Assembly: GCA_000004985.1 (NCBI GenBank)
Contig: GG738857.1
Length of the DNA stretch: 64,000 nt
From: Naegleria gruberi
Taxonomy: Eukaryota
Strand: one strand, 5' to 3'
Shown here: positions 1 through 64,000 of the stretch, piece by piece
How the letters are laid out: every line of letters begins with the position of its first letter
Position numbering within the stretch: the stretch's first letter is position 1
Notes under the pieces: model-generated
What the model was told of the DNA's origin: nothing
The model's input: only the letters and a program-made list of their open reading frames with translations
Database searches by the model: none
Translations under genes and position numbers: made by a program

Positions 1-108
1 TTAATTTTCCTTTATTAATAAACCTGATGAGGTGGCTTCTTCCAATTCCCTTCAAAGATAAAAATAAGATTTTTGCATTGTCATGATTGGGTTGAGCGAG
101 TTGAAAGT

Positions 109-1683
109 CTAAGGTCTTTTGAAGAATACTTTGGTGATGCATTGGGTTTGTGCAAAGACTCCAGTCAAGCTTATTGAAATTGTAACGTGTCTCAAACTGT
201 CCATTGTAAAGTCGTCAAATGAAACATTGCAAAATTTGGCTGTGAATTCGAGTTTTGGCTCTAGCTGGATTTCCTTTCGTTGTTCCTTCTTGCAGACTTT
301 GTAGAGTTTTTGTACATTATTCAATTTGTGCTCGTCTTGAATTGAGTTGGTGGAAGTATTGTTGCCTTGAAGTTTTGAGACTAAATTGTCTAATTTGCTT
401 GTTTTGAGCATTTGCTTTCCAGAGATGATACAATTAGAGATTGGATTGTTGAATAGGATGGTGTAAAGTTTCTTAATGATCAACATTTGATCTCTTCTCG
501 TGAAATATCTCAAACCAATTCGTTTAGTAAAGTATTCAATCTTACCTGTGAGGAGGTCGTATAAGGAGAATAATTGATTGAACTGCTTGGAAATTCTATC
601 TGTAAGATCGGTATAATCCTTTGAGGAGAGAATCATTTCAATAAATCTCACAACACCACTCATAGATGAACCACTAGATACCAGTTTGGAATGGAAGCTT
701 TCATGGAGCACATTCCTATTGATTTGAACAGTCTTGAATACTGTATTAGAGCTCTCCAAAATGAAACCAACACTCTTTTTGAGATAAATCTCGAATGATT
801 CACCTTTTGGAACGAAATATCGTGCTACCTTCTCGTCAAAATCTTCCTCAATTTGAACCAGATCTGCAACCATGTTTTGCAGTGTTTTCCTCTTATTATT
901 GTCATTCGGCATAAATTCCTTATTTAAAATACTTTGCTGTTCTGACAGATAGTATTTGTACTGCAAATTGTTTTTGGAATGTCTGGACCTTTCTGAAAGG
1001 ATATTCGTTAGAATATTCGAATCATGAAGAACTGAAACTGTAAAGTCTCTAGAGTTCTGACATAACTTCATAGTAGGAAGGGAATTAGATCTTTGATTCA
1101 TTTTAGGAGTGGTTGTTTCAAAATTGTGTTGAATTGCTGAATAGGGTTGTGAGGGATTTAGAAATATGAATCCATCAAGGAACCAAAATGATTCATCACA
1201 AAGTATCCTCTGTTCATTCTTCATGGATGAGTTCTTACAACTATCGTCTTGATTAAGCAGCAAAATTGGATAGAATCGAGCAGTCACTCGTCTATATTCA
1301 TTTCCAACTCTCTTTGAGAATGAAGGCATTCTGGAGTTGGCCCAAATAATATTCTCATCGGTATAGTCTTTCCTCAAACCAATCAATTCCTTCTCCACTG
1401 AGGTATAAACTCTCATGTAATTGGAAAACTTGTATGTTAAATTCATCAAATGAAATTGGTCGTTAAAATTCTCAACTTCAAAGTATTGACAAACTGTTTG
1501 AATTAATTGCTCAAAATCCCTACATGCAACTCCAATTTCATATATTGGTTGGATTAAATTCTCTCTCGATTCTTCAATAATCAGGGAACTGAGGAAAATG
1601 TTCACCAATTTGAGTCGAAAGATTTGTTTGGTGGTGAGGAAGAGAAAAATCCTTCTCCATGGCAAACAGCAAAAACTCTTCAT
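109..1683 (-). CDS. hypothetical protein (about 520 aa, 3' end complete); the first ~20 aa look like UTR/intron read-through, so the true N-terminus is uncertain
   Basis: Long minus-strand ORF with coding-like composition; no family recognised by eye. Confidence 0.45.
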   Translation of the reverse strand: MKSFCCLPWRRIFLFLTTKQIFRLKLVNIFLSSLIIEESRENLIQPIYEIGVACRDFEQLIQTVCQYFEVENFNDQFHLMNLTYKFSNYMRVYTSVEKELIGLRKDYTDENIIWANSRMPSFSKRVGNEYRRVTARFYPILLLNQDDSCKNSSMKNEQRILCDESFWFLDGFIFLNPSQPYSAIQHNFETTTPKMNQRSNSLPTMKLCQNSRDFTVSVLHDSNILTNILSERSRHSKNNLQYKYYLSEQQSILNKEFMPNDNNKRKTLQNMVADLVQIEEDFDEKVARYFVPKGESFEIYLKKSVGFILESSNTVFKTVQINRNVLHESFHSKLVSSGSSMSGVVRFIEMILSSKDYTDLTDRISKQFNQLFSLYDLLTGKIEYFTKRIGLRYFTRRDQMLIIKKLYTILFNNPISNCIISGKQMLKTSKLDNLVSKLQGNNTSTNSIQDEHKLNNVQKLYKVCKKEQRKEIQLEPKLEFTAKFCNVSFDDFTMDSLRHVTISISLTGVFAQTQCITKVFFKRP

Positions 1684-2237
1684 GCTTTTTTCTTTGTTTT
1701 GTGTTCAAAAGCAGAATGGAATGTCCACCTGAAAATCAGTTAGGCATCGAACTGTCTTTTGGTTTAATTCCATACTGTTCTTCCTTCCTTTTTTGCTACT
1801 GTTTCCAAACAGTCACATTCAAAATCCAGAACTCGACACTCAATGAGATCTTTTGAAATATATCAAAATCAAACGAACTCGATCATCAACTCGATTCAAT
1901 ACTTTACAATTTTGCTTTCGTTGTCTTTTCAAATTTGACTTTTTGGGAATGAATTCAGATTTCTTTCAATTTATCCACTTTGAAAAAATCTTTCATCACT
2001 CTATTAATAAAATTAATTCTACAGTATCTTCCTCTGTTCCAATAAGATCTCAAAAAAATCACAATCACCACAATCTTCACTCATCATGATACAAATAAGC
2101 AATCCTCAACAACATTCCGAAAGCCTTTGATATTGTTTACTGGATAACAAGCTGTTCTGGTCCGCTTGCGCATGGGTTTTTCAATTGTTGGGCATTTTTT
2201 TGGTGGTCAGCACTTTGAAAATCAAAAGCACAAAAAA

Positions 2238-3650
2238 ATGAGCACAATTCAAGATACCTTCGGAGGTGGTAGTAGCATGGATGATCTTTCATCATTTGGC
2301 TCCTCTTACACAACAGGTTATGATTCTTCACGAGGATCAACGATTGGAAATGTTATATTGAAGGATATTGTTTCATTTATAATTTCGGATATGAATTTAA
2401 TTAATCATGGAAATGTTACACATAATCAGACGAAGGGAGGAATTAATTGGGAGCAAGCGCCTCAGGGAGCAATGACTGCTATTGCAGCTATTGTGAGTTT
2501 GATCTGGCTGTGTTTTAGCTTGAAGGGAATATTTAAAAATCAAATTAGTTTACAAAGAAAGCTTTTTTCAATGATTTTGGGTACTTGTACTATTAGAACA
2601 GGTATGTTTTGGAATGATCTTTGAAATTAATTCAAATAGCTCAATCCCTTATTTTCAATCAAATTTGTTTTAGACATAATAGAGATGCCGAGATTTGTCC
2701 TACAATTTCAAAGGTGTCTCAAATTTTAGATATTTATGCTAGCTCGTTCAATTTTGTAATTTATCTTATTTTGGGCCTCTATTGGGCTGAACAGTACTTT
2801 ACATTGAAGAGGATTCAAGATGATAATTATAGTTTCTCCAATTCTCAATCTGAAGTTTCCACATCTGTAAATTCCACCTACTTTTTGAAAGTGAGAAGGG
2901 TTATCAATATTGCATTTTGGATTCTTTCAATATTTTCTTTCTTATTTGTTACACCATTTGCTGTCTTGATTGTTGCTATGGATCACAAAGGATTTGGATA
3001 TTCAACAGTTGCCTATCAAGTTTCAAGATTGGTAATTAGATTAGTGTTATCATGGGGAGTGTGTTTGACACTTGTGGTTTTTGGTATGTAATAATAACTT
3101 GATCAATTTACTTAATTTCCCATAGGAGTACTCGTTTTTAATTTGTATAGAAGAAGTAAGCTATCCAACTCTGAACTTTCTTCAAGGAATATTCAAAAGG
3201 TGGCCATTATTACCATTGTGTGTACTACAGCTTACTTCTTCCTATCAATCACTAATATTGTAACAACTATTGAATGGGAGTGGTACCAAAGTTTTGAACA
3301 TGCCTATGTCTTTTATATTGTAAGTTATTTATTGAGTTACAATCTCTAATCTCATTAAATAGGTATTTGCCCTTATTGAGCTATTTGCAAACACAATTTT
3401 ACTACTTTTCCTTCCTCCAAAGCCAATTGTCATGGCTCTTGCTAACCTTTTTTCATTTTGTAGAAGAAATGTTCCAGAAGAGGAGGGATTTGCTGTACGA
3501 AATAAGTTATTTTATGATAATATTGTTACACTCGATGATGATTCCTATCACATGGACTTTGAACATACAGAAGATGATTTCAGCGAGCATGCAGAAGAAA
3601 CCTCATCTATTATCAATAATAATTTTGCAAATAGAAAGGCAAAAAATTAA
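2238..3650 (+). CDS. multi-pass (about 7 TM) membrane protein, 4 exons; family unresolved, GPCR-like topology
   Basis: ATG at 2238 in an A-rich context. Exons approx 2238..2601, 2640 (or 2674)..3083, 3126..3319, 3363..3650. GTATGT/GTAAGT donors, YAG acceptors, and phases are consistent across junctions. There are about 7 hydrophobic helices and an acidic C-terminal tail ending at TAA 3648-3650. Confidence 0.55.
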
Positions 3651-4026
3651 TAAGTTTAGCATCCTACTACTTGTTGATATATCTAGTTTTCAAATGATAT
3701 ATTATTTGTGCACATTTTGGATGATTGTAGGCAGATGAAATTCAATCTATGGAAAATAAGCAAGTACTGATTCTTTGGTTCAGAACTATTTGAAAAATAC
3801 CCGATTTAGTAAATATATTACAGTTAGATATAAACAAAATAGTTTATTAGACACTCCTTGTTGGGTATTAAGGTAACTTGTTTGATAGAATGTCATTGAT
3901 GCATCAACTGACAATCTTTTCAACTCTTTTCAACTTTCTCTTATCTTTACCTGATAATTTTAGATATCCTTGCTTCTTGTCTGATAATACTAGTTTTTGA
4001 TTGGTGGCATTCATAATTGTATCAAT

Positions 4027-5400
4027 CTAGTTTTCCCCTAAATGATAAATGATTTGGGCAATTTTTTGGATGATCGACTTTGTGAGCTGATGCGATTTGC
4101 CTAGATTGGATGCATACAAGATGGCAGCCCGTTTTAACCACATGATACCTTCTTCATACTTGTTCAAAGAAAGGCAGACAGTTCCCAATTTCCTTAGATA
4201 GTCAGCTTCTTCAAGGAATGAAATAAAGTCAAATTCATGTCTTAACTTTAGTCTCTCTGATTGGAGAGCTATATCCAATCCTTTCAGAACTTCGTAAGCT
4301 GCCTCAAGTAACTCAACCTGAACCAGAATTACAGAGCTGTCAATGTAAATATCAAATAAAAGTCGTTTGTAATTCTTTGGCAGGTTAGAATCAAAATTAA
4401 ACTCCAAAATAGAAGGAAGATATTTTTCGAGGAAAGGCAGAGCCTTTTCATGATGAATACCATATTTTGCTACTATTGATAACATCATTTTGAAAAGATG
4501 GAAAACCTTATCCTCAGATGCTACATTCTCACCCAATATGAGTAACTCTATAACAACATCAAGAGCATTTCCAACATCCTTTCTTTCCAAATACAGTTTT
4601 AACCAAAGATATAAAATCATTTTCTTAATCTCATCATCCTTCCTAGAAGAATCAAGTTTCGATTTAAATGTTTCCTGAATATCTTTGAGTGACTCCTTCA
4701 TTGGCAAAATGTCTCCTTTTTTCTGATAAACTATGGTTAATAAATATTTAGCAGAGAAGCAAATCTCGTACTGCTTCTCCTGTTCAACTATTGGTAATAA
4801 TTTAAGTAAAATCTTTTGTGCAATATCTAATTGTCCTCTCTTCAGTTGACACATTGACATTCCTATTAAAATTGTGTGACTCATTATTGTACATCTATTT
4901 CTGAAAATTTCGATTTTTCTATTTAAAACTGATGGTTCATGCTTAATTGGAGAAATCTTTTTAGATTGGTGTATAATTGCTCCTTTTGTGGGAGTAATTG
5001 TGCTTTCCGATGGTAAATAAGGTGATTCAATATAATACAGTTTTTCATATCCAACATCTCCAATTAATTTCGTATGTAAATTCAAAGCTTCGGAGAGGTG
5101 GTTCAGGCTACTATTTAGTGCATTAGACCTCAAATAAATTAAAGATAAATCAATCATTAATTGCACCAATCCAATCCTATATAATCCATTCACTAATTTG
5201 AAATTAGCAATTGCCTCAATTTTTGACTGCACTCCTCTATCAAATTGTTTAAATACAATTGGAGATTTGTTTTGTGGACTGGCAGAGCTGGTCCTCGACA
5301 TGGAAGAACTACTACGTGTTGAAGAGGCAGAGTAGGGACGAAAATCACTCCTACTACTACTTGAAACTCCCAAAAAGCTACTGTCGTTTCCATACATCAT
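4027..5400 (-). CDS. hypothetical protein, TPR-like/helical-repeat C-terminal region with a Ser-rich N-terminus
   Basis: 457-aa ORF; upstream in-frame stop; amphipathic helical repeats. Confidence 0.5.
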   Translation of the reverse strand: MMYGNDSSFLGVSSSSRSDFRPYSASSTRSSSSMSRTSSASPQNKSPIVFKQFDRGVQSKIEAIANFKLVNGLYRIGLVQLMIDLSLIYLRSNALNSSLNHLSEALNLHTKLIGDVGYEKLYYIESPYLPSESTITPTKGAIIHQSKKISPIKHEPSVLNRKIEIFRNRCTIMSHTILIGMSMCQLKRGQLDIAQKILLKLLPIVEQEKQYEICFSAKYLLTIVYQKKGDILPMKESLKDIQETFKSKLDSSRKDDEIKKMILYLWLKLYLERKDVGNALDVVIELLILGENVASEDKVFHLFKMMLSIVAKYGIHHEKALPFLEKYLPSILEFNFDSNLPKNYKRLLFDIYIDSSVILVQVELLEAAYEVLKGLDIALQSERLKLRHEFDFISFLEEADYLRKLGTVCLSLNKYEEGIMWLKRAAILYASNLGKSHQLTKSIIQKIAQIIYHLGEN

Positions 5401-5873
5401 CCATAATTACTATATTCCCTCCTTCTTCAATATTCTAGAAATCTGATTAATTTATATACAACAAAACTTCCGATATTTCAAAGCTAATTGAAGGTTTTAC
5501 TGTTATTGTTCTTGGAAAAACCTCAATAACAAATTTACGGTATTTTTTTGTGGTGGTTTGTGATTCCAAAAGTCTCGTAATTTTCAATGCCAGTCAAGTC
5601 AAAGAGATTGGACAAGGAATGATGTTTTTGAATTAATGCATGCCCAATTCGTTATGTAGAGAGAAGGATGAGATTCCTTAATTTTGTTGATATCAAAATT
5701 TAACTATCTGTTTCAGACTTCCTTAGTAGATTCGGATCTAAAAATACATGCAAAAAATGGTGCTGATAGATTTATTCAAATATTAGAAAATGATGAAAGA
5801 TAGTTTATTCGAACAAAACCATGTCAATCTATCTTCTGAAGGATCTTCTTTGAGAATCTAACTGCAGCTGTAA

Positions 5874-7522
5874 TTACATGTTTAGATAAGAGTCAGTATA
5901 GCTTGGTTCAATCTTGGCAACCACTTCAGCTAGTGTGCCTGTCATTCTCTTGATGAAACACTTGCTAGGCACTTTTCGAATATTGCAAATAAATTCAAAC
6001 CTGTTAAAGTTGGTATTCCAAATGAGATAGTAAATATTTGTTCTCTTCTTTTTGATAGGTTTGCTATGTTTCTCAATAGACTCGATAAATGATTCAATAC
6101 TCGTTATATTCTCCAATGTCAATTTGGAGGATTGATTGTTTTCATCCTCAAATTCAATGTTATAGTCTTTGATAAACTTATCTTCCAAATAAATAATCAT
6201 GTGGTAACCTCCAACAGCCATGTTGCAAATATTCTTTCTTCAAAAATTGGATGGTAAAATTTGGTTGGTTCTTTCTGGAAGCATTCATCTTTCCACAGTT
6301 GACCACAAATAAAAATTTCATTCTTATCAGTCAGATAAATTGTAGATTCTCTTCCACATCTAACTTCTGTTATCTTATTCTTTGTGAAATTCATGGCATT
6401 GAGAGTTGTTATTGTTTGAACAGTAGTTCCATATGTTTCTGATGGGATACCAAGTTGATTTTTAGTATTATATCCGCATCCATATGTTTGTCCATCTCGA
6501 GTTTTAAAAATTGTGTGAGATTCACCACACTGAATATCTACAATGATTGATTGAATGGATAGTATATCTTGGTACTTTAGCTCTTGAACTTCATCAAAAA
6601 CATCTTCCAAATTTCCTACTCCCAATGCTCCAGAATAATTTCTTCCATAAACGAAAACTCTACCCGATTGAGTCAAAATAATAATGTGGCTATCTCCACA
6701 AGAAACTCTCCTTATTGGATCTGATGATTCTTGTTTAAATATTTCCTTTCTATTTACAGGCATATTGCTTTCTTCAATGTCTCCATTTAATAAAAGAGTA
6801 CCATCCTCTGTTTGGAAGACTGTAAATCTCAACCCAGAGTACACGTGATGAATTATCCCCAAATCTTCTACAAGTGTTGGTGCCAGTACCCAATTATCAG
6901 GAATGCAAAGTTGTGAATAATAATTATTACCAGAGACATAAACTTTTCCATTAACAGTCAAGAATAAAGTATGAAATTGGCTCAAAACAACCTCTACAAT
7001 CTGACTATCAAAAGAAAAATCCATTCTCACTGGTTCATAAACAGTTTTCAAATGATTCACACCTAGTTGACCAAAAAAGTTGTTTCCCGAAACTAGAAAT
7101 AGTTAATACTAGTTAAAATTCAGAAATAACATACCATAAACAAGGTTGTCTATTGTTATCAAAACTGTTTGAGCTACTCCACATTCTATCATTCTAATAT
7201 TTTGATTAGAACAACGAACACCATTACTTTGTAGAATCGGGTGACAGAATGTTTGTGAGCAAACCTCACTAGGCATATTCAACATGTAATCTCTAGGTCT
7301 TTTATGAAGTAGTTGACCATATTGATAATTTCCCATTACCAGAAAAACTGTTCCATCATGTTGTGGATCACTTTCCGTCGATTGACTCCAATTTAAATAA
7401 TTACTCGTTGTTTCAAAAACCATAGTATGAGAATCAAAAGTAGGAGCATAACTATGCTCATATTGTCTATAAAATCCACCACCATTGGAGGTTGATTTTG
7501 CTCCCACATACGTATTTCCCAT
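5874..7522 (-). CDS. RCC1-repeat protein, multi-exon, with an apparent frameshift near 6197-6221
   Basis: RCC1 motifs GNYQYGQL, YVSGNNFFGQLG, VYGRNYSGALGVGN, GCGYNTKNQLG. There is a 42-nt intron at 7093..7134 (GTATGT...TAG, phase-consistent). ORFs 6197..7060 and 5874..6221 overlap in different frames. Confidence 0.6.
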
Positions 7523-7902
7523 GATGAATGTCGATGATCCAATCACACACAAATTAATTCTACACAATGTCCAATAAACACAATATATATACACAGACAG
7601 GTACAATCCCTCGAGATAATCAGCTGATGATTGAATTTATCCTTTCGAAAAAAGCCTCTTGACAAAAATTCCTCTCGATTTGATGGAAATTTTTTTTAAT
7701 CAAAAGTCTGTTGAATATTTGCAGGTCGGAGCACAAAATTGAATGACGAACATGAAGAACACATAAAAGGCTTGAGTAACACTTGAGAAAATCTTCCTAT
7801 TGCTCCTCTTATCCTACTAATCCCCTATGAAGTGTTACTATTTTCAATGATTGAAGGAAGTGGTCGCATGCTATTGGTTGGGTAATGAAAAAAGAATAAA
7901 AA

Positions 7903-8634
7903 ATGGCACAACAAGAGGAAGGAAAGAGAGTTTTGATTTTTGTGAGACATGGACGATCGATTTTCAATGAATTGTACAAGGAGAGTGAGAGTGATTGTCC
8001 TGCTAGTGATCCTTGGGTGATTGATTCAGAGTTGAGCGAGAGAGGTTTTGAACAAGTTAGACAATTTAACCAAGATTTGAACAAGTTATTAAATTGTGAT
8101 GGAGAGAAGAGAATAATTTCGAGTCCATTGACAAGATGTATTCAAACTTGTTTTTGTGTATTGGAAAGTCATCAGGCTTTACCAAAAGGCGAAGAGAAAA
8201 TTATTCTCGATCCTGATTGTACAGAATTGGAAGAATCAAGTTGTGATGTTGGATCAACTTTTGAGGAATTGTCGAATGGAAAGTTGAAGGATGTTTTGGA
8301 AAACAATTTTGATTTGAAATTAATTGAAGGAAGAGGAAAGTGGTGGTATCAAAATGAAAATAATAAGGATCAAACTCTACATTTCGAAGAGTGGGACGTT
8401 TTCATGAAAAGAATGGACCAATTTATTGACAGATTATTTAACAAGTATTTTGAAAAGGTTGACACTGTAATTGTCTTTTCTCATTTCACATTCATTAGAG
8501 AATGTGTGAATGCAATTGCTAAAAAGTACAACAAAGAGACAGCTCTTTCAATAATTGGAGACCAACCTCAACAAACTAAATCAATACCAATTACTGATTT
8601 GGAAAATAGAGAAGTTGTAGTATTACATTTATAA
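7903..8634 (+). CDS. histidine phosphatase superfamily branch 1 (phosphoglycerate mutase-like) protein
   Basis: N-terminal RHG catalytic motif (LIFVRHGRS) and downstream SSPLTRCIQT motif; AAAAATGG start context. Confidence 0.8.
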   Translation: MAQQEEGKRVLIFVRHGRSIFNELYKESESDCPASDPWVIDSELSERGFEQVRQFNQDLNKLLNCDGEKRIISSPLTRCIQTCFCVLESHQALPKGEEKIILDPDCTELEESSCDVGSTFEELSNGKLKDVLENNFDLKLIEGRGKWWYQNENNKDQTLHFEEWDVFMKRMDQFIDRLFNKYFEKVDTVIVFSHFTFIRECVNAIAKKYNKETALSIIGDQPQQTKSIPITDLENREVVVLHL

Positions 8635-9336
8635 TGAGGTTATTTGGTGCATCAAATTTGAGTTTTATTCTATCAACGATTGAGGAAGTGTCGATACCAG
8701 AAATAGGGTATGAGGATGAAGAGGAAGATGAGGATGATGTTAGCAATTTTACAATCATGATGATGATAGAAGAAGAAGACTTTTAGAATAAATTATTAAA
8801 TTATTATTTGGATATCTTCATTCGGAGTAAAGTTGAGATTTCTTTTCATCTTGATAATTTACTTTTTCATATGAGGACATGATAATGTAAATGTCATTAC
8901 AAGTGGAGGGATCTTGAATCCAATTATCTTCAAGTTCAACCATGATTTGTAATTCTTTCAATTATTGATTGTCTAACTGTCCTGTGGCTAAAAAATAGTA
9001 AGCTAAGGTATTGCATCTAACGAGTAAGACCTTGCAAAATAGAGATAAAGCACTCATCGAATTGTAATTACACCAACGAATACTTGTTGTTCAATTATCA
9101 ATTGGAAATAGATTTTTGTTGGACTTGCTAATCATTCACAATTTGAGTACAATCCAATCTTGGAGTTTGTAGACCTAACAAAAAAACTGGCGCTCTTTTT
9201 GATTTTGTTGAAATCCATACTTTACAACGACCATTAACACATTTTTAGGTAGTACTAAAGAAGAGGAAATTAAAAAAGAAACAACTAGCGCTCTTCAATT
9301 CATTTTCGTTCATAAAAAAACACTAAACTCAAAACT

Positions 9337-9762
9337 ATGAAAAGCCAAGTTAGATTTCCACACAACAGAACTGATTCTCAAGAACCATTTATTGTCTCCA
9401 GAAGAATGTCCAGAACGAGCATGTCTAGAAAAGTTGTTGGTAATAGAAACAAACCAATTACAATCATTGTTGTGGGCCTACTCATGTTATTCATTGGTTT
9501 GGTGGAGGCAGTGGCCAGCATAGTTATTGGATGCATTGCTGGAACATGTGAAAACAACTGTATTCCTAATAGCTTGTCAATTATCCTTCCAATAGCAATT
9601 ACAGGATTTATCTTTGTGATTGTTGGCTTAACTTTCATTCCAATAGGTATTAGAAAATTAGTGAGAATGTCAAAGATTGACTTACCTATCGACACTTTCG
9701 ACCTTCAGCCAGATATGATCATTCACACCTCCACAACAATTATCACAACCAGGCCATTCTAA
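9337..9762 (+). CDS. small membrane protein with 2-3 TM helices
   Basis: 141-aa ORF with A-rich start context and two long hydrophobic segments. Confidence 0.4.
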   Translation: MKSQVRFPHNRTDSQEPFIVSRRMSRTSMSRKVVGNRNKPITIIVVGLLMLFIGLVEAVASIVIGCIAGTCENNCIPNSLSIILPIAITGFIFVIVGLTFIPIGIRKLVRMSKIDLPIDTFDLQPDMIIHTSTTIITTRPF

Positions 9763-10099
9763 TCCTTACCAACCAAACCAAACAACGGGCGATGAACAAG
9801 TGATTTATCCAACATTTTGCTTTCCTCAACATGCTAAATCTCACATGCAGCCACATGTTGGTGAGGAAGACCAACATCAAGAAGAGGTGTAACTCTCAAA
9901 ACAATATGAAACTACCACAACATTAATGTACATAATAAACTCCTTAGATTTAATAAAATCTGGATGGATTAAAACCTCCTTATCAAACTGAGGTGCAATC
10001 CAAGTTGAAAATTGAATTTAACTTCTCCAATCTAGCCATTGGACATTCGACTCAAATTTTTGATTTCATAGATAATGTAACATATACATTAATCGAATA

Positions 10100-11224
10100 T
10101 TACTTTGAAATAGACGCTGAAGCAACATATAAAAATTCTAATATTGTCCAACTCAACCCAGAAGCAAAAGCTCTTTTCATAATTCTTGGGCTTACACCTC
10201 TGAATAGAGTTCTGAATCCTTCGTTCTTAGTGATTGTAACCAATGCGTGAATTACTCCATTATATGCTTTTGTATTTGAACTTGGTTCAAGTTGCAATCT
10301 TGTTCTAATCATATCAAATGGATGTGTAATAACTGATGAAAGAACACCTCCAACAGCGCCACTAGGCATTGTAATGAACGGGCTTGTTTCCATCTCCTTC
10401 TCTCTTCCCTTGTAGAATGTATTTGTAAGTGCATATCTTGTTTGATTATAAAACAAAAAGTTCAATCCAGCATTTGGGATATCTCGCACTAAGGTAGCAA
10501 ATAATCCTGAAAAGAATCCTCTTAAACCTTCATTCTTTGCAATATGTGAAAATGTCTCCAAAACTCCTCTATTGTTTTCCATAAATTCTAATCTTGTTTT
10601 AACAACTGTTATCGGACACAAAATTACTCCTGTCAATCCTCTACTAAATGCTGCAATTAAAAAACTCTCTGTTGGTGAAAGTCGACTCTTTGCCAAAGCA
10701 TCAATAGAATGTGTCTTGGCTGTGATTGTCATTTCTTTCAAATAGCTTAACATGTTGTAATAGAGCAATGATCCAGGAGCAACTCTAATAAATGTTGGTA
10801 TGGTTCCTCTATATAATCCTTTAATTCCTTGTTCTTTATAAATATGTCTTGCTGTCGTCATCATTGTTTCTCTTGGATGAACTCTTTCACTCTTTGCAAA
10901 AGCATCAGCTCGTAAAATCATATTTGTCTTGATGACATCCATCGGTTGTGTAAGCAGTGTCGAGAAGGTACCAGCCACTCCTCCCGACACGAATTTCAAT
11001 ACATTCTCTACCATTTTACTTTCATTTTGTAAAATTTCCGAAGCTTTAGCTGCGTCAGGACCGAGACCGAGAGGAAGACTTGTTTGATTTTCTTGCATTT
11101 TTTTTAGGGTTTGAGATGGAGCTCTTGATTTGGCGCCTTTATTTGTCTCTTGATTCTCAAAGCTTTTCGCTCTAATGTTTGTTGCTTGATATTCAATCAA
11201 AATTGAGTTGGAGATTAATTTCAA
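10100..11224 (-). CDS. mitochondrial substrate carrier family (SLC25) protein
   Basis: Three tandem carrier repeats with Px[DE]xx[KR]x[KR] signatures (PMDVIKTNM, PITVVKTRLE, PFDMIRTRLQ). The true start may be the internal Met near 11098. Confidence 0.85.
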   Translation of the reverse strand: MKLISNSILIEYQATNIRAKSFENQETNKGAKSRAPSQTLKKMQENQTSLPLGLGPDAAKASEILQNESKMVENVLKFVSGGVAGTFSTLLTQPMDVIKTNMILRADAFAKSERVHPRETMMTTARHIYKEQGIKGLYRGTIPTFIRVAPGSLLYYNMLSYLKEMTITAKTHSIDALAKSRLSPTESFLIAAFSRGLTGVILCPITVVKTRLEFMENNRGVLETFSHIAKNEGLRGFFSGLFATLVRDIPNAGLNFLFYNQTRYALTNTFYKGREKEMETSPFITMPSGAVGGVLSSVITHPFDMIRTRLQLEPSSNTKAYNGVIHALVTITKNEGFRTLFRGVSPRIMKRAFASGLSWTILEFLYVASASISK

Positions 11225-11691
11225 TTAGAGCTAATTGAAAATTGATTGTAATCTATTAATTGATTCTTAAGGAGCAAATTGATTGTAACTAGTCAAAATT
11301 TTGAATTATTTGAAAAATAGATTTCAAAAGGAAGGCAAAATTGACAAATAACATTGTTTTCACATTTGTCCTCAACAATGCAAAAGGAAATTATAAACAT
11401 TGGATAATTGTCTTCACAAATAGTAATTGTACAAATAATACACGTTACAAAACATTTGGATTGGCCCCTGATCTTTAAAAATAGATTTCAAATTGAACAA
11501 ATTCATTGAAAAAAACATCTCTCAACCACCACCTCCTTGTTGAACAAGACAAAATAAAGCCAGGCTTCGGGAGATTGAGACTTGTATTTCAAAACATTGT
11601 TTATTCAGGAAGGAATCATTAGAATTCGAGCGTACAGCCTTTTTTAAATCAACTCTTTGATTGTGTTTAATAGTTTAGTAATTGGTAATCA

Positions 11692-14379
11692 TTGTTTTTT
11701 CTCAAAGGCTTTGAAATGATCAAATTGAATTACGATCAAGAACTGGATATGTTTATCTGTGGAGGAAGTGGTATTGAGTTTACCTCTCAAATATCTGCTA
11801 ACCAACCTCTAATTAAAACCTCTCTAGTTGAATTGTACTTTCCATCCAAACAATCATCGAGTGGCAAAACAAATACCACTCAAACAACCGATTCCTCGAA
11901 CAAGGATCAATCAACCAACTCTGACGACAAGAAAATCACTCCTCCTATTCAGTATGGTGCCATTCCGAAGTTCTTACAAAAAACCAATCAGAACAACATC
12001 GTCTTTGTCTCAACTCCTTACAGTGAAGGTGTTATATTTCATAACTACAAGGAGATATTTCTGTGTGGCCATGTTTTAAAGGACTCCGTGCAGACTCTTC
12101 ATAAGGTTCCAGTGTTTTCAGAGACTGATAATTCAATTGTGCAAATTGTGACATGTAGACACTCAATGTTTGTCCTGTTATCTAATGGGAAGATGTACAG
12201 TTTGAGAGGAAACGAGATGGTAGTTTATTTAGATCAGGAAAAGAGAGCTCTCGATCCAAAGTGTCTCCTACAAGAAATTCCATTCGATAAACCAATTAAA
12301 TATGTTTCGAATGGTGGTGGGAAACACTTCTTTGCTCAAACAACAGACAATGAGCTCTATGCTATTGGTGACGATACATTTGGACAATTATGCCTTTCTA
12401 AATCCTCCATAAGATCACACAATGGATTTTCCAATAATACCAAAAATGTAGATGAAAGAAAGGAACTTGATGATTATGAATCCACAACTTTCTATCCAAA
12501 ATTTGTAAAAGTCCCAATTGATAAGACAATCTCAATGCAAGATAACGAAATTGAGAAGATTGAATGTGGGTTAAATCATACATTCATTCTAATAAGAAAT
12601 GTACAGACTGGTGCTAAATCTCTCTATTCCTCAGGGTGCTCATACTATGGCCAAACAGCAATTGGTTCAACAAGAAATAGAAACAGACTCTCTCAGGTAG
12701 AATTGAATTGCTCCAATGAAATTATAGATATCAAATGTAATAACAATGGCTCATATGTCATTACACCAAGAGCACTCTTCTATGCCGGTATCAATGATCA
12801 AAATATTCTTTCTGTAAATAAGGCATACAGTTCAGTGTTGACAGAAGTTCCTCTTACTACTCAAATAGCATCAAATGACGAATTCAGTATTATGGAATGT
12901 GGCTACAACCACTGCCTTGCTGTCACTAAGAGGAATAGAATATTTGGCTTTGGAAGATCCTCGTCCAATCAGTTCGGCATTGGTTTAAACAACTATATTT
13001 GCCAAGAGATTGAAACAAAGGAATTGTTTGACAAGAAGATTGTTGCCATTTGTTGTGGTCATTCTCATAGTATTATATTTTCTCAACCTTTGGTAGCTCC
13101 TGTTGAAGATGAAGTGCAGCTCCACGAAGACTTAATCAAGCTAAGATCGAGTAGTAATGTCTGGGATTTACAAATATTTACTGCATCCAAAGACTTTTCA
13201 GTGAAAATTCCTTTGTATATTCTTTCTAAAAGAAGACCAGAACTGCTGAGTTACAACAAGTCAAAGGCACCAAAATCCAAAGATAGTTTATTATATTTGA
13301 TAGATTGGATTTATTTCAATACATTCATTGAACCATCCCTACAGATTGACAGCTTGATTGATGTTCTTGAGTGGATGACTGTAAATAATGTGCAAGATGA
13401 AAGTCTTACTAACCTTGTTCTCAATGAATCAATAATAAGAACTAACGAAGAAAATGTGTATGACACCATCCAATACATATTGAATAGAAAGTATCCTAAG
13501 GAGGAGTCACCATTATCAGCTTTTTGGCACCATGCTCTAAGCTTTTGTAAACAATATATTGTAGAGAATAGCTTCTGTAAAATTAAGAACTCAAGCTTTC
13601 TCAAACAAAGCATTTTAGTTGAAATAGCAAAGCTAGAAGATCCAAATCTATTGGAATGTAGATCACTCAGTGAAGTTCAAGAATCTCTTCCTCAAACTAT
13701 TCCAGAAATTGTTTCAGAAATTTTCGACTCACCACAGCTCTCTGATTTACAAATCGTGCTAGACAAATCTAGAGGATTTGTTGTCTATTGTCACAAATCA
13801 ATTCTTGAAACACGAAGCAATTATTTTAATATGAAAAAGTACGGATTTCAAGCAGCTACAATCAATGAAATTGACGTAAGCTGTCTCTTCACTATATTTA
13901 AGAAAAATGAAGATATTACATTCGAGGATTTCATTAATTTGAAATCATTATTGAAATATCTTTATACTGGAAGAATTGAAATCACAACAAAAAATGCACT
14001 CACACTCATGTTACTTTGGGAAGCTATGGGAATGTCTGAAAAAAGTCCTCTATTTGAAACATGTAAAGACTTTGTTTGTAGAGGGCTCTGTATCGAGAAC
14101 ATTATGAATGTCATTACAAAGGTTGTCAACAGAGAAAAGAAATCTACACCAACTGAGAGTCCTTCAATGATTGGCTTTGGAATTTTCAGAAATCTAATTC
14201 AAGAAGAGGAATCACACTTGCAACCTTATAATTACTCCATCATTGAAACGGAATGCCTAAACTTTTGTGCCAACAAATGGAAGGAAATTCTCTTGATTTA
14301 CAAGCACGACATTTTAAATTTCCTATCAAAGGAACAACTCTTGAAGATTACATGTATCCAAAACAGAGTTTCCTTGTAG
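11692..14379 (+). CDS. RCC1-repeat and BTB/POZ domain protein (RCBTB-like)
   Basis: RCC1 blades (CGLNHTFIL, CGYNHCLAVT, CCGHSHSIIF) followed by a BTB-like segment (LQIVLDKSRGFVVYCHKSILETRSNYF); single 895-aa ORF. Confidence 0.8.
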   Translation: MFFLKGFEMIKLNYDQELDMFICGGSGIEFTSQISANQPLIKTSLVELYFPSKQSSSGKTNTTQTTDSSNKDQSTNSDDKKITPPIQYGAIPKFLQKTNQNNIVFVSTPYSEGVIFHNYKEIFLCGHVLKDSVQTLHKVPVFSETDNSIVQIVTCRHSMFVLLSNGKMYSLRGNEMVVYLDQEKRALDPKCLLQEIPFDKPIKYVSNGGGKHFFAQTTDNELYAIGDDTFGQLCLSKSSIRSHNGFSNNTKNVDERKELDDYESTTFYPKFVKVPIDKTISMQDNEIEKIECGLNHTFILIRNVQTGAKSLYSSGCSYYGQTAIGSTRNRNRLSQVELNCSNEIIDIKCNNNGSYVITPRALFYAGINDQNILSVNKAYSSVLTEVPLTTQIASNDEFSIMECGYNHCLAVTKRNRIFGFGRSSSNQFGIGLNNYICQEIETKELFDKKIVAICCGHSHSIIFSQPLVAPVEDEVQLHEDLIKLRSSSNVWDLQIFTASKDFSVKIPLYILSKRRPELLSYNKSKAPKSKDSLLYLIDWIYFNTFIEPSLQIDSLIDVLEWMTVNNVQDESLTNLVLNESIIRTNEENVYDTIQYILNRKYPKEESPLSAFWHHALSFCKQYIVENSFCKIKNSSFLKQSILVEIAKLEDPNLLECRSLSEVQESLPQTIPEIVSEIFDSPQLSDLQIVLDKSRGFVVYCHKSILETRSNYFNMKKYGFQAATINEIDVSCLFTIFKKNEDITFEDFINLKSLLKYLYTGRIEITTKNALTLMLLWEAMGMSEKSPLFETCKDFVCRGLCIENIMNVITKVVNREKKSTPTESPSMIGFGIFRNLIQEEESHLQPYNYSIIETECLNFCANKWKEILLIYKHDILNFLSKEQLLKITCIQNRVSL

Positions 14380-14530
14380 GAAGATTTACATACTTCTCAC
14401 CAAACAAATTATCATCATTCCAAAAACATTCCTCAACAACATTCCTGCAAACAAGCTCTTCCCTTACTTTGCGAGTCCAATTAAAACAAAATAAAAATAA
14501 AAAATAAAATTTTGTAATTCTCTCTAAAAA

Positions 14531-15600
14531 ATGAAGAAACTTCTTAGCTTTACCTCACAAAAGGTTGCTCCATCTTGTTTAGGAACCTTTTCTCACCAAC
14601 CTCTTCTCTCCTTCTCTCTCGCAACTACTACAACACAATCAAATCTTCTCACCGAATGTACCAACAACAATCAAAAGAGATTCGGTTCTAAACACATTTA
14701 TATTAGAGGTAAACTTCACTATCAAAAGAAGTTAGAACAAGAGAAAAAAGTTTCCAAACTCTCTGATAAGTCCAAGGCTGCTTATCGTTCAAATGCTGAA
14801 CGTAGTCAAAGCTTTGCCTGGACTCCTTCAACACCAACTCAAGAATTATATCAAAAGAATATGTTAGAATTCAAGAATTCTCGTAAGAGACCTTCTGCTC
14901 AACAATTCCTTGATATGCTCGCCACCGTTCAAAGTGCCGACGACTTTAATTATGCTATGCGTTATTGGAGAACTTTGTGTTTGAGAAGGATAAAATTCAC
15001 TGCTCAAAGCACTGAAGCCATCCTTGAAGCTATGGAAAAGTATGATGAAAATCACCCACAAACATCTATTGAACGTAAGTATTTTGTATGGGAAATTTTC
15101 TAAATATCATCTATGGATTTATTACCATGATATACGGAATAGTTATCAAAAACTCTGGTTCATCCAAGCTTGCTCAACCACTCACAAAGAAATTATTTTT
15201 CGGATTTATAACTAAACTTGTTAATGAACACAATGATACTGAAACTGCTATTGCATTGTTCAATGAATTCAAGGCAGGTCATTTGAACTTGGTTCCTACT
15301 ACTGAAGATTATGAATCCATTTATACTTTGTTGAAGGAAAAGGAAGTTTCTAAAGAAAAGGTTGTTGAATTGTTTGATAAACAACCAAAATCAGTCAGTA
15401 TTTCATGCCCAGCACCAATTTTGACCACAGTTTTTGATGCTTTCCAAGAAGTTGAAAGTAGTTTGGATGCTGCTGTCAAGAAACGAGTTCTCAATTATTT
15501 ACAAGTTCAATCACTGGGTAAGGAAGATACAATCTTTGAAGCTACCAAGCAAAAGTTATCTGAAATGACTTCCGTTCCTGCTGAAGCAAAGGAAGAGTAA
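14531..15600 (+). CDS. hypothetical protein, 2 exons, possible mitochondrial presequence
   Basis: Exon 1 14531..15074 with GTAAGT donor, 68-nt intron, exon 2 15143..15600; phase is consistent. The N-terminus is Ser/Leu/basic-rich. Confidence 0.55.
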
Positions 15601-15807
15601 ATATACTAGTTTTTTAACATCACAATTCACACGACACACAAACAAGGACATAAAACTAAAAATTAAATTAATTGATGTGAAATTATATTTGTAAAAATTG
15701 ATGATACACAAATCATTATGGTGTATATCATTTAGATTAATTCTAATCATCAAATATCCACACAACAATAAATCATTGAAAAGAAGTAAAATTAACGAAT
15801 TAAAAAA

Positions 15808-17457
15808 ATGCAAAACGAAGATGATGATTTATTGTTAGGTGCCGTTGAAGAGGAAGAAATGGCACAACAAAGTCTATTCGGTGAATTTGATTCAGGCTCT
15901 AATCATGTAGTCGGATCAGTGGCAGGTTCATCCTCTAATCATAATACAACACCCATCATGATGAATAACGGTCATCCTCAATCTATGCTTCAACCTAATT
16001 TCCTCTTGAGTCCACTTCTTTCCATGTCTTTGAATCCAATGCATACAATGAATCCTCTCTATGGCGTTTCAATTCCACCAATTGCTCATCCTCTAGGTTC
16101 TAACGGATCACTTTCTCTTCTCGGAATGTTGAATCCACTTGGAGCACCACCTCCACCACTTCATACACCACAACAACCATCAGTTAGTTATGGTCATAAA
16201 GTAATGCCAAAAGAAGAAGCCATTGAAGAGGAACAAGATTCATATGAAGTTTATGATGATGATAAACAAGAACCAACAGAATTTCCAACTTTGGCACAAG
16301 AGGATGTAACTAATGAACAACGATTGGATGAAATATTGACTGGACTTTCAATTACTGAGGAACAAGAAAGGATTAAATATTATGTGCAACATGGAGTTAA
16401 ATATCCATTTGTAGCACAATGGAGAAATCCTTTAATTCACTCTATTAGAGAAAATGTGATTGTGAAACATGTTGTGGATTTTAATCCATATTTTGGAATT
16501 GTAGTAATTGTAGAACCTTTATATTTAAGTCATGATAAGAAAAAGAAAAAGTCAACCGTGGATGATTTGAGAAGAACTGGGTTTTATGTTCATGCTGTTG
16601 ATTTATATGGTATGAAAAAGAAGAGTGTTATTGGTAGATTACTTGATGATCATAGAAAATATATTAAGAGATGTGTTCTTGTCAATCAAACCAAAGAATG
16701 TTTCGAATCCAACGACGTACTTATACTAAAAACTAAATGTGAAACTAAGATACCAAAAATTAATGAAATAACAAGTCTAATCAATAGTGCAGTCAAGTTA
16801 AAGAGTTCAGATGATTCTGACTTGGTTACAATTGTGAATAGATACGAGTCTCACGGAGGAAATCCACCCCAAAAATTAAATAAGAAGATTGATGTTGTAA
16901 AGGCCCTAGAAGTTGAGGATATTAATGAAAGAATTACTGCTTTGTGTCCACCTGGTACTGGGTGTATCAATGATTTATCAACCCTTGTAAGATATGCCAC
17001 AACTTGTTGTAAATTCCCATTCGATGCAAAAGTTACTTCATTGTATTCATTCCTAAATGATCAACAAGTTGAATTTACTGTATCGGTGAACAGTGTAAAC
17101 TATAGATGTAAACAAGGTATCATATTCAAAGCAACAATAACATCTGGAACTCTGAGTCCAATAGATGGCAGATTTAAAGTTCACATTGATAATGATGACG
17201 ATGCTGGTTCAGATGACGATGATGAACCATATAGAAAGAAGAGAAAAATGTCAGGATCTACACCATTCGATACATACACTGGTACAACAATCAAGGTTGA
17301 TAGTTCTAGACTGAGAGTAGACGATAGTACCAAGTCTGTAAATCTTACAGTATTGATGGATTATCAAACATGGTTTATTCATTCTACATTGCTTGATGAA
17401 AAGAAGATTGATGAACAATGGACAAACCTGAGATTCTATCTTCAATTTGTTGATTAA
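15808..17457 (+). CDS. hypothetical acidic protein with basic NLS-like patch (PYRKKRK)
   Basis: 549-aa ORF, AAAAAAATG start. Confidence 0.5.
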   Translation: MQNEDDDLLLGAVEEEEMAQQSLFGEFDSGSNHVVGSVAGSSSNHNTTPIMMNNGHPQSMLQPNFLLSPLLSMSLNPMHTMNPLYGVSIPPIAHPLGSNGSLSLLGMLNPLGAPPPPLHTPQQPSVSYGHKVMPKEEAIEEEQDSYEVYDDDKQEPTEFPTLAQEDVTNEQRLDEILTGLSITEEQERIKYYVQHGVKYPFVAQWRNPLIHSIRENVIVKHVVDFNPYFGIVVIVEPLYLSHDKKKKKSTVDDLRRTGFYVHAVDLYGMKKKSVIGRLLDDHRKYIKRCVLVNQTKECFESNDVLILKTKCETKIPKINEITSLINSAVKLKSSDDSDLVTIVNRYESHGGNPPQKLNKKIDVVKALEVEDINERITALCPPGTGCINDLSTLVRYATTCCKFPFDAKVTSLYSFLNDQQVEFTVSVNSVNYRCKQGIIFKATITSGTLSPIDGRFKVHIDNDDDAGSDDDDEPYRKKRKMSGSTPFDTYTGTTIKVDSSRLRVDDSTKSVNLTVLMDYQTWFIHSTLLDEKKIDEQWTNLRFYLQFVD

Positions 17458-17469
17458 TTTATTAAAACT

Positions 17470-19769
17470 CTATTTGAAACTCAATGATTCAATTTCTAAT
17501 AATGCAAAATTGTTTTCACCTCCAATACATGATACCAAGTAAGGTGAAATAGCAGATTGTGAAGCTAAAGGAGAGAGGATTTGTTGAATGTTTTGGATGA
17601 CTTGGCTGCTTGGAGAGAAGACTCTAACAATATCAATCTTTTTCTTTGGAATGAGGTTTGCAAGTTGACCAAGGTCAAAATTCTCCTTATTCTCTGAAGT
17701 AAGTAAAATAGTTGTGATAGAAGCAAGTGGAGAAGCGATAACAGTCTGGCAAGTGGCCTTAACATTTTCAGACAAGACATGTTGTTCTGCAGCTGAGAGT
17801 GTAATTTGTTCCTTAAAGTCATCGTCATCATAACCATAAATTTCTTCATAGTCAATTGGTAAATTCTTCATGTAACCAAATACGTGTATCTCGACAAGAG
17901 CTCCTCTTGGAAGGTCAGGAACAAAAACTGTTTGCATGAGGCACTTGTTATTGGATAAAAGTTTGCTAGCATGAGTTTTGAATGAATTTTGAACAATTTC
18001 TTGTGCTTTTTGCAAATCAGGCAATTTTCCAAAATTCAAGTAAGTGAGACATCTGAAACAATCTTCAATACGACTCTCTCTCATTCCATCTAAAACTTGA
18101 TTAATATTTTTGAGAGATTGACCAGTTTGTAAATCCAAAGCTTCTTCAATATTTGAAGAAATAATCAGTTCCATACTTTCTGGAATGAAGGCAATTTGTC
18201 CAGCAAGTCTCAACAATTTTTCTTGGGAAGTAGCTTGAGCATACGGACCAATACATGAAGGAGCCCACTCTGAAACACTTTGAACAAACAATGAAGAATT
18301 TGAATAAACACTCGAAGGATTAATCTTCTTTCTATCGAGCAAACATTCAATGGCAATTTGTTGATTTGGATTAACAAAGTTATTGGCAATACAGACTCTA
18401 CTTGGTCTATTGAGTCCATTCGAGAAGAAGTGACAATATGCTTGATTGACACTACCAAAACAATTCATTCCTGAAATTTGTAAAACACAATGAACCATTT
18501 GTTGAGCCATGTCTGGAGCTAATTCACTCAATTTTTGGAAAATGGCAAACAATTCAAGAGCTGGATCATACTTTTGATCAACATTGCAACGACCAACTAC
18601 ATAACAGAGTTTGTCAGTGGTTTCCTCAATCTTAATTTCAACAAGACTCTTCAAATGATCCAAATTAGAATTACTTTGCAATGAATTCACAGCGTTGGTG
18701 TCTTGCATAAAGATGGCAATATTGGTTGATTTTTGACAAGTTGGAGGTTGATAATCGAGCTTATTTTCAACATGGAATTCAGAAATTAAAAGATGACCAA
18801 CTCCGCCCATATCATCTTCAGAAATCATTACAATTTCACTCTTATCTCTGTATTTTGTCAATTCTATTCATAATAAATAATTAGTACTACTCACATGACA
18901 ATTCTCTTCTTGAAAAGTGGACAATCCAAGGTTAAACTCTCATATTCTCCTCCCTCTCCACAAACATTCAATCCAGCACTATCTTTGAGTTTCATAAATG
19001 TTGGTTGTAATTCTGCAAGAGTTTTACCCAAATGTTTTTTAGGGAATAAACCCATAGAGGCAGTCTTGATCAATACACAGTTCATCCCAGCTTTAATCAT
19101 TTCATCCAACAATTCCTCTTGAGGTTTTCTCCACAAATAGCTCAAAGAAACCAATCCTAAACGAGAACAACTGTAAATTCCACAAAATAACATTCGAATC
19201 AATTTCAAATTATTCACAATTCAACACTTACACATTCTCCACTCTAAATCTTTGATAATCTGAAAATATAGCTCCACAAGAAACTGCTCCAACTTCAGGC
19301 ATTTCATCCTTAACTCTCTTCAATAAATTATACAAATTCTCCACCTCATCTTCAATTGACTTTTTATGATCATCATATTCCAATGTAGTTTGTAATGAAG
19401 ATCCACTCAATTCTCCAATAAATAAAGGTAATTCCATACATTCAGCAATTGCAGAAATTACATTATGACCAACAGTTTGAAACATCCAACTATCAAGTTC
19501 CTCTATTTTCAAAAATTCATTTTTTTCATCACAAATTTTTCATCACGAATTTTTAATTATTTTTCCAAAAGGAATTAAATGTAGTTTGATGATCATAATA
19601 TGTATCGGAAATAGTAAATACTATTTAAATAGTATTTAAAAAACGTACGAACTTGAATGTTAGGAGGTCTCAAGTTTGCAAGACAAACAATTTCATGTCC
19701 GTGTTGGACACATTTGACCATATTGTAGCATGAATCTTTACCACCACTGACCAAGGCGACTACTTTCAT
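17470..19769 (-). CDS. dph6: diphthine-ammonia ligase (diphthamide synthetase, ATP-binding domain 4 type) with C-terminal YjgF-like region, 4 exons
   Basis: N-terminal PP-loop MKVVALVSGGKDSCYNM. Later segments (GAIFSDYQRFRVENV, KHLGKTLAELQ, VCGEGGEYESLTLDCPLFKK, SEIVMISEDD) are collinear with human ATPBD4/yeast Dph6. Exons approx 19769..19649, 19502..19232, 19170..18895, 18847..17470 with GTACGT/GTAAGT/GTGAGT donors and consistent phases. Confidence 0.85.
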
Positions 19770-19868
19770 TTTTTTTGATTTTTTTATTAAATATTACAGA
19801 GATTACAATGAATTAAATTGTAAAATGTGAAATTAGTAACCAAATAATGTAATCTTAGGGAAAATAAT

Positions 19869-20338
19869 TTACAATCCAGCCATAGCCATAGCCAACCAAC
19901 CAGCAATGAAGGCAACTCCACCAATTGGAGTAATAGCTCCAAGTTTCTTTGAAATATTCAATAATCATCATCATTTCGAATATATTAAATCCATAATAAT
20001 AAATTCAATCAATTCTAATTCCACTAAATACAAATCAGACTTACAGTTTTATCAGTCAAAACCAAAGCATACAAACTTCCACTAAATAAAATAATTCCAG
20101 TTGATAACAATGATCCAACCACGTGATGATTTCTACCGATTTGACTGATGGCCATCAATCCGAGACCATGAAGAAAATGATATTGTGCTCCAGTTTTCCA
20201 TTGTTCAATTCTACGTGGTTCGAAATTCTTCAATCCATGAGCTCCGAATGCACCAGTAGCAACAGCAATGGCACAATTAATTGCACCCAATGAGAAGTAA
20301 AACTTTCTCGGATTGGAAAGGAGAGTTTGAAAAACCAT
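19869..20338 (-). CDS. TMEM256/DUF423 family small membrane protein, 2 exons
   Basis: GAFGAHGL motif; exon 1 20338..20046, 110-nt intron (GTAAGT...CAAAG), exon 2 19935..19869 encoding KLGAITPIGGVAFIAGWLAMA. Confidence 0.75.
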
Positions 20339-20549
20339 TTTTTTTGATTAATTATTGCTCACAGTAATGATAAATTGTCCTATTTAATATGTCCTTTGTG
20401 TTTTAATGTGGAAAATTCATGAAGTGATGATGAATATTACAATATTACAATTAAATATTATTAACATATAAATAATATTTGAATAGTATTTGTGAAAAGT
20501 GTTAAATTGATGATTTTTGGTGGTTTTTATTTACAAACAGGGAAGGGAA

Positions 20550-21086
20550 TTAAACACTCATGGAAATAGAGAGAGCAACACCTAATGCTAAACTCAAGAA
20601 GAATTGTACAAAGAAGAGAATACCCGATGTTCTGGCGTAGGCTTGAGCTCTTGGATTGCTTGATCTTCTAAATTTAAAGTAACAAATTAACCACACGAGA
20701 CCAATAAATAAACCAATAATTAATAAAAGTTTGGCATCATTTTCTTCCTTGACATCATAATTCGTTAACAAGGCAGTGCTTGTATTAGTCACTGTTTGAT
20801 AGGAAGTTGGTTGTTGATAAGTCACAGGTTGAGTATAAATAACAGGTTGAGCATTATAGAATGGTTGATTGGCTGTATAGGTTCCTTCTTGTTGAGCAAT
20901 TGGTGAATAATATGGTACTGGTTGATAGGTTTGTGGTTGTGAAGTTGTTGCAGTTGTGGTGGTATTTGTTGTTGTTGGGACATTAGGATTAATAGCACCA
21001 TATTGAACAGCTCCGGTATCATAGGAAGGTTGTTGTTGTTGAATACCCTTTGATTGATCGTTGTAATTTTGTTGTTGTTGAGACAT
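20550..21086 (-). CDS. Q/T/Y-rich low-complexity protein with C-terminal 2-TM anchor
   Basis: 178-aa ORF, AAAAATG start. Confidence 0.5.
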   Translation of the reverse strand: MSQQQQNYNDQSKGIQQQQPSYDTGAVQYGAINPNVPTTTNTTTTATTSQPQTYQPVPYYSPIAQQEGTYTANQPFYNAQPVIYTQPVTYQQPTSYQTVTNTSTALLTNYDVKEENDAKLLLIIGLFIGLVWLICYFKFRRSSNPRAQAYARTSGILFFVQFFLSLALGVALSISMSV

Positions 21087-21342
21087 TTTTATGAATTTGT
21101 TTTTTCAAAATTTGATTTGAAGTGGAAGGTTTAAAAGTCTAATTGTGAGTGGAATTTGAAATCTAATTCAATTCCAAGTTGAAGGAGTTTTAGCTTGGAA
21201 TTCATCGCAAGAATTTGATCACCCCGATTAATAGATTTTTATTAGTGTTACTGTTAGGTTCTAATCATGGCTTAATGGGAAGGAAAATCAATAATTTATT
21301 CTGTTTGTGATAATCATCTTAATATAACGTCCTTAATATTGT

Positions 21343-21356
21343 TTTTTGGCGCCAAT
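21343..21356. promoter_or_regulatory. E2F-type site TTTGGCGCCAAT (DHFR-like inverted half-sites)
   Basis: Motif match in a divergent intergenic region. Confidence 0.3.
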
Positions 21357-21415
21357 ATTGAACGTTTCACAGTTATGTTTAAAAAATTAAGGAAAAATAT
21401 GATGAAAAAAATTGA

Positions 21416-21697
21416 ATGAATTGCACCAATAGACGAATTATTGGAAAGGAATCTTCCAATAATTTAATCAATAACAATAATGGAATGATTCCTGATAAAT
21501 CATCCCCAAGTAATTCTTCATCAAGTCTCTCAGGAAATGAGGAAGTATTTAATGATGAAGATATCAATTCTTTAATTGATATCACAGCTAATTCCTCAAT
21601 AGAAAAAGATCCATCCCAACACGAGGAGGAAGAAATTCAATCCGATTCATCACATCATCAATACAATGAAGACGATTTCAAAATTGTGAAGCATTAA
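21416..21697 (+). CDS. small S/N-rich acidic ORF; could instead be a 5' exon of the downstream homeobox gene
   Basis: 93-aa ORF only. Confidence 0.25.
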   Translation: MNCTNRRIIGKESSNNLINNNNGMIPDKSSPSNSSSSLSGNEEVFNDEDINSLIDITANSSIEKDPSQHEEEEIQSDSSHHQYNEDDFKIVKH

Positions 21698-21946
21698 GAA
21701 TAATGATTCATTTCATTCTAGGAATAGACACACATCTAAATTGTACCTCTGATACTATTTTTATATAGTATTATTTTGAATACGACAACATCAAATCACC
21801 AAAATATTCTGCTACACAATGTGCGTGTTGAAGCTGAAAAACAATTCTACAATTTTACCTTTTTTGCGAATCCATCATCCCGCCATTGATGTACACTTTT
21901 TTGGCGCGTGAATGATACAGAATACACCAAGCAGGTAATTAAGGAG

Positions 21947-21996
21947 NNNNNNNNNNNNNNNNNNNNNNNNNNNNNNNNNNNNNNNNNNNNNNNNNN
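21947..21996. other. assembly gap (50 N)
   Basis: N run; frame across it is meaningless. Confidence 1.
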
Positions 21997-21997
21997 T

Positions 21998-23620
21998 GCA
22001 GATCATCAACAACACATGCAACATTATTTGGACAATTCCGGTGCTGGTCATCATTCCATGAATGTTGGTGGTCAATCCAACAATACAATTTCCTCCACTG
22101 CAAGTCATTATGTATTTGGTGGTGGAAGTAGTCAAGCTACTTCTACACTTCAACCTCTTCCAAATACCTCATCCTTGTTGAGTGGTGCAAGTGGAAACCA
22201 GCATGTTGTAGGAAACAATCAACATACAAATAATGGTCAATCTTCTACAACCTCAATACAAATACAATTACAGCAACTACAACAATATCAACAACAAAGA
22301 TATGGTACTAATAATACAACTCAACAATTGCCTTCCATGAATGCCTACCCATCTCAGCAAAATCAAGAAGATGACCAGTTGGCTGATTGGATGAATGAAC
22401 AACCTTCTAGAATGTTGCAACAACAAGAACTTCCTCCATTTGAGAATGATTTTGGATTTGATGGATGGTTCCAATCTGAGGAGAATCTTAATAATGTTCT
22501 ATCTCAACAATTGACTAATGGTTACTTCCAGAACTCAATGATGGGTAACTTGAACAACCAAGGTGCACAAGATATGGACAACTACCAATCAAGACAAATG
22601 GGACTCGGTTCCAACTTTAACCTTAATTCTGTGTCAGGTAATTTAATGCAAAATGGTCAACCAAATTTTGTAATGGACGATCCAAACTTTAATGTCTGGG
22701 GTGATGCTGGAGATTTAGATTTGGATGAAGGATTACTGAACAAACACCAAGGTAATCCACTCTTTGGCGGTACTCAACTCTTTACCAATCATACAATGTC
22801 GACAACTGAATCTAAGGGCGTGACTAGTATAACAGCATTGGCAAATAGTTTGAATTTCAGTGAATCTCCTCAAATGAAAAAGACAAGGAAATCGAAGAAG
22901 ACCAACAACTTAACAGAACACTATCAACAAAATGGCTTTGATGAATCTTATGAACAAAACATTTTAGATATGGACAATGAAAGCTTTAAGAATTATGTTA
23001 ACGGTTTGTATGGTGAAAAGGGAAAGAAGAAGAATAAGACTCAAATTCCATTCAATGAAGAAGACTTTTCAAAACTACTCCTAGCCAAGGAAAGAATTAC
23101 AGAACTGTACCACCAATGCCAGCAGGACAACATGAGTCTAGTCAACTCAGTGATGAGTCAATACACACCATCCATGGAGATGGATGATTCTTTAAGTAAC
23201 GAAATGAAAGAACTCTATGCCAAGGTTAACGCCAAACTGGACTATAAGAACACTGAGAATAAGAACCACTGTGAACAAGTGCTCAAGAAACTCATCTATG
23301 AATGGGTTGACATGGTTAAGGCTCAAAAAACAGTGGTCAGTTCAGACAAGACTAGTAATGATTCTTCCAACAAATCGAGCAAAAAATCAAAGAGTGCCAA
23401 CAGAAGACTTCCTAATGAAGCTAAGAAAGTTTTAGAAAATTGGTTCTTGGAACACTACAAGCATCCTTACCCAACCAATGAAGAAAAACAATGGCTAAGT
23501 GATCAAACTCAACTCAACCTCACTCAAATCAATAACTGGTTTATTAACAAGAGAGGGCGATCTCTCAAATTGGTGAAGGAAAAATTAAGGACTGAAACTG
23601 ATGATGGAGAAGAAGAATAA
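21998..23620 (+). CDS. TALE-class homeodomain protein (5' end lost in the gap)
   Basis: C-terminal homeodomain with a 3-aa loop extension and the WFINKRGR helix-3 (KRRLPNEAKKVLENWFLEHYKHPYPTNEEKQWLSDQTQLNLTQINNWFINKR); long Q/N-rich N-terminus. Confidence 0.8.
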   Translation, partial: ADHQQHMQHYLDNSGAGHHSMNVGGQSNNTISSTASHYVFGGGSSQATSTLQPLPNTSSLLSGASGNQHVVGNNQHTNNGQSSTTSIQIQLQQLQQYQQQRYGTNNTTQQLPSMNAYPSQQNQEDDQLADWMNEQPSRMLQQQELPPFENDFGFDGWFQSEENLNNVLSQQLTNGYFQNSMMGNLNNQGAQDMDNYQSRQMGLGSNFNLNSVSGNLMQNGQPNFVMDDPNFNVWGDAGDLDLDEGLLNKHQGNPLFGGTQLFTNHTMSTTESKGVTSITALANSLNFSESPQMKKTRKSKKTNNLTEHYQQNGFDESYEQNILDMDNESFKNYVNGLYGEKGKKKNKTQIPFNEEDFSKLLLAKERITELYHQCQQDNMSLVNSVMSQYTPSMEMDDSLSNEMKELYAKVNAKLDYKNTENKNHCEQVLKKLIYEWVDMVKAQKTVVSSDKTSNDSSNKSSKKSKSANRRLPNEAKKVLENWFLEHYKHPYPTNEEKQWLSDQTQLNLTQINNWFINKRGRSLKLVKEKLRTETDDGEEE

Positions 23621-23690
23621 ATCAAAACTAAAATTTACATTGTAACAATCCTTCTATTCCGATAATTTCTGGAAATTAAATTAAAAAAAA

Positions 23691-24701
23691 ATGAGCATAA
23701 CGGAACCATTGATTGTTGATCGTATTTTAAAGTATTGTCATCATTCTGATTGGAAGGTGGTCAAGCCATTTCTTATAAGCAAACAATTTCATGAGGTGTT
23801 TAACAATTTTACTTTTGCCAAGGATTATTTGATCAATTTATTCCAACTATCGGAATATCAAATTAATCTCCTAAGTGAAGCAATTACCTATTTTTCATCA
23901 CAACAATCTGGTAGTGCTGAAACAGACAATGGATGTAAAAAACCAAAGAAGAAAAAGAGGAAAACAATTAAATTTGAAAAGTATGAAAATGTTGATCAGG
24001 TTTATATGGGAATTTTAGAACTTTATGTAAAATGTAATTTGAAAAATCAAGATAGTGAAGTTAGAAGAGCAAATAAGAGGCTGCAGAAGAATTTTAGTAA
24101 CATGTTGGGTGAATGGAAGATGGACAGATTTAATTTCACAGCTGATTTGAATGATATGATCTCCAATCACAAGGGAATTTTCATGACTGAGTTTGAGATT
24201 TCGAGTCCTGGCTTCTACAGTTACGGAGGTATCACTCAACGCTCAGAGTTTGTGTTATTCACTCATTGTGGGTTTCCTCTAACTTTCAGAAATCAGTACT
24301 CAACTTATTTAGAACTAGATCATTGCTGTTGTGATGTTACGGAAATTTGTGGTTTCAGAAATATTTGTAACAAGCGGTTTGATAGAGGAGGTGAAGAAGA
24401 ATTGTTTCGTCATGCACTCTCATACTCTGGGCACAATGGGACTCAAAATATGGGCACACAATTTTCTGAAAGAGCTTTTAATGGAATATTAATGACATTA
24501 TTCCATCATGCTGAAAATTACTTTGGAGGTTATGATTCACAAGAAGGTTTCGAACAGGAGAAAATACTGGGAACAATGCTATACGAAATTTTAAATTGCT
24601 CACTTGTTGCCTCAGATAATGGTAAGAGCTTCTTTGCTGAGAAATTTCAAGAGGAGGATGACTTTGAAGGTTTACCTTTTTACTCTAGGAACCGTTACTG
24701 A
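23691..24701 (+). CDS. hypothetical protein with possible N-terminal F-box-like motif
   Basis: 336-aa ORF; LIVDRILKYC...W.....FLISKQF pattern. Confidence 0.45.
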   Translation: MSITEPLIVDRILKYCHHSDWKVVKPFLISKQFHEVFNNFTFAKDYLINLFQLSEYQINLLSEAITYFSSQQSGSAETDNGCKKPKKKKRKTIKFEKYENVDQVYMGILELYVKCNLKNQDSEVRRANKRLQKNFSNMLGEWKMDRFNFTADLNDMISNHKGIFMTEFEISSPGFYSYGGITQRSEFVLFTHCGFPLTFRNQYSTYLELDHCCCDVTEICGFRNICNKRFDRGGEEELFRHALSYSGHNGTQNMGTQFSERAFNGILMTLFHHAENYFGGYDSQEGFEQEKILGTMLYEILNCSLVASDNGKSFFAEKFQEEDDFEGLPFYSRNRY

Positions 24702-24849
24702 TATTCATAGTACTATTCAGATGTTCCTTTTTTACACCATTGTGTTTTCAATTAATTGGAATAAAGTTAAAATTTGAAAATCTGATGGGCTCCAAACACG
24801 TTCACAATGTTGATATTCCTGTGGCTGATTTAATATGAAGGAAGTCGTT

Positions 24850-25298
24850 GTTTTTAAAAAGACAAAAGACTACAGCACCACAGGTTCCCAAGTTGTCTCC
24901 AACCTCAGTACTGATGTGGCTCGACGATGCTTAACTTCTCAAATCGGACGGGATGAGGTGCATTCATCGTGATATGGCCGTAGCCATTAAATTCCTTAAT
25001 ATCTGAATTATAAATATATTATCTATACTAAATTGAACGTTTTCAGACCTCAAGTTGTTAATTCAGTTCTCCAGTCTGGACGTTTGATTGCTGATGCATG
25101 TGAATCATTCGCCGAACATTGTATTGATGGATTCAAGCTAACGAACCAAAGATTAAGGAATATGTCCAAAACTCCTTAATGTTGGTAACTGCCTTGAACA
25201 CAATTATTGGGAATGCAAAGAAGGCCTACCAAGAAAATATCAGCTTGAAGCAAGCTTGTTTGGACCTCAATTTTCTTACCAATTATTCCTTTCATTAA
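24850..25298 (+). pseudogene. class II fumarase (fumarate hydratase / aspartase family) C-terminal fragment, frameshifted and truncated
   Basis: After a TTTTCAG acceptor at 25041-25046 the frame reads ...NVFRPQVVNSVLQSGRLIADACESFAEHCIDG. A 1-nt slip near 25130 then gives [28 protein letters not shown]..., collinear with the FH C-terminus (FELNVFKP...GIQAN...[21 protein letters not shown]). No upstream lyase domain fits, because the previous gene ends at 24701. Confidence 0.55.
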
Positions 25299-25494
25299 AA
25301 GTTATCAGGTTTCTAATTTGTTTGATAAGAAATTTTATCAATTCTAATAAGTTTCTTTCCAATAATTTATTATTCAATTTACCAACAACGTTACTCTTTA
25401 AAACTGGACTACCTTAATGCATCGAAAGTAAAATGTTGTCAGATTTATAAAAACGAAGGAAATTGAATTGAGTTTCTGGAGGCTAAAAAACAGA

Positions 25495-25568
25495 TACCGA
25501 CAATGGGGCTCGAACCCACGACCCCAGGATTAGAAGTCCTGTGCTCTATCCAACTGAGCTATGACGGC
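25495..25568 (-). tRNA. tRNA-Arg (anticodon UCU)
   Basis: Minus-strand cloverleaf: acceptor GCCGTCA, D arm GCTC-AGTTGGATA-GAGC, anticodon stem CAGGA/TCCTG with loop CTTCTAA, T arm GTGGG-TTCGAGC-CCCAT. There is one U-U mismatch in the acceptor stem. Confidence 0.8.
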
Positions 25569-25980
25569 TTCACATTGAAATACATTAAGGGTGGATGGCT
25601 CACTAAATACAATTAGTCGGCTGGGAGAATAGAATGATCGGAATGAATGGTAATGCATACTTGGAGAAATGGTTACCATAGCGAATCATTTGACAAGGTG
25701 CAAAATTCATTTTTCTGATTCAGGACCAACTTCAATCACACGATAGGAGTAATGGACACTGTTTAAACTCTTGGAAGTAAGGGTTAGCTTTTCAGGGATC
25801 AAACTAGAGTCACAATAATACCTATAAAAATCGTTGGCTATTTTTATTAAGGTTAAATAAATAAATTTAAAATTGTGGAAGGAGAGTATTAACTGGATGT
25901 TAATACTTCATCTCCATGTGGACGAATCCAATAAAAATACAATAATGGTTTTTTTCCGAATTGAGCAGTTTTATTAGATT

Positions 25981-26975
25981 TCAATCATTGCAATTATAGT
26001 ATTTATCATAGTCATAATCATAATAAAAATCATCAGAATAATCTTCTTCATAGTGCTCAAGAATTGGTTGTTCCCATTTCTTTCGATCTTCCAAAAAAGT
26101 ACTCATGTAATAGTACTCGTTACTGAAATATAGAGCTGTGGATGGTTTTTCAATAATGAATGAACAAACTAAGTTGAACGTATCTCCACACAACTGAACA
26201 AGAGGATGTCCACGAAGAATTGGATTGGCATTTGGTTCTTTTCCCTTTTCCCTTATTAGGAATGCAGGTTTCACATCTTTCCATGTTTGTTCCTTTCTTT
26301 TCTGTTGATAACATTTCTTGAACTCTTCTTTCACTTCATTGCTCTTCACTCTATTTTCCAAATCCTTGAAATCTATTGCACCTAGAAACTGACATTTTGA
26401 ATACAGAGCTTTGATTATTTCCACTTTTGGATTTTCAACACAATGATGCATCAAATCATCACAATTCAAACCATATATTGCTGTTTTGAACAACATTTTG
26501 AACATTTCCACATTTCCAAGCTCTACAGCTACATAAATGGCTCTCAACTTATTCACATTTCTCTGTTGTGTCTGAAGTAACCATTTCAATAGTTGAACTT
26601 TTCCACTTTTGACCGATTTTGTAAGTGGATCTTCTTTACAATCATCAACAACGTATCTCATTCTCTGTTTCTGATTGCAATTGCGATAGAGAAATTTGGC
26701 AATTTCCAAATTTCCACTCTCACACGCAGCAAGGAATGGTGTCTTCTTTCGGTTGTCCTTTGTTAGAAGTTGTGAGCCAGCATGGAATAAACATTGAACA
26801 ATTTCCAAGTGGGTTTTACATTTGCATGCATGAATTAATGGAGTGGAGCCATCTTTTGTTCTCACACTCATTAGGTTTCTATTGGAGGAGGAGATTCGTT
26901 TAACTTCCTCACATTGATTGTTTGATATGCATTCAATCAATTCATTAAATTGTTCTAAAGACATTTTTTGCACCA
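25981..26975 (-). CDS. ankyrin-repeat protein; probable start MVQKMSLEQF near 26975, and the ORF-track N-terminal extension looks like UTR
   Basis: Ankyrin repeats (GSTPLIHACKCKTHLEIVQCLFHAGSQLLTKDNRKKTPFLAACESGNLEIAKFL). Confidence 0.65.
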
Positions 26976-27483
26976 TGACTATGTTAGTTGACTTTGTCGA
27001 ATGACATTTAACAACTATTGTGACTTCCCAACACCAACTAATTTTAACTTGTGAATTCAAAGCAAATAAATTATGAAAATTAACAAGCCAACTGTTGAAG
27101 TGTCTTTTACAACTCATAATCTCAATATTTATTAAATTGCATTTAGTTAATAATGTTATATTTCCAGGTGTTTGTTCACAAAGAACAAAACCAAGTAAGG
27201 TGTGAATCAACATTAAGCAAAAACCAATGAATTTAAAAAAAAATTTAAAATTATAAAATGAAAAACAAAATGATTGGAATGTATCAAATATCGCACACAA
27301 CCAGCGATTTTTGATATCTCTTCGCTAAGAGAACCTTTCAAAGAGTTGTACTGGAGGAAAGCAGTGAGAGGTTTTTTTACGCGGTGGAATATTTAGATTG
27401 GTTAAAAAACCAGCCTCGGCAAGTGAGCACAACGCTCGTGGATTTTCTCATCAATTTATTATTTATTTCTGGATACAGCAAGA

Positions 27484-30400
27484 ATGAAATGTCTAGCATT
27501 CAATAATGGCTTGTTATTGTTGTTGGTCATTATGATGATGATGACAACAATTTCAACAATTAGAAGTGAAGTTACTTGTTTCAACAAGAGGAAAATTACT
27601 ATGAAGTTTAAATCATCAGCGATGGGACAAACGTGTGATGGAGAGGCTGCATGCTTTTCTAAACAAAATACCAGATTGGAAACTAATTTTGATGTTCCTA
27701 AAGACCCTTGGACAGATTTTGATCTATCTAAATACTATGTTTTAGCTACGTCTGGCTCATTGAGAGCAACTGTTAGTAGTGTTTTTAATCCTTGTCTTTC
27801 TGATTCTTCAAATTTGAATTCAACTTCTTCATTTAGTATCAATGGTCAACCTGTTTATATTGGTAGAAAGAATTTAGGTAAAGACTTTGTTACTTACAAA
27901 TGTATCAGTAGAGGAAGTTGTAGTGAAACTTTTTCAGCTACTTCCAGTGATGAGGAATATCCATATTCTGGGTTTTTAAATTTGACATCTTCTGGAAATA
28001 CAGCTGTTTTGGAATATAGTGATCCATCAACAGATCTTTGTGTGTATAGTTTGGATTTTACCTTTTGCTATATGTCAAAGAATTACATTATATATGATTT
28101 AAGATTGCAAGTAGATGATATCACAACAAAACCTCTCAAAATTATTTCTCCAAAAACCATGGAAAGTCTTAAACAGGATGTTCTCATACCTCAATCATAT
28201 GACCCTCTGCAAAATGGATATTCTGACAAGTTTACTAGAAAGATTAAAATTACAAACAAGTTAATTGTGCAGACAGGTCTTAACTTATTTAATTTGAAAA
28301 TCTTTCCAAATAACGCCAATTTTAAAGATCCACTAGTTGTTGATATTATTTCAATTACTAAGGAAAAGACAATTGACGGAAGTATAATCAGCCAAGATAT
28401 TTCTGGAAAGTACCAAATTTCAAACAGATCACTTTCTGATTACAATATCAAATTTAACACATCCCTCTCTGTGGATGAAATAATTACTGTTCAATTAACC
28501 CTTGGTGTCAACGGCGAAATTACATCATCAGTTTATGACATGAACATGAATTACAGAATTGAAACGATAGACGAGAATACCTATAATTTACAAGATACCA
28601 CAATAATGGATGGTGTCTATTATTTCAGAAGATCAGATATTACTGCTACCTATGATACAAACCAAAAGATAGCTGCAAAGAGTTTAGTTTCTGACATGGT
28701 CTCTCTTGAGTATGTAAGCGAATCTGAAGAGGATGGAAAATGTTACCTACAAGTTAATACATTGTATGGCTCTTCTTCAGATAAATTTTCTGGACTCTTA
28801 TTTATTTATTCCAGTAAAACTGGAAAACAATATTCCATGAAATTTGGACAAGATTATACACTCGATAAGAGTACCAAACAGATTGGTCAGTATATAATTC
28901 CACCTGAATTACTCGATTGCTCATCTGTTGGAGTTAAAACTAATATTTATTTTAAATGGGTGGTTCTCTCTTCAAATTCATATACAACAACTGAACCATC
29001 TGCCAACTTCCAAATTGCTATTTCCAAGAAGAGTATTATCTTTGTCAATGATCTTGCCAATGCCAACATAGAACTTACCTTTTCTCAACGGTATGAGAGC
29101 AATGTAATTCTCCTAAAGTCAAATCCACCAAATATGATTGTTCCTTACGATGTTATACTTAAAAACTCGTATTCATCATCTGCATCACCATTTGCTTCAT
29201 ACTTGTCCTATTCAGTGCCTCTCTCATGGTTAGATAATAGCCCAATGAACTTGAATCCTGTTAGTTATCCACAATTATCTACAGACTTTTCTGCCAGTGA
29301 AATCTATTTGAAAACAGGAATGTATTTCGGATTTATAGAAAAAAGTTGTAGTGTTCTTCCATGTAAAAGTTCAATTAACTTCCAGCTTAACAGTCAATTG
29401 GCTAATCCTCAATCTATTGCTGTAGATACAACCATCAAAGTTTCTCAATCAGGATACAGATCAAGTGGATATATAACAGCTGTTTCAATCCCTTCCTCTT
29501 TAGCTAGAGCAGCTAGCTCGTCAAAATTTAATTTAAGAGTACTAGCTGAAGTGAAAGAGACATATTATAATTCCTACTCAACCAAAAATCCGTATTATTT
29601 GCAAGTGAGTAAGGGATCTGTTGGAATGACTCAAAATCCACCTTACAATTCAACTTTTGGGCAACAAATAGCCTCCCAAAACTACTTGACCACTGATAAG
29701 TGTGCTTCCACCTCATCGACTGGTTATTTAACAGTTAATATTCCGATTCGTGATGAAAGTGACTATGGAACTTGGTACATAGCCTTTTTTGTAGATCCTA
29801 ATTCTTCCTTTGATGTGAAATATACCATTAATTTGATGAGTAACATAATCCCATTGAAATTGTCTACTACTTCTTCAAAGGCAGCTCTTACCTACACTCC
29901 AATTTCTTCAGTAATATATGGTTTGCAGTTCAGTTCAGAAACAAATTCTGACTCATCATTACTACTAACATTCGATGGATATAGTTTGGAAACAAATTCA
30001 TTTGAAGGAAGTGGTATTCAAGTATTTTTAAAACATGGGTCTATGCCCACAGAGAACGATTATGATGTATTATCTCCAGTGTTAACTGGAAGTCTTTCAT
30101 TCATTGCTCGCTTCGTATATTCAGACAAAGTTACTTTCAGATATTTGATGGATAATTCATATTATTCTGATCCAGCAGAAAGGATTAAATACCCAGAGGA
30201 TTATTACAAGACTTCCATACTTTCAAATTCAAAACTTGATTCCAGCACCCTCTATGTATTGATAAAGAGAGTTCCATCAGGACAAGGCTATACGAATTGT
30301 GTTAGTAGCTCTTATATTGTTTCCCCAAGTTCTTCCTATATTGCTTACCAGTACAGTTCATCTCCTTCAGTTGTTGGAGGATATCTAGAGAAAATGAAAT

Positions 30401-31809
30401 CACAAGTTATCAGTGTGAATCCAGATGTAATAGGTGCAAACCTTGCAATTTCCAATGGTAATCAACTAATGATTGACTTTAATCAAGAAACAATAATTCC
30501 TAATTACGCATCCAAACCAACCATTGTTAGTTACGATGGAAAGAAATTAGAAATTCTTGTTGATCAAAATTCCACAATTAATTCTGACTCTATTTCAGTA
30601 TCTGCCTATACGTTTAAATATTATATTTGGGGGAAATCAGGCCAAACACCAACAGTATCTTTTAGATATTCTATTAATGCCAAACTAAGTGTTGATGAGA
30701 AATCTGGAAAATACTCTCAACAAGTATTCATCGTTTTCCCAGTTAAGAGTGGATATGTTACTCAAGACTCTCCGTATGACACAATTGTTAGAATTAACAG
30801 TAGATATCAACCATCAACATACCTTATTGAAAGTCTCACACCATCTATTATTGCCACAGCCATTGTGGTTGGTATTAGTTTCATTATGAGTTGCATTTAT
30901 TTTGTTTGGTCTGTTTTTATTGTTGTCGTAAAGAGAGGAGAATTTAATTTTGGAACAGTAAGTCCTCAAATGTGGCTTGGCTGTTTGTGTCCAGCTTCTC
31001 TACCAGTTTCTATCTGTTATTTCTACTACTTTGCTCACGAAGGTTTTCAGCAAAAGCTTGCATCACCACCTGTAAAAAGAAGAAGAAGGACTAGAATTTT
31101 AATTGCCCTCTCTATTATTTCATTCACTATTGGAGTTCTATTTGGATTATATTTGTATGGACATGTGGCATTTAATCATCTTGGATTAGAATTATCAGCT
31201 CATTTCAATTTATATACTTTGGGAAAACGTACCACTGATTCTACCTATTCTTCATCGAACCTTATTCCTTGTTGTGCCCAAACTAGAACAGGTACATCCA
31301 AAGATAAGCAATTCAGGACATACTTTGGGGTTGAATCAAGTACCTTTACACCAAAATTTTCAGGGGGAAGATTGGATTGTATTAAGGACCTTGATAGTAT
31401 TGTTAGAGATGCCTTGAGAAGTAAATTCGTTTTGGATGAAATTAATGGACAAAAATATGAACCACCAACTGATAGCGCCATCCAAAAGACAAGCTATGGC
31501 TATTCAAATGCCTTTCAGATGGCTACAGTTTATTGTGTAGGAAACTCAGTTGTACTAATGAAAGCAGACGATTCCTATAACGAATATGGTATTCCAGGAG
31601 CATTCCTTTCTGTTTTCCCAATACTTTATTCATTCTATTTAATTATCCTTGTAATATTCGAAAAGATATTTGGTGATGGAAGAAAGTTGAGTGAATCAAA
31701 TAATGACCAAATTGGAAGAACAACTTTACTATTAGGCAACAATACTGGCTATGAACCAAATACTAATGAAGCCTCTTACAATCCAAACATTCAAAGTACT
31801 GAACAATAA
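27484..31809 (+). CDS. large secreted/transmembrane glycoprotein (signal peptide, ~1100-aa Ser/Thr/Asn-rich ectodomain, C-terminal ~4-TM region); lineage-specific
   Basis: 1441-aa single ORF. N-terminal hydrophobic signal (LLLLLVIMMMMTTISTIRS), many N-glycosylation sequons, C-terminal hydrophobic helices. Confidence 0.65.
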   Translation: MKCLAFNNGLLLLLVIMMMMTTISTIRSEVTCFNKRKITMKFKSSAMGQTCDGEAACFSKQNTRLETNFDVPKDPWTDFDLSKYYVLATSGSLRATVSSVFNPCLSDSSNLNSTSSFSINGQPVYIGRKNLGKDFVTYKCISRGSCSETFSATSSDEEYPYSGFLNLTSSGNTAVLEYSDPSTDLCVYSLDFTFCYMSKNYIIYDLRLQVDDITTKPLKIISPKTMESLKQDVLIPQSYDPLQNGYSDKFTRKIKITNKLIVQTGLNLFNLKIFPNNANFKDPLVVDIISITKEKTIDGSIISQDISGKYQISNRSLSDYNIKFNTSLSVDEIITVQLTLGVNGEITSSVYDMNMNYRIETIDENTYNLQDTTIMDGVYYFRRSDITATYDTNQKIAAKSLVSDMVSLEYVSESEEDGKCYLQVNTLYGSSSDKFSGLLFIYSSKTGKQYSMKFGQDYTLDKSTKQIGQYIIPPELLDCSSVGVKTNIYFKWVVLSSNSYTTTEPSANFQIAISKKSIIFVNDLANANIELTFSQRYESNVILLKSNPPNMIVPYDVILKNSYSSSASPFASYLSYSVPLSWLDNSPMNLNPVSYPQLSTDFSASEIYLKTGMYFGFIEKSCSVLPCKSSINFQLNSQLANPQSIAVDTTIKVSQSGYRSSGYITAVSIPSSLARAASSSKFNLRVLAEVKETYYNSYSTKNPYYLQVSKGSVGMTQNPPYNSTFGQQIASQNYLTTDKCASTSSTGYLTVNIPIRDESDYGTWYIAFFVDPNSSFDVKYTINLMSNIIPLKLSTTSSKAALTYTPISSVIYGLQFSSETNSDSSLLLTFDGYSLETNSFEGSGIQVFLKHGSMPTENDYDVLSPVLTGSLSFIARFVYSDKVTFRYLMDNSYYSDPAERIKYPEDYYKTSILSNSKLDSSTLYVLIKRVPSGQGYTNCVSSSYIVSPSSSYIAYQYSSSPSVVGGYLEKMKSQVISVNPDVIGANLAISNGNQLMIDFNQETIIPNYASKPTIVSYDGKKLEILVDQNSTINSDSISVSAYTFKYYIWGKSGQTPTVSFRYSINAKLSVDEKSGKYSQQVFIVFPVKSGYVTQDSPYDTIVRINSRYQPSTYLIESLTPSIIATAIVVGISFIMSCIYFVWSVFIVVVKRGEFNFGTVSPQMWLGCLCPASLPVSICYFYYFAHEGFQQKLASPPVKRRRRTRILIALSIISFTIGVLFGLYLYGHVAFNHLGLELSAHFNLYTLGKRTTDSTYSSSNLIPCCAQTRTGTSKDKQFRTYFGVESSTFTPKFSGGRLDCIKDLDSIVRDALRSKFVLDEINGQKYEPPTDSAIQKTSYGYSNAFQMATVYCVGNSVVLMKADDSYNEYGIPGAFLSVFPILYSFYLIILVIFEKIFGDGRKLSESNNDQIGRTTLLLGNNTGYEPNTNEASYNPNIQSTEQ

Positions 31810-32048
31810 ATATTCATATATCAGAAGAATAAAATCATATATTCGAAGGAGTTCAATACTTGGTAATGTTAATTATTGAAATTGAAAACTCCAAATATGT
31901 ACAATAATAATTCAGTAAGGGTTCTCTCTTCTTCAGTTTGAAATAAGAAGGGTAGATAAATTTTAGGTGTTCAATGCTCATATTAGTAGGAATGAGCAAC
32001 GAATGATGACATTTTAAAATTTCTGTCAAGTTTCAAGAATAATAAAAA

Positions 32049-35000
32049 ATGACAACTCCAGCCTTGGAGACATTATCAGTGTTAGAAAACACCGAATCAG
32101 CAGAACCCTCACCACAAACCACAGAAACTACCAATGACATCCCAACTCAACCACAAACTATCCCATCAACTGAAACTATTCCTTCCCAATCTTCATCTCT
32201 CGAAATGAATAATAATGCACAAGCAGATGAAAATGATGACGATGAAGATGATGATGAATCCACCAGTACAACCACCTCCTCATCCACCACTTTAACTTCC
32301 CCAAGAAATGATCCATCACAACCTTCGTTATCCTCATCACACCATTCTAATAATAATATTCAGAAGGCTCTCCCAACTAATACCTATCGTTTGAGTAGGG
32401 ACATTAGACAAACCATTACCAATTCAAAGCAACGTAGTCAATCTCTACTCAATAACAACAACATCAATAATACCCAGAGTGGAATTACGAGAGCAAGTGC
32501 TTCTTCATCATCCTCTTCTTCGAGTGGCGCCAATTTTTCTGACTCGACAACTACAAAAAATGTAAAACATAGCGCGGAGAATGATTACAAGTATTATGAG
32601 AGTGGTAGTAGTGTTGGTGTATCATCATCATCGTTGGAGGATGGAAAGAATGATGATTTGAGGACTCTGATGAGTACTCATATTGTTAATTTGGTTAATG
32701 GTGATTCCAATTCTGATGATATTGTGAATCATACTAATAATAATAACAATAATAATGGTGAACAATTGTGTAGGACATTGGAAATTGAAATTGAAAAATC
32801 CAAGACTGTCAATAAGTTTTTCATTGAGAATAGAGATGATAGTGCCATCAAGGATTTATTCTCTCAAAATTGTTTGCATTTGTATAATGGAGAGTTTACA
32901 GTGTTGAAACATAATGAGAAGGATTATGTTGAGGCTCAACAGGAAAATGTTGCTAACAATGTAAGTTTTCATTCGGAATAGTTGTATCCGATACAGATGA
33001 TGTTTCTTAACTTTCAATTTGTAGACTAAATGTTTAATGTATCACGAACAAGGAAAGGATATTATGGATTTGGCAACAAAGAGGATTACTTTCCACCCAA
33101 ATGATTTTATAGAGGAGTAAGTGTTGTAATATTGAATATTTAAAAACTAAACATAATTGGAAATATAGTCAATTGAATCTATTGACAAAGATTTATAGAT
33201 TCCGATTGGAAGCAGGTGAATTGGAGCCTTATTTCTTATCGCTTGAACTTGTCAATGCTAAAACAAGAGCTAAAATCAGTGAAAGATTTTACTTCCACAT
33301 GACATCTCATCAGCTCATCAATAGTTTTTATGATGAATTGGATGTTAAGAAACAATTACAAAAACAATTGGACCACCAACCAAAAGCATTGTTTTCTCTA
33401 TCACATTTCTTGAAGGGAGAACCTTTGTCTGATGTTTATGCAGTTGTTTTTGTATTTAAAACATTACAAGGAGTTTCTACTGATCAAACACTCAAACAAT
33501 ATCAAGCAGGAAAGAAAAATCATACACTCACAAGGGATACACAATCCGAATGTCTTTCAGGTTCACAAACCTTTGATGATTTCCAAGGACTTAAATATCA
33601 CAAGGAACCTTTCTTATTTTCATTCTGTCCTGTCAAGGAAAGTGGTATTCATGCTATGAGATACTTTTTACCTGTGGAAAGTTTGTTCCAACTCATGAGT
33701 AGCAGTGAATCTGATGTTACAGAAGGAAGTGTTGGAACAAAGAAATTATCACACATTGATGCAGTGTGTGAAATTATCTCACAACAATCAGAGACGTTAC
33801 TTCACTTTTACACACCTCACAATGTTCATGAACGTAGTGAGTTAAAAGAGCAATTAGTTGCAGAAAGTGAACTTGCAAAGAAGAATATCAAAAAGTACAA
33901 GCCAGTTCCTGGTTATTTAGTTTTTGAAACTTACAAATTTAATCCAAAGAAATTTGAATCAGATCCAGTGGAAAGAGTTTTACTCTTTGGATCTGAACAA
34001 GAAAAACCAATGTTTACTACCAGTTCAGCAATTTCACTCGAAGAAGTAATAATCAAAATCCAACATAGAAATGGTAGTATTTTGAATCCTAGAGATCTAA
34101 CTCAAGAAAAGGAACTGAAAAAATGTTTGGCAGCCTCTGATTCTATCAGTTATCAAAATTACAAGATAGAAGAACTCCATGAAAAGCTTCCAAAATTCCC
34201 TCATTTTGATTTCTCACACTTGTTATATATTTCCCCACTAACTCTAAATTTGGAGAAATTCAAGATTGATTCACTTTCGTGTTTGGATGCTGATCCAGCT
34301 CTTTTGGAAACACTTGCAATTAAGAAATTCAAACCAAAGAACGTTCTGGTAAAAGTAGAATATAGAGAATCTATCAAAAAGACAGCCCAAAGAATTATAT
34401 CTCCACATGGACAATCACTTGTATCTGAAATTTACTGTAATGTATTATTCGATGAAGAAAAGATGGTTCGATTCCTAGATGAAATCAAAATTGCCTTACC
34501 ACTTCCAATGGAAAAAGAAAACCACTTGGTCATTTCATTCTATCATTTAGTTATCGAAAAACAAGGTCCAAAGAGAAAAAAGACCCTAGATAGCAATGGA
34601 AATGTGCCAAAGATTTGTTTTGGTTATGCCGTTCTCCCTATCAAGGACATTGTTGAAAATCACTGCTCCAAGATGACAGATTTTACATACACTTACACAT
34701 TACCTATCTATCAAAAATTGAGTGGAGATTATCTTTCAGATTCTAAACGTTTGAGTATTAGTGCATCTGCTAATATTGGATCAATGTCTCAAAAACGATA
34801 CGATATTAAGAAGGTTTCCTTTGTTTGTAACACGAGAATTGTTTCAACTATTTACCCTAACGAAAAACTTCTCCTTCAATTCTTTGCCGATTGTGCTCCT
34901 TTTATTAGTATCACAAAGGAAGGTTCTGACTCGAAAGAATTGTCTAGAGCGGTTAAAGACTGTAGAAAATCAATTGAGAATCTTACAAAAGTTCCATTCT

Positions 35001-35886
35001 CTAAATTAGTAAGCCATTTCACACTCATCATGGATATGTTGCTTAGTGTAATGTGTCGTATTCCAGATGTGATTCACACTTTTGTGAGCGAATCTGAACA
35101 ACAAGAACAGTCTGCACTCTTTGGTGATACTTCACATGGTTTGAGTTTGACTGGTTCTAGTGGCGAAGATGAAATGCTTAAATCAATTAGTGCCAGATTT
35201 GGACTTGCAGAAAGTACTTCTCCTGTTTCTAACTCTGCTTCACTGGAACACAAATCTCTCAGCTCAATCCTTGCAGCTAAAAGAAAATCTGTTACTAACA
35301 GTGTTACCAATAGCACCTCCTCATCTTCACAACATCTCAGTTTTACTACTCCTAATAATCCTTCTTCTGCTACTACTCCTTCAAGTCCAGGCTCTTCTGG
35401 TGAATTGAAAAAGAGATTCTCCCTCAAGAATATTCTCAAGAGAAAATCAAAGGAAGTTGAACCAACTCCAACTGCTTTGCACACTGCACCAACAAATGCA
35501 AAGAAAATTGCTCAACCAGGTGAAGAGGGTTTCAATTTAATAGAATATCTTAAAGCTCAACAAGAACAACAAGAACAAACTCAACACACACCAGAAGTTG
35601 CAATCCCTTCAAAGGAAGACAAATCAAAGAATGAAAAAATCAAGAGAAGAATGTCTCTCACTGATAGATTATTCAATAGAAACAAATCTCTTGATCAATC
35701 CAGTGAAGAAAGTAATACATCTCCAGTTGCTGAGGCAAACAATTCATCTTCAGGTGCTGTAAGAAAGAGTATTACCTTCACTGCTTCTAATACAGACTCT
35801 CGTGGAAGTCAATCTGATTTTGGTGATTTCCTTGGTGTTACAGCAACTTTGTTCGAATTACAGAAAACCGTTTTCCAAGTTATTGT
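32049..35886 (+). CDS. 5' part of a large multi-exon gene (S/T/N-rich low-complexity exon, a 92-nt mini-exon, then a long exon running into the assembly gap); probably continuous with the RasGEF CDS at 36030
   Basis: Exon 1 32049..32960 has a GTAAGT donor in phase 0. Exon 2 33025..33116 (TKCLMYHEQGKDIMDLATKRITFHPNDFIE) has a GTAAGT donor in phase 2. Exon 3 starts at 33169 in the frame of ORF 33173..35886. All three junctions are phase-compatible. Confidence 0.55.
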
Positions 35887-35986
35887 NNNNNNNNNNNNNN
35901 NNNNNNNNNNNNNNNNNNNNNNNNNNNNNNNNNNNNNNNNNNNNNNNNNNNNNNNNNNNNNNNNNNNNNNNNNNNNNNNNNNNNNN
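35887..35986. other. assembly gap (100 N)
   Basis: N run. Confidence 1.
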
Positions 35987-36029
35987 TCTTTGAATCTTTA
36001 AATTCTGTTGGTTCTTCCTTGATTTAATT

Positions 36030-38765
36030 TTGAAATCTTACATGTTAACACAACGTGAAAAGTGCGAAAAGAGAAGTGCTATGAATGATGTGGAATTCAA
36101 CTTGCTTTCGGAAAGAGAAAGAGAGGCACTCACCACTGATCATGGGTACAAGTTCACACTTTTGTTGAAAGAATTGATTGGAGCTTTAGCAGAAAAGGCT
36201 GTTTTCTATAAGGACGATTTTGCTAACTTCTTTGTTTCATCTCAAATTAACAATCAACTTGCCTTCTTCTTTAGAGATTTACTTGGCTGTGGTGATTTAA
36301 TCAAACATGAATATGTTTTCGATTTGATGGAAAGTTACTTTAGAGAATTCACAGTCAAAAAGCCAGTCACCATTAACACTATCAAGCTTTGTATTGATTT
36401 CTTGCAAATTTTATCTGACCATCCACAATTTGCTGAATTGAACTTGTCAATCTTCCATCCAAAGGAATATATTTATCATGAATCAATTCTTTGTCCACCA
36501 GTCAAACTTTTGGTCAATCTTATTAGAGATTGTATCACCAAGTTTAAGAGTGAAATTGATGTACACAACAGTGCTATCAAAGTTCTCAGATATATTCTCA
36601 CTAAGGAGGAATATACTCATCTTTCAATTCCAAATGTAACAACAACAAGGGCTGAATTAATTGCTAGAATCTATTTCCCATATATTGTCATGTTGTTGAA
36701 GAATTTCCATGCCTTGGAATCTCTTCCTGAAATGACCACAAGACAGCACTTGAAATGCTCAGTTTGGATTTTATCTAATGTAAACTCTCAATTCTTTGAT
36801 GATTGGATCAAAACATCTGATCAAAATGTTGTTGATAACTTGGTCAAATTATTAGCTTTCTATTTGGACCATTTCGAAATCAAAGGAAGAGTTAAATACG
36901 AAACAAGTTCATTCAAAGCATTCCAACTCGTCTTTTCTAGACTTAGTAACCACCTCAAAGAAAGGGTTGTATCTATTATTGAACAGTTTAGCGATGACAT
37001 CAAGGTATTTGAACCTTCACACAGAGACTTGTCATCATTCATCAAGATGGACATTAGAGATTGTGAAGGTGCCAAATATCAAACAGATAACGGTATGAGC
37101 GAGAAAGATTTCATTGGCTACATTATGTTTACAATTGCAAAAATTATGCAAATTGTATCAATAGGAAGGCAAAAGAAAGTTAGTTTGGATATGGAAGAAA
37201 CTAGTATTGATTTAATTTCTTATTATGTCGAGCTTTTTACTCCAGTTTTCAGAGCTAATCCAAACAGTACTTACTGGAAATGGCTGTATGGAGCTCTTCT
37301 CTCTGGAAAGGAATTCTCTATGGCTACTGTAGAAGGTATCCTTGCAGGTGCAAGCGATACACTCTATGAAAAATTGATCAACATTTTGGAAAGAGTTTAC
37401 GAAAAAGATATCATCAATGTTGACAATCTATCAAAACTATTTGATGATTCAAGCGTCGCTGAAAGCGAAATTATTCTTGATGAGGAAAACAAAATCAAGG
37501 CATCCACTTTGAACAGACTTGTTGCACGTGTTTGTGATCAGAATAATAGTGGTGATTCCAAATTTACTGACACATTCTTAGTGACCTATCGTTCTTTCTG
37601 TACTCCTGAAACTCTACTCACATTAATGATGAGCTACTTTGAATATCATGTATTGCCTAAAGGTGATCAAGAAATTAATAGTAACAATAAGACTCTTGTT
37701 CTGAGAATGTTGAACACTATAAGATTATGGGTTCAAGATCACAGTTATGACTTTAATAATTGTCTCAATGCTTCAATGATGCACTTTATCTATCAACAAG
37801 TTGGTAGATTGTGTGTTATTGAAAAATCATCAAACTCTGGTTATATTAGTATTGCTAATAAGATTAAGGAAAGAATAGAAGCCAATCTTGTTTGTAATGG
37901 CGAATCTCGTGAAAAGTTGGAAAAGATGTTCAGTCGTGAAAGACCTCAACCAAAATATCCATCCAAATGGAGTGAAGCATACGAAAAGAAAGCATTCAGT
38001 ATCAAGCAATGGGATCCTCAAGAAATTGCCAAGCAAATCACTCTCTTGGACAGTGTAATTTTCACAGCCATTGAACCAAAAGAATTCTTTGGTCTTGGTT
38101 GGACAAAGAAGGACAAGATGATCAGAGCTCCAAACATTGTTCACCTCACTGATCAATTCAATAATTTATCAATGTTCGTTACCTCGGATATTGCCTGTGA
38201 GGAAAATCTTAAGAAGAGAGTAAGAAAAGTCAAACAATGGATCAATGTTGCTTGGGAATGCAAAAATCTTAATAATTTGAATGGTTGTAACTCTATTGTT
38301 TCTGCTTTCAACAATGCAGGTATTCACAGACTTAAAAAGACCTGGGATGCCATTCCAAAGAAAGACATTGAGAATGACAGATTAAGACAATTGAATGAGC
38401 TTGTCTCAATGACCAGTTCTTACAAGAATATGAGAGAACATATGTCCAGATCAGGTGAAGGTATTCCATACATTGGTATCTATTTAACTGATATGGTTTT
38501 CATTGAAGATGGTAATAAGGATTACATTACAAAGGAAAATTCCGATTTACAATTAATCAACTTTGCCAAGAGACGTAAAATTGCAGAAGTTATTCAAAGA
38601 ATCAAAACTCAACAACAAACTCTTTATGATTTCATTCCAATTCCATTTTTACAAAGAACTTTTGATTTCTCATCATTGACCGATGAAGAGAAGACTAAGA
38701 CATTATTATCCGATGACGTTATTTGGAACAAATCACTTGTAATTGAACCAAGAGAAAACAAATAA
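36030..38765 (+). CDS. Ras guanine-nucleotide exchange factor (RasGEF-N plus CDC25-homology catalytic domain); N-terminal limit undefined because of the gap
   Basis: C-terminal catalytic domain (QWDPQEIAKQITLLDSVIFTAIEPKEF...NFNGCNSIVSAFNNAGIHRLKKTW...IPYIGIYLTDMVFIEDGN) preceded by a RasGEF-N-like region (NRLVARVCD...TFLVTYRSFCTPETLL). Confidence 0.8.
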   Translation: MKSYMLTQREKCEKRSAMNDVEFNLLSEREREALTTDHGYKFTLLLKELIGALAEKAVFYKDDFANFFVSSQINNQLAFFFRDLLGCGDLIKHEYVFDLMESYFREFTVKKPVTINTIKLCIDFLQILSDHPQFAELNLSIFHPKEYIYHESILCPPVKLLVNLIRDCITKFKSEIDVHNSAIKVLRYILTKEEYTHLSIPNVTTTRAELIARIYFPYIVMLLKNFHALESLPEMTTRQHLKCSVWILSNVNSQFFDDWIKTSDQNVVDNLVKLLAFYLDHFEIKGRVKYETSSFKAFQLVFSRLSNHLKERVVSIIEQFSDDIKVFEPSHRDLSSFIKMDIRDCEGAKYQTDNGMSEKDFIGYIMFTIAKIMQIVSIGRQKKVSLDMEETSIDLISYYVELFTPVFRANPNSTYWKWLYGALLSGKEFSMATVEGILAGASDTLYEKLINILERVYEKDIINVDNLSKLFDDSSVAESEIILDEENKIKASTLNRLVARVCDQNNSGDSKFTDTFLVTYRSFCTPETLLTLMMSYFEYHVLPKGDQEINSNNKTLVLRMLNTIRLWVQDHSYDFNNCLNASMMHFIYQQVGRLCVIEKSSNSGYISIANKIKERIEANLVCNGESREKLEKMFSRERPQPKYPSKWSEAYEKKAFSIKQWDPQEIAKQITLLDSVIFTAIEPKEFFGLGWTKKDKMIRAPNIVHLTDQFNNLSMFVTSDIACEENLKKRVRKVKQWINVAWECKNLNNLNGCNSIVSAFNNAGIHRLKKTWDAIPKKDIENDRLRQLNELVSMTSSYKNMREHMSRSGEGIPYIGIYLTDMVFIEDGNKDYITKENSDLQLINFAKRRKIAEVIQRIKTQQQTLYDFIPIPFLQRTFDFSSLTDEEKTKTLLSDDVIWNKSLVIEPRENK

Positions 38766-38909
38766 ATTTATGCTATTACTCAACCAACAATTTTATTTAG
38801 CAGATAACTCGTTTTCTCAAGTAAATTCTCACTCTCATTGATGAGATCCATGAAATATTAATAAACCAAGTCACTTCTAATCAATTCCGATAATTAATCA
38901 ATAAACAAA

Positions 38910-39977
38910 ATGAGTCAACAACCATTGCTAACCCAAGTCAATTCAATTACAAAGGAAGAAATTGAATCAATGAAATTTATGCTTCCTCCTAGAAAGTTAC
39001 TCGTCCAAAAATTAACTTCCTACATTGAGGAGGATATTCCAGCATTTGATGTGAGTGCAGCCATCGTTGGAGATTCCATCAAGACATCTACGATATTCTA
39101 CAAGAAATCGAATAATGATTTCAATTCCGATACTTTACCAATTATTATGAGTGGTATTCCAATTTTGACAGTTTTATTCGAAGATTGTTTTCCAAATTTG
39201 AAAGTAAATTGGCTTGTTGGAGAAGGTGATAATTTGAATGATGAGGCAACCATTTCGAATTTATTGAAATTATATGGAAGTCTTAAATATCCAACTCAGA
39301 GTCAATGTGAGAAGAAACTTAAAGTTCCAATTGCCATTGTGGAAGGTCCTGTTTATCAATTATTACAAGTGGAAAGATTATGTCTCAATATCTTGTCACA
39401 TTTGACAGGAATTTCCTCAATTTCCAGAAAAGTTCAAAATCTAGTCCTTTCAGAAATTGAAAAGAATGGAGCTAAATTCAGAGGAGAAATTGCTGCCACT
39501 AGAAAGACAACTCCTGGATTGAGACATTTCGAAAAGTATGCAGTGATGGTTGGTGGATGTAAGCCACACCGAATGGATCTATCCCAAATGGTCATGTTGA
39601 AGGATAATCATGTGGATGCATGTGGTGGATCAATTTCTAAATGTGTTAAAAGAGCAAGATCACTCTGTGGATGTAATACTCAGAAAATTGAAGTGGAATG
39701 CAGATCACTGCAAGATGCTAGGGAGGCAGCTCAAGCTGGAGCTGACATTGTCATGTTGGATAATTTCAATGCTGTGCAAGCTAGAGATGCTTCTGATGTG
39801 TTAGTTAAAGAATTTCCAAATCTTGTGATTGAAGTGAGTGGAGGATTGAATCCAGAAACAGTTTTGGAATATTTGAAGGAATGTTCGAATGTTCATGTTC
39901 TTTCGATGGGAATTTTAACAGAAGGAGGTGGAATTAAGGTTGATTTTTCAATGAAAATTACAGAAACAACACAATAA
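38910..39977 (+). CDS. qprt: nicotinate-nucleotide pyrophosphorylase (quinolinate phosphoribosyltransferase)
   Basis: MLKDNH motif, EVECRSLQDAREAAQAGADIVMLDNF, VSGGLNPETV; 355-aa single exon. Confidence 0.85.
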   Translation: MSQQPLLTQVNSITKEEIESMKFMLPPRKLLVQKLTSYIEEDIPAFDVSAAIVGDSIKTSTIFYKKSNNDFNSDTLPIIMSGIPILTVLFEDCFPNLKVNWLVGEGDNLNDEATISNLLKLYGSLKYPTQSQCEKKLKVPIAIVEGPVYQLLQVERLCLNILSHLTGISSISRKVQNLVLSEIEKNGAKFRGEIAATRKTTPGLRHFEKYAVMVGGCKPHRMDLSQMVMLKDNHVDACGGSISKCVKRARSLCGCNTQKIEVECRSLQDAREAAQAGADIVMLDNFNAVQARDASDVLVKEFPNLVIEVSGGLNPETVLEYLKECSNVHVLSMGILTEGGGIKVDFSMKITETTQ

Positions 39978-40016
39978 ACTCTTTCAATGTAAATAAATTA
40001 GTTTGTTGTTTTTATT

Positions 40017-41264
40017 TTAGGTTTGGAAATCTTGGAGAGCATCATCAATATTCTTAATGAACCCCATTTGTTCGAGAATGAAACATTCCATACCAGTTCT
40101 AAAGCTTGAAGCAGTATCACTGGTCATTTCTCTTGTTAACCAATCAGCTGGAACATCTGAAGTAGTAGGATTGATAAAACCATTCAGTTCTCTATTGAAT
40201 GCTGATTGGAAAGCCAATCTAGAGACTGTCCACAAATCGAAGGACGAATCACGCATAGTTTTGAAAACTTCATCAACTGTCTGAATGTTTGAAAATTTCA
40301 TATTATTTTCCTCAGTGACATATTCAAAACCAGACTTTTCACCTCTAGGTGATGCCATTGGTGATGAAAGAGGGGAAGATGTAGCATAGAAAACAGACAA
40401 GTTTTCTGTAGATTCAAAACTAGAATGTGATCCAACAGATGGCAATGAAGTTGTTGAGTGAGTCTTCATAAGGACAGAGCTGGTGTTGGTCATTGATGAA
40501 TAATCAATAACACCACCAGGAGTATCATTTGATGTGAGAGCTGCCAATTGAATTGTCAAAATTTGCAAAGCATCGTTTTCATCTAAAATTCTCTCTTGTA
40601 AATTCTCAAATCTAATTCCAAAGAAATCCAATGGATCAACTCCATGTTCTTTCAATGTTTTCATTGCATCAATAGCAGACATTACTCCAGCATATTGACA
40701 ACTGCCATATTTACACTTTTGCAAAACACAAATACCTTTGTGATTAAGTAGGAAGGGATTTTCAAATTTGTAAATAAAGATATTTTTAATAAAAGAACTA
40801 AAAAAGGACTTACCAGAAACTCTTTGAAAGAAATCGGCTAGGTTCTTCGATTGACTAACAATATCAGACAACTTGTGAGTAATAGATGGAGTTTTCTCTT
40901 CCTTCTGTTGTTGAAGAGAATTGTTTTCAAAGGCAGTACTAGTACTCGCCGTTGTTGACACTTTGCTTGGTCTTCTACTGTCTATGATTGACCTCTTTCT
41001 CAATCCAGTTTTTATCATTACATGGCCATACTTCAATGAGGACCAAGATTTAAGTTTAAAGATCTTTATCACAATGAATATTGTCAATGCTAATAACGAC
41101 ACAAAGATGGGTATGATAATATCCTTATGTTGACGAAGGGATTCCTCCACAAGTGAATGTGGCAGTAAACTGTTAGCATGTGGTGCTGTTGATGGTTGCG
41201 AATTCATTATATATTGAGGTTGCAGTTTGTATTTTCTCTCTCTTAAAACTCTCAAGATGATCAC
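40017..41264 (-). CDS. single-pass membrane protein, hypothetical; contains a 78-nt in-frame intron (approx 40736..40813) that the ORF track reads through
   Basis: TM helix IIIPIFVSLLALTIFIVIKIF. GTAAGT...CACAAAG intron with no stop and 78 nt = 26 codons of AT-rich sequence. Confidence 0.5.
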   Translation of the reverse strand: MIILRVLRERKYKLQPQYIMNSQPSTAPHANSLLPHSLVEESLRQHKDIIIPIFVSLLALTIFIVIKIFKLKSWSSLKYGHVMIKTGLRKRSIIDSRRPSKVSTTASTSTAFENNSLQQQKEEKTPSITHKLSDIVSQSKNLADFFQRVSGKSFFSSFIKNIFIYKFENPFLLNHKGICVLQKCKYGSCQYAGVMSAIDAMKTLKEHGVDPLDFFGIRFENLQERILDENDALQILTIQLAALTSNDTPGGVIDYSSMTNTSSVLMKTHSTTSLPSVGSHSSFESTENLSVFYATSSPLSSPMASPRGEKSGFEYVTEENNMKFSNIQTVDEVFKTMRDSSFDLWTVSRLAFQSAFNRELNGFINPTTSDVPADWLTREMTSDTASSFRTGMECFILEQMGFIKNIDDALQDFQT

Positions 41265-42107
41265 AAAATCACTCGGAATTTGATGTTACACAAAAAGGGG
41301 AAGACTGTACAGTAGGGGTTGTTGGTCAGGACCTTGTCTCAAAGCCTTGTTGTTGTATTTTTTTCTTGTGTTGTTTTTAGTCTTCTTCATGCTTGAGAAA
41401 AAGCCTATGGAAGTTTTCTACTCGTTTTTGTTGGATGCACATTTTCGGTACTTGAAAAGGTTTATTGATAGACTTTTTAGAGCGATGAAAAAGTAGACTT
41501 CGCCAAAAAAGTAGGCCATCAGGATAGTTTCCAAAAAATCTTTGTAGATAGCATAGAGTTGTTGAGCCTGGAGGATGATCATGGCATGATGACAATAAAT
41601 ATCAACTTTTTAATGTTATTATTGATTGGATTTGAGTGCAGTATCTCGAAGAGTAAAAAGGCGAATAGTTAATTGAGGAAGAAACATAACTTTCATGAAA
41701 TTCCAAATGACAATTGCACTCGTTGTAATAAAGATGAAGATCTTTACAATCATGACCCAAAAAGTAGTTTAGAGAGCCAGTTTCGTCCAGTTCCATTTTT
41801 GATGAATTCCAATTTTTGTATAAAAGATAGTTTTGAGTTGCAATCTGTGTTTGTCAAGACTTTTTTCAAGTACATTTATTCAAATTAAAATCAAATAAGA
41901 ATGGATTTTTGATCTGATTATGGTGTTGATAATTTCTTAATAAATTTTAAAGGTCTTATTTAGTAGTTCGACTATTTTGCTCGATTATCTCAGATACAGA
42001 TATTGCAATACTGTAGAGCTTGTTCATTGTATAATTTTAAATTGAAGAAAAATCAGCTGTCTATTTGGTTTTTATATGGAGTGAAAACGAGTCAAATGAA
42101 AAGGTTA

Positions 42108-42984
42108 CTATTTAGAGCTGTCATGATTGTAAGGCACATCCAAACAAAAACCAGTATCAAATCCACTCGTTACCTTGTCCTTTCTGTATCCCAACTGATT
42201 ACTCACAATGAGTGTCTTCTTCTTCATAAATTTACAATTGAAATGTGTGTGACCGAATGCCCAGAGATTGATATTACGATTTCTATCAATTAAATAGAGT
42301 AAATCACTGGAAAAGGCAGTTTTTAAATTGCAATTCTTGAATCTTGGATCAGAGGTTTGTTTGGTGAGAGGAGCATGATGAGTCAAGACAATTATTGTTT
42401 CATTTCTGGATTTGGATTCAATGATTTCCTTTGTGAGCCATTCCACTTCTTCCAAATGCATTTTGGTCACGTCTGTGGTTTTCAATGGACGTTGCTGACC
42501 ATCTTCTTGGTCAATTATGGTAATATTCTTGTAGTCGTTAACATTTTGTGAAATTTCCTCAGAATGTTTCTCATCAATATTAGTCCACAATGTACATCCC
42601 AATATTCTCAATGATTGACCATTTTCTTCATCAATCAATAATGATGTTTTATCAAGAAATGTCACATTTTCATATTGAGAACAAATGGATTTAATTCTCT
42701 CCTTTGTAGACAATATTTCACTTATAATTGTTTTAAAAATTACAATTCCAATTTCATAATATTTACCTTCCATAAAATTCATGATTTCCAGCAATTACAA
42801 AAATCCTTCCAAATCCGTAAACATTCACACATTTTCCAATAAATTCTTCATATTTATCACTTGATGCCAGTGCAATATCTCCCAATAATGCCAACGTTTT
42901 ATCATGATTTCCTTCGGAGGAGAAAACAGGCTCCAAACAATTGGCCTTCTCCAAGTGAATATCTGAGGCAATGACTAATTTCAT
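42108..42984 (-). CDS. calcineurin-like metallophosphoesterase, 2 exons
   Basis: Motifs DIHLE, GDIAL, GNHEF, GHTH. Exon 1 42984..42767, 46-nt intron (GTAAAT...ATAAG), exon 2 42720..42108. Confidence 0.8.
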
Positions 42985-43705
42985 TTTTTTAAAGTTTGGA
43001 TTTTCAATTTTGAAATGAACATTTTACAATCAATGACGAATTTGATTTTTTTCAAATCTTTCAATTATGAAATGAATTGTTGTACTTTAATTAGAATTGG
43101 TTCTAACAAACGTATTGAATTAAAAGTGATGAAATGTGTTAAATTTTCACAAGCACTTCATGAATAATGTTAAAAATTCACTCAACCACAAAACTGTAAA
43201 TATATCATTGTTACTTATTCACAAGTCCACTAATCATATCAAATATTTTAAATATCAAAACAAGATCTTACCTGCCGATTAGAACCTTTACAATAAATTC
43301 TTCAAAAAGCTCTTCAAAATCCTTTTCAGAATGTCTTTCCCACTTTCATCCGTCTCGTCCTTTTTCTAATTTCCAATCCGGTAACTTTTACTCGTGTTGT
43401 CTCTTGTCCAACACCTTTTTGCTGTTACAATCTGTCAATTGTTATTTGATTTTATTGACAATAAACCAGTACCCACCACTTCCGATCTATCAATGTATAT
43501 TGTATTGTGTTCATTCAGTGATCCTCAACACAATCTTCATAGCAAAGCCTTTGATGAACACTTGCAAAAAACAACACAGAAAAAAAAAGGCTTGCTTGAG
43601 GTTACGCACCGATTTTTATCTTATTATTGCACCAGGGGAAGAACAGAGAGCAAGAAGTTAATAACACTTGAAAAGTATAATAACAAACATAATCGGAGAA
43701 GTAAA

Positions 43706-44931
43706 ATGGTCATTGATATTAGTCCTAGTTCATTCAAGAGAGTTGGTGTTGTTTATAATCCAATTTCAAGAGGAGGTAAGTAAAATAATTAGATGGTGAT
43801 AATTAATATATGCGATGATCAAATTATCAATTAATAATAGGTCAATCTGGAGCCTTGTTTAAGAATACAATTCATCCACTTCTTGACAAATATTTGAAGG
43901 AACGTATGGTAAAATGTAGAGCCACTGAAAGTATGGGTGATGGCAGTAGATGTGCTTTTGAATTGGTTGTTGAAGATAAATGTGATTTGATTATCACACT
44001 TGGTGGTGATGGTTCTACACAAAATACTCTCAACGGTTTAGTGAGAGGTTGTTTGTATTTGGATCCTCAAGCTTTGGCAAAGGGTGCACCACTCCCAGTT
44101 GGTTTGGCAGTTATTCCAACAGGATCTGGTAATGATTTGCAAAAGACAATCGGAGGTGAACCAGTTGACGTTTATTCAGAAGCATTCTTTGAAAGAACTG
44201 TCAAAACTATTGCAGAATCAGGCAAAGTTGTTTATGCAGATATTGGTAAAGTTGAATATACCAAAGATAATACTGGTATTATTTTGCCAGCATTGAATGA
44301 CGAACATATTCCAAAACAATATTTGAGCAATGACAGTTCTAAGAAACTTGCTTATCAATTTGATAGTGAAAATACTGGTGTTAGATTCTTTATGAATGAA
44401 AGTAGCTTTGGTATCAGTACTTCAGTTTTGAATGCTGTCAACAATAGTACCATCAGCAAGGAGATCAATTATAATGTTCAAACTTTGTGGAAACAACTTA
44501 CCTTTGTTAATCCATCGATTGACGTTGAAGTTGATGGAGAGACTGTTTATAGTGGCATTTCTCAATTGGTTTGTGTTGGTAACGGCAAGGCCTTTGGTAA
44601 TGGCATGTATCCAAATCCTAATGCAACAATTACAAGTGAAAACTTGTCCGTCTGTATTTTACATAACATTAGATTGTGGAATGTATTTTCAGTTGTCTAT
44701 TCTTTGAAGGCCGGAACAATTGGTTCATATGCATTGGCATCTCTTCTTGAAGGAAAGAAATCTTTGAAAGCAAAGAGAAGTGAATCCGAAACTCAAGATG
44801 TTTATTTGGAATGTGATGGTGAAGTTGTTGGTAAATTGCCAGCTCAATATGATGTTGTTCCAGCAATTATTAAAATGATTGTTCCAGAAAGCTCACCAGA
44901 ATATGAACTCCATAGCAAGAAGAATCTCTAA
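43706..44931 (+). CDS. DAGK-catalytic-domain lipid kinase (YegS / acylglycerol-kinase-like), 2 exons
   Basis: Exon 1 43706..43775 (MVIDISPSSFKRVGVVYNPISRGG), 65-nt intron, exon 2 43841..44931. Motifs VVYNPxSRGG and ITLGGDGS. Confidence 0.8.
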
Positions 44932-45105
44932 ATTAGCACCATAACCTAGAGTTGTACAATATTCAAGAGAATACCAATTTTGACATCCAATTTGCGAAAA
45001 ACATTAATGTATTATAAAAACAACAATCTTATTTATTCTAAAAAAGTACTTGTTATTGTTTACGAAGATAATAAATAGATCAAAATGTTGCTGTAAAGAA
45101 AGTAT

Positions 45106-46707
45106 TTATTTCAGTAACACCTTGTACTCATCAATCTCTCCTTCACATAATTCCTCTAATTTTTCCTTTCTTTCTTTGTGATCCTCAAATGCACCTTCCA
45201 TATCGTATTCACTGTATAGTCTCTTCTTGATAAATAATTTCAATTCATTTCTGTCATTTTGGGTAGTATTTACATTGTCATTGAGATGTTTCAGCCACAG
45301 GACTTCAAAACATTTTCTGAGTTGAGTATCAGAGAGTTTTGTGAGTGGCTTAGCTCTAGCTTTAAATTCTTCAAATGTTTCTCCTTCCTTTTCGTCTGCC
45401 TTTCTCTTAGCTGCTTTAAATATTGGACCACATACTTCTACATCAACCTTATTTCTCATTAATTGGAATTCATCACCAGGGTTTTCCACAGTAACTTCAT
45501 AGCATTCTCTTGGTTCGTAGGTCTTTTCTTCCACATTTTGAAGAGCATTATATCCAATCAAACTCTTTTGTTCCTTGTAACCCTTGATGGCATATGTATA
45601 AATTGCAAGGAGGAGTTTTCTTCCATGTCCTTGACGTTGGAATGGAGGCAATATTAAAAATTGACTCACTCTCAATCTTCTCTTATCTTTTAATACACCA
45701 TCTTCTTTCTTCAGGGTAAAGAATGGATATATTGATGAGAAACCAACAGGTATATATTCGAAATTATTTTCATGATCCTTAATTTTTTCATATCTGAAAG
45801 AAGAGTCAATTTAAATTATTCATGTTGAAAACTTACACTAAAAAGAATTCCCATAGATTATCTTGATCATCAATATATGAAGTTCCTTCAATAAAGAATA
45901 GACACAAGAATTGCCATGGTTTGTGAAGTGCTGCAATTTGTGACATTGTACATTTGTAAATTTCAAAAACTTTTCCATCTCTATAATAAACATCAATTTG
46001 TTCTCCTTTTGGTGTATTTGGTTGATTTATCTTGGATTTAAATTCAGATAAATTTTCAGTATATGGGAAGTAGAGAGGGACTGCACTAAATTCCGAGAAT
46101 TGAAATTCCAACTCCTTTGCAGCAAAGATTGATTTAACATCTGTTGCGTCATCACTTTATAAAATCAGTTAAGTTATCCACTTTCCAATAAAACCTACCT
46201 CTTAGTGTCATACTGAACGTTAAACCAACAGTATAATGATTTAGTAAAATAGAAATTAATTCGGAGGTTCTCATAACCATCTAATACATTGTTATTATCA
46301 TATAACAATCAAAACATACCAATTTTTTCCTCTTCTCCAAATAATTGATAGGTGAATTGTGGATGGAATTCCATCAATTTATGATGATGTTCTACATCAT
46401 TTGTATCAATGTATTGTTGTTCAATATCGGATTCGTTTCTGACAAGACGGAAGCGAATAACATCGTTGGCACTACACGTTAATTCATCATCACGGCTTAC
46501 ATCTGATGCTTCATCTTGTTCTTCAAAATCTTCAAGATCATCTTCATGGGATTCAGCACCCTCCATCTCAACCATCTTGTTTAACTTGTTAAACTTTTTG
46601 GTTTCTTGTGAAGTATTGTGAATACTGCTTCCGCTATCGGTGAGTTGTTCTTCGTTGGTTGCTGTGCCAGAAATTGAGAGCTTCTTCTTCTTTGCAAATG
46701 GTTCCAT
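45106..46707 (-). CDS. hat1: histone acetyltransferase type B catalytic subunit HAT1, 4 exons
   Basis: FTYQLFGEEEKI, YENLRINFYFTKSLYCWFNVQY, FLCLFFIEGTSYIDDQDNLWEFFLV and RVSQFLILPPFQRQGHG are collinear with human/yeast HAT1. Exons approx 46707..46320, 46280..46199, 46154..45837, 45795..45106 (GTATGT, GTAGGT, GTAAGT donors; phases consistent). ATG is at 46707, and the ORF-track start at 46728 is a TTG. Confidence 0.85.
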
Positions 46708-46730
46708 TTTTTTTTGGTTTTTCAACAATA

Positions 46731-46762
46731 TTTGGCGCTAAACGATTTCATTTGGCGGGAAG
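46731..46762. promoter_or_regulatory. tandem E2F-type sites (TTTGGCGC at 46732-46739 and TTTGGCGGGAA at 46751-46761) 25-55 bp upstream of the HAT1 ATG
   Basis: Exact matches to the metazoan E2F consensus TTTSSCGC / TTTGGCGGGAA in otherwise AT-rich DNA. Confidence 0.5.
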
Positions 46763-46854
46763 AAATTCCTAAAATTTGTGTAATAATCCATTTCAACAAA
46801 ATTAAACTGAATTTGTTAGCTAATTGATTCAATAAATAATGAAATCTTTTATCT

Positions 46855-47570
46855 TTATCTTCTGAATCTTAAATTTGGCATGACAGCTGGCTTTAAATGT
46901 TGATAATGTTGAGAGCTAGTTCTTCCTTCTCTAATTCTTCTCATATGATCATTAGATCTTACTGGACTGCGTCTTGGAAATCTAATTGGTTCTCTACCAC
47001 CAATAGTAATTGGTTCAAGCACTCCACCAATTGGTTGAACAGATGGACTCCTTTTTATAGGATACTTTGGTTGGACCAAATTCTTTCTAATTTTCTTCAT
47101 AAAAGCGTCTGATCTCTTTGGTGACATGAATCCTCTTTGGCCAGCTCTTGGACTATTCTTTCTATTATATTCTTCTCTAATTCTCTTCATGAAGGAATCA
47201 GATCTCTTTGGGGACATGAATCCACGTCCTCTCTTAATAACTTTTGGATATCTTTCTCCAATTTCTCTTCCTGACCACTTTTTGGAATCGTTTGGCTTTT
47301 TGGTCAAAATATTTAGAATTTGATTTCTTCTTTTAATCTATGTTGAATATATTTCAGAATAAATTGTTATACTGTGAGATGAATAGTCCAAATTGATGAT
47401 CAACTTACCATTCCATTTCTTTCTCTCAATTGACTAACAATCTTTCCATCAAGGAAGAAGCCAAGACTTTCCCATCCTTGTTTTTCAAAACTGTCATCAG
47501 TTTGTTGTGCAAGAACGACAACATTCAACAAGGCGAAAAGGACAACCACAACTGCCACAGCAATCTTCAT
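46855..47570 (-). CDS. secreted basic repeat protein (candidate peptide precursor), 2 exons
   Basis: Exon 1 47570..47409 encodes signal peptide MKIAVAVVVVLFALLNVVVLAQQ..., GTAAGT donor, 71-nt intron, exon 2 47337..46855. Internal repeats are GRGFMSPKRSDSFMKRIRE / QRGFMSPKRSDAFMKKIRK / PRRSPVRSNDHMRRIRE. The protein is very basic and ends ...NLRFRR. Confidence 0.55.
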
Positions 47571-48662
47571 CTTGTTAATTTTTTTGCAATGGTGGTTACA
47601 ACCTTGCCATATCAAGATTGCTTCCTTCATTTCAACCTAATTGGAGTATTCGATTATAATGACTGTTCTTTGAGTGAAGAAATGGATATGATCTTTACAA
47701 TTTACAATTGCAAATAAATGGGTGATTTGGATGGACAAATTGTTTGGAAAAATGTCTTGCCCATCTGCTCATAGATTCAGTTTCAGTTTTTGTCAAGTGA
47801 ATTTAAGGGAGTGCCTTAGTGAACATCACCTGATACGTTCGCCTAACCTTCCCAATTCAATAGTGGAAGCATAAACTCTCTTCAATGGTTATTATCATTA
47901 TGCTCTTTTTTTGAAAACCCAATTATTTCAAAATGAAACAGTTCATCACTCTGATAAATGAAAACAAGGCGTTCGTTCTGTTGATTCAAGATGTTTTATT
48001 CAACACCAGATTCGTTTCTTAGAAGTGAATAGCATTGTTTGGAAGAAGCCAAAACCATCATCTGAAAAATTACAAATGAATCCCTAATCTCTATTCAAAA
48101 TCTCCATCTAGATTATTGTATCCATCACGTTTACAATTCACTACGGAAGCTCAAATCTTATTAATAACAACATCACCAAGAACCGAACAAATCTTTTATC
48201 TGACCGTTCCTTAACAATTTACAGTTCTTTTTTTTAGTATTTTGGGTTTGTCTCGCCATTTATTACAGCTGCTAAAACCTCAACTTCCGCAAGAAGCTAG
48301 GCCTTTGATTGGTCTCACCAAAGCAAAAATGCCCTTAAAAAAAAAGACACCCATTTCTTGTTACTTGGCTGCCCTTTTGCGCGTTTTTTTTGCAACTCAT
48401 CACCCTCTTGAGCCAGTGACTTTGTATTAATATATATTGGCGGAGAAGAATATAGCAATAATAATTTGATTCGGACTTTGTGTTCTTGTGTGATAGTAGT
48501 AGTATTTGTATTTTTTGATTGTAGTAGAATAGTCTCTCATTATCATTTTGACAAGTTTAAAGTGGACGTTATTTCATCATCAGCATCAGCATCAATAGAA
48601 AAGGTTTCGAACCTGTATAACTGTCATCTTGAATAATTATTTAATTACTGTATAATATAGAA

Positions 48663-50011
48663 ATGTTTTATGCCGCCGGAGCTAATGAACATGGTAGGTT
48701 ATTAGTAATAATTAAATAGTAAATTGATGGAATATCAAATTAATTTATAGGTCAATTGGGGAATGGTACTTACTCGAACGTTATGGATCTCTCTCCCATC
48801 AACATATCAGCTCATCACTATAGACAAAAAACCTATCGTCAGCTAGGTCCCAAATGTCTTGCTGATTTTGCATCACTCGATGAACGTTCATTGATTGGTC
48901 TTTGTAAAATTAAACAAATTGCTTGTGGTAAACGTCATACCATGATACTAACTGGTAAGTTATTGTATCACAGCATGTTCAAGCTAATTAAACTATTTAA
49001 ATAGAGGAAAATGATTTGTATGCTTGCGGAGATAATTCCAACTCTCAACTTGGAGTCTATGAAACAATATCCAATAATACTGTTGAATGGATAGATTTTG
49101 AACCCGCTAGGACGTCAAGAATTACCTCAATTGCTTGCAGCTCTAATTCTTCCTTTATATTTTTGGAAAATGGTGAAATGTACAAAACAAGTCCTAACAA
49201 AATCTCTAATTTATCCCACAAAAATTCATTTTTCAAACTTACCATCGATAGCAAGAGCCAAGTGAAGAATTTCTTTAGCTCACCAACAACGAGTAGATTC
49301 CACATACTAACCAATGATAATTCTGTATTTGTAGGAGGGGAAGATGAGCAAGGTTTTTGGTTGTCAAGACAAGACCAAGCTCTGAAACCGACATCATTCC
49401 CTATCATCACCAACCCAATTAAAATAATTTCAAGTGGAGGTTTCCATACAGTCATTATTACCGAGAAGAATGAATATTTCAGTTTGGGAGGAAATTATTT
49501 CTATCAACGAGGTGACACAGATGATAGAGCTGCCATTAGAGAAGGTACTAATTTACCATTCTCTGGAAAGGCTATTAGTCAAGTTTGTTGTGGACATTTC
49601 CACACACTAGTGTTGTGTGCAGATGGAAGCTTGTATGCTTGTGGTAAAAACAGTCATGGACAACTTGGAAGCCCAACCCTCAATGAAAAGAATCTCTACA
49701 TGAAAGTACCAATTAATGCCTATATACACTCAATGCTTTGTGGAACAGACCATACCGTATTATTATCAACTGATAAGAGAGTTATGAGATGTGGAAAAAA
49801 TGACAGAGGGCAAATCTTTATAGATTTCAAAAAGCAAAACTCATCATTTGAAATGCTGAAAGTCAAGGAGTTTGCCCATTTGGCTTGTGGTGCTCATTTT
49901 ACAATATGTTATGGAGACATGACCTATGTTATTAATCGTTTCCCAAAGATTGCTTCATTTCTGAAGAGAACAGAACTATCTGATGTGAGGATTAAGTGTT
50001 ATGACGATTAA
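48663..50011 (+). CDS. RCC1-repeat protein, 3 exons
   Basis: Exon 1 48663..48693 (MFYAAGANEHG), exon 2 48751..48954, exon 3 49005..50011. Motifs GQLGNG, YACGDNSNSQLG, YACGKNSHGQLG, MRCGKNDRGQIF. Confidence 0.7.
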
Positions 50012-50216
50012 TCAATTTTGAGACATTCACAATAAAAATATTTGCAAACAAAAGAATTAGACTTCCGGAAAAACTTTATATTACATAATTATGGACTTAA
50101 TTTCTAAATTAATCAAATTAAATCAGTAAATTAATCAGCAGAATTAATATGCTTAATTATGATCACATACAAAAAAGTAAACGTAGCTCAGAGACTTTTT
50201 GTTATTTGTATTTCTT

Positions 50217-52256
50217 TTATTGTTGGTTGGTATTGAGAATATACGATAGTTTGTGTTTAGGTTGATCTGGTAAACTATCTGAAGATTTGGAAAATGTTGA
50301 GTGTTTTTGTTTTTCGGTAGTCCATCTCTTAAATGAATCGAAAATGATATTATTCACGACAATATCCTCCAAACCACTAAAAAGTTCCTGCTGTCCAATA
50401 CCACTATTAATTTTGTATCTATATGAATCCAATTCTGTGCTTGAAATATTCAGCAATTTTGGAGCGTTTGGAGCCAAATACTTTTGATACATTTCCTTCT
50501 GCAGTTCACTTCTTTGCTGTAAATTGTTCAGCATCTTGTAGAATTGAACATCTTCCAAGAAGAGTATGGATTCTTCATTGTGCTCCTTAATACAGAACTC
50601 TTTAAATTCATTTCTCTTGGTGTGGTTGTCGAACATTTCCTTAAATTCAATTTTTTCTACGAGTTTGTTGTATTGGGTTTCCTTTTCCTTCAAGTGCTTC
50701 AAGAGGGATGTTTTATCTGTATGGTTGTGGATGAGAAGGACGCAAACCAAAATATAATCAGAGATTTCTTCTGTTGACTTATCCTCTGATTGATGCTTGT
50801 TTGCCTCAGTTTTGAGCATTTTACAAAAGTTGATAGAAACTCTCACATTGAACTCAATGCCCACCTTACTAGAGGCAACAGTTTCAAGATCGTGGAATGA
50901 TGCTTCATCTCCTTCAGTGAGGGCTTTTTCAAACATTTCTTTCAAATTGAGTTTTGGTAGAATTGAATTAATGATAGTTGACCTATCCTTTTCACCTCTT
51001 CTCAAATCAATTTCTGTCAGTGAAAACATGTTGTAGAATGCATTATTACAGTGAATAATGGATCCATCAGTTAGAATTGTAATGACAGCATCATCGATGG
51101 TGTTCAAAATTCTTCTTGTTCTCTGCTCCTCGAGAGAAATCTTATCCAATAGCACAGATAATTGTTGATGACTCTGAGCTAGATCTTTCGTCCTCTCTGC
51201 CACCTTAATTTCTAATTTGTTTTGAATGATGAGGTATTCCTTCTTTCTAAAATAGTCCTGAACCAATTGGAAGACTGCCAGAATGACTAGAACTGCCAAA
51301 ATAAAATTCAAAACAATACCAAAAGCAATTTCCACATAGTAGGTATCTTCGTGGGTCCATCCTTGTAAAGGTTTTAACAAGAGTTTGTATTCGCTATTGA
51401 GAATGGTCATATTTACAGAGATTGCATCATCAATGCTAGTCAAGTTGGTAGTGATACCATTTGTTGTCATGTTGGTACCATTTCTGGCCTCTAAGAAAAT
51501 TCTATTTTGTTCATATTCATATAATTGATATTCATAACCTTTGAGAGTATCATGGAGGTTGATTCTGTTGAATAATGTTGTAAAATAGATGATTGAACTC
51601 GATAATCCCCAAAATGTTTGATTAGGATAAAACAATGGGTACTGTGTAATGAGAGCAGCTGTTGCTAATCTCTTAATATAGATTGGTCCAAAGATTGTAG
51701 TTTCCTTCAGTTCAATTGCTCTGTTGATGGCTCTCAAGTGAGCTGCTTCACTACCAACAACCTTTCCATAAACAAACGAAAGAACAAGTCCCTTGTCAAT
51801 TTCGAATTGTGCTAATTCCGGATAAATTACATTTAACCTCGAACCAAGGTCTGCAAATGAAGAATCCGTTATTGTATAATTTGATGAATAAATTACTTGA
51901 GCAATTGAAACTAAACTACTCATTGACAATTCTATTTGTCTTTTCATGGCCAAGTAGGCTGTTAATCCCACCTGTGTAACTTGTGCCTTCTTTGTTTCCA
52001 TTCTATTATCATCAACAGTTTTTAAAACGACAGACGTCACCGGCACAGTCACACACAAGGCAACCAATGCCAGAACTAAACCCAATATTATACTCAATAT
52101 ATAGACTCCTCGTTGTCTTTTCGATAATTCTTGTTTCAAATTTCCTACAACATTTTCACTTGTTGAAAGAGCTTGTTTAGATTGTTTTAATGTTGGAGTT
52201 GAATCTCCAGCCACAGTTGGCCCAATTTCTTCGTCTATTAGCGAATCCAGCACCAT
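50217..52256 (-). CDS. membrane RGS-domain protein: TM - ~250-aa extracytoplasmic domain - TM - coiled region - PAS-like - C-terminal RGS
   Basis: TM helices VYILSIILGLVLALVALCV and YVEIAFGIVLNFILAVLVILAVF. PAS-like segment IDDAVITILTDGSIIHCNNAFYNMFSL. RGS core EFKEFCIKEHNEESILFLEDVQFYK...IFDSFKRW. Confidence 0.7.
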   Translation of the reverse strand: MVLDSLIDEEIGPTVAGDSTPTLKQSKQALSTSENVVGNLKQELSKRQRGVYILSIILGLVLALVALCVTVPVTSVVLKTVDDNRMETKKAQVTQVGLTAYLAMKRQIELSMSSLVSIAQVIYSSNYTITDSSFADLGSRLNVIYPELAQFEIDKGLVLSFVYGKVVGSEAAHLRAINRAIELKETTIFGPIYIKRLATAALITQYPLFYPNQTFWGLSSSIIYFTTLFNRINLHDTLKGYEYQLYEYEQNRIFLEARNGTNMTTNGITTNLTSIDDAISVNMTILNSEYKLLLKPLQGWTHEDTYYVEIAFGIVLNFILAVLVILAVFQLVQDYFRKKEYLIIQNKLEIKVAERTKDLAQSHQQLSVLLDKISLEEQRTRRILNTIDDAVITILTDGSIIHCNNAFYNMFSLTEIDLRRGEKDRSTIINSILPKLNLKEMFEKALTEGDEASFHDLETVASSKVGIEFNVRVSINFCKMLKTEANKHQSEDKSTEEISDYILVCVLLIHNHTDKTSLLKHLKEKETQYNKLVEKIEFKEMFDNHTKRNEFKEFCIKEHNEESILFLEDVQFYKMLNNLQQRSELQKEMYQKYLAPNAPKLLNISSTELDSYRYKINSGIGQQELFSGLEDIVVNNIIFDSFKRWTTEKQKHSTFSKSSDSLPDQPKHKLSYILNTNQQ

Positions 52257-53743
52257 TTGAATGTTGTGAGAGTGAATCTACAAAATATATTAAAAAGTGA
52301 GAAGAAGAATCAGTGTTGGCTTCTTTTTTTCAAAATTGTGTTGGAAATGTGATGGATGCTTTTTGTATAACACAATGATATTCTCTTATCCACACTATTA
52401 AAAATACTACTACTACTATCAAATATATTCAAAAAACAACTCTAAAAGGCTAACTCCTTCGCTACTAGAAATATTATTGTTATCGGTTGGAGAGTTTGTT
52501 TTTTTGGCGCGAATTTTTCAAAGCGAAAAACCAACAGGTTTGTGTTCTTTTTTTCAGAGTTGAAAAGCGGTAACTTGTTCCAGCTGGAAAGGAGAGCTTG
52601 CACCTTCTTTGTTAGAAAAAGTAACATGAAAGTGTTGAATGAATGGGAATTATGAGAGACTATGAAAATGCATGGAGATGATTGGTTGACAATTTGGCAG
52701 TGATGTTGATTTTCGTGAACTCACGTCGTAGTGTTGATTCTGTCTGTGGTAACCAAGTTGAGAAGGTGGTTGGACAAATAGCCAGTTAAGAGAAAGAGTT
52801 ACCATTTCAATTATTATGGCAAAAAACATTGTTGTTTTTAACAAGATGTAAAAACTGTATCTGTAATGGAGTGAAAACATTGTATGCAAGGAAAATAGTG
52901 TTGTAGTCATTGAATTACTGTTGTAATAACATGTTGAAAGCCATGTTTTAATTTGCAATTGCTTACAGTCACTGTCGATTGGGAAGTCATTTTAGATGTA
53001 AAAATGCACAAGGTAGCTTACAATGTGGAAAATAAAAAGGTTAAAGAGAATAATTGCATGAACCCGTTGGATTTCCAAATGTGGTGTTTGTTACAGGTTC
53101 ATAACCACTATACATATTTGGATGATTTAAAAAACAATAAGGAAGGAATTCAATATTTGAGGAACGATATACTGTTTGATGTGGTTTACTGTAAACAGTT
53201 CGATATCGATTGCATGAGTCCAATTTATTGTATTGTTTCAATTTCTCATTCTTTCTAATAACCAGCAAAGCCAACCGATGAAAACGCCATGTTCAACCAA
53301 CTCGAATTTCACATCAAAAGTTTTTAGTAATCCCCCTCATCAAGACAAACAAGTCAACTCTTTTTTTCATATTTGAATATGAGTGCTCACGCCTCCATTG
53401 CCTCGTGCTTAATGGACCAACAGGAAGACACATCAGCTAAGGGCATCCTCAATTGTGAAAGAATTTTGCCTGTACGGATAAATATGGATGAATTTCTATT
53501 GAGCATAAGTCTCCAATTGGAGTGTATCCAAACAGAGATGATGCACGTACAGGAAGAGGCACAACAGATTCAAGCTTGGTCAAGGGCGAGTTGTGTGTGT
53601 GATTTGATGATGCCTCGAATCGAGAGCTCTTACATCAGCAACAGCTACTACTCTTGAGGATATAGGCAGCATCCTTTATATAGAGACCATCAAGAAAAAA
53701 ACAACAACAATCTCATACTCATTTACCTTAGATCTTGTTAAGA

Positions 53744-54292
53744 ATGGGTGGATGTGCCAGTATGTGTTCTAGTAATGTACACGTTCCATCATCAGTGAGA
53801 AGGGACTGTTATACTCAATTAACAAAGACTTGTAGTACTGGAAGCGTTTGTAAGGAGAGTTGCTTTTCTACAACAACATTCAAGATTAAACACATCAAAT
53901 CTTTGGATGATATGTCTTCGACAGCTAATTGTTGGGAAAATGTTAATCTGCTCTCTAATAGAAGTAGTCTGAATCAATCAGTAATGCTTACTAATCAAGG
54001 TGTTCCAGTTCTAATGCTCTCTTCATTTTCTTCATCCTACTCTCCATCTTCAAATGCTAGTGTTTGTTCTTTTAGATCTAAAATTGAAGAACTGCCTCCA
54101 ATCACATCTAAGAATACTCCAATTAAATTACCACCTCTTGCTCAATCAACTGTTGAAGAAGCATGCAATACATCTCCAATCAAGAAATCCCACATTCCTT
54201 TCATTCTCATTCATGAATCCTCAGCCTCTAAGTTAAGCCCACCAAATACGTTGCCTTCGTTGGACTATGATTTCCTAGTGCCTGAAAGTTGA
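53744..54292 (+). CDS. small Ser-rich protein with MGGCAS N-terminus (possible N-myristoylation/palmitoylation); weak call
   Basis: 185-aa ORF in an otherwise ORF-poor 3-kb region. Confidence 0.25.
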   Translation: MGGCASMCSSNVHVPSSVRRDCYTQLTKTCSTGSVCKESCFSTTTFKIKHIKSLDDMSSTANCWENVNLLSNRSSLNQSVMLTNQGVPVLMLSSFSSSYSPSSNASVCSFRSKIEELPPITSKNTPIKLPPLAQSTVEEACNTSPIKKSHIPFILIHESSASKLSPPNTLPSLDYDFLVPES

Positions 54293-55360
54293 ATGCAGTA
54301 ACCCTTAATCGGAAGGAAGAGTAAAGTTGCAACTTGAGAATAAGGAATGAGAAGAAGCCAAACGAGACCTCAACAATTTGGTAATGATAACTGTTGCTTG
54401 AGGACATACAAATAAGGTTCTAATATTTCTATGCTAGTATTTGAACATGCCTTTATTGAAAAGGCATTAATAAAGACACTAACTGTTTAACTGGAATGAT
54501 GAGTCAATTTGTGCCTTGATTTCATACTAGCAGAATACCAACAGTTGATTGTATAATTCAATCCCTCTCTTACGTTTGATGGAAATAATGTGATAAATGT
54601 TAAAATCCGAATTCGGTGCGTGGCTAAGGGTCATTGAAGTGTCGATTGACATTAAATACACGACAGAGAAAAGTAGATTCGTGGCTATATTCAATGGTTA
54701 TCAGAGTTGGATATTATTATACTCTCCATTTCGCTTATCTCTCCTATTCCGACTTAATGATGATTGGAATCTTAATTGTGTCCTTTCATTGTCTACGATA
54801 ATGTCTCTTCGCAACAAACAAATAAACAATATGAAACGACCCCTAAAACCCTATTTTCCTCAATGCCATTAATAACATAGCTCTTGTCTCTAGTCAATTA
54901 TTGCAATGTCACTTGACAAGATATTTTACCTCAATGAAATTAAAGTAAACTCATAGCATTCTAATAGGTCTATAATGAACCTTATCCCAAGCTTCACAAT
55001 TGTGCCTCTCAACATGTTGAGACGTTTAAATCAAGTTCTCTATTCCATCAACCACAACCATTTCCAAATCTAAATCCACAACAACAATCTGAACTGTGTA
55101 AATTGAAATCTTCCTCAACAAGCAACAACAACTCCTCAATATCAAAGCTTGCCAGCACAAACAAACTCGTCCAAGCAATCATCACCTCAAAACAAGGATG
55201 GAACTTGTAACTCATCAAAAAAAAATAGTGCACACTGAACTCACTCTACAGGTGTGTTCACACTTCCGTTAGCCTCCATAAAGACATCAACAACAAGCAT
55301 TTTCATTCATCACCATCATCATTCCGAGCCAATACAATAATAATTTTTCTGTGATTAGAG

Positions 55361-56884
55361 ATGAGTGAGAATAATACACCAAACTTTGACGCATTCTCTC
55401 CAATTGTATTTCCAATGGATCTGCCAACGGCAGGTGGTAGTAATCAAACATCATCATCAGCAGTCGGTGGTGGATCATCATCATTGGGTTTGAATACATC
55501 GAGCAATTTTCTAACACCTTCAGTCTTTGAAACGAATGTAAGAGTTGGCGTTAATCAAACTTCAAGTATTAAACCGATTAGAGCTGTGGGTCTTGATGCT
55601 TTTAATAATGATACTTCATCGGTGCCAATTTCTAATGAAGAATCACCACAAATATTTACACCAGGCATCACAGCTGAACTTTTAAATACACAAACACCAA
55701 GGATTCAACTTTTACCTCCAACTCCAACACCAAACGAAACTCCATTCGCAACCAAGATTGACAATCTTTATCCACAGCAGGTTGATCCATTGAGCAACTT
55801 TGATTTTGGACAAAAGAATCATAGACCTGTAGGTGCTGCAAATATTGTGACACAATATCCTGCCAATACTTTTAATATGCATGTCATGAAGGGTTTCTTT
55901 ATTGATCCAAGTCAAGTTGCCGCAGTTCCACAAGGTATGCCACAAATTCCAGGTCCCAGTAGTGATTCGCCATCGTCACCAACTGGTGAATGTCTTCCAA
56001 CTGGTACTTTACTTTCTGTTATTAGAGGATTTAGTATTGATGATGGAGTTCCAGAAGAACCTGGTGGCAGAGACAATAAGAAACCACTCACTTCACACAC
56101 TGTTCAAGTTAGAATTGCTGACCTAGTTGCCGAACATCCATTAGGTCCAAATCAAACCTACGTAATCAAATGTGTATTATTAGGTTATAAACGATATGAA
56201 AAGGAAGAATTATCAACATTAGAATCAATACCAATTGAAAATATTGATAACCCTGCAGAGTATGAAGAATTTGTCTTTAACAATCTGATTGTTAAACAAA
56301 CAAGTCACAGCAATGGTCAAAAGTTATTCTTGAGATTTAAACTTGAAATTAATTCTGATAGTGGAGAACAAGTATTGGAAGCTTTAGATACTACACACTT
56401 TAAAACAGTCACAAAGAGAGCTGTCATTAAAAGAGGTGTAACTAGGAAATTGAGCGAGCAAAAGAAGACAGCAACTGTATTGACAGGAGCAGAACCAAAA
56501 TACAGTGTCACTTCTGGTGGTCAATTGATAAAACTGGTAACAAATAACATGCCAGAAAAGGTCAGAGTTCAAACAATTGTAGTTAAATTTGGAGAAAAGA
56601 AAGCCAGAAGAGTTCACTCAGCTAGGGATAATGTAATTATTTGTGAAACACCTGAATATCCAAAATCTGACAATGTACCAATTTCTGTTTCATTAGATAG
56701 TGGAGCAACATTTTTCCATTCGTCTGGTGTTAAAATGTCGTTTATTGACCCAACTGATGGATTACCAGATATCACTCCTCACAGTCAAACATTTGTTGTG
56801 AACTTTGCTCAGGCTGCCAGTGACCTTAAACATGACAGAGATGAAGATACCGAACCAAATAATAAGAAAAAGTCTAAGAAATAA
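55361..56884 (+). CDS. hypothetical protein; S/T-rich N-terminus and a C-terminal beta-sandwich (IPT/TIG-like) candidate
   Basis: 507-aa ORF; YSVTSGGQLIKLVTNNMPEKVRVQTIVVKFGEKKARRVHSARDNVIICETPEY resembles an IPT/TIG fold. Confidence 0.5.
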   Translation: MSENNTPNFDAFSPIVFPMDLPTAGGSNQTSSSAVGGGSSSLGLNTSSNFLTPSVFETNVRVGVNQTSSIKPIRAVGLDAFNNDTSSVPISNEESPQIFTPGITAELLNTQTPRIQLLPPTPTPNETPFATKIDNLYPQQVDPLSNFDFGQKNHRPVGAANIVTQYPANTFNMHVMKGFFIDPSQVAAVPQGMPQIPGPSSDSPSSPTGECLPTGTLLSVIRGFSIDDGVPEEPGGRDNKKPLTSHTVQVRIADLVAEHPLGPNQTYVIKCVLLGYKRYEKEELSTLESIPIENIDNPAEYEEFVFNNLIVKQTSHSNGQKLFLRFKLEINSDSGEQVLEALDTTHFKTVTKRAVIKRGVTRKLSEQKKTATVLTGAEPKYSVTSGGQLIKLVTNNMPEKVRVQTIVVKFGEKKARRVHSARDNVIICETPEYPKSDNVPISVSLDSGATFFHSSGVKMSFIDPTDGLPDITPHSQTFVVNFAQAASDLKHDRDEDTEPNNKKKSKK

Positions 56885-56892
56885 ATGTAAAT

Positions 56893-58899
56893 TTAAACAA
56901 GATTTAAATTCTTCATATCATCGTCATATTTCTTCAATTCTCTAACCATGTCAATAAAGTTAGAGCTCAGAATAAATCTTGACCATGTATCTTGAACACA
57001 ATTTAAACAGGTTATTTCTACATTATCAAGGATGGTATTTAAAAGGTCAGTGTTGCTGGATTGCCATGATGAATCCCCTTTCTCTGTCATTTCTTGATCT
57101 CCACTTTTGTTGAGATGGGTTTCCACGAGTTGATTGAGTTGCTTAAGAGATCTATCAAACTCCTTCTTTACATTGGATGAAAGATTGAGCTCGAATGGTG
57201 CACCATTGACAATAAAGCTCTCGTTGAGTTTGTGTAATATTTGTGTTTTCTTTCTGATATCCTCAAAGGTATGAGTTGGAAGATTGTTGAAAACCTTATT
57301 GGAAAAGTACAAGAATAAAAAGTTCTCTGCTGAAAACTCCAATTCGCACCATTCTTTGAAATATTTCTGACAAACCTCCTCATTAAACATGACAAAGAGA
57401 ATGACACGAGTATCAACAATTCTTTCATCTTGCTCTTCTGCATTTTCCTTTGTAAGAAATCCAGCTTCAGTGTAGAGAATCTTTCTAATTCTATCATTTT
57501 CCATATCGGAGGATAAATCTCTGAACAAGTTGCTACTACCACTTCTATCAGCAGAATTATTCTTATTCTTGATTCCAATTTTCTTGCCGTCAGAGTTTTG
57601 CCATAAGAAACTTCTAATCAAAGGTATCCATACACTGATGATACTTGTAATGAAGAGAGGAATATTAACCATCCATGCAGCTGCAAAGTAATATTCAGGT
57701 TCTGCTTGGTATTGTGGAATGACACTCATTAAAATAAAGCCAATTAAGAAAATGGCCCAAATTACCACAACAGATACCAACTCTGCCTTGATGCCAAAGG
57801 ATTCCTTGGCATATCTCATTACCTTGTAGAAGAAGAATAGAATGAAAATACCATAGAATAGAATGAGAGAAATTGAACCTGCATATACAGGAATAGTAGC
57901 AGCACAACCCACATTCCAAGTTTCTTGACCTGTCAATCTATTCAAAAACACTCCACAATAAGCCAAAAAGATAATACTGTTCAAGAGGAAAGTGAATAAG
58001 AAAATTTTAGCAGTAAAGTCCTCTCTAGCCAATTTTCTCAATTGCTTCAATCTCTTTTGTCTCTTTTCTGACCATTTCTTACTCTTGGCTGTATTGTCAA
58101 CATTTCCACCTAAATGCAAAGCACTTTTCACTCTCTCCTTAAAACTCTTCGATGTAGAACTATCTCTTTTAAGGTGTGGAATGTTTTGTGAATTTTTTCT
58201 ATCCAGGGCAAGGTCGAATGAACCTGTTGTGGAGACAGTTGCTGGTGAAGCATCTGTTGTTATCTGTGAAAGTGAAGAATTTGCAGTCAACAAATGTATT
58301 TGAGAAGATGATTTGTCAAGCTTCTTTTCCGTTGTTGATGATGTTTCCAAAAGATCAACGCCCATGGAAACTAAATGACTCTTAAAACTATCACCCTGTA
58401 ATCTGTTCATTTCAGAAATATAGTACAATCTGATGCACAAGACAAGGTATGGAATGGCTATCAGTGGAAAGCCATAAAATTGAAAACTCAAATAGAATAT
58501 ACAAGGGAAGGCCTCTCTTTTCACAGCCAACCTCAGAGAAAGTATCGTAAAGGAAAAATAATGTGCAATAATTAATATAAATACAAATAGTGAGGATCTC
58601 GCCTTGACAGGTTGTTTGTTTCTTCTAAAGAAGAATGTTATGAGTGTTACGATTGTATATATTGTGAATGCTCCCCAAATTGCATATGATGTGTACCAAA
58701 CGTATGGTGGATCATCTCGTGTAATCTGTTGATTAAATTGGTCCTGTTGAATATCATAGATTTTTCCAATTTCTTCCAAATTATTCGAAAGTTGAAAATG
58801 ACTCGCCGATGCTGATGATGATGTACACGTGAACATATTCATTATCCTATTCACTATCGATTGTGAAAGGAAATCCATCGTGGTTAATAAATATCTCAT
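56893..58899 (-). CDS. seven-transmembrane protein with C-terminal RGS domain (7TM-RGS)
   Basis: Seven hydrophobic helices (TM1-3, ~140-aa basic/Ser-rich loop, TM4-7), then FKEWCELEFSAENFLFLYFSNKVF...LHKLNESFIVNGAPFELNLSSNVKKEF (RGS box). Confidence 0.7.
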   Translation of the reverse strand: MRYLLTTMDFLSQSIVNRIMNMFTCTSSSASASHFQLSNNLEEIGKIYDIQQDQFNQQITRDDPPYVWYTSYAIWGAFTIYTIVTLITFFFRRNKQPVKARSSLFVFILIIAHYFSFTILSLRLAVKREAFPCIFYLSFQFYGFPLIAIPYLVLCIRLYYISEMNRLQGDSFKSHLVSMGVDLLETSSTTEKKLDKSSSQIHLLTANSSLSQITTDASPATVSTTGSFDLALDRKNSQNIPHLKRDSSTSKSFKERVKSALHLGGNVDNTAKSKKWSEKRQKRLKQLRKLAREDFTAKIFLFTFLLNSIIFLAYCGVFLNRLTGQETWNVGCAATIPVYAGSISLILFYGIFILFFFYKVMRYAKESFGIKAELVSVVVIWAIFLIGFILMSVIPQYQAEPEYYFAAAWMVNIPLFITSIISVWIPLIRSFLWQNSDGKKIGIKNKNNSADRSGSSNLFRDLSSDMENDRIRKILYTEAGFLTKENAEEQDERIVDTRVILFVMFNEEVCQKYFKEWCELEFSAENFLFLYFSNKVFNNLPTHTFEDIRKKTQILHKLNESFIVNGAPFELNLSSNVKKEFDRSLKQLNQLVETHLNKSGDQEMTEKGDSSWQSSNTDLLNTILDNVEITCLNCVQDTWSRFILSSNFIDMVRELKKYDDDMKNLNLV

Positions 58900-59150
58900 C
58901 TCCTACTATTATACGAAGTGATTTAAATCTATTTTGTTATTATATATATTATTCTACAGTTTGTTCGCTTCTCGAAAAGAAAGTTAGAGGTCAATCAAAA
59001 GGCTCTTTGCAAAAATTCCAACCTCCTCTAGCTATGGTTATAGACTCTTCGCGAAGGTTGTTGTGGGTTTTTTTTCTTGATCTTCTCTTGTTGAAAGATG
59101 AAGATGATAATCAAAGGCCTGGAATGCTGTGCAGCTTTGAATGGATGTTG

Positions 59151-59163
59151 TTTGGCGCGCAAA
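59151..59163. promoter_or_regulatory. near-palindromic E2F-type site TTTGGCGCGCAAA in the divergent promoter between the 7TM-RGS gene and the DUF4116 gene
   Basis: Motif match only. Confidence 0.35.
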
Positions 59164-59640
59164 TTTATGAATAAAAAAAAAGTTGTTTTTTATTATCCGT
59201 TAAAGGAAGCAGAGGCTGCTTTGTTTATATTGTATATTGCAAGGTTGAAGCCGACCGGTTAATTGGACCAATCATTTCATGCATTTTGTGTATTAGATTC
59301 CAATGAATTGAGGATTTTTGAATCAATTGTTGTAAACAGAAAGTAGTGGTTGAATATCGTTGTGTGTTCGGAAAGGAAAGAACAGAGTTGTTTTGATAGA
59401 AGAACTTTACGGAACGAAAATTGAAATTAAATTGAAAGAGATTTTTAAGAAGGTTTCAGGAGTTTGGAGAAGGAGTTTCCAGTAAGAAAGGTGTTGGAAA
59501 TTGAAGCTATTTGACGATTACCTAATTGAATATGATCTCTACAGTGCTTTTACAAAATTCTTATTATTTTTAATAATAATCTAATTCTAAATTATTAATT
59601 AATTATTGAATAATTTAACAAATTTTAAAAAAAAAGAAAA

Positions 59641-61146
59641 ATGATGGGAAATGTGATTTTGGAGTTGGATAGAAATATTTCATCGGAATTTCTAAAGGAT
59701 CAATTTTCAAGGACTTGCAAATTGAATTATTTAAAAACTATAATATTTCAACTTGTTGTGATTAGAGATAAGAAGTGCCTCCCTCTTGTTCAATTATTTA
59801 GTCATGATCGAGGATTTATTGAAAAGATGGTCGAATATCAGGCATTTGCTCTTGGCTATGCTTCAAAAGAAATTAAAAAAGACAAATCGATAGCAGTTAA
59901 GGCATTGAAAACAAGTGGACACTCAATATCTTGTGTCGATGAGTCGTTATATTCCGATCGAGAAATAGCTCTTATTGCACTATCAAGTCATTCCTATGCC
60001 ATTCGTTTCTTTATGGAACACTTTTCTAATGATAAGGAGATAATCATGAATGCAGTTTCGAAATGTGGTAACTTAATTCATTATGCTACATATTGTGATT
60101 TGGATATTATATTGGCTGCTGTGACAACGTACGAGCTTGCATTTGAGCTTGCCGACCCAAAATATTATTTTGATAGAGAAATAATGATGGTAGCGGTTAC
60201 AAGGAATGGAATAACTCTTAGATATGCAAGTGAAACATTACGAGAGGATAGAGAAATAGTTCTGAAAGCTGTGAAAAATGCTGGAGATGCTTTGAGATAT
60301 GCCTTAGTACAAGATAGAGAAATTGCCTTAGAGGCAGTAAAATCTTCTGGTACAGCGCTTCAGTTTGTTGACAAGAATTTCCTTAGCGACTCAGAAATAG
60401 TCATGATAGCTCTTCATTCAAATGGTTCTTCTTTACAGTATCTACCTAAAGAAATGAGAGAAATAAGGGAATATGTTGAAGCTGCAATTTCTGAAAATCC
60501 TCTGTCAATTCAATATGCTAGTGAGGTGTATAAATCAGATAGAGAGCTAGTTAAAAAGGCTATATCCGAAAAGGGAAATATTTTAGGATATGTTGACAAG
60601 AAATTTCTGAAAGATGAGCAAATTGTTTTTTTGGCTGCTTTAAACAATCCTATAACCTTCAAATACGCAGATGAAAGTTTACGGTCTAATCTGAATTTCA
60701 TATTGGACATTATAAGGACTTCAAAGAAAACAAATGTATTAATGAGCTATTTGCCGGCCCCTGGTAGCATTAACATTTATAATGATAGAGAGTTCTATTC
60801 AAAGATTCCTATCGATACACATTTTATTAAGGAGAAAATTAGACTTTGTGGATTCAAGGCTACATTTGAAGAGTTTAGTTACAGTAAGGAAATAATTACA
60901 GAGATGGTCAAAGATTACATGACACTTGCTTTTATTAATGAAGGACTTCAACAAGATAGAGAAATGCTTCGAACTGCTCTTAATCTTAATGGTGAGCTGA
61001 TTAGTGAAATGCCTTTCATTATTGACAACTTGGATATTGAACTGATTCAAGTATCATTAATTTCCCTTCTTTCTGGCAGCGATGATAAAGAAAAGGAAAT
61101 TATCCATCAAACTCTACAATTAATCCAACATTCACAACAACTTTAA
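59641..61146 (+). CDS. DUF4116 repeat protein
   Basis: At least 8 tandem ~33-aa repeats of the DREI(A/V)L.AVK..G.AL.YA...L..D type. Confidence 0.65.
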   Translation: MMGNVILELDRNISSEFLKDQFSRTCKLNYLKTIIFQLVVIRDKKCLPLVQLFSHDRGFIEKMVEYQAFALGYASKEIKKDKSIAVKALKTSGHSISCVDESLYSDREIALIALSSHSYAIRFFMEHFSNDKEIIMNAVSKCGNLIHYATYCDLDIILAAVTTYELAFELADPKYYFDREIMMVAVTRNGITLRYASETLREDREIVLKAVKNAGDALRYALVQDREIALEAVKSSGTALQFVDKNFLSDSEIVMIALHSNGSSLQYLPKEMREIREYVEAAISENPLSIQYASEVYKSDRELVKKAISEKGNILGYVDKKFLKDEQIVFLAALNNPITFKYADESLRSNLNFILDIIRTSKKTNVLMSYLPAPGSINIYNDREFYSKIPIDTHFIKEKIRLCGFKATFEEFSYSKEIITEMVKDYMTLAFINEGLQQDREMLRTALNLNGELISEMPFIIDNLDIELIQVSLISLLSGSDDKEKEIIHQTLQLIQHSQQL

Positions 61147-61202
61147 AAGGATACTCATTGTAATGGATAATAATCAACTATTATCAAAATATCAAAAAAA
61201 AA

Positions 61203-62006
61203 ATGAGCGCACAACCTTCACAAATTCTCTACAAGGATCTTTTATCAGGAGATGTGCTCGTTACCAATTATTATAAAATTGAAAAGGTATATCATGGATG
61301 TATCTATCAAGTAAAATCACATTTCATGATCCGAGAACCATCAGCCTTTGATGTATCATCACATTCCGAAGCATTAAAATCATCAGGATCATCAACTCCT
61401 TCATCTCCTTCACCTTCTTCCACCTTCTCTGATATTAAAAAATCTATTCGTTATTCTATTGTGGAAAAATTTGGATATCATGAATGCGCATTGAAAAAGA
61501 AGGAATTTCTCATGATTATGAATACCTACACAAGTACACTCAAATCAATTATTGAAGATACAGGAGATGAGGAGAAACAAAAAGCATTTCTAATGGGAAC
61601 AACACTTTTTATTCAAAGTGTACTGTCAAATTTCAATAATTATAGATTCTTTATTGGACCATCCAATCAAATGAATAAGGGAATGGTCATTGTACAAAAT
61701 TGTGCCAATGATTTACTGACACCAGAATTCTACTACTTTGTTGATGGCTTGAAAGAAGAAGTGTTCCACACCAAACCACATCAAACAAACACCACAACAA
61801 CCAACACAATTAGCCATAGTACTGTATCCTCTCAGAATCCAAACAATCCTCATCCCTATGCAACTCCATCCCCAACAGATTCCATTGACATTACTGGTTT
61901 AAAATCGCCCAATTTTGATGAACTCACCAATACAAGCGATAGCTTTGTTGGAAGTGCATCTAGTACTGGATCCATTCCAATCATTGATCACCATGAGAAT
62001 ATGTAA
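61203..62006 (+). CDS. TCTP (translationally controlled tumour protein) family protein with a Ser-rich insertion and T/N-rich C-terminal extension
   Basis: ILYKDLLSGDVLVTNYYKIEKV matches the TCTP N-terminus. FNNYRFFIGPSNQMNKGMVIVQNCANDLLTPEFYYFVDGL matches TCTP signature 2 and the C-terminus. Confidence 0.7.
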   Translation: MSAQPSQILYKDLLSGDVLVTNYYKIEKVYHGCIYQVKSHFMIREPSAFDVSSHSEALKSSGSSTPSSPSPSSTFSDIKKSIRYSIVEKFGYHECALKKKEFLMIMNTYTSTLKSIIEDTGDEEKQKAFLMGTTLFIQSVLSNFNNYRFFIGPSNQMNKGMVIVQNCANDLLTPEFYYFVDGLKEEVFHTKPHQTNTTTTNTISHSTVSSQNPNNPHPYATPSPTDSIDITGLKSPNFDELTNTSDSFVGSASSTGSIPIIDHHENM

Positions 62007-62248
62007 CCTATTGTAAAAACTCAAATTAACATGCACATGATGAACCATTTGAATATAAATTAAGGTTTTCCTTGCCATTTTCATCGAATATTCGAACCAT
62101 GTCTCCCCAACGTAACCACAAAACATTGTTGCACCAACATGAACAACTAGATCTTCCACATTGTGTGTTGTATTCCAAGCCTTCAACAACAACAAACATA
62201 AAAACTAACAACGTCCAAAATAAGTGAAATTGAAACCCCCTTTAAAAA

Positions 62249-64000
62249 ATGCACAAAAAAGAACATTCTTCATTCTTCACGGTGGTGCCGAGGAGAGAAG
62301 GCGAAAAACATGATAGTAATGATGATGATGGCTCATCAACGCCAAGCAGTATCATAACAAAGCCTTCATTGTTGACCACGGCTGATGAAGCAAGTAAAAC
62401 GGAATATATTAAATTACATAGTAGAAATTGGTTGGAAGAGAAAATGTTGAAGCTGTGCTCATCGAGAGGAGCTACAATGTTCATTGTTGTAATGGGCTAT
62501 GCATTGGCTTTAATGTATGGATATGCGTCGATGAGTTGGAATGAAAATTTGATTAATATTGGAATAATTTTAGGACAAATCGTGTTGAATCAGAATGTTT
62601 TCATGTTCTTGTTTAAAGTGGATCAATTCTTGAGGATTGAAAATGGAGATAGACTAAAGATGGGATGTTTATTGATCTTATTGACAATAAGGTTCTTTTT
62701 ATTTGAAAGAAATAAGATTCTCTTTGTGCCAACCATGTTAATGTATATATTTGGAGGAAATCTTGTTTATTTGGAATCAACATTCTATGGACTCTTACCA
62801 ACGTATTATTTGTGCTCGCTCTACGTTTTGACTGGATCTTGGCGTGGTTATTTTCATTATTTGGAACATGGATTGGATAAAGAGCTAGTTGATATTTTGA
62901 TTGAGTGTTTTGGGTTGGCTTCTTGTTTATGGATTGCAACATTTTATCTTGTAACAACTACAGGATACTTGACAATCAAAGTTTCAAAACTAGAAGAAAC
63001 TAGAGCAAAATTGGAGGATGCTTTGTCGATTAGAAATACTTTCATGAGCCATATTTCACACGAATTTAGGTAAGACTTTTCTTTTATTAAGTGCTTATTA
63101 ATATGTGAAATTATTGAAACAAGATGTCCAATTCAATCAAGTATGGGATGTCTTCAATTGCTGAAAGAGACTGAATTGACAAAGAAACAACAAGAACTTG
63201 TGGATACAGTCACATATTCCAATAGTGTATCACTACTTCTTATTGAGGATATTTTGCGCCTGGTTAAAATTGAACATGGAAGAGATGATAACCTTGAATG
63301 TCAACATATTTTTGATATCGGAAGAGCTGTAGGAGTGTTGGACAAAATGGTTTGTGGATATGCACACCAATTTGGAGTCAATTTGAAATTAACGTGTGAA
63401 TCGCTTAACAATCTAGTAGTTCGATCCAGTCAGTCTCAACTACTCCAGATATTGAGTAATTTATTAACAAACGGTATCAAGGTAAGTGTTCTAATGAATC
63501 AGAAATAGGCTCACTTAGTAAAGGCCTCAAATCCAGATAGTGCAGTAGAATTAGTAGCTAACATTGTTTCAAAAACAGATAATCTGGCAGTAGTTCAATT
63601 CAAAATTATTGATCATGGCAAGGGAATACCTGAAGCTTTGATACCGACCATATTTGAGCCATTTGTTCAATTAGGAAATGTTAATGAGTCCAAGGTTCCC
63701 TCTTCTGGACTAGGATTAACAACAGTTTCTCATCTAGTAAATTCAATGAAAGGAAAAATTGAAGTCAAATCAAAGACTAATATTGGAAGTGAATTTATTG
63801 TGGAATTGCCATTTGATTTGGCATCAACGGAAGCTCAGGAAGATATAGTTCAAGATCCTATTCTAGAACTACAGTTAGCAGTGCCTCAAGAGCAATTAAA
63901 AATAGGAAGTTCTTCAGTTAGCTTGGACGGTGAAATGGACACAACTAGCATTATTGTAGCAGAAGACAATTCAGTGAATAGAAAAGTTATCTTGAAGATG
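62249..64000 (+). CDS. hybrid sensor histidine kinase (N-terminal 6-TM domain, HisKA, HATPase, start of receiver); 3' end beyond window
   Basis: H-box SIRNTFMSHISHEFR|CPIQSSMGCL spans a 54-nt intron (63070..63123). N-box LSNLLTNGIK. After a second short intron (donor at 63482; acceptor ambiguous, 63508 or 63523) come G1/G2 boxes IDHGKGIPEA and SGLGLTTVSHLV, then receiver start IIVAEDNSVNRKVILKM. Confidence 0.8.

Follow-up and report, generated by a model that had tools for sequence, protein, structure and literature searches.

The locus considered here raises the question of whether two short motifs, placed immediately before a putative histone acetyltransferase gene of Naegleria gruberi, are sites of the E2F family, and whether they could tie the transcription of this gene to the RB/E2F cell cycle. 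The window, i.e., the whole stretch of 64,000 nucleotides that was analyzed, has a G+C content of ~34%. The gene to the left of the motifs was rebuilt as a four-exon gene on the minus strand with a spliced product of 491 aa, and its upstream neighbour on the same strand is NAEGRDRAFT_65262. The features that define this part of the window are as follows:

46320..46707, minus strand: HAT1 exon 1 of the spliced model (GT..AG introns), with the ATG at 46707-46705
46199..46280, minus strand: HAT1 exon 2 of the spliced model
45837..46154, minus strand: HAT1 exon 3 of the spliced model
45106..45793, minus strand: HAT1 exon 4, with the GNAT core QRQGHGRKLL and the stop codon at 45108-45106
46855..47337, minus strand: last exon of NAEGRDRAFT_65262, with the stop at 46855-46857 and 99% identity to XP_002679598.1 of N. 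gruberi

The 491-aa product matched Pfam Hat1_N over the full profile (1.8e-32) and Acetyltransf_1 weakly, and its QRQGHGRKLL stretch corresponds to the acetyl-CoA motif of GNAT enzymes (Q/RxxGxG). A homologue search returned the proteins of N. fowleri and Willaertia magna as the nearest relatives, and the best hit was N. fowleri at 70%. In a four-way alignment the product was 71% identical to N. fowleri HAT1 over its full length and 60% identical to W. magna HAT1. On the basis of domain content and orthology, the predicted gene is HAT1, the type-B histone acetyltransferase. An earlier note, made from the letters of this stretch, had given the adjoining gene the same name, which the Hat1_N match (1.8e-32) and the ~71% identity to the N. 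fowleri protein bear out. A DAGK-like gene lies convergent with HAT1 on its downstream side and is syntenic in N. fowleri and W. magna. N. gruberi itself was not represented in the list of HAT1 homologues, though the same database includes N. gruberi proteins, and HAT1 therefore seems to be absent from the published N. gruberi gene set.

The same note had placed the DNA in an amoebozoan, and this was mistaken. N. gruberi belongs to Heterolobosea, within Discoba, and a dictyostelid or other amoebozoan origin was ruled out, as the nearest HAT1 relatives come from Naegleria and Willaertia and the neighbouring gene is the N. gruberi gene NAEGRDRAFT_65262. This neighbour (46855-47630, minus strand) encodes 214 aa in which a signal peptide precedes basic repeats, GFMSPKRSD[SA]FMK[RK]IR, flanked by K/R pairs, and its predicted product looks like a secreted multi-peptide precursor. 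It had no Pfam match, and a search of 1.8 billion representative proteins gave a single weak relative.

The HAT1 ATG and the NAEGRDRAFT_65262 stop are separated by a gap of 147 bp only, and both E2F-like sites sit in the HAT1-proximal third of it. A scan of the gap for promoters and terminators of bacterial type was set aside as not meaningful in eukaryotic DNA. The two sites are:

46731..46738, minus strand: proximal E2F-like site, TTTGGCGC on the plus strand and GCGCCAAA in HAT1 orientation, at -24..-31 from the ATG
46751..46761, minus strand: distal E2F-like site, TTTGGCGGGAA on the plus strand and TTCCCGCCAAA in HAT1 orientation, at -44..-54 from the ATG

The distal site may also be written TTTGGCGG(GAA), and the plus strand around both sites reads ...caatATTTGGCGCtaaacgatttcATTTGGCGGGAAgaaatt... 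The two are direct repeats of ATTTGGCG, 20 bp apart, and GGCGGGAA occurs once only in the window, at the distal site. These are the two E2F motifs that had been reported within 46729-46765 and no more than 55 bp from the start codon, and both the motifs and the distance held when the sequence was re-read. Since they lie 24-54 bp before the ATG, it is possible that they fall within a short 5' UTR. Such a placement would be a weak argument against them, because E2F sites at, or slightly downstream of, transcription starts function in animals. Both TTTGGCGC and TTTGGCGGGAA match TTTSSCGC/GCGSSAAA, the E2F consensus quoted in PMC4862756, with its SGCGS core. According to the same paper, this core is E2F-specific and E2F, unlike the fungal factor SBF, requires a G before the central CG of its consensus GCGSSAAA; the GGCGC and GGCGG cores found in the window fit this requirement.

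An E2F-like site is conserved at orthologous HAT1 promoters. Within 9.6 kb of N. fowleri DNA, searched on both strands, the sole TTSSCGC match was TTCCCGC, 86 bp before the HAT1 ATG, so that this promoter has one site instead of two, and a 7-of-8 match only. All TTSSCGC matches in 9.5 kb of W. magna lie upstream of HAT1, namely TTTCCCGCC at -120 and the palindrome TTGGCGCCAA at -81. TTCCCGCC, in the same orientation as the distal site, is kept before HAT1 in both species (at -86 in N. fowleri and at -120 in W. magna), and TTGGCGCCAA at -81 in W. magna is the counterpart of the proximal site. In a further protist, the HAT1 of which is 35% identical in the four-way alignment, the sole TTSSCGC match of a 3.1-kb contig was TTGGCGC at -98 from the probable HAT1 ATG, within the 143-bp gap that follows the preceding gene. 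The gene upstream of HAT1 is different in each case: N. gruberi has a secreted-peptide gene there, N. fowleri has Glyco_transf_15, and W. magna has a SET-domain gene. This indicates that the sites travel with HAT1. A metagenome scan with the HAT1 alignment yielded 39 loci with uncertain start codons, most of them uninterpretable; a clear case was L030, with TTGGCGCC at -34 as the sole site in 5.5 kb. The HAT1 promoter of the oomycete Aphanomyces gave a weak result, with a near-match, TTAGCGCGCGGAA, at the ATG only.

The same motif was found before the gene for the retinoblastoma-type pocket protein (RB). The RB loci were retrieved by a homologue search whose query combined RB, E2F, and cyclin A; its RB part was the N. 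gruberi sequence that Medina et al. 2016 give in their supplement, and this part produced all matches, the E2F and cyclin A parts none. W. magna, a Naegleria species, and Acrasis kona each carry a pair of E2F-like sites 15-95 bp before RB. The W. magna pair is TTGGCGCC at -46 and TTTGGCGCCAAA at -32, in a promoter that reads ggaTTGGCGCCttttatTTTGGCGCCAAAtactcaattaaattaaaaaaATG. The Naegleria species, which comes from a metagenome and has a 71% identical RB, carries TTCCCGCC at -42 and CCCGCCAAAA at -24 (aacTTCCCGCCttttttgctcCCCGCCAAAAaattagcaaaaaaaATG), with the ATG set by N-terminal alignment with N. fowleri RB. In Acrasis kona, where the start of the conserved N-terminal exon was taken as the ATG, the pair is CCGCCAAAA at -95 and TTTGGCGCG at -76 (tgtCCGCCAAAAgaacctcgttTTTGGCGCGgtttc). 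In each RB locus, these sites were the sole or nearly sole matches across 8-18 kb. In animals and plants, pocket-protein genes are self-regulated via E2F sites, and RB itself is an E2F target there.

When the six loci from outside the window were pooled, the 150-bp stretches that precede the HAT1 and RB start codons made up 1.45% of the sequence and contained 8 of the 11 TTSSCGC sites (binomial P ~3e-13). The start codons of three comparison loci (L003, L009, and L011) were reassigned by N-terminal protein homology. Likewise, a site was present in all six HAT1/RB promoters versus one of 25 neighbouring promoters of the same loci (Fisher 1e-5), a comparison that covers two gene families, HAT1 and RB. 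The single positive neighbour shares the intergenic region of N. fowleri HAT1. The low frequency among neighbours suggests that the motif is not a generic promoter element in these related species.

Two further features of the RB loci were observed. RB is divergently paired with a kinesin gene (Kinesin and Microtub_bd domains, kinesin-14-like) in W. magna (L008 7474-10001) and in the Naegleria species (L009 135-694), and because of this arrangement the paired E2F sites may serve a bidirectional promoter of two cell-cycle genes. In addition, the RB models of N. gruberi, the metagenomic Naegleria species, and Acrasis kona seem to be N-terminally truncated (L009 616-1250; L011 5183-6000; P0065). 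The N. gruberi and Acrasis kona models have 733 and 643 aa, respectively, versus 859 aa in N. fowleri and 862 aa in W. magna. In L009 and L011, the DNA contains conserved upstream RB exons, and for N. gruberi the truncation was inferred from protein length only.

The proteins that would bind such sites are represented in N. gruberi. NgruE2F, NgruDP, NgruDEL (E2F7/8-like), and NgruRB are listed, one each, in the supplements of PMC4862756 (Medina et al. 2016), and the NgruDEL sequence given there has two DNA-binding domains. The DNA-binding domain of NgruE2F aligned with human E2F4 (1cf7_A) at 7e-25, with an identical stretch of 22 residues, and NgruDP aligned with human DP2 (1cf7_B) at 1e-28, with IRRRVYDALNVLMA identical. 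The structural matches also included E2F8. A search of the protein database recovered N. gruberi RB with 100% identity. As seen in the 1CF7 structure, proteins of the E2F/DP family contact DNA through their RRXYD motif. As judged from these predicted proteins, N. gruberi encodes an E2F and a DP with the RRXYD DNA-contact motif, together with a pocket protein. Since the recognition segments of NgruE2F and NgruDP are identical to the human ones, canonical E2F specificity is expected.

Next to the HAT1 pair, the window holds further copies of the octamer. TTTSSCGC was seen six times versus 1.05 expected, a count that none of 100 shuffles reached, which agrees with the earlier claim of over-representation in this window; TTTGGCGS was seen eight times versus 0.79 expected. 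In an unbiased 8-mer scan, TTTGGCGC ranked first in non-ORF DNA (6 seen versus 0.16 expected, p 2e-8) under an ORF mask that was refined after the sites had been seen, by trimming ORFs to the first ATG and dropping two doubtful ones. Among the 8-mers of the whole window it ranked fifth, behind triplet-repeat words, and was the top non-repeat 8-mer. All six octamer copies lie outside ORFs. Their flanks are unrelated (25-41% identity), which rules out an origin from a repeat element. In the list of recurrences given previously, 52503 and 59151 were exact, 21343 and 21895 should read 21345 and 21900, and a copy at 11129 had been missed. The sites away from HAT1 are:

11129..11136, minus strand: TTTGGCGC, reading GCGCCAAA in the orientation of a mitochondrial-carrier gene, ~30 bp before its ATG (~11099)
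21345..21355, no strand assigned: near-palindromic site TTTGGCGCCAA, with the palindromic core TTGGCGCCAA at 21346-21355
21878..21908, plus strand: site pair TCCCGCC (21878-21884) and TTTGGCGCG (21900-21908), 22 bp apart
52503..52514, no strand assigned: TTTGGCGCGAAT, ~250 bp before an RGS/PAS membrane-protein gene (minus strand)
59151..59163, no strand assigned: TTTGGCGCGCAAA, ~250 bp before a multi-pass membrane-protein gene (minus strand) and ~490 bp before a DUF4116 gene (plus strand)

The site at 21345..21355 lies between the ORF of a Q-rich membrane protein (minus strand, ATG ~21086) and a 93-aa ORF (plus strand, ATG 21416), ~70 bp before the latter. A TALE homeobox gene (Homeobox_KN 2.6e-17) directly follows the pair at 21878..21908, with a putative ATG at 21912 that is made uncertain by the assembly gap downstream of it at 21947-21996. 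The membrane-protein gene near 59151 had no Pfam match, and calling it RGS-like rests on its C-terminal sequence only. These surroundings lend no support to an S-phase regulon: the flanked genes are those of a mitochondrial carrier, a TALE homeobox protein, a 93-aa ORF, and RGS-type or RGS-like membrane proteins, and besides HAT1 no replication-linked gene was recognized in the window. Either the five other octamers belong to a regulon that is wider than S phase, as is the case for the animal one, or some of them have no function. No RNA genes were found near the sites, the sole RNA genes detected (5S rRNA and tRNA-Arg) being far from every one of them.

The six TTTGGCGC octamers (11129, 21345, 21900, 46731, 52503, and 59151) are all on the plus strand, regardless of the orientation of the nearest gene. 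This bias is weakly unusual, with odds of about 1 in 32. Three of the six extend into near-palindromes.

Taken together, we estimate a probability of roughly 0.8 that the two motifs are E2F-family sites through which HAT1 transcription is coupled to the RB/E2F cycle. The likely occupant of the sites would be an E2F-DP heterodimer that recruits the RB pocket protein, and the atypical E2F7/8-like DEL is a possible further occupant. From the very short promoter, the sites would act on HAT1, the product of which would acetylate new histone H4. If the system works as it does in animals, plants, and Dictyostelium, HAT1 would be kept silent by RB-bound E2F when the cell is not replicating its DNA, and would be turned on by free E2F along with other replication-coupled genes. 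For Naegleria, binding of E2F at the HAT1 sites, the point at which transcription begins, and periodic HAT1 expression over the cell cycle are inferences. In other organisms, HAT1 appears on lists of RB-pathway targets. The genes repressed by RblA in Dictyostelium include HAT1, HAT2/RbAp48, ASF1, and CAF-1 (PMC3386910), and human HAT1 is tabulated under "Genes controlled by p53-p21-RB signaling" (PMC9090780). The reading of the earlier note, an RB/E2F cell-cycle regulon conserved in an amoebozoan, thus survives in part. The HAT1 sites are very probably genuine E2F-family sites, as they are conserved before HAT1 in three species, pairs occur before RB in three heterolobosean genera, the motif is near-absent from neighbouring promoters, and the factors are encoded; what falls away is the amoebozoan host and the weight of the other octamers of the window as supporting evidence.

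Three other explanations were weighed against this one. The motifs might be bound by some other DNA-binding protein, or form a general GC-core promoter element of heteroloboseans, with no link to E2F/RB or to the cell cycle. The octamers near the mitochondrial-carrier, TALE homeobox, and RGS-type or RGS-like genes would fit this idea, as would the presence of a site within 150 bp of ~4 of ~40 gene starts in the window (counted by eye). However, a general element is hard to reconcile with a motif found in just one of 25 neighbouring promoters of related species. As for some other protein, the collection of GGCGC, GGCGG, and CCCGC forms and of the palindromes TTGGCGCCAA and TTTGGCGCCAAA reproduces the S-S degeneracy and half-palindromic character of E2F sites, the recognition segments of E2F and DP are identical to human, and RB is an E2F target in animals and plants. 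HAT1, in turn, is on lists of RB-pathway targets elsewhere (PMC3386910, PMC9090780). We consider this explanation unlikely. Chance occurrence in AT-rich intergenic DNA, or membership of the 3' end of the upstream gene, is the least credible of the three. The motifs are short, and the 147-bp gap must also accommodate the 3' UTR and polyadenylation signals of NAEGRDRAFT_65262. On the other hand, only ~1 octamer is expected per 64 kb and no shuffle in 100 reached six, the sites are conserved at orthologous HAT1 promoters despite different upstream neighbours, and the binomial P over independent loci is 3e-13. The shuffles, the conservation, and the pooled statistics have effectively refuted it already.

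The third explanation accepts genuine E2F-family sites and differs in the occupant: they would be held mainly by the DEL repressor instead of E2F-DP/RB, and HAT1 would be damped with no G1/S burst. In the literature on PDB 4YO2, E2F7/8 reportedly prefer longer sites of the TTCCCGCCAAAA type. The distal site TTCCCGCCAAA (in gene orientation) and the CCCGCCAAAA site before RB in the Naegleria species resemble this preference, N. gruberi has a DEL protein with two domains, and E2F8 appeared among the structural matches. The proximal site and most others, however, are plain TTTGGCGC, and the proximal site lacks the CCCGCC form. Furthermore, the targets of typical and atypical E2Fs overlap in both animals and plants, so that occupancy by DEL would refine the main explanation without replacing it. 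As a full alternative it appears very improbable.

The reading as E2F-family sites under RB/E2F control can also be set beside known systems. The G1/S E2F sites of animals and plants (TTTSSCGC) and those of Naegleria are alike in core, S-S degeneracy, pairing, and frequent palindromic extension (TTTGGCGCCAAA), and the heterolobosean sites are also alike in lying within ~100 bp of the gene start. The motif marks HAT1 and a pocket-protein gene in both, and the DNA-recognition segments of the factors are identical. The adenovirus E2, human E2F1, RBL1 (p107), and DHFR promoters carry E2F sites in pairs, and plant replication genes carry TTTCCCGCC. Naegleria differs in lineage (Heterolobosea, Discoba) and in extreme compactness, with 147 bp from stop to ATG, and its sites are known here from sequence. 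The RblA regulon of Dictyostelium discoideum (PMC3386910), the one that the earlier note had in view, has HAT1 in common with the Naegleria case, whose host is not an amoebozoan. The Dictyostelium genes were identified by their expression in an rblA mutant, and neither the word "motif" nor TTTSSCGC occurs in the main text of the paper. The fungal SBF/MBF sites (SCB CGCGAAA and MCB ACGCGT) have the same role as G1/S elements, and their consensus overlaps that of E2F (PMC4862756). SBF, however, was not found outside fungi, and the Naegleria sites carry a G before CG (GGCG), which is reported for E2F only and not for SBF-type sites (PMC4862756). No description of E2F cis-elements in Naegleria, Willaertia, or Acrasis was found in the searchable literature, and the Acrasis genome paper makes no mention of E2F or RB.

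Protein surveys have led to the inference of an RB-E2F network in the last common ancestor of eukaryotes (LECA). To our knowledge, evidence from DNA target sites comes almost wholly from animals, plants, and few others. A single octamer that marks HAT1 and RB in Naegleria, Willaertia, and Acrasis would provide support at the cis level from Discoba, far from animals and plants. It would also be among the first legible promoter elements for Naegleria, whose transcriptional control is almost unexplored. The heterolobosean case thus extends a known switch to a distant branch, which is useful and testable, and also expected: such a motif is unsurprising because the Naegleria factors and their human counterparts have identical DNA-binding segments.

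More tentatively, and with clearly lower confidence than we place in the HAT1 sites themselves, the whole RB/E2F cis-module (paired sites, RB self-regulation, and HAT1 as a core target) could date to LECA and have been kept nearly unchanged in Heterolobosea, with an extension to non-replication genes in N. gruberi. The ancestral paired sites may often have been ~20 bp apart and immediately before the start codon, and the additional N. gruberi targets may be the TALE homeobox gene (pair 21878-21908), the mitochondrial carrier, and the RGS-type or RGS-like genes. If true, this rewiring would couple exit from the cell cycle to amoeba-to-flagellate or other differentiation programmes.

Other features of the window were recorded along the way. 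The 5S rRNA gene (24867-24985, 105 bits) and the tRNA-Arg(TCT) gene (25495-25568) are both on the minus strand, ~500 bp apart, amid protein-coding genes. Runs of N at 21947-21996 (50 bases) and 35887-35986 (100 bases) are assembly gaps. The latter appears to lie between a DOCK-C2 ORF and a RasGEF ORF, which may belong to one gene or to two. Finally, RCC1-like repeats occur in at least three genes of the window (6200-7102, 11689-14376, the latter with a BTB domain, and 49001-50008), which suggests a locally expanded family.

Follow-up and report, generated by a model that had tools for sequence, protein, structure and literature searches.

Gene and domain architecture

The window, a stretch of 64,000 nucleotides on contig GG738857.1 of Naegleria gruberi, carries at 50217..52256, on the minus strand, a complete single-exon coding sequence for a CHASE-PAS-RGS membrane protein of 679 amino acids plus stop. 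All features described below lie on this strand. The open reading frame list gives 679 codons without interruption, full-length orthologs are found, and the product matches the NCBI/UniRef entry 'RGS domain-containing protein [Naegleria gruberi]' at 100% identity and 100% coverage. Domain identities and domain order, the indicators of topology and conservation across Heterolobosea were all established for this protein. The sequence-only reading of the locus had proposed the order transmembrane helix, outside domain, transmembrane helix, PAS and RGS, with which both hydropathy and Pfam agree. It had also described a bacterial-type sensor layout joined to an RGS domain rather than to a kinase, and profile searches now back every part of that description. 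Pfam searches at E≤10 retrieved neither HisKA/HATPase_c nor a receiver domain from the N. gruberi protein, and the scan found no output domain other than RGS.

Membrane topology

A Kyte-Doolittle scan detects exactly two strongly hydrophobic segments, at residues ~51-80 and ~308-333, which enclose 227 residues. The hydrophilic N-terminal tail, assigned to the cytoplasm (aa 1-50; 52107..52256), has no hydrophobic window, and its MVLxSL and LKxELSKRQRG motifs are conserved in orthologs; the 15 residues preceding TM1 contain 4 K/R versus 1 D/E. TM1 (aa 51-80; 52017..52106) reaches values of up to 3.0 in 19-residue windows and corresponds in alignments to TM1 of CHASE sensors from bacteria. TM2 (aa 308-333; 51258..51335) is directly followed by DYFRKKEY, a stretch with 4 K/R that is also conserved in orthologs. 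The distribution of charges around the two helices is of the positive-inside type, and the segment between them is enriched in N-glycosylation sequons (6 versus 2.3 expected, P~0.016). An extracytoplasmic location between two N-terminal transmembrane helices is predicted for the CHASE domain, and the protein probably resides in the plasma membrane.

It had been pointed out that a cleaved signal peptide in the place of TM1 would leave a simple type I membrane protein. This is ruled out by the length of the segment (~30 residues), by its position from residue 51 onwards, behind a hydrophilic and conserved 50-residue tail that ends in KRQR, and by the lack in the N. gruberi protein of any internal Met able to yield a shorter N-terminus; moreover, bacterial homologs use the equivalent of TM1 as an uncleaved anchor. 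Judged from these features, TM1 is a signal anchor without cleavage.

A divergent CHASE ectodomain

The outside domain (aa 81-307; 51336..52016) is present as had been proposed, with 227 residues instead of the ~250 first estimated. On profile and fold evidence it is a divergent CHASE domain, composed of a stalk helix and two PAS-like lobes, and this assignment is new, as databases had not annotated it. A direct Pfam search is blank: neither the whole protein nor the isolated ectodomain matches CHASE (PF03924) at E≤10, let alone at the curated threshold of 25 bits, and the same searches return no other sensor family, the matches to SteA-like_C and PV-1 being spurious and driven by transmembrane segments. 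A direct CHASE match is obtained for only one ortholog (E=0.0069), and the distant relative P0013 scores 19.1 bits. Membership in the CHASE family rests for this reason on transitive profile and fold evidence.

An exhaustive HMMER search with a profile of four ectodomains recovers 430 proteins at E≤1e-3, with bacterial matches down to ~1e-15. Pfam CHASE is found in 58 of the 75 relatives scanned (best E=1.4e-33), and HisKA/HATPase_c domains in 26-33 of them; the CHASE proteins, among which bacterial histidine kinases predominate, mostly have HisKA/HATPase_c or GGDEF/EAL outputs. In individual bacterial matches, the segment that aligns with the Naegleria profile contains a CHASE domain scoring above the cut-off, after which come PAS and a kinase core. 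Direct comparison of the heterolobosean and bacterial CHASE profiles with hhalign gives 99.9% probability (E=8e-32, 212 columns). Searched against PDB sequences, a mixed ectodomain profile has AHK4 as its top match (E=0.0029), while the four-sequence Naegleria profile returns only noise (cyclodipeptide synthase, monellin).

Structure prediction points in the same direction. The AlphaFold2 (AF2) model of the ectodomain (pLDDT 81.1, pTM 0.78) is that of a complete two-lobe sensor; this confidence required the addition of bacterial CHASE rows and of the divergent non-RGS relatives P0020 and P0160 to the alignment, the ectodomain having a pLDDT <50 in the four-sequence full-length model. Its highest Foldseek TM-score is to AHK4 (0.69-0.70), and the model has the AHK4-like fold, with a long N-terminal helix and two PAS-like alpha/beta lobes. 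As for the ligand, the AHK4 cytokinin contact Asp262 aligns, in a weak alignment, with His173 of the N. gruberi protein, so nothing points to cytokinin binding in the manner of AHK4, and a reading of the protein as a cytokinin receptor is unsupported.

How far the sensor is still functional bears on the first alternative, in which the protein would be a constitutive membrane-anchored GTPase-activating protein (GAP), with CHASE and PAS kept as relics for targeting, dimerisation or stability and no ligand sensed. The missing Pfam match is in keeping with this, as is the fate of GNExxxGHxLLxDPxRR, the motif that bacterial CHASE domains conserve best. The closest bacterial subfamily shows no variation in it; the heterolobosean proteins carry a degenerate form, of which a 7-residue deletion takes a part away in N. 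gruberi. The pocket may be altered or non-functional. Against complete loss of sensing, the ectodomain is 63% identical among orthologs, the core motifs GP, P, FWG and GW are kept across a family with 20-40% identity, and the domain still models confidently as a complete sensor. Retention of the 227-residue ectodomain together with PAS in at least 10 lineages further suggests selection for sensing, and a purely constitutive GAP is considered unlikely.

Signalling helix and PAS domain

TM2 is predicted to run without break into a cytoplasmic signalling helix (aa 334-386; 51099..51257), the AF2 model showing one continuous helix from 302 to 386. This helix contains the motif LExKVxERTKDL and heptad hydrophobics at V352/L359/L366/I373, and it is nearly invariant among orthologs; bacterial relatives have a comparable xRT motif after TM2. 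The PAS domain (aa 387-511; 50724..51098), with a low-complexity insert at ~480-500, had already been proposed from the sequence and is now secured by Pfam: PAS_8 matches at 379-425 with E=2.1e-6 and 27.8 bits, above the cut-off of 21.8, and PAS_9 matches more weakly at 389-475. In addition to the profile, the AF2 model displays the five-stranded alpha/beta topology, with two strands, four helices and three strands over 390-511 (pLDDT ~56-73). A helical linker (aa 512-537; 50646..50723), modelled as a helix at 516-542, leads to the RGS domain. AF2 models the protein as a whole poorly (pLDDT 48.8), and this model is uninformative on coupling between domains.

According to a second alternative, PAS would be the true sensor, with a cofactor that makes it responsive to light, oxygen, redox state or a metabolite, and CHASE would be secondary or structural. 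Beyond the above-threshold PAS itself, this proposal can draw on a faint N-terminal likeness to the haem-PAS of FixL (E=0.47) and on the presence of PAS after TM2 in many bacterial relatives too. The FixL match is nevertheless insignificant and covers residues 371-417 only, neither a LOV nor a haem signature turned up in the PAS domain, and the similarity of linker and PAS to the corresponding bacterial region, just after TM2, is weak (≤20.7 bits). As the membrane-adjacent PAS of bacterial CHASE-PAS kinases is, besides, usually a transmitter, a cofactor-based PAS sensor appears distinctly unlikely.

RGS domain

Pfam RGS (PF00615) matches residues 538-646 (50319..50645) with E=1.4e-12 and 48.4 bits, well clear of the 23.9 bits required. 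Among PDB sequences, RGS10, RGS6, RGS5 and RGS7 are the top matches, followed by RGS17 and RGS4, so that the closest sequences are GAP-competent RGS domains of the R4/R12/R7 type and not RH domains. The six RGS4 residues that contact the Gα switches, E87, N88, N128, D163, S164 and R167, were mapped onto the domain using an RGS4 sequence whose residues were confirmed at ten known positions. Five of the six are identical (E561, N603, D640, S641 and R644) and invariant in the Naegleria orthologs, and Naegleria has Ser in the place of N88; outside this set, the equivalents of W92 and L159 are Leu and Asn, respectively. Conservation of these contacts suggests that the domain has GAP activity. The C-terminal tail that follows (aa 647-679 plus stop; 50217..50318) is poorly conserved and varies among orthologs, and its residues 652-679 have pLDDT <50 in the full-length model.

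An RGS fold may also serve for docking. In the third alternative, the domain would be an RH-like module for Gα and the protein an effector or scaffold recruiting activated Gα to a place in the membrane set by CHASE, comparable to RGS-RhoGEFs and GRKs; an RGS-RhoGEF effector exists in N. fowleri (PMC9283941). The equivalent of the catalytic Asn has been lost in some family members (Ser in P0006, Asp in P0011, Cys in P0015), which, like the Ser at the N88 position, would suit such a role. However, the hallmark GAP-interface residues N603, D640 and R644 are kept in the N. gruberi protein and its closest relatives, the best matches are to GAP-competent domains, and Pfam reveals no further domain through which an effector could act. 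These features make a docking function improbable.

Distribution and origin of the sensor module

Naegleria belongs to the Heterolobosea, within Discoba, and the survey of orthologs across Amoebozoa once recommended was addressed to the wrong clade. N. lovaniensis and N. fowleri have full-length orthologs, with 59% and 62% identity, respectively; neighbour genes shared with N. fowleri also support positional orthology there. The CHASE-PAS-RGS architecture occurs in these three Naegleria species, in three Willaertia magna paralogs and in at least five environmental clusters. Recall of a word-indexed homolog search was very low (4, 3 and 2 matches); it missed the Willaertia paralogs, which exhaustive HMMER recovered. 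That separate sensor and RGS genes were read as one open reading frame, an idea for which nothing speaks apart from the unusual domain combination, can be dismissed as practically negligible, given a continuous 679-codon frame in a genome of 34% GC and the recurrence of the fusion in metagenomes and in assemblies made independently for Willaertia magna, N. lovaniensis and, from two sources, N. fowleri. No published description of a CHASE-RGS coupling was found, and an earlier mention is possible in the 2011 work of Anantharaman et al., reportedly a survey of RGS architectures in protists.

The bacterial CHASE proteins closest to the family form a tight subfamily, whose phyla include Chloroflexota, Nitrospirota, Desulfobacterota, Pseudomonadota and Methylomirabilota. 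Since this subfamily spans many phyla, no bacterial donor is proposed. A search with the best bacterial match as sole query returned nothing, and the mixed alignment contained no conserved stretch usable as a query.

Comparison with known systems

The closest functional counterparts are the 7TM-RGS proteins (Arabidopsis AtRGS1 and those of N. fowleri, PMC9283941), which likewise are integral to the membrane, carry RGS at a cytoplasmic C-terminus and occur in organisms with self-activating Gα. The logic is presumed to be common to both, with GTP hydrolysis regulated rather than nucleotide exchange. The sensor halves differ: the 7TM-RGS proteins possess a GPCR-like bundle of seven transmembrane helices, whereas the N. 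gruberi protein has two, together with a large folded CHASE domain and a cytoplasmic PAS domain, and the homologs of its sensor half are bacterial two-component sensors. Lacking seven helices before RGS, it is a functional analogue of this class and not a member. A probable 7TM-RGS gene lies within the window, 4.6 kb from the CHASE-PAS-RGS gene.

Other relatives share single parts. CHASE histidine kinases (Arabidopsis AHK4/CRE1, Xanthomonas PcrK, Dictyostelium DhkA and bacterial CHASE-PAS-HisKA-HATPase_c proteins) have a kinase output where the N. gruberi protein, which does not possess the HisKA/DHp and HATPase_c domains of a two-component sensor histidine kinase, has RGS. Dictyostelid adenylate cyclase G (ACG), in which a CHASE domain flanked by transmembrane helices is combined with a cyclase domain (PMC4399386), is likewise a protist CHASE protein with a non-kinase output; its cyclase makes a second messenger, unlike the Gα regulator found here, and its host belongs to another supergroup, Amoebozoa. 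Soluble RGS proteins (RGS4, RGS10 and other R4/R12 members) have in common with the N. gruberi protein the RGS box and the E87/N128/D163/S164/R167 equivalents; in the N. gruberi protein, the domain is instead tethered to a transmembrane sensor, and N88, W92 and L159 are replaced by Ser, Leu and Asn.

Proposed mechanism

Taken together, the domain composition argues for a ligand-regulated 'receptor GAP', in which a bacterial-looking CHASE-PAS sensor half is combined with a eukaryotic RGS off-switch as output; we consider this reading probable, if by no means secure. The protein could represent a new type of receptor with direct shut-off of heterotrimeric G-proteins. It would be a two-pass, type-II-like membrane receptor with both termini inside, probably homodimeric, whose bacterial-type CHASE domain would perceive a small molecule or peptide outside the cell. 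TM2 and the long coiled-coil helix would carry the signal to the cytoplasmic PAS domain, which might in turn control the accessibility or orientation of the C-terminal RGS domain, or the membrane residence of the protein. We know of no mechanism by which PAS or a coiled coil gates a monomeric RGS bundle. The RGS domain would then speed GTP hydrolysis by at least one of the many Gα subunits of Naegleria, and the receptor GAP may act in parallel to 7TM-RGS proteins on self-activating Gα.

In N. fowleri, 13 Gα subunits, some of them self-activating, and 28 7TM-RGS proteins have been described; GAP activity is shown by RGS domains of 7TM-RGS proteins, and the RGS domains assayed were only those of the 7TM-RGS and RGS-RhoGEF proteins (PMC9283941). 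With this Gα biochemistry, the working hypothesis that an extracellular ligand leads to G-protein shut-off is, by analogy, consistent (PMC9283941). Heterolobosea may possess a third coupling of receptors to G-proteins, beside GPCR-GEFs and 7TM-RGS, in which a probably bacterial-acquired CHASE/PAS module is wired directly to RGS and a chemical cue from outside the cell sets the lifetime of self-activating Gα-GTP without GPCR or phosphorelay, although we judge this wider proposal somewhat short of probable.

Significance

Heterotrimeric G-proteins of lineages with self-activating Gα (plants, Trichomonas, Naegleria) are considered to receive their main input from receptor-regulated GAPs. To our knowledge, 7TM-RGS is the only design of such a GAP, and its ligands are obscure. 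If the reading proposed here is true, the receptor-GAP logic has been rebuilt from a different, prokaryote-derived sensor module, and RGS joins kinase, cyclase and GGDEF/EAL among the known outputs of CHASE. CHASE ectodomains such as those of AHK4 and PcrK have been expressed and screened for ligands, and similar screening could make signalling from ligand to GAP to Gα directly testable in the CHASE-PAS-RGS family. Because N. fowleri has an ortholog, the G-protein pathway of this pathogen would, if the reading is true, gain a surface-exposed candidate.

Domain layout and membrane topology

The gene under study is an uninterrupted coding sequence of 679 codons with an ATG start (50217..52256, minus strand, ORF listing). 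Its product contains two strongly hydrophobic stretches and no others by hydropathy (~51-80 and ~308-333), followed by PAS_8 at aa 379-425 (27.8 bits against a Pfam cut-off of 21.8), a weaker PAS_9 match at 389-475, and RGS at aa 538-646 (E=1.4e-12, 48.4 bits against 23.9). The TM-ectodomain-TM-PAS-RGS order proposed in the sequence-only reading thus holds. Sequence searches of the PDB match RGS10, RGS6, RGS5, RGS7, RGS17 and RGS4.

The full-length AlphaFold model, built from a shallow alignment and poor overall (pLDDT 48.8), shows a single unbroken helix (aa 302-386) made of TM2 and a 53-residue cytoplasmic helix, a PAS-like region of two strands, four helices and three strands (aa 390-511), and an entirely helical C-terminal domain (aa 516-654). 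The cytoplasmic helix carries the motif DYFRKKEY...LExKVxERTKDL, nearly invariant among aligned orthologs, and a heptad spacing of hydrophobic residues (V352, L359, L366, I373) can be read off its sequence. Such heptads typify the dimeric signalling helices that exit TM2 of bacterial sensors.

The basic flanks of the membrane segments, an excess of sequons between them and the features of TM1 indicate an N-in/C-in protein with a 227-aa domain outside. Four K/R residues occur in each 15-residue flank, before TM1 and after TM2. The intervening segment holds six N-x-S/T sequons, against 2.3 expected by shuffling (P~0.016), and no cysteines. A cleaved signal peptide yielding a type-I protein, the alternative raised earlier, is ruled out: TM1 spans ~30 residues and begins only after a 50-residue hydrophilic tail ending in KRQR, and the tail has no internal methionine from which a shorter protein could start.

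The ectodomain as a divergent CHASE domain

Scanned directly against Pfam, the N. gruberi ectodomain matches no family, and a single ortholog gives CHASE at E=0.0069. Precomputed Pfam lists contain PAS and RGS only, so that CHASE is absent from current annotation. When 1.84 billion representative proteins were searched exhaustively by HMMER with a four-sequence profile of TM1-ectodomain-TM2, 430 matched at E<=1e-3, including 36 at E<=1e-10. The best ~15 matches are eukaryote-like; the majority have the identical architecture and several are without RGS. From match P0019 down, the aligned part lies at residues ~10-290, immediately past the N-terminal TM. Pfam families counted over 75 of the 430 matches are CHASE (58, best E=1.4e-33), HATPase_c (33), HisKA (26), Response_reg (12), GGDEF (9), RGS (7) and EAL (6). 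The bacterial matches P0019, P0023, P0025 and P0028 have an above-cut-off CHASE within the part that the Naegleria profile aligns with, then PAS and a kinase core.

The two groups align end to end, with the common motifs YP, T..GP, P(I/V)F, FWG, GY.Y.L and W.L..P..GW, and when the profiles of 13 heterolobosean ectodomains and of seven bacterial CHASE domains are compared with each other, the probability is 99.9% (E=8e-32, 212 columns). Against PDB sequences the mixed profile scores best with the AHK4 sensor domain (E=0.0029) and next best with Xanthomonas PcrK. A second AlphaFold run, on the ectodomain by itself with nine sequences, is confident (pLDDT 81.1, pTM 0.78) and displays a stalk helix of 44 residues that leads into two alpha/beta lobes; Foldseek places AHK4 at the top with TM-scores of 0.69-0.70. 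We conclude that aa 81-307 form a divergent CHASE domain, a family within the tandem-PAS/Cache fold class and one of the candidates suggested earlier for the ectodomain.

AHK4-style cytokinin binding is not indicated by the sequence, because His173 aligns, albeit weakly, with the AHK4 cytokinin contact Asp262 and a seven-residue deletion lies nearby. Of the 13 heterolobosean sequences, 8 have His in this column; most bacterial relatives have Arg there. The residues missing from N. gruberi at aa ~153-160 (window ~51777..51800) are present in N. fowleri and N. lovaniensis (YVYP-NNPSII-GK), and the loop they belong to adjoins the Asp262-equivalent position. The deletion site maps to the invariant GNExxxGHxLLxDPxRR stretch of the nearest bacterial CHASE subfamily and is the sole low-confidence loop of the ectodomain model.

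Conservation of the RGS box

The family was aligned to RGS4, whose sequence was checked at ten landmark positions. RGS4 E87, N128, D163, S164 and R167 correspond to E561, N603, D640, S641 and R644, all invariant among Naegleria orthologs; the N88 position is Ser in Naegleria and Asn in Willaertia and others. N128 reportedly touches the catalytic Gln of Gα in the RGS4-Gαi1 structure of Tesmer et al. (1997). With these contact residues kept, the box bears the sequence hallmarks of GAP competence (acceleration of GTP hydrolysis by Gα), and an RH-like docking module in place of a GAP is the less likely reading; the N128 equivalent is gone in the distant family members P0006, P0011 and P0015.

Orthologs and gene neighbourhood

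The protein is a 100% full-length match to the database entry 'RGS domain-containing protein [Naegleria gruberi]'; the amoebozoan host assumed earlier gives way to a heterolobosean amoeboflagellate. N. lovaniensis and N. fowleri have full-length orthologs, 59% and 62% identical respectively; an environmental fragment of 478 aa shows 43% identity. G+C is 31-37% across the whole window.

Positional orthology with N. fowleri is supported by common neighbours: a convergent RCC1-like gene, a DAGK-like gene beyond it and a Pfam-less gene of ~510 aa upstream. The RCC1-like repeat gene (48756..50011, plus strand; WD40_RLD E=3e-39, RCC1_2 E=1e-23) is the tail-to-tail neighbour of the studied gene, 205 bp away, an adjacency kept in N. 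fowleri; the short ORF 48756..49004 looks like its upstream exon. The lipid-kinase-like gene with DAGK_cat and YegS_C (43855..44931, plus strand) has a counterpart in N. fowleri, L081, that lies to the corresponding side of the ortholog, which supports synteny. The Pfam-less 507-aa ORF (55361..56884, plus strand) appears to be the counterpart of the 511-aa gene adjoining the N. fowleri ortholog.

On the same strand as the studied gene, 4.6 kb distant, lies a 668-aa ORF (56893..58899, minus strand). It has some seven hydrophobic segments, and its C-terminal part gives a weak RGS match (Pfam E=0.0052, residues 505-590). Its RGS is 28% identical to that of the studied gene and retains the equivalents of RGS4 E87, N88, N128, D163 and R167. 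It is probably a seven-TM receptor with RGS (7TM-RGS) of the N. fowleri type. Around the N. fowleri ortholog itself, the genes called up to 10 kb away in both directions include no 7TM-RGS gene.

Distribution and origin

The CHASE-PAS-RGS family is found in N. gruberi, N. lovaniensis, N. fowleri and Willaertia magna, the last with three proteins (KAL9649680.1, KAL9656577.1, KAL9646184.1), and in five RGS-bearing environmental clusters (P0004, P0006, P0010/P0161, P0011/P0157, P0015). Because this architecture recurs across independent assemblies, an assembly or fusion artefact is excluded. A family-specific RGS profile confines RGS to the nearest ectodomain relatives and detects none in bacterial-type homologs. 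A sister set of environmental, eukaryote-like proteins (P0009, P0012-P0014, P0017, P0020, P0160) has a TM-CHASE-TM-helix layout; no RGS is detected in their C-termini, which are short or without assignment, and the two members checked, P0009 and P0013, show weak PAS-like matches. Such proteins may have preceded the CHASE-PAS-RGS family or be degenerate derivatives of it.

As far as sampled, CHASE-PAS-RGS is a heterolobosean invention, retained and duplicated. No donor can be named, since the nearest bacterial CHASE subfamily is spread over many phyla. Linker and PAS weakly resemble those of bacterial relatives, and co-inheritance of the entire sensor module is plausible.

A proposed receptor for the control of GTP hydrolysis

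The analysis shows the domain identities and topology indicators; dimerisation, a ligand, a Gα partner and a direction of regulation are inferred. A ligand would bind the CHASE domain and shift TM2 and the coiled coil; the PAS domain would relay this change, and the RGS would be altered in activity, exposure or membrane residence. The last option would parallel AtRGS1, which undergoes ligand-induced endocytosis. The PAS domain as the true sensor is less likely than this relay, as is a constitutive anchored GAP whose sensor part is a relic.

By its sensor half the protein groups with CHASE sensor kinases, but it is without any kinase. CHASE outputs among the homologs scanned are kinases and GGDEF/EAL, and Dictyostelium ACG has a cyclase (PMC4399386). 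A full-text literature search on CHASE with RGS or with Naegleria did not find the combination, the survey of Anantharaman et al. 2011 being outside its scope. Databases already list the gene under generic names; the novelty lies in recognising the CHASE domain, and hence a CHASE-PAS-RGS receptor class.

N. fowleri encodes 13 Gα subunits, of which Gα5 and Gα7 are self-activating, nucleotide exchange outpacing hydrolysis (Bosch et al. 2022, PMC9283941). It also has 28 7TM-RGS proteins, with GAP activity demonstrated for some, and 79 other, uncharacterised RGS proteins (PMC9283941). With self-activating Gα, GTP hydrolysis is the regulated step, which makes RGS-fused membrane receptors a natural input. 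The studied protein would work like a 7TM-RGS receptor GAP, but stands outside that group because of its two TM helices and different sensor. By analogy, it fits the same logic of hydrolysis control, served by a different sensor.

What the first reader, a model, noticed from the sequence alone, without database searches (positions are those of the whole stretch)
56893..58899. Seven-transmembrane receptor fused to an RGS domain
The topology is 7 TM helices with a C-terminal RGS box, as in plant AtRGS1-type receptor-GAPs. It would be a self-contained GPCR-like sensor that directly accelerates G-alpha GTP hydrolysis. A second membrane RGS protein lies only 4.6 kb away (50217..52256). Together they suggest a local pair of receptor-GAP signalling genes.
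Basis: partly seen in the sequence, partly recalled or inferred. Interest (0 to 1): 0.55.

Follow-up and report, generated by a model that had tools for sequence, protein, structure and literature searches.

The report
Naegleria class-C-type 7TM receptor–RGS fusion
This is a real Naegleria gruberi gene for a membrane receptor with seven helices fused to a domain that switches G proteins off; this kind of protein is already known in Naegleria and plants, the new detail is that its membrane part looks like glutamate/GABA-B-type receptors, and the supposed pairing with a nearby gene is not supported.

Summary
Window 56893..58899 (-) is an uninterrupted 668-codon ORF, 100% identical to an unnamed NCBI "predicted protein" of Naegleria gruberi, so the organism is not a dictyostelid. 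It has seven conserved hydrophobic helices in an N-out/C-in arrangement and a C-terminal RGS domain.

The RGS match is below the Pfam cut-off on the native sequence (17.6 vs 23.9 bits). That is because a variable 24-residue insert splits the domain: without it the score is 24.8 bits. The predicted fold matches RGS4/8/16, and the Gα-contact residues are conserved.

The 7TM core belongs to a family found in Heterolobosea, Euglenida, Anaeramoeba and Amoebozoa. By sequence and fold it is class C (GABA-B/mGlu-like), with no Venus-flytrap domain and a ~130-residue TM3–TM4 loop.

7TM-RGS proteins are already described in N. fowleri (28 genes, GAP activity shown for three) and in plants (AtRGS1), so this is a new member of a known kind. 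Homology of the 7TM core to AtRGS1's is unresolved.

The "local pair" idea is not supported. The PAS-RGS neighbour is only distantly related, is absent from the orthologous loci in two other Naegleria species, and N. gruberi has about 229 RGS genes.

The parts
56893..58899 (-). Complete CDS of the 7TM-RGS protein: 668 codons plus stop. The probable true start is Met8 at 58878, as in the NCBI model.
   Evidence: ORF list. 100% identity to N. gruberi predicted protein P0001. The MDFL start is conserved in N. fowleri.
58708..58899 (-). Short, poorly conserved extracellular N-terminus (aa 1-64). It has no Venus-flytrap domain and no other recognisable ectodomain.
   Evidence: No Pfam match. Variable among orthologs. 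Low pLDDT.
57604..58707 (-). Class C-type seven-transmembrane core (aa 65-432). Model helices: TM1 65-92, TM2 103-126, TM3 133-160 (helix continues to 178), TM4 293-322, TM5 336-363, TM6 370-393, TM7 408-432.
58594..58626 (-). ICL1 motif RRNKQPVKARS (aa 92-102). It is the family signature RRNxQPxKxRSP and aligns to GABA-B2 NRNQKLIKMSSP.
   Evidence: Family column counts, with R101 present in 75 of 78. HMM alignment to GABA-B2.
58501..58503 (-). Cys133 at the top of TM3 (FPC motif). It is the candidate partner of Cys332 in the GPCR-type TM3-ECL2 disulfide.
   Evidence: Cys in 77 of 78 family members. Aligned to the TM3 Cys of GABA-B2.
57904..57906 (-). Cys332 in ECL2 (GC motif), the candidate disulfide partner of Cys133.
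   Evidence: Cys in 77 of 78 family members. Aligned to the ECL2 Cys of GABA-B2 and to the DKC motif of AtRGS1.
58024..58419 (-). Very long second intracellular loop (aa 161-292). It is rich in Ser/Thr (25%) and Lys/Arg. Its ends are conserved helical extensions of TM3 and TM4 (YYISEMNRLQGDSF and KKWSEKRxKRLKQLRKLAR) and its middle is disordered.
   Evidence: Alignment. The TM3-TM4 spacing between the two half-profiles varies from about 3 to about 300 residues across the family. Composition. pLDDT below 50 for aa 183-251.
57412..57603 (-). Cytosolic linker between TM7 and the RGS domain (aa 433-496), mostly disordered.
   Evidence: pLDDT below 50 for aa 439-465. Variable in length among orthologs.
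56908..57411 (-). RGS domain (aa 497-664), a nine-helix bundle. It keeps S523/E525/N526 (RGS4 S85/E87/N88), N572 (N128) and D637/T638/R641 (D163/S164/R167).
   Evidence: Pfam RGS 17.6 bits on the native sequence and 24.8 bits with the insert removed. 24 of 26 PDB profile hits are RGS proteins. hhalign to RGS4. Foldseek matches RGS4/8/16 with TMt 0.79-0.88. Family conservation. hhalign to AtRGS1 at 98.8%.
57058..57129 (-). Lineage-variable insert within the RGS domain, between helices α6 and α7 (aa 591-614). It is 24 aa here and about 55-70 aa in N. lovaniensis and Willaertia.
   Evidence: Ortholog alignment. Removing it lifts the Pfam RGS match to model positions 6-112 of 117. pLDDT dips at aa 600-613.

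Best explanation
The gene encodes a receptor-GAP of the 7TM-RGS kind. A GPCR-fold membrane domain of the class C (GABA-B/mGlu-like) type, without an extracellular Venus-flytrap module, is oriented N-terminus out and C-terminus in. It carries on its cytosolic tail a catalytically competent RGS domain.

The RGS domain would bind the switch regions of GTP-bound Naegleria Gα subunits, some of which self-activate, and accelerate GTP hydrolysis. That keeps G-protein signalling off at the membrane. A signal acting on the 7TM bundle, or phosphorylation and endocytosis involving the long Ser/Thr-rich second intracellular loop, would relieve or enhance this GAP action.

Shown here: the ORF, its conservation, the seven helices, the class C-like fold, the RGS fold and the conserved contact residues. 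Inferred: GAP activity, which Gα is the target, cell-surface location, and any ligand control.
For: The ORF is real and conserved.

Topology: seven helices, and positive-inside loop charges give a cytosolic RGS. ICL1 has 5 K/R and ICL3 has 3, against 0 in ECL2 and ECL3.

RGS domain: shown by Pfam after insert removal; by 5 of 6 orthogroup members and 72 of 78 family members matching PF00615; by the PDB profile search; and by Foldseek matches to Gα-bound RGS4/8/16 with TMt up to 0.88. The equivalents of RGS4 E87, N128 and R167 are present in 74, 72 and 71 of 78 family members, and in this protein.

Precedent: RGS domains of three N. fowleri 7TM-RGS proteins accelerate GTP hydrolysis on Nf Gα2/3/5/7 (PMC9283941). 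AtRGS1 works this way in plants, and its RGS domain aligns with this family at 98.8% probability.
Against: No biochemical or expression data exist for this gene. The native sequence is below the Pfam RGS cut-off, and the RGS carries an unusual α6-α7 insert.

The protein has no ectodomain, so a ligand, if any, is unknown. The 130-residue ICL2 and the loss of the family's conserved Arg aligned to the class C 3.50 ionic-lock position (L154 here, R in 69 of 78) make its conformational control hard to predict.

The 7TM assignment rests on a predicted model and on weak sequence scores. The window protein itself has no 7tm_3 hit, and the best family hit to GABA-B2 has E 2.8e-4.
Confidence: 0.72

Rival explanations
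1. It is a true G-protein-activating class C-type GPCR that also carries its own RGS. The 7TM core would act as a GEF on a Gα, and the tethered RGS would sharpen or self-limit the response, so it would be more than a pure receptor-GAP.
For: The 7TM fold and motifs are class C-like. The family keeps an acidic residue (E373, 69 of 78) aligned to GABA-B2 D6.35, and most members keep a basic residue aligned to K3.50, which suggests a working conformational switch. Canonical GPCRs and 7TM-RGS proteins coexist in several lineages (PMC3971589).
Against: This orthogroup has lost the basic 3.50-like residue (L154). It also has a 130-residue insertion in ICL2, a loop that established class C GPCR knowledge implicates in G-protein coupling. 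The only tested precedents, AtRGS1 and Nf 7TM RGS2-4, are GAPs acting on self-activating Gα, and no GEF activity has been reported for them (PMC9283941).
Confidence: 0.15
2. The RGS domain is a non-catalytic scaffold, like the RGS-homology domains of GRKs, axin or sorting nexins. The protein would then be a membrane anchor or trafficking factor, not a GAP.
For: The RGS is divergent (sub-threshold Pfam score) and is interrupted by a variable insert. Some RGS domains have lost GAP activity (statement in PMC3971589).
Against: All the key Gα-contact positions of RGS4 are conserved here and are nearly invariant across 78 family members: S85, E87, N88, N128, D163 and R167, with S164 replaced by Thr. 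The best structural matches are catalytic R4-type RGS domains in complex with Gα.
Confidence: 0.08
3. The 7TM-RGS gene and the PAS-RGS gene 4.6 kb away form a functionally linked local pair of receptor-GAP genes.
For: Both are membrane proteins with C-terminal RGS domains on the same strand, 4.6 kb apart.
Against: The RGS domains share only 28% identity over 74 aa and nothing else aligns. The PAS-RGS gene has no match within 10 kb of the ortholog in N. lovaniensis or N. fowleri, where only the convergent 507-aa neighbour is conserved. With about 229 RGS genes (PMC3971589) among roughly 15,700 genes (my own recollection of the genome paper), another RGS gene within three genes on either side is expected about 8-9% of the time.
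Confidence: 0.03

Closest known systems
Arabidopsis AtRGS1 (Q8H1F2), the prototype 7TM-RGS receptor-GAP
   Same: Both have seven TM helices followed by a cytosolic RGS domain. The RGS domains are homologous: hhalign 98.8%, E 4.7e-17, in one co-linear block from the ECL2 Cys through TM5-7 into the RGS. They share the IVxGAxxELNLS motif and the catalytic Glu (AtRGS1 E320, here E525). AtRGS1's modelled 7TM is also reported as closest to class C (PMC11580166).
   Different: 7TM-only sequence similarity is not significant (hhalign probability 1.2%), and AtRGS1 has no 7tm_3 Pfam hit. AtRGS1 is 459 aa with short loops. This protein has a 130-residue ICL2, a 64-residue linker and an insert inside the RGS domain.
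Naegleria fowleri 7TM RGS family (28 genes; Nf 7TM RGS1-4 studied; Bosch et al. 2022, PMC9283941)
   Same: Same genus and the same 7TM plus C-terminal RGS architecture. For three of these proteins the RGS domain was shown to be a selective GAP for Naegleria Gα subunits. This gene has a direct N. fowleri ortholog, FDP41_001169.
   Different: The four studied proteins are 1215-2459 aa or longer, with adhesion-GPCR-like ectodomains (EGF-like repeats, lectin domains, GPS motif). This one is 668 aa with no ectodomain. The list of all 28 is not available, so I could not tell whether the ortholog was counted. That paper does not describe the 7TM class ('class C' has no occurrences in it).
Class C GPCR transmembrane domains lacking a Venus-flytrap module (GPR156, GPR158/GPR179, GPRC5D), and GABA-B2
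   Different: Sequence identity is only 9-12%. The window protein itself does not reach any Pfam 7tm_3 score. The basic 3.50-like residue is missing here. Dimerisation is unknown.
GPR158-RGS7-Gβ5 complex (PMC8611064)
   Same: Functional logic: a class C-type 7TM without a Venus-flytrap domain positions an RGS GAP at the membrane to terminate Gα signalling.
   Different: In animals the RGS (RGS7) is a separate protein recruited in trans by the receptor's cytoplasmic helices. Here the RGS is fused in cis. No evidence links the two by descent.

Membership tests
7TM-RGS receptor-GAPs (AtRGS1-type architecture) | Seven transmembrane helices, N-terminus outside and C-terminus cytosolic | tested here: met
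   Seven hydropathy peaks conserved in the orthologs. Seven helices with pLDDT above 90 in the AF2 model. Positive-inside charge distribution. Orientation is inferred, not measured.
7TM-RGS receptor-GAPs (AtRGS1-type architecture) | RGS domain C-terminal to TM7 | tested here: met
   hhalign to AtRGS1 at 98.8%.
7TM-RGS receptor-GAPs (AtRGS1-type architecture) | Conserved Gα-contact and catalytic residues (RGS4 E87/N88/N128/D163/R167; AtRGS1 E320) | tested here: met
   E525, N526, N572, D637 and R641 are present and are found in 46-74 of 78 family members.
7TM-RGS receptor-GAPs (AtRGS1-type architecture) | GAP activity on a cognate Gα | not testable with these tools
   Needs a GTPase assay. Precedent exists only for paralogous N. 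fowleri proteins (PMC9283941).
7TM-RGS receptor-GAPs (AtRGS1-type architecture) | 7TM core homologous to that of plant RGS1 | tested here: inconclusive
   The 7TM-only profile against AtRGS1 gives hhalign probability 1.2%, E 0.043. The full-length profile aligns co-linearly from ECL2 through TM7 into the RGS, but that score is driven by the RGS. Both 7TMs are class C-like by fold (PMC11580166).
RGS domain (Pfam PF00615) | Score at or above the gathering cut-off of 23.9 bits | tested here: inconclusive
   The native protein scores 17.6 bits, below the cut-off. With the 24-aa α6-α7 insert removed it scores 24.8 bits over model positions 6-112 of 117. Ortholog P0005 and 72 of 78 family members match, best E 1.1e-27.
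RGS domain (Pfam PF00615) | Nine-helix RGS fold | tested here: met
   Foldseek matches RGS8, RGS4 and RGS16 with TMt 0.79-0.88. The model's RGS region has pLDDT above 90.
Class C GPCR 7TM (Pfam 7tm_3, PF00003) | Sequence match to the 7tm_3 model | tested here: not met
   The window protein has no 7tm_3 hit at E up to 1. Relatives do: 27 of 78 family members at E below 0.01, best 2.8e-11, co-linear but below the gathering score in the 10 members listed individually. The family profile hits GABA-B2 at E 2.8e-4.
Class C GPCR 7TM (Pfam 7tm_3, PF00003) | Class C-type helix packing | tested here: met
Class C GPCR 7TM (Pfam 7tm_3, PF00003) | Conserved TM3-ECL2 cysteine pair | tested here: met
   C133 and C332 are each Cys in 77 of 78 family members and align to the GABA-B2 cysteines. 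The bond itself was not verified.
Class C GPCR 7TM (Pfam 7tm_3, PF00003) | Basic 3.50 / acidic 6.35 ionic lock | tested here: not met
   E373 (6.35-like) is present, but the 3.50-like position is L154 here, against R in 69 of 78 relatives. The assignment of these positions relies on a weak HMM alignment and on my knowledge of GABA-B2 numbering.
Class C GPCR 7TM (Pfam 7tm_3, PF00003) | Extracellular Venus-flytrap and cysteine-rich domains | tested here: not met
   The N-terminus is only 64 residues, unconserved and without a Pfam match. GPR156, GPR158 and GPRC5D also lack a Venus-flytrap domain.
N. fowleri adhesion-like 7TM RGS1-4 (PMC9283941) | Large ectodomain with EGF-like or lectin domains and a GPS motif | tested here: not met
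   No ectodomain and no Pfam hits. The studied proteins are 1215 aa or longer.

The most novel reading that the evidence does not exclude
The compact 7TM-RGS proteins of Heterolobosea, Euglenida, Anaeramoeba and Amoebozoa, and possibly plant RGS1, would form one ancient family. In it a Venus-flytrap-less class C-type GPCR core is fused in cis to an RGS. That would imply that the last eukaryotic common ancestor already had a class C-derived receptor-GAP. It would also mean that the animal GPR158/179-RGS7 arrangement re-creates in trans an ancestral cis design.

Within this family the Naegleria/Willaertia orthogroup, which has lost the ionic-lock Arg and gained a 130-residue ICL2, would be a derived and differently regulated branch.
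Probability: 0.3. Interest if true: 0.6.

Novelty: new member of a known kind. Interest (0 to 1): 0.3.

Why it matters
The finding gives a function to an unnamed N. gruberi gene and to its ortholog in the pathogen N. fowleri. In N. fowleri, G-protein signalling components have been proposed as drug targets (PMC9283941).

The broader point is modest but useful. At least one sizeable, taxonomically wide group of protist 7TM-RGS proteins has a recognisably class C (GABA-B/mGlu-like) transmembrane core. That gives a concrete structural framework for asking how a 7TM domain controls a tethered GAP: the allosteric pocket, the TM3-TM6 lock and dimerisation.

It also offers a bridge for testing whether plant RGS1 shares that origin.

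Tried and rejected
Searches and tools that led nowhere:
- Word-indexed homolog searches with the 7TM profile and with the 78-sequence family alignment returned only the five known orthologs.
- The first AlphaFold2 run, with 6 sequences, gave pLDDT 43.9 and was discarded.
- The shallow 5-sequence 7TM profile found nothing in the PDB. Only the 30-sequence profile did.
- The AFDB50 fold library was unavailable, so no direct structural comparison with the AtRGS1 model could be made.
- Anantharaman et al. 2011, on RGS domain architectures, is not in the held library.
- Literature searches for class C/7tm_3-RGS fusions in protists found no description.
- Pfam found nothing for the ectodomain of the PAS-RGS neighbour or for the 507-aa convergent ORF. 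An earlier attempt used the wrong frame.

Ideas considered and rejected:
- Recent tandem duplication of the two RGS genes.
- Dictyostelid origin.
- Membership of the adhesion-like Nf 7TM RGS1-4 subgroup.
- A Pfam DUF3514 hit at E 0.076, treated as noise.
Full report

Window 56893..58899 on the minus strand is a single uninterrupted ORF of 668 codons plus stop. With the window's base composition a stop is expected every ~14 codons, so the chance of 668 stop-free codons is about 1e-22.

The translation is 100% identical to an NCBI "predicted protein [Naegleria gruberi]" of 661 aa, which starts at Met8 (MDFL...). Orthologs occur in N. lovaniensis (57%), N. fowleri (59%) and Willaertia magna (two copies, 46% and 40%).

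**2. Seven helices and their orientation**

A Kyte-Doolittle scan (19-residue window, threshold 1.6) finds seven hydrophobic segments: aa 72-91, 101-126, 137-162, 294-322, 330-363, 367-398 and 405-433. The same seven recur in every ortholog, except that TM1 of P0005 falls just under the threshold.

The short loops follow the positive-inside rule. ICL1 (RRNKQPVKARS) has 5 Lys/Arg and ICL3 has 3, while ECL2 and ECL3 have none. This puts the N-terminus outside and the C-terminal domain in the cytosol.

An AlphaFold2 model built with only the six orthogroup sequences was poor (pLDDT 43.9). A model built with a 78-sequence family alignment reached mean pLDDT 76.9 and pTM 0.74, with the seven helices (65-92, 103-126, 133-178, 293-322, 336-363, 370-393, 408-432) mostly above 90.

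**3. The RGS domain**

On the native sequence Pfam RGS scores only 17.6 bits (E 0.005), below the 23.9-bit gathering cut-off, and covers model positions 6-83 of 117.

The reason is structural. The ortholog alignment shows a length-variable insert after helix α6: 24 aa here and roughly 55-70 aa in N. lovaniensis and Willaertia. Deleting aa 591-614 raises the score to 24.8 bits and extends the match to positions 6-112 of 117.

Independent support:
- 5 of 6 orthogroup members match PF00615 (best E 4.8e-7).
- 24 of 26 PDB hits of the C-terminal profile are RGS proteins.
- Foldseek aligns the modelled domain with RGS8, RGS4 and RGS16, several of them from Gα complexes, at target-normalised TM-scores of 0.79-0.88.

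hhalign against human RGS4 pairs EFSAEN with EYSEEN (S85, E87, N88) and FELNLS with KEVNLDS (N128). The RGS4 sequence came from memory, but its numbering is consistent with the published residue numbers. By eye, QDTWSRF matches KDSYRRF (D163, S164, R167). Across 78 family members these positions are E in 74, N in 72, R in 71 and D in 64. The domain therefore looks like a working GAP and not a degenerate scaffold.

**4. What is the 7TM module?**

The orthogroup alone matches no Pfam 7TM family and no PDB sequence. An exhaustive HMMER search of 1.84 billion cluster representatives with the orthogroup profile found 217 proteins at E ≤ 1e-3.

Dissecting the listed hits with separate TM1-3, TM4-7 and RGS profiles shows the same bipartite 7TM module, usually followed by an RGS domain, in proteins of about 420-650 aa. 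Named members come from:
- N. lovaniensis (a paralog), Willaertia and Acrasis kona (Heterolobosea);
- Ploeotia vitrea (Euglenida);
- Anaeramoeba flamelloides (Metamonada);
- Clastostelium recurvatum (Amoebozoa);
- many unnamed contigs and assemblies (JGI/IMG, Logan, ENA).

Scanning all 78 full-length members against Pfam gave RGS in 72 (best E 1.1e-27) and 7tm_3, the class C GPCR transmembrane domain, in 27 (best E 2.8e-11). Among ten members scanned individually, four hit 7tm_3. Those hits were co-linear with the model but all below the 33.5-bit cut-off; for example P0017 aa 59-321 matched model positions 10-249 of 251.

A 30-sequence 7TM-only profile, with the TM3-TM4 loop trimmed, hit GABA-B receptor subunit 2 in the PDB at E 2.8e-4 over profile positions 9-261 of 266. 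GPR156, mGlu4 and mGlu7 followed, and 17 of 18 hits below E = 1 were class C.

That alignment pairs:
- the family's ICL1 signature RRNxQPxKxRSP with NRNQKLIKMSSP of GABA-B2;
- the nearly invariant Cys133 (TM3 top) and Cys332 (ECL2) with the receptor's cysteine pair;
- Pro426 with the TM7 Pro;
- Glu373 with the acidic residue I know as 6.35.

So the membrane part is a class C-type core. The N-terminus is only 64 unconserved residues, so there is no Venus-flytrap or cysteine-rich domain.

**5. Peculiarities of this orthogroup**

The loop between TM3 and TM4 is about 130 residues: 25% Ser/Thr, 24 Lys/Arg, a disordered middle, and conserved helical extensions of TM3 and TM4 at its ends. Across the family the spacing between the TM1-3 and TM4-7 profile matches ranges from about 3 to about 300 residues, so this loop is a hot spot for insertions.

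The family's conserved Arg, aligned to the class C 3.50 ionic-lock Lys of GABA-B2, is present in 69 of 78 members. It is Leu154 here and Gln in Willaertia, while the acidic partner is retained. What this means for activation is unknown.

**6. Relation to what is known**

7TM-RGS proteins are an established class. AtRGS1 in plants is the prototype. De Mendoza et al. counted 229 RGS proteins in N. gruberi and noted 7TM-RGS architectures in many bikonts (PMC3971589).

Bosch et al. described 28 7TM-RGS genes in N. fowleri. They showed that the RGS domains of three of them accelerate GTP hydrolysis on specific, partly self-activating, Nf Gα subunits (PMC9283941). The four proteins they studied are 1215 aa or longer, with adhesion-type ectodomains, unlike this compact protein. 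The full list of 28 is not given, so I cannot say whether the N. fowleri ortholog (FDP41_001169) was counted. That paper does not discuss the class of the 7TM domain.

I verified that my recalled AtRGS1 sequence is exact (NP_189238.2). The full-length family profile aligns with it at 98.8% probability (E 4.7e-17), in one co-linear block running from the ECL2 Cys through TM5-TM7 into the RGS domain. That score is driven by the RGS. The 7TM-only comparison is not significant (probability 1.2%), and AtRGS1 has no 7tm_3 hit.

A 2024 paper reports that the AlphaFold2 model of AtRGS1's 7TM is closest to class C mGlu1 (PMC11580166). Common ancestry of the two 7TM cores is therefore plausible but unproven.

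A functional parallel exists in animals. GPR158 is a class C orphan without a Venus-flytrap domain, and it recruits RGS7-Gβ5 in trans to terminate Gαi/o signalling (PMC8611064).

**7. The "local pair" claim**

The gene at 50217..52256 (-) does encode a membrane RGS protein. Its layout is TM, a ~230-aa ectodomain with no Pfam match, TM, PAS, RGS.

But its RGS domain shares only 28% identity over 74 aa with this one, and nothing else aligns. In N. lovaniensis and N. fowleri the only conserved neighbour within 10 kb is the convergent 507-aa ORF; the PAS-RGS gene is absent there.

With about 229 RGS genes (PMC3971589) in a genome of roughly 15,700 genes (my recollection of the genome paper), a second RGS gene within three genes on either side is expected about 8-9% of the time. 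I find no support for a functional pair.

**8. Most likely mechanism**

The protein is a receptor-GAP. A class C-type 7TM core in the membrane holds a competent RGS domain at the inner face, where it deactivates GTP-bound Gα. A signal sensed by the helical bundle, or modification of the long Ser/Thr-rich ICL2 and the linker, would tune this activity or remove the protein from the membrane, as proposed for AtRGS1.

Shown: the gene, its conservation, seven helices, the class C-like fold, the RGS fold and the contact residues. Inferred: GAP activity, the partner Gα, surface localisation, regulation and dimerisation.

Rivals are a dual GEF/GAP receptor (0.15), a non-catalytic RGS scaffold (0.08) and a linked gene pair (0.03).

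**9. Verdict**

This is a new, previously unnamed member of a known kind. The added insight is that its 7TM core, and that of a taxonomically wide family of compact protist 7TM-RGS proteins, is class C-like. Interest is modest (0.3).

Noticed in passing
window 50217..52256 (-): 679-aa protein with a bacterial-sensor-like layout fused to an RGS domain: N-terminal TM helix, ~230-aa ectodomain with no Pfam match, second TM helix, PAS domain (PF13188, 27.8 bits), RGS (48.4 bits). It is an unusual way to couple a PAS/ectodomain sensor to G-protein deactivation.
   Followed up: partly
window 55361..56884 (+): 507-aa ORF with no Pfam match, convergent with the 7TM-RGS gene. The two stop codons are only 8 bp apart (56884 vs 56893), so the 3' UTRs must overlap. 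It is the only neighbour whose synteny is conserved in N. lovaniensis and N. fowleri (~50% identity).
   Followed up: partly
L001 10001-12210 and L002 10001-12525 (orthologs in N. lovaniensis and N. fowleri): Both orthologous genes are interrupted at about aa 330 and aa 517 (gaps of ~110 and ~65 bp between tblastn segments), whereas the N. gruberi ORF is continuous. This is an intron gain or loss within the genus.
   Followed up: partly
P0003 (N. fowleri FDP41_001169), L002 about 12173-12352: The N. fowleri gene model lacks about 27 residues of RGS helix α6, right after FELNLS, and has a long unconserved N-terminal extension. Both are probably annotation artefacts (a mis-called intron and a mis-called start).
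   Followed up: no
window 58438..58440 (codon of Leu154): The family-wide Arg (69 of 78 members) that aligns with the class C 3.50 ionic-lock Lys of GABA-B2 is Leu in the Naegleria orthologs and Gln in Willaertia. The acidic partner (Glu373) is kept. This may indicate an altered or constitutively unlocked TM3-TM6 switch.
   Followed up: partly
window 59641..61146 (+): 501-aa protein made of eight DUF4116 repeats (E 8.8e-89). It is transcribed divergently from the 7TM-RGS gene across a 741-bp AT-rich intergenic region.
   Followed up: no
window 49016..50011 (+): RCC1-repeat ORF (RCC1_2 E 1e-23). It is listed from a TTG start with no upstream ATG, so it is probably one exon of a larger gene.
   Followed up: no
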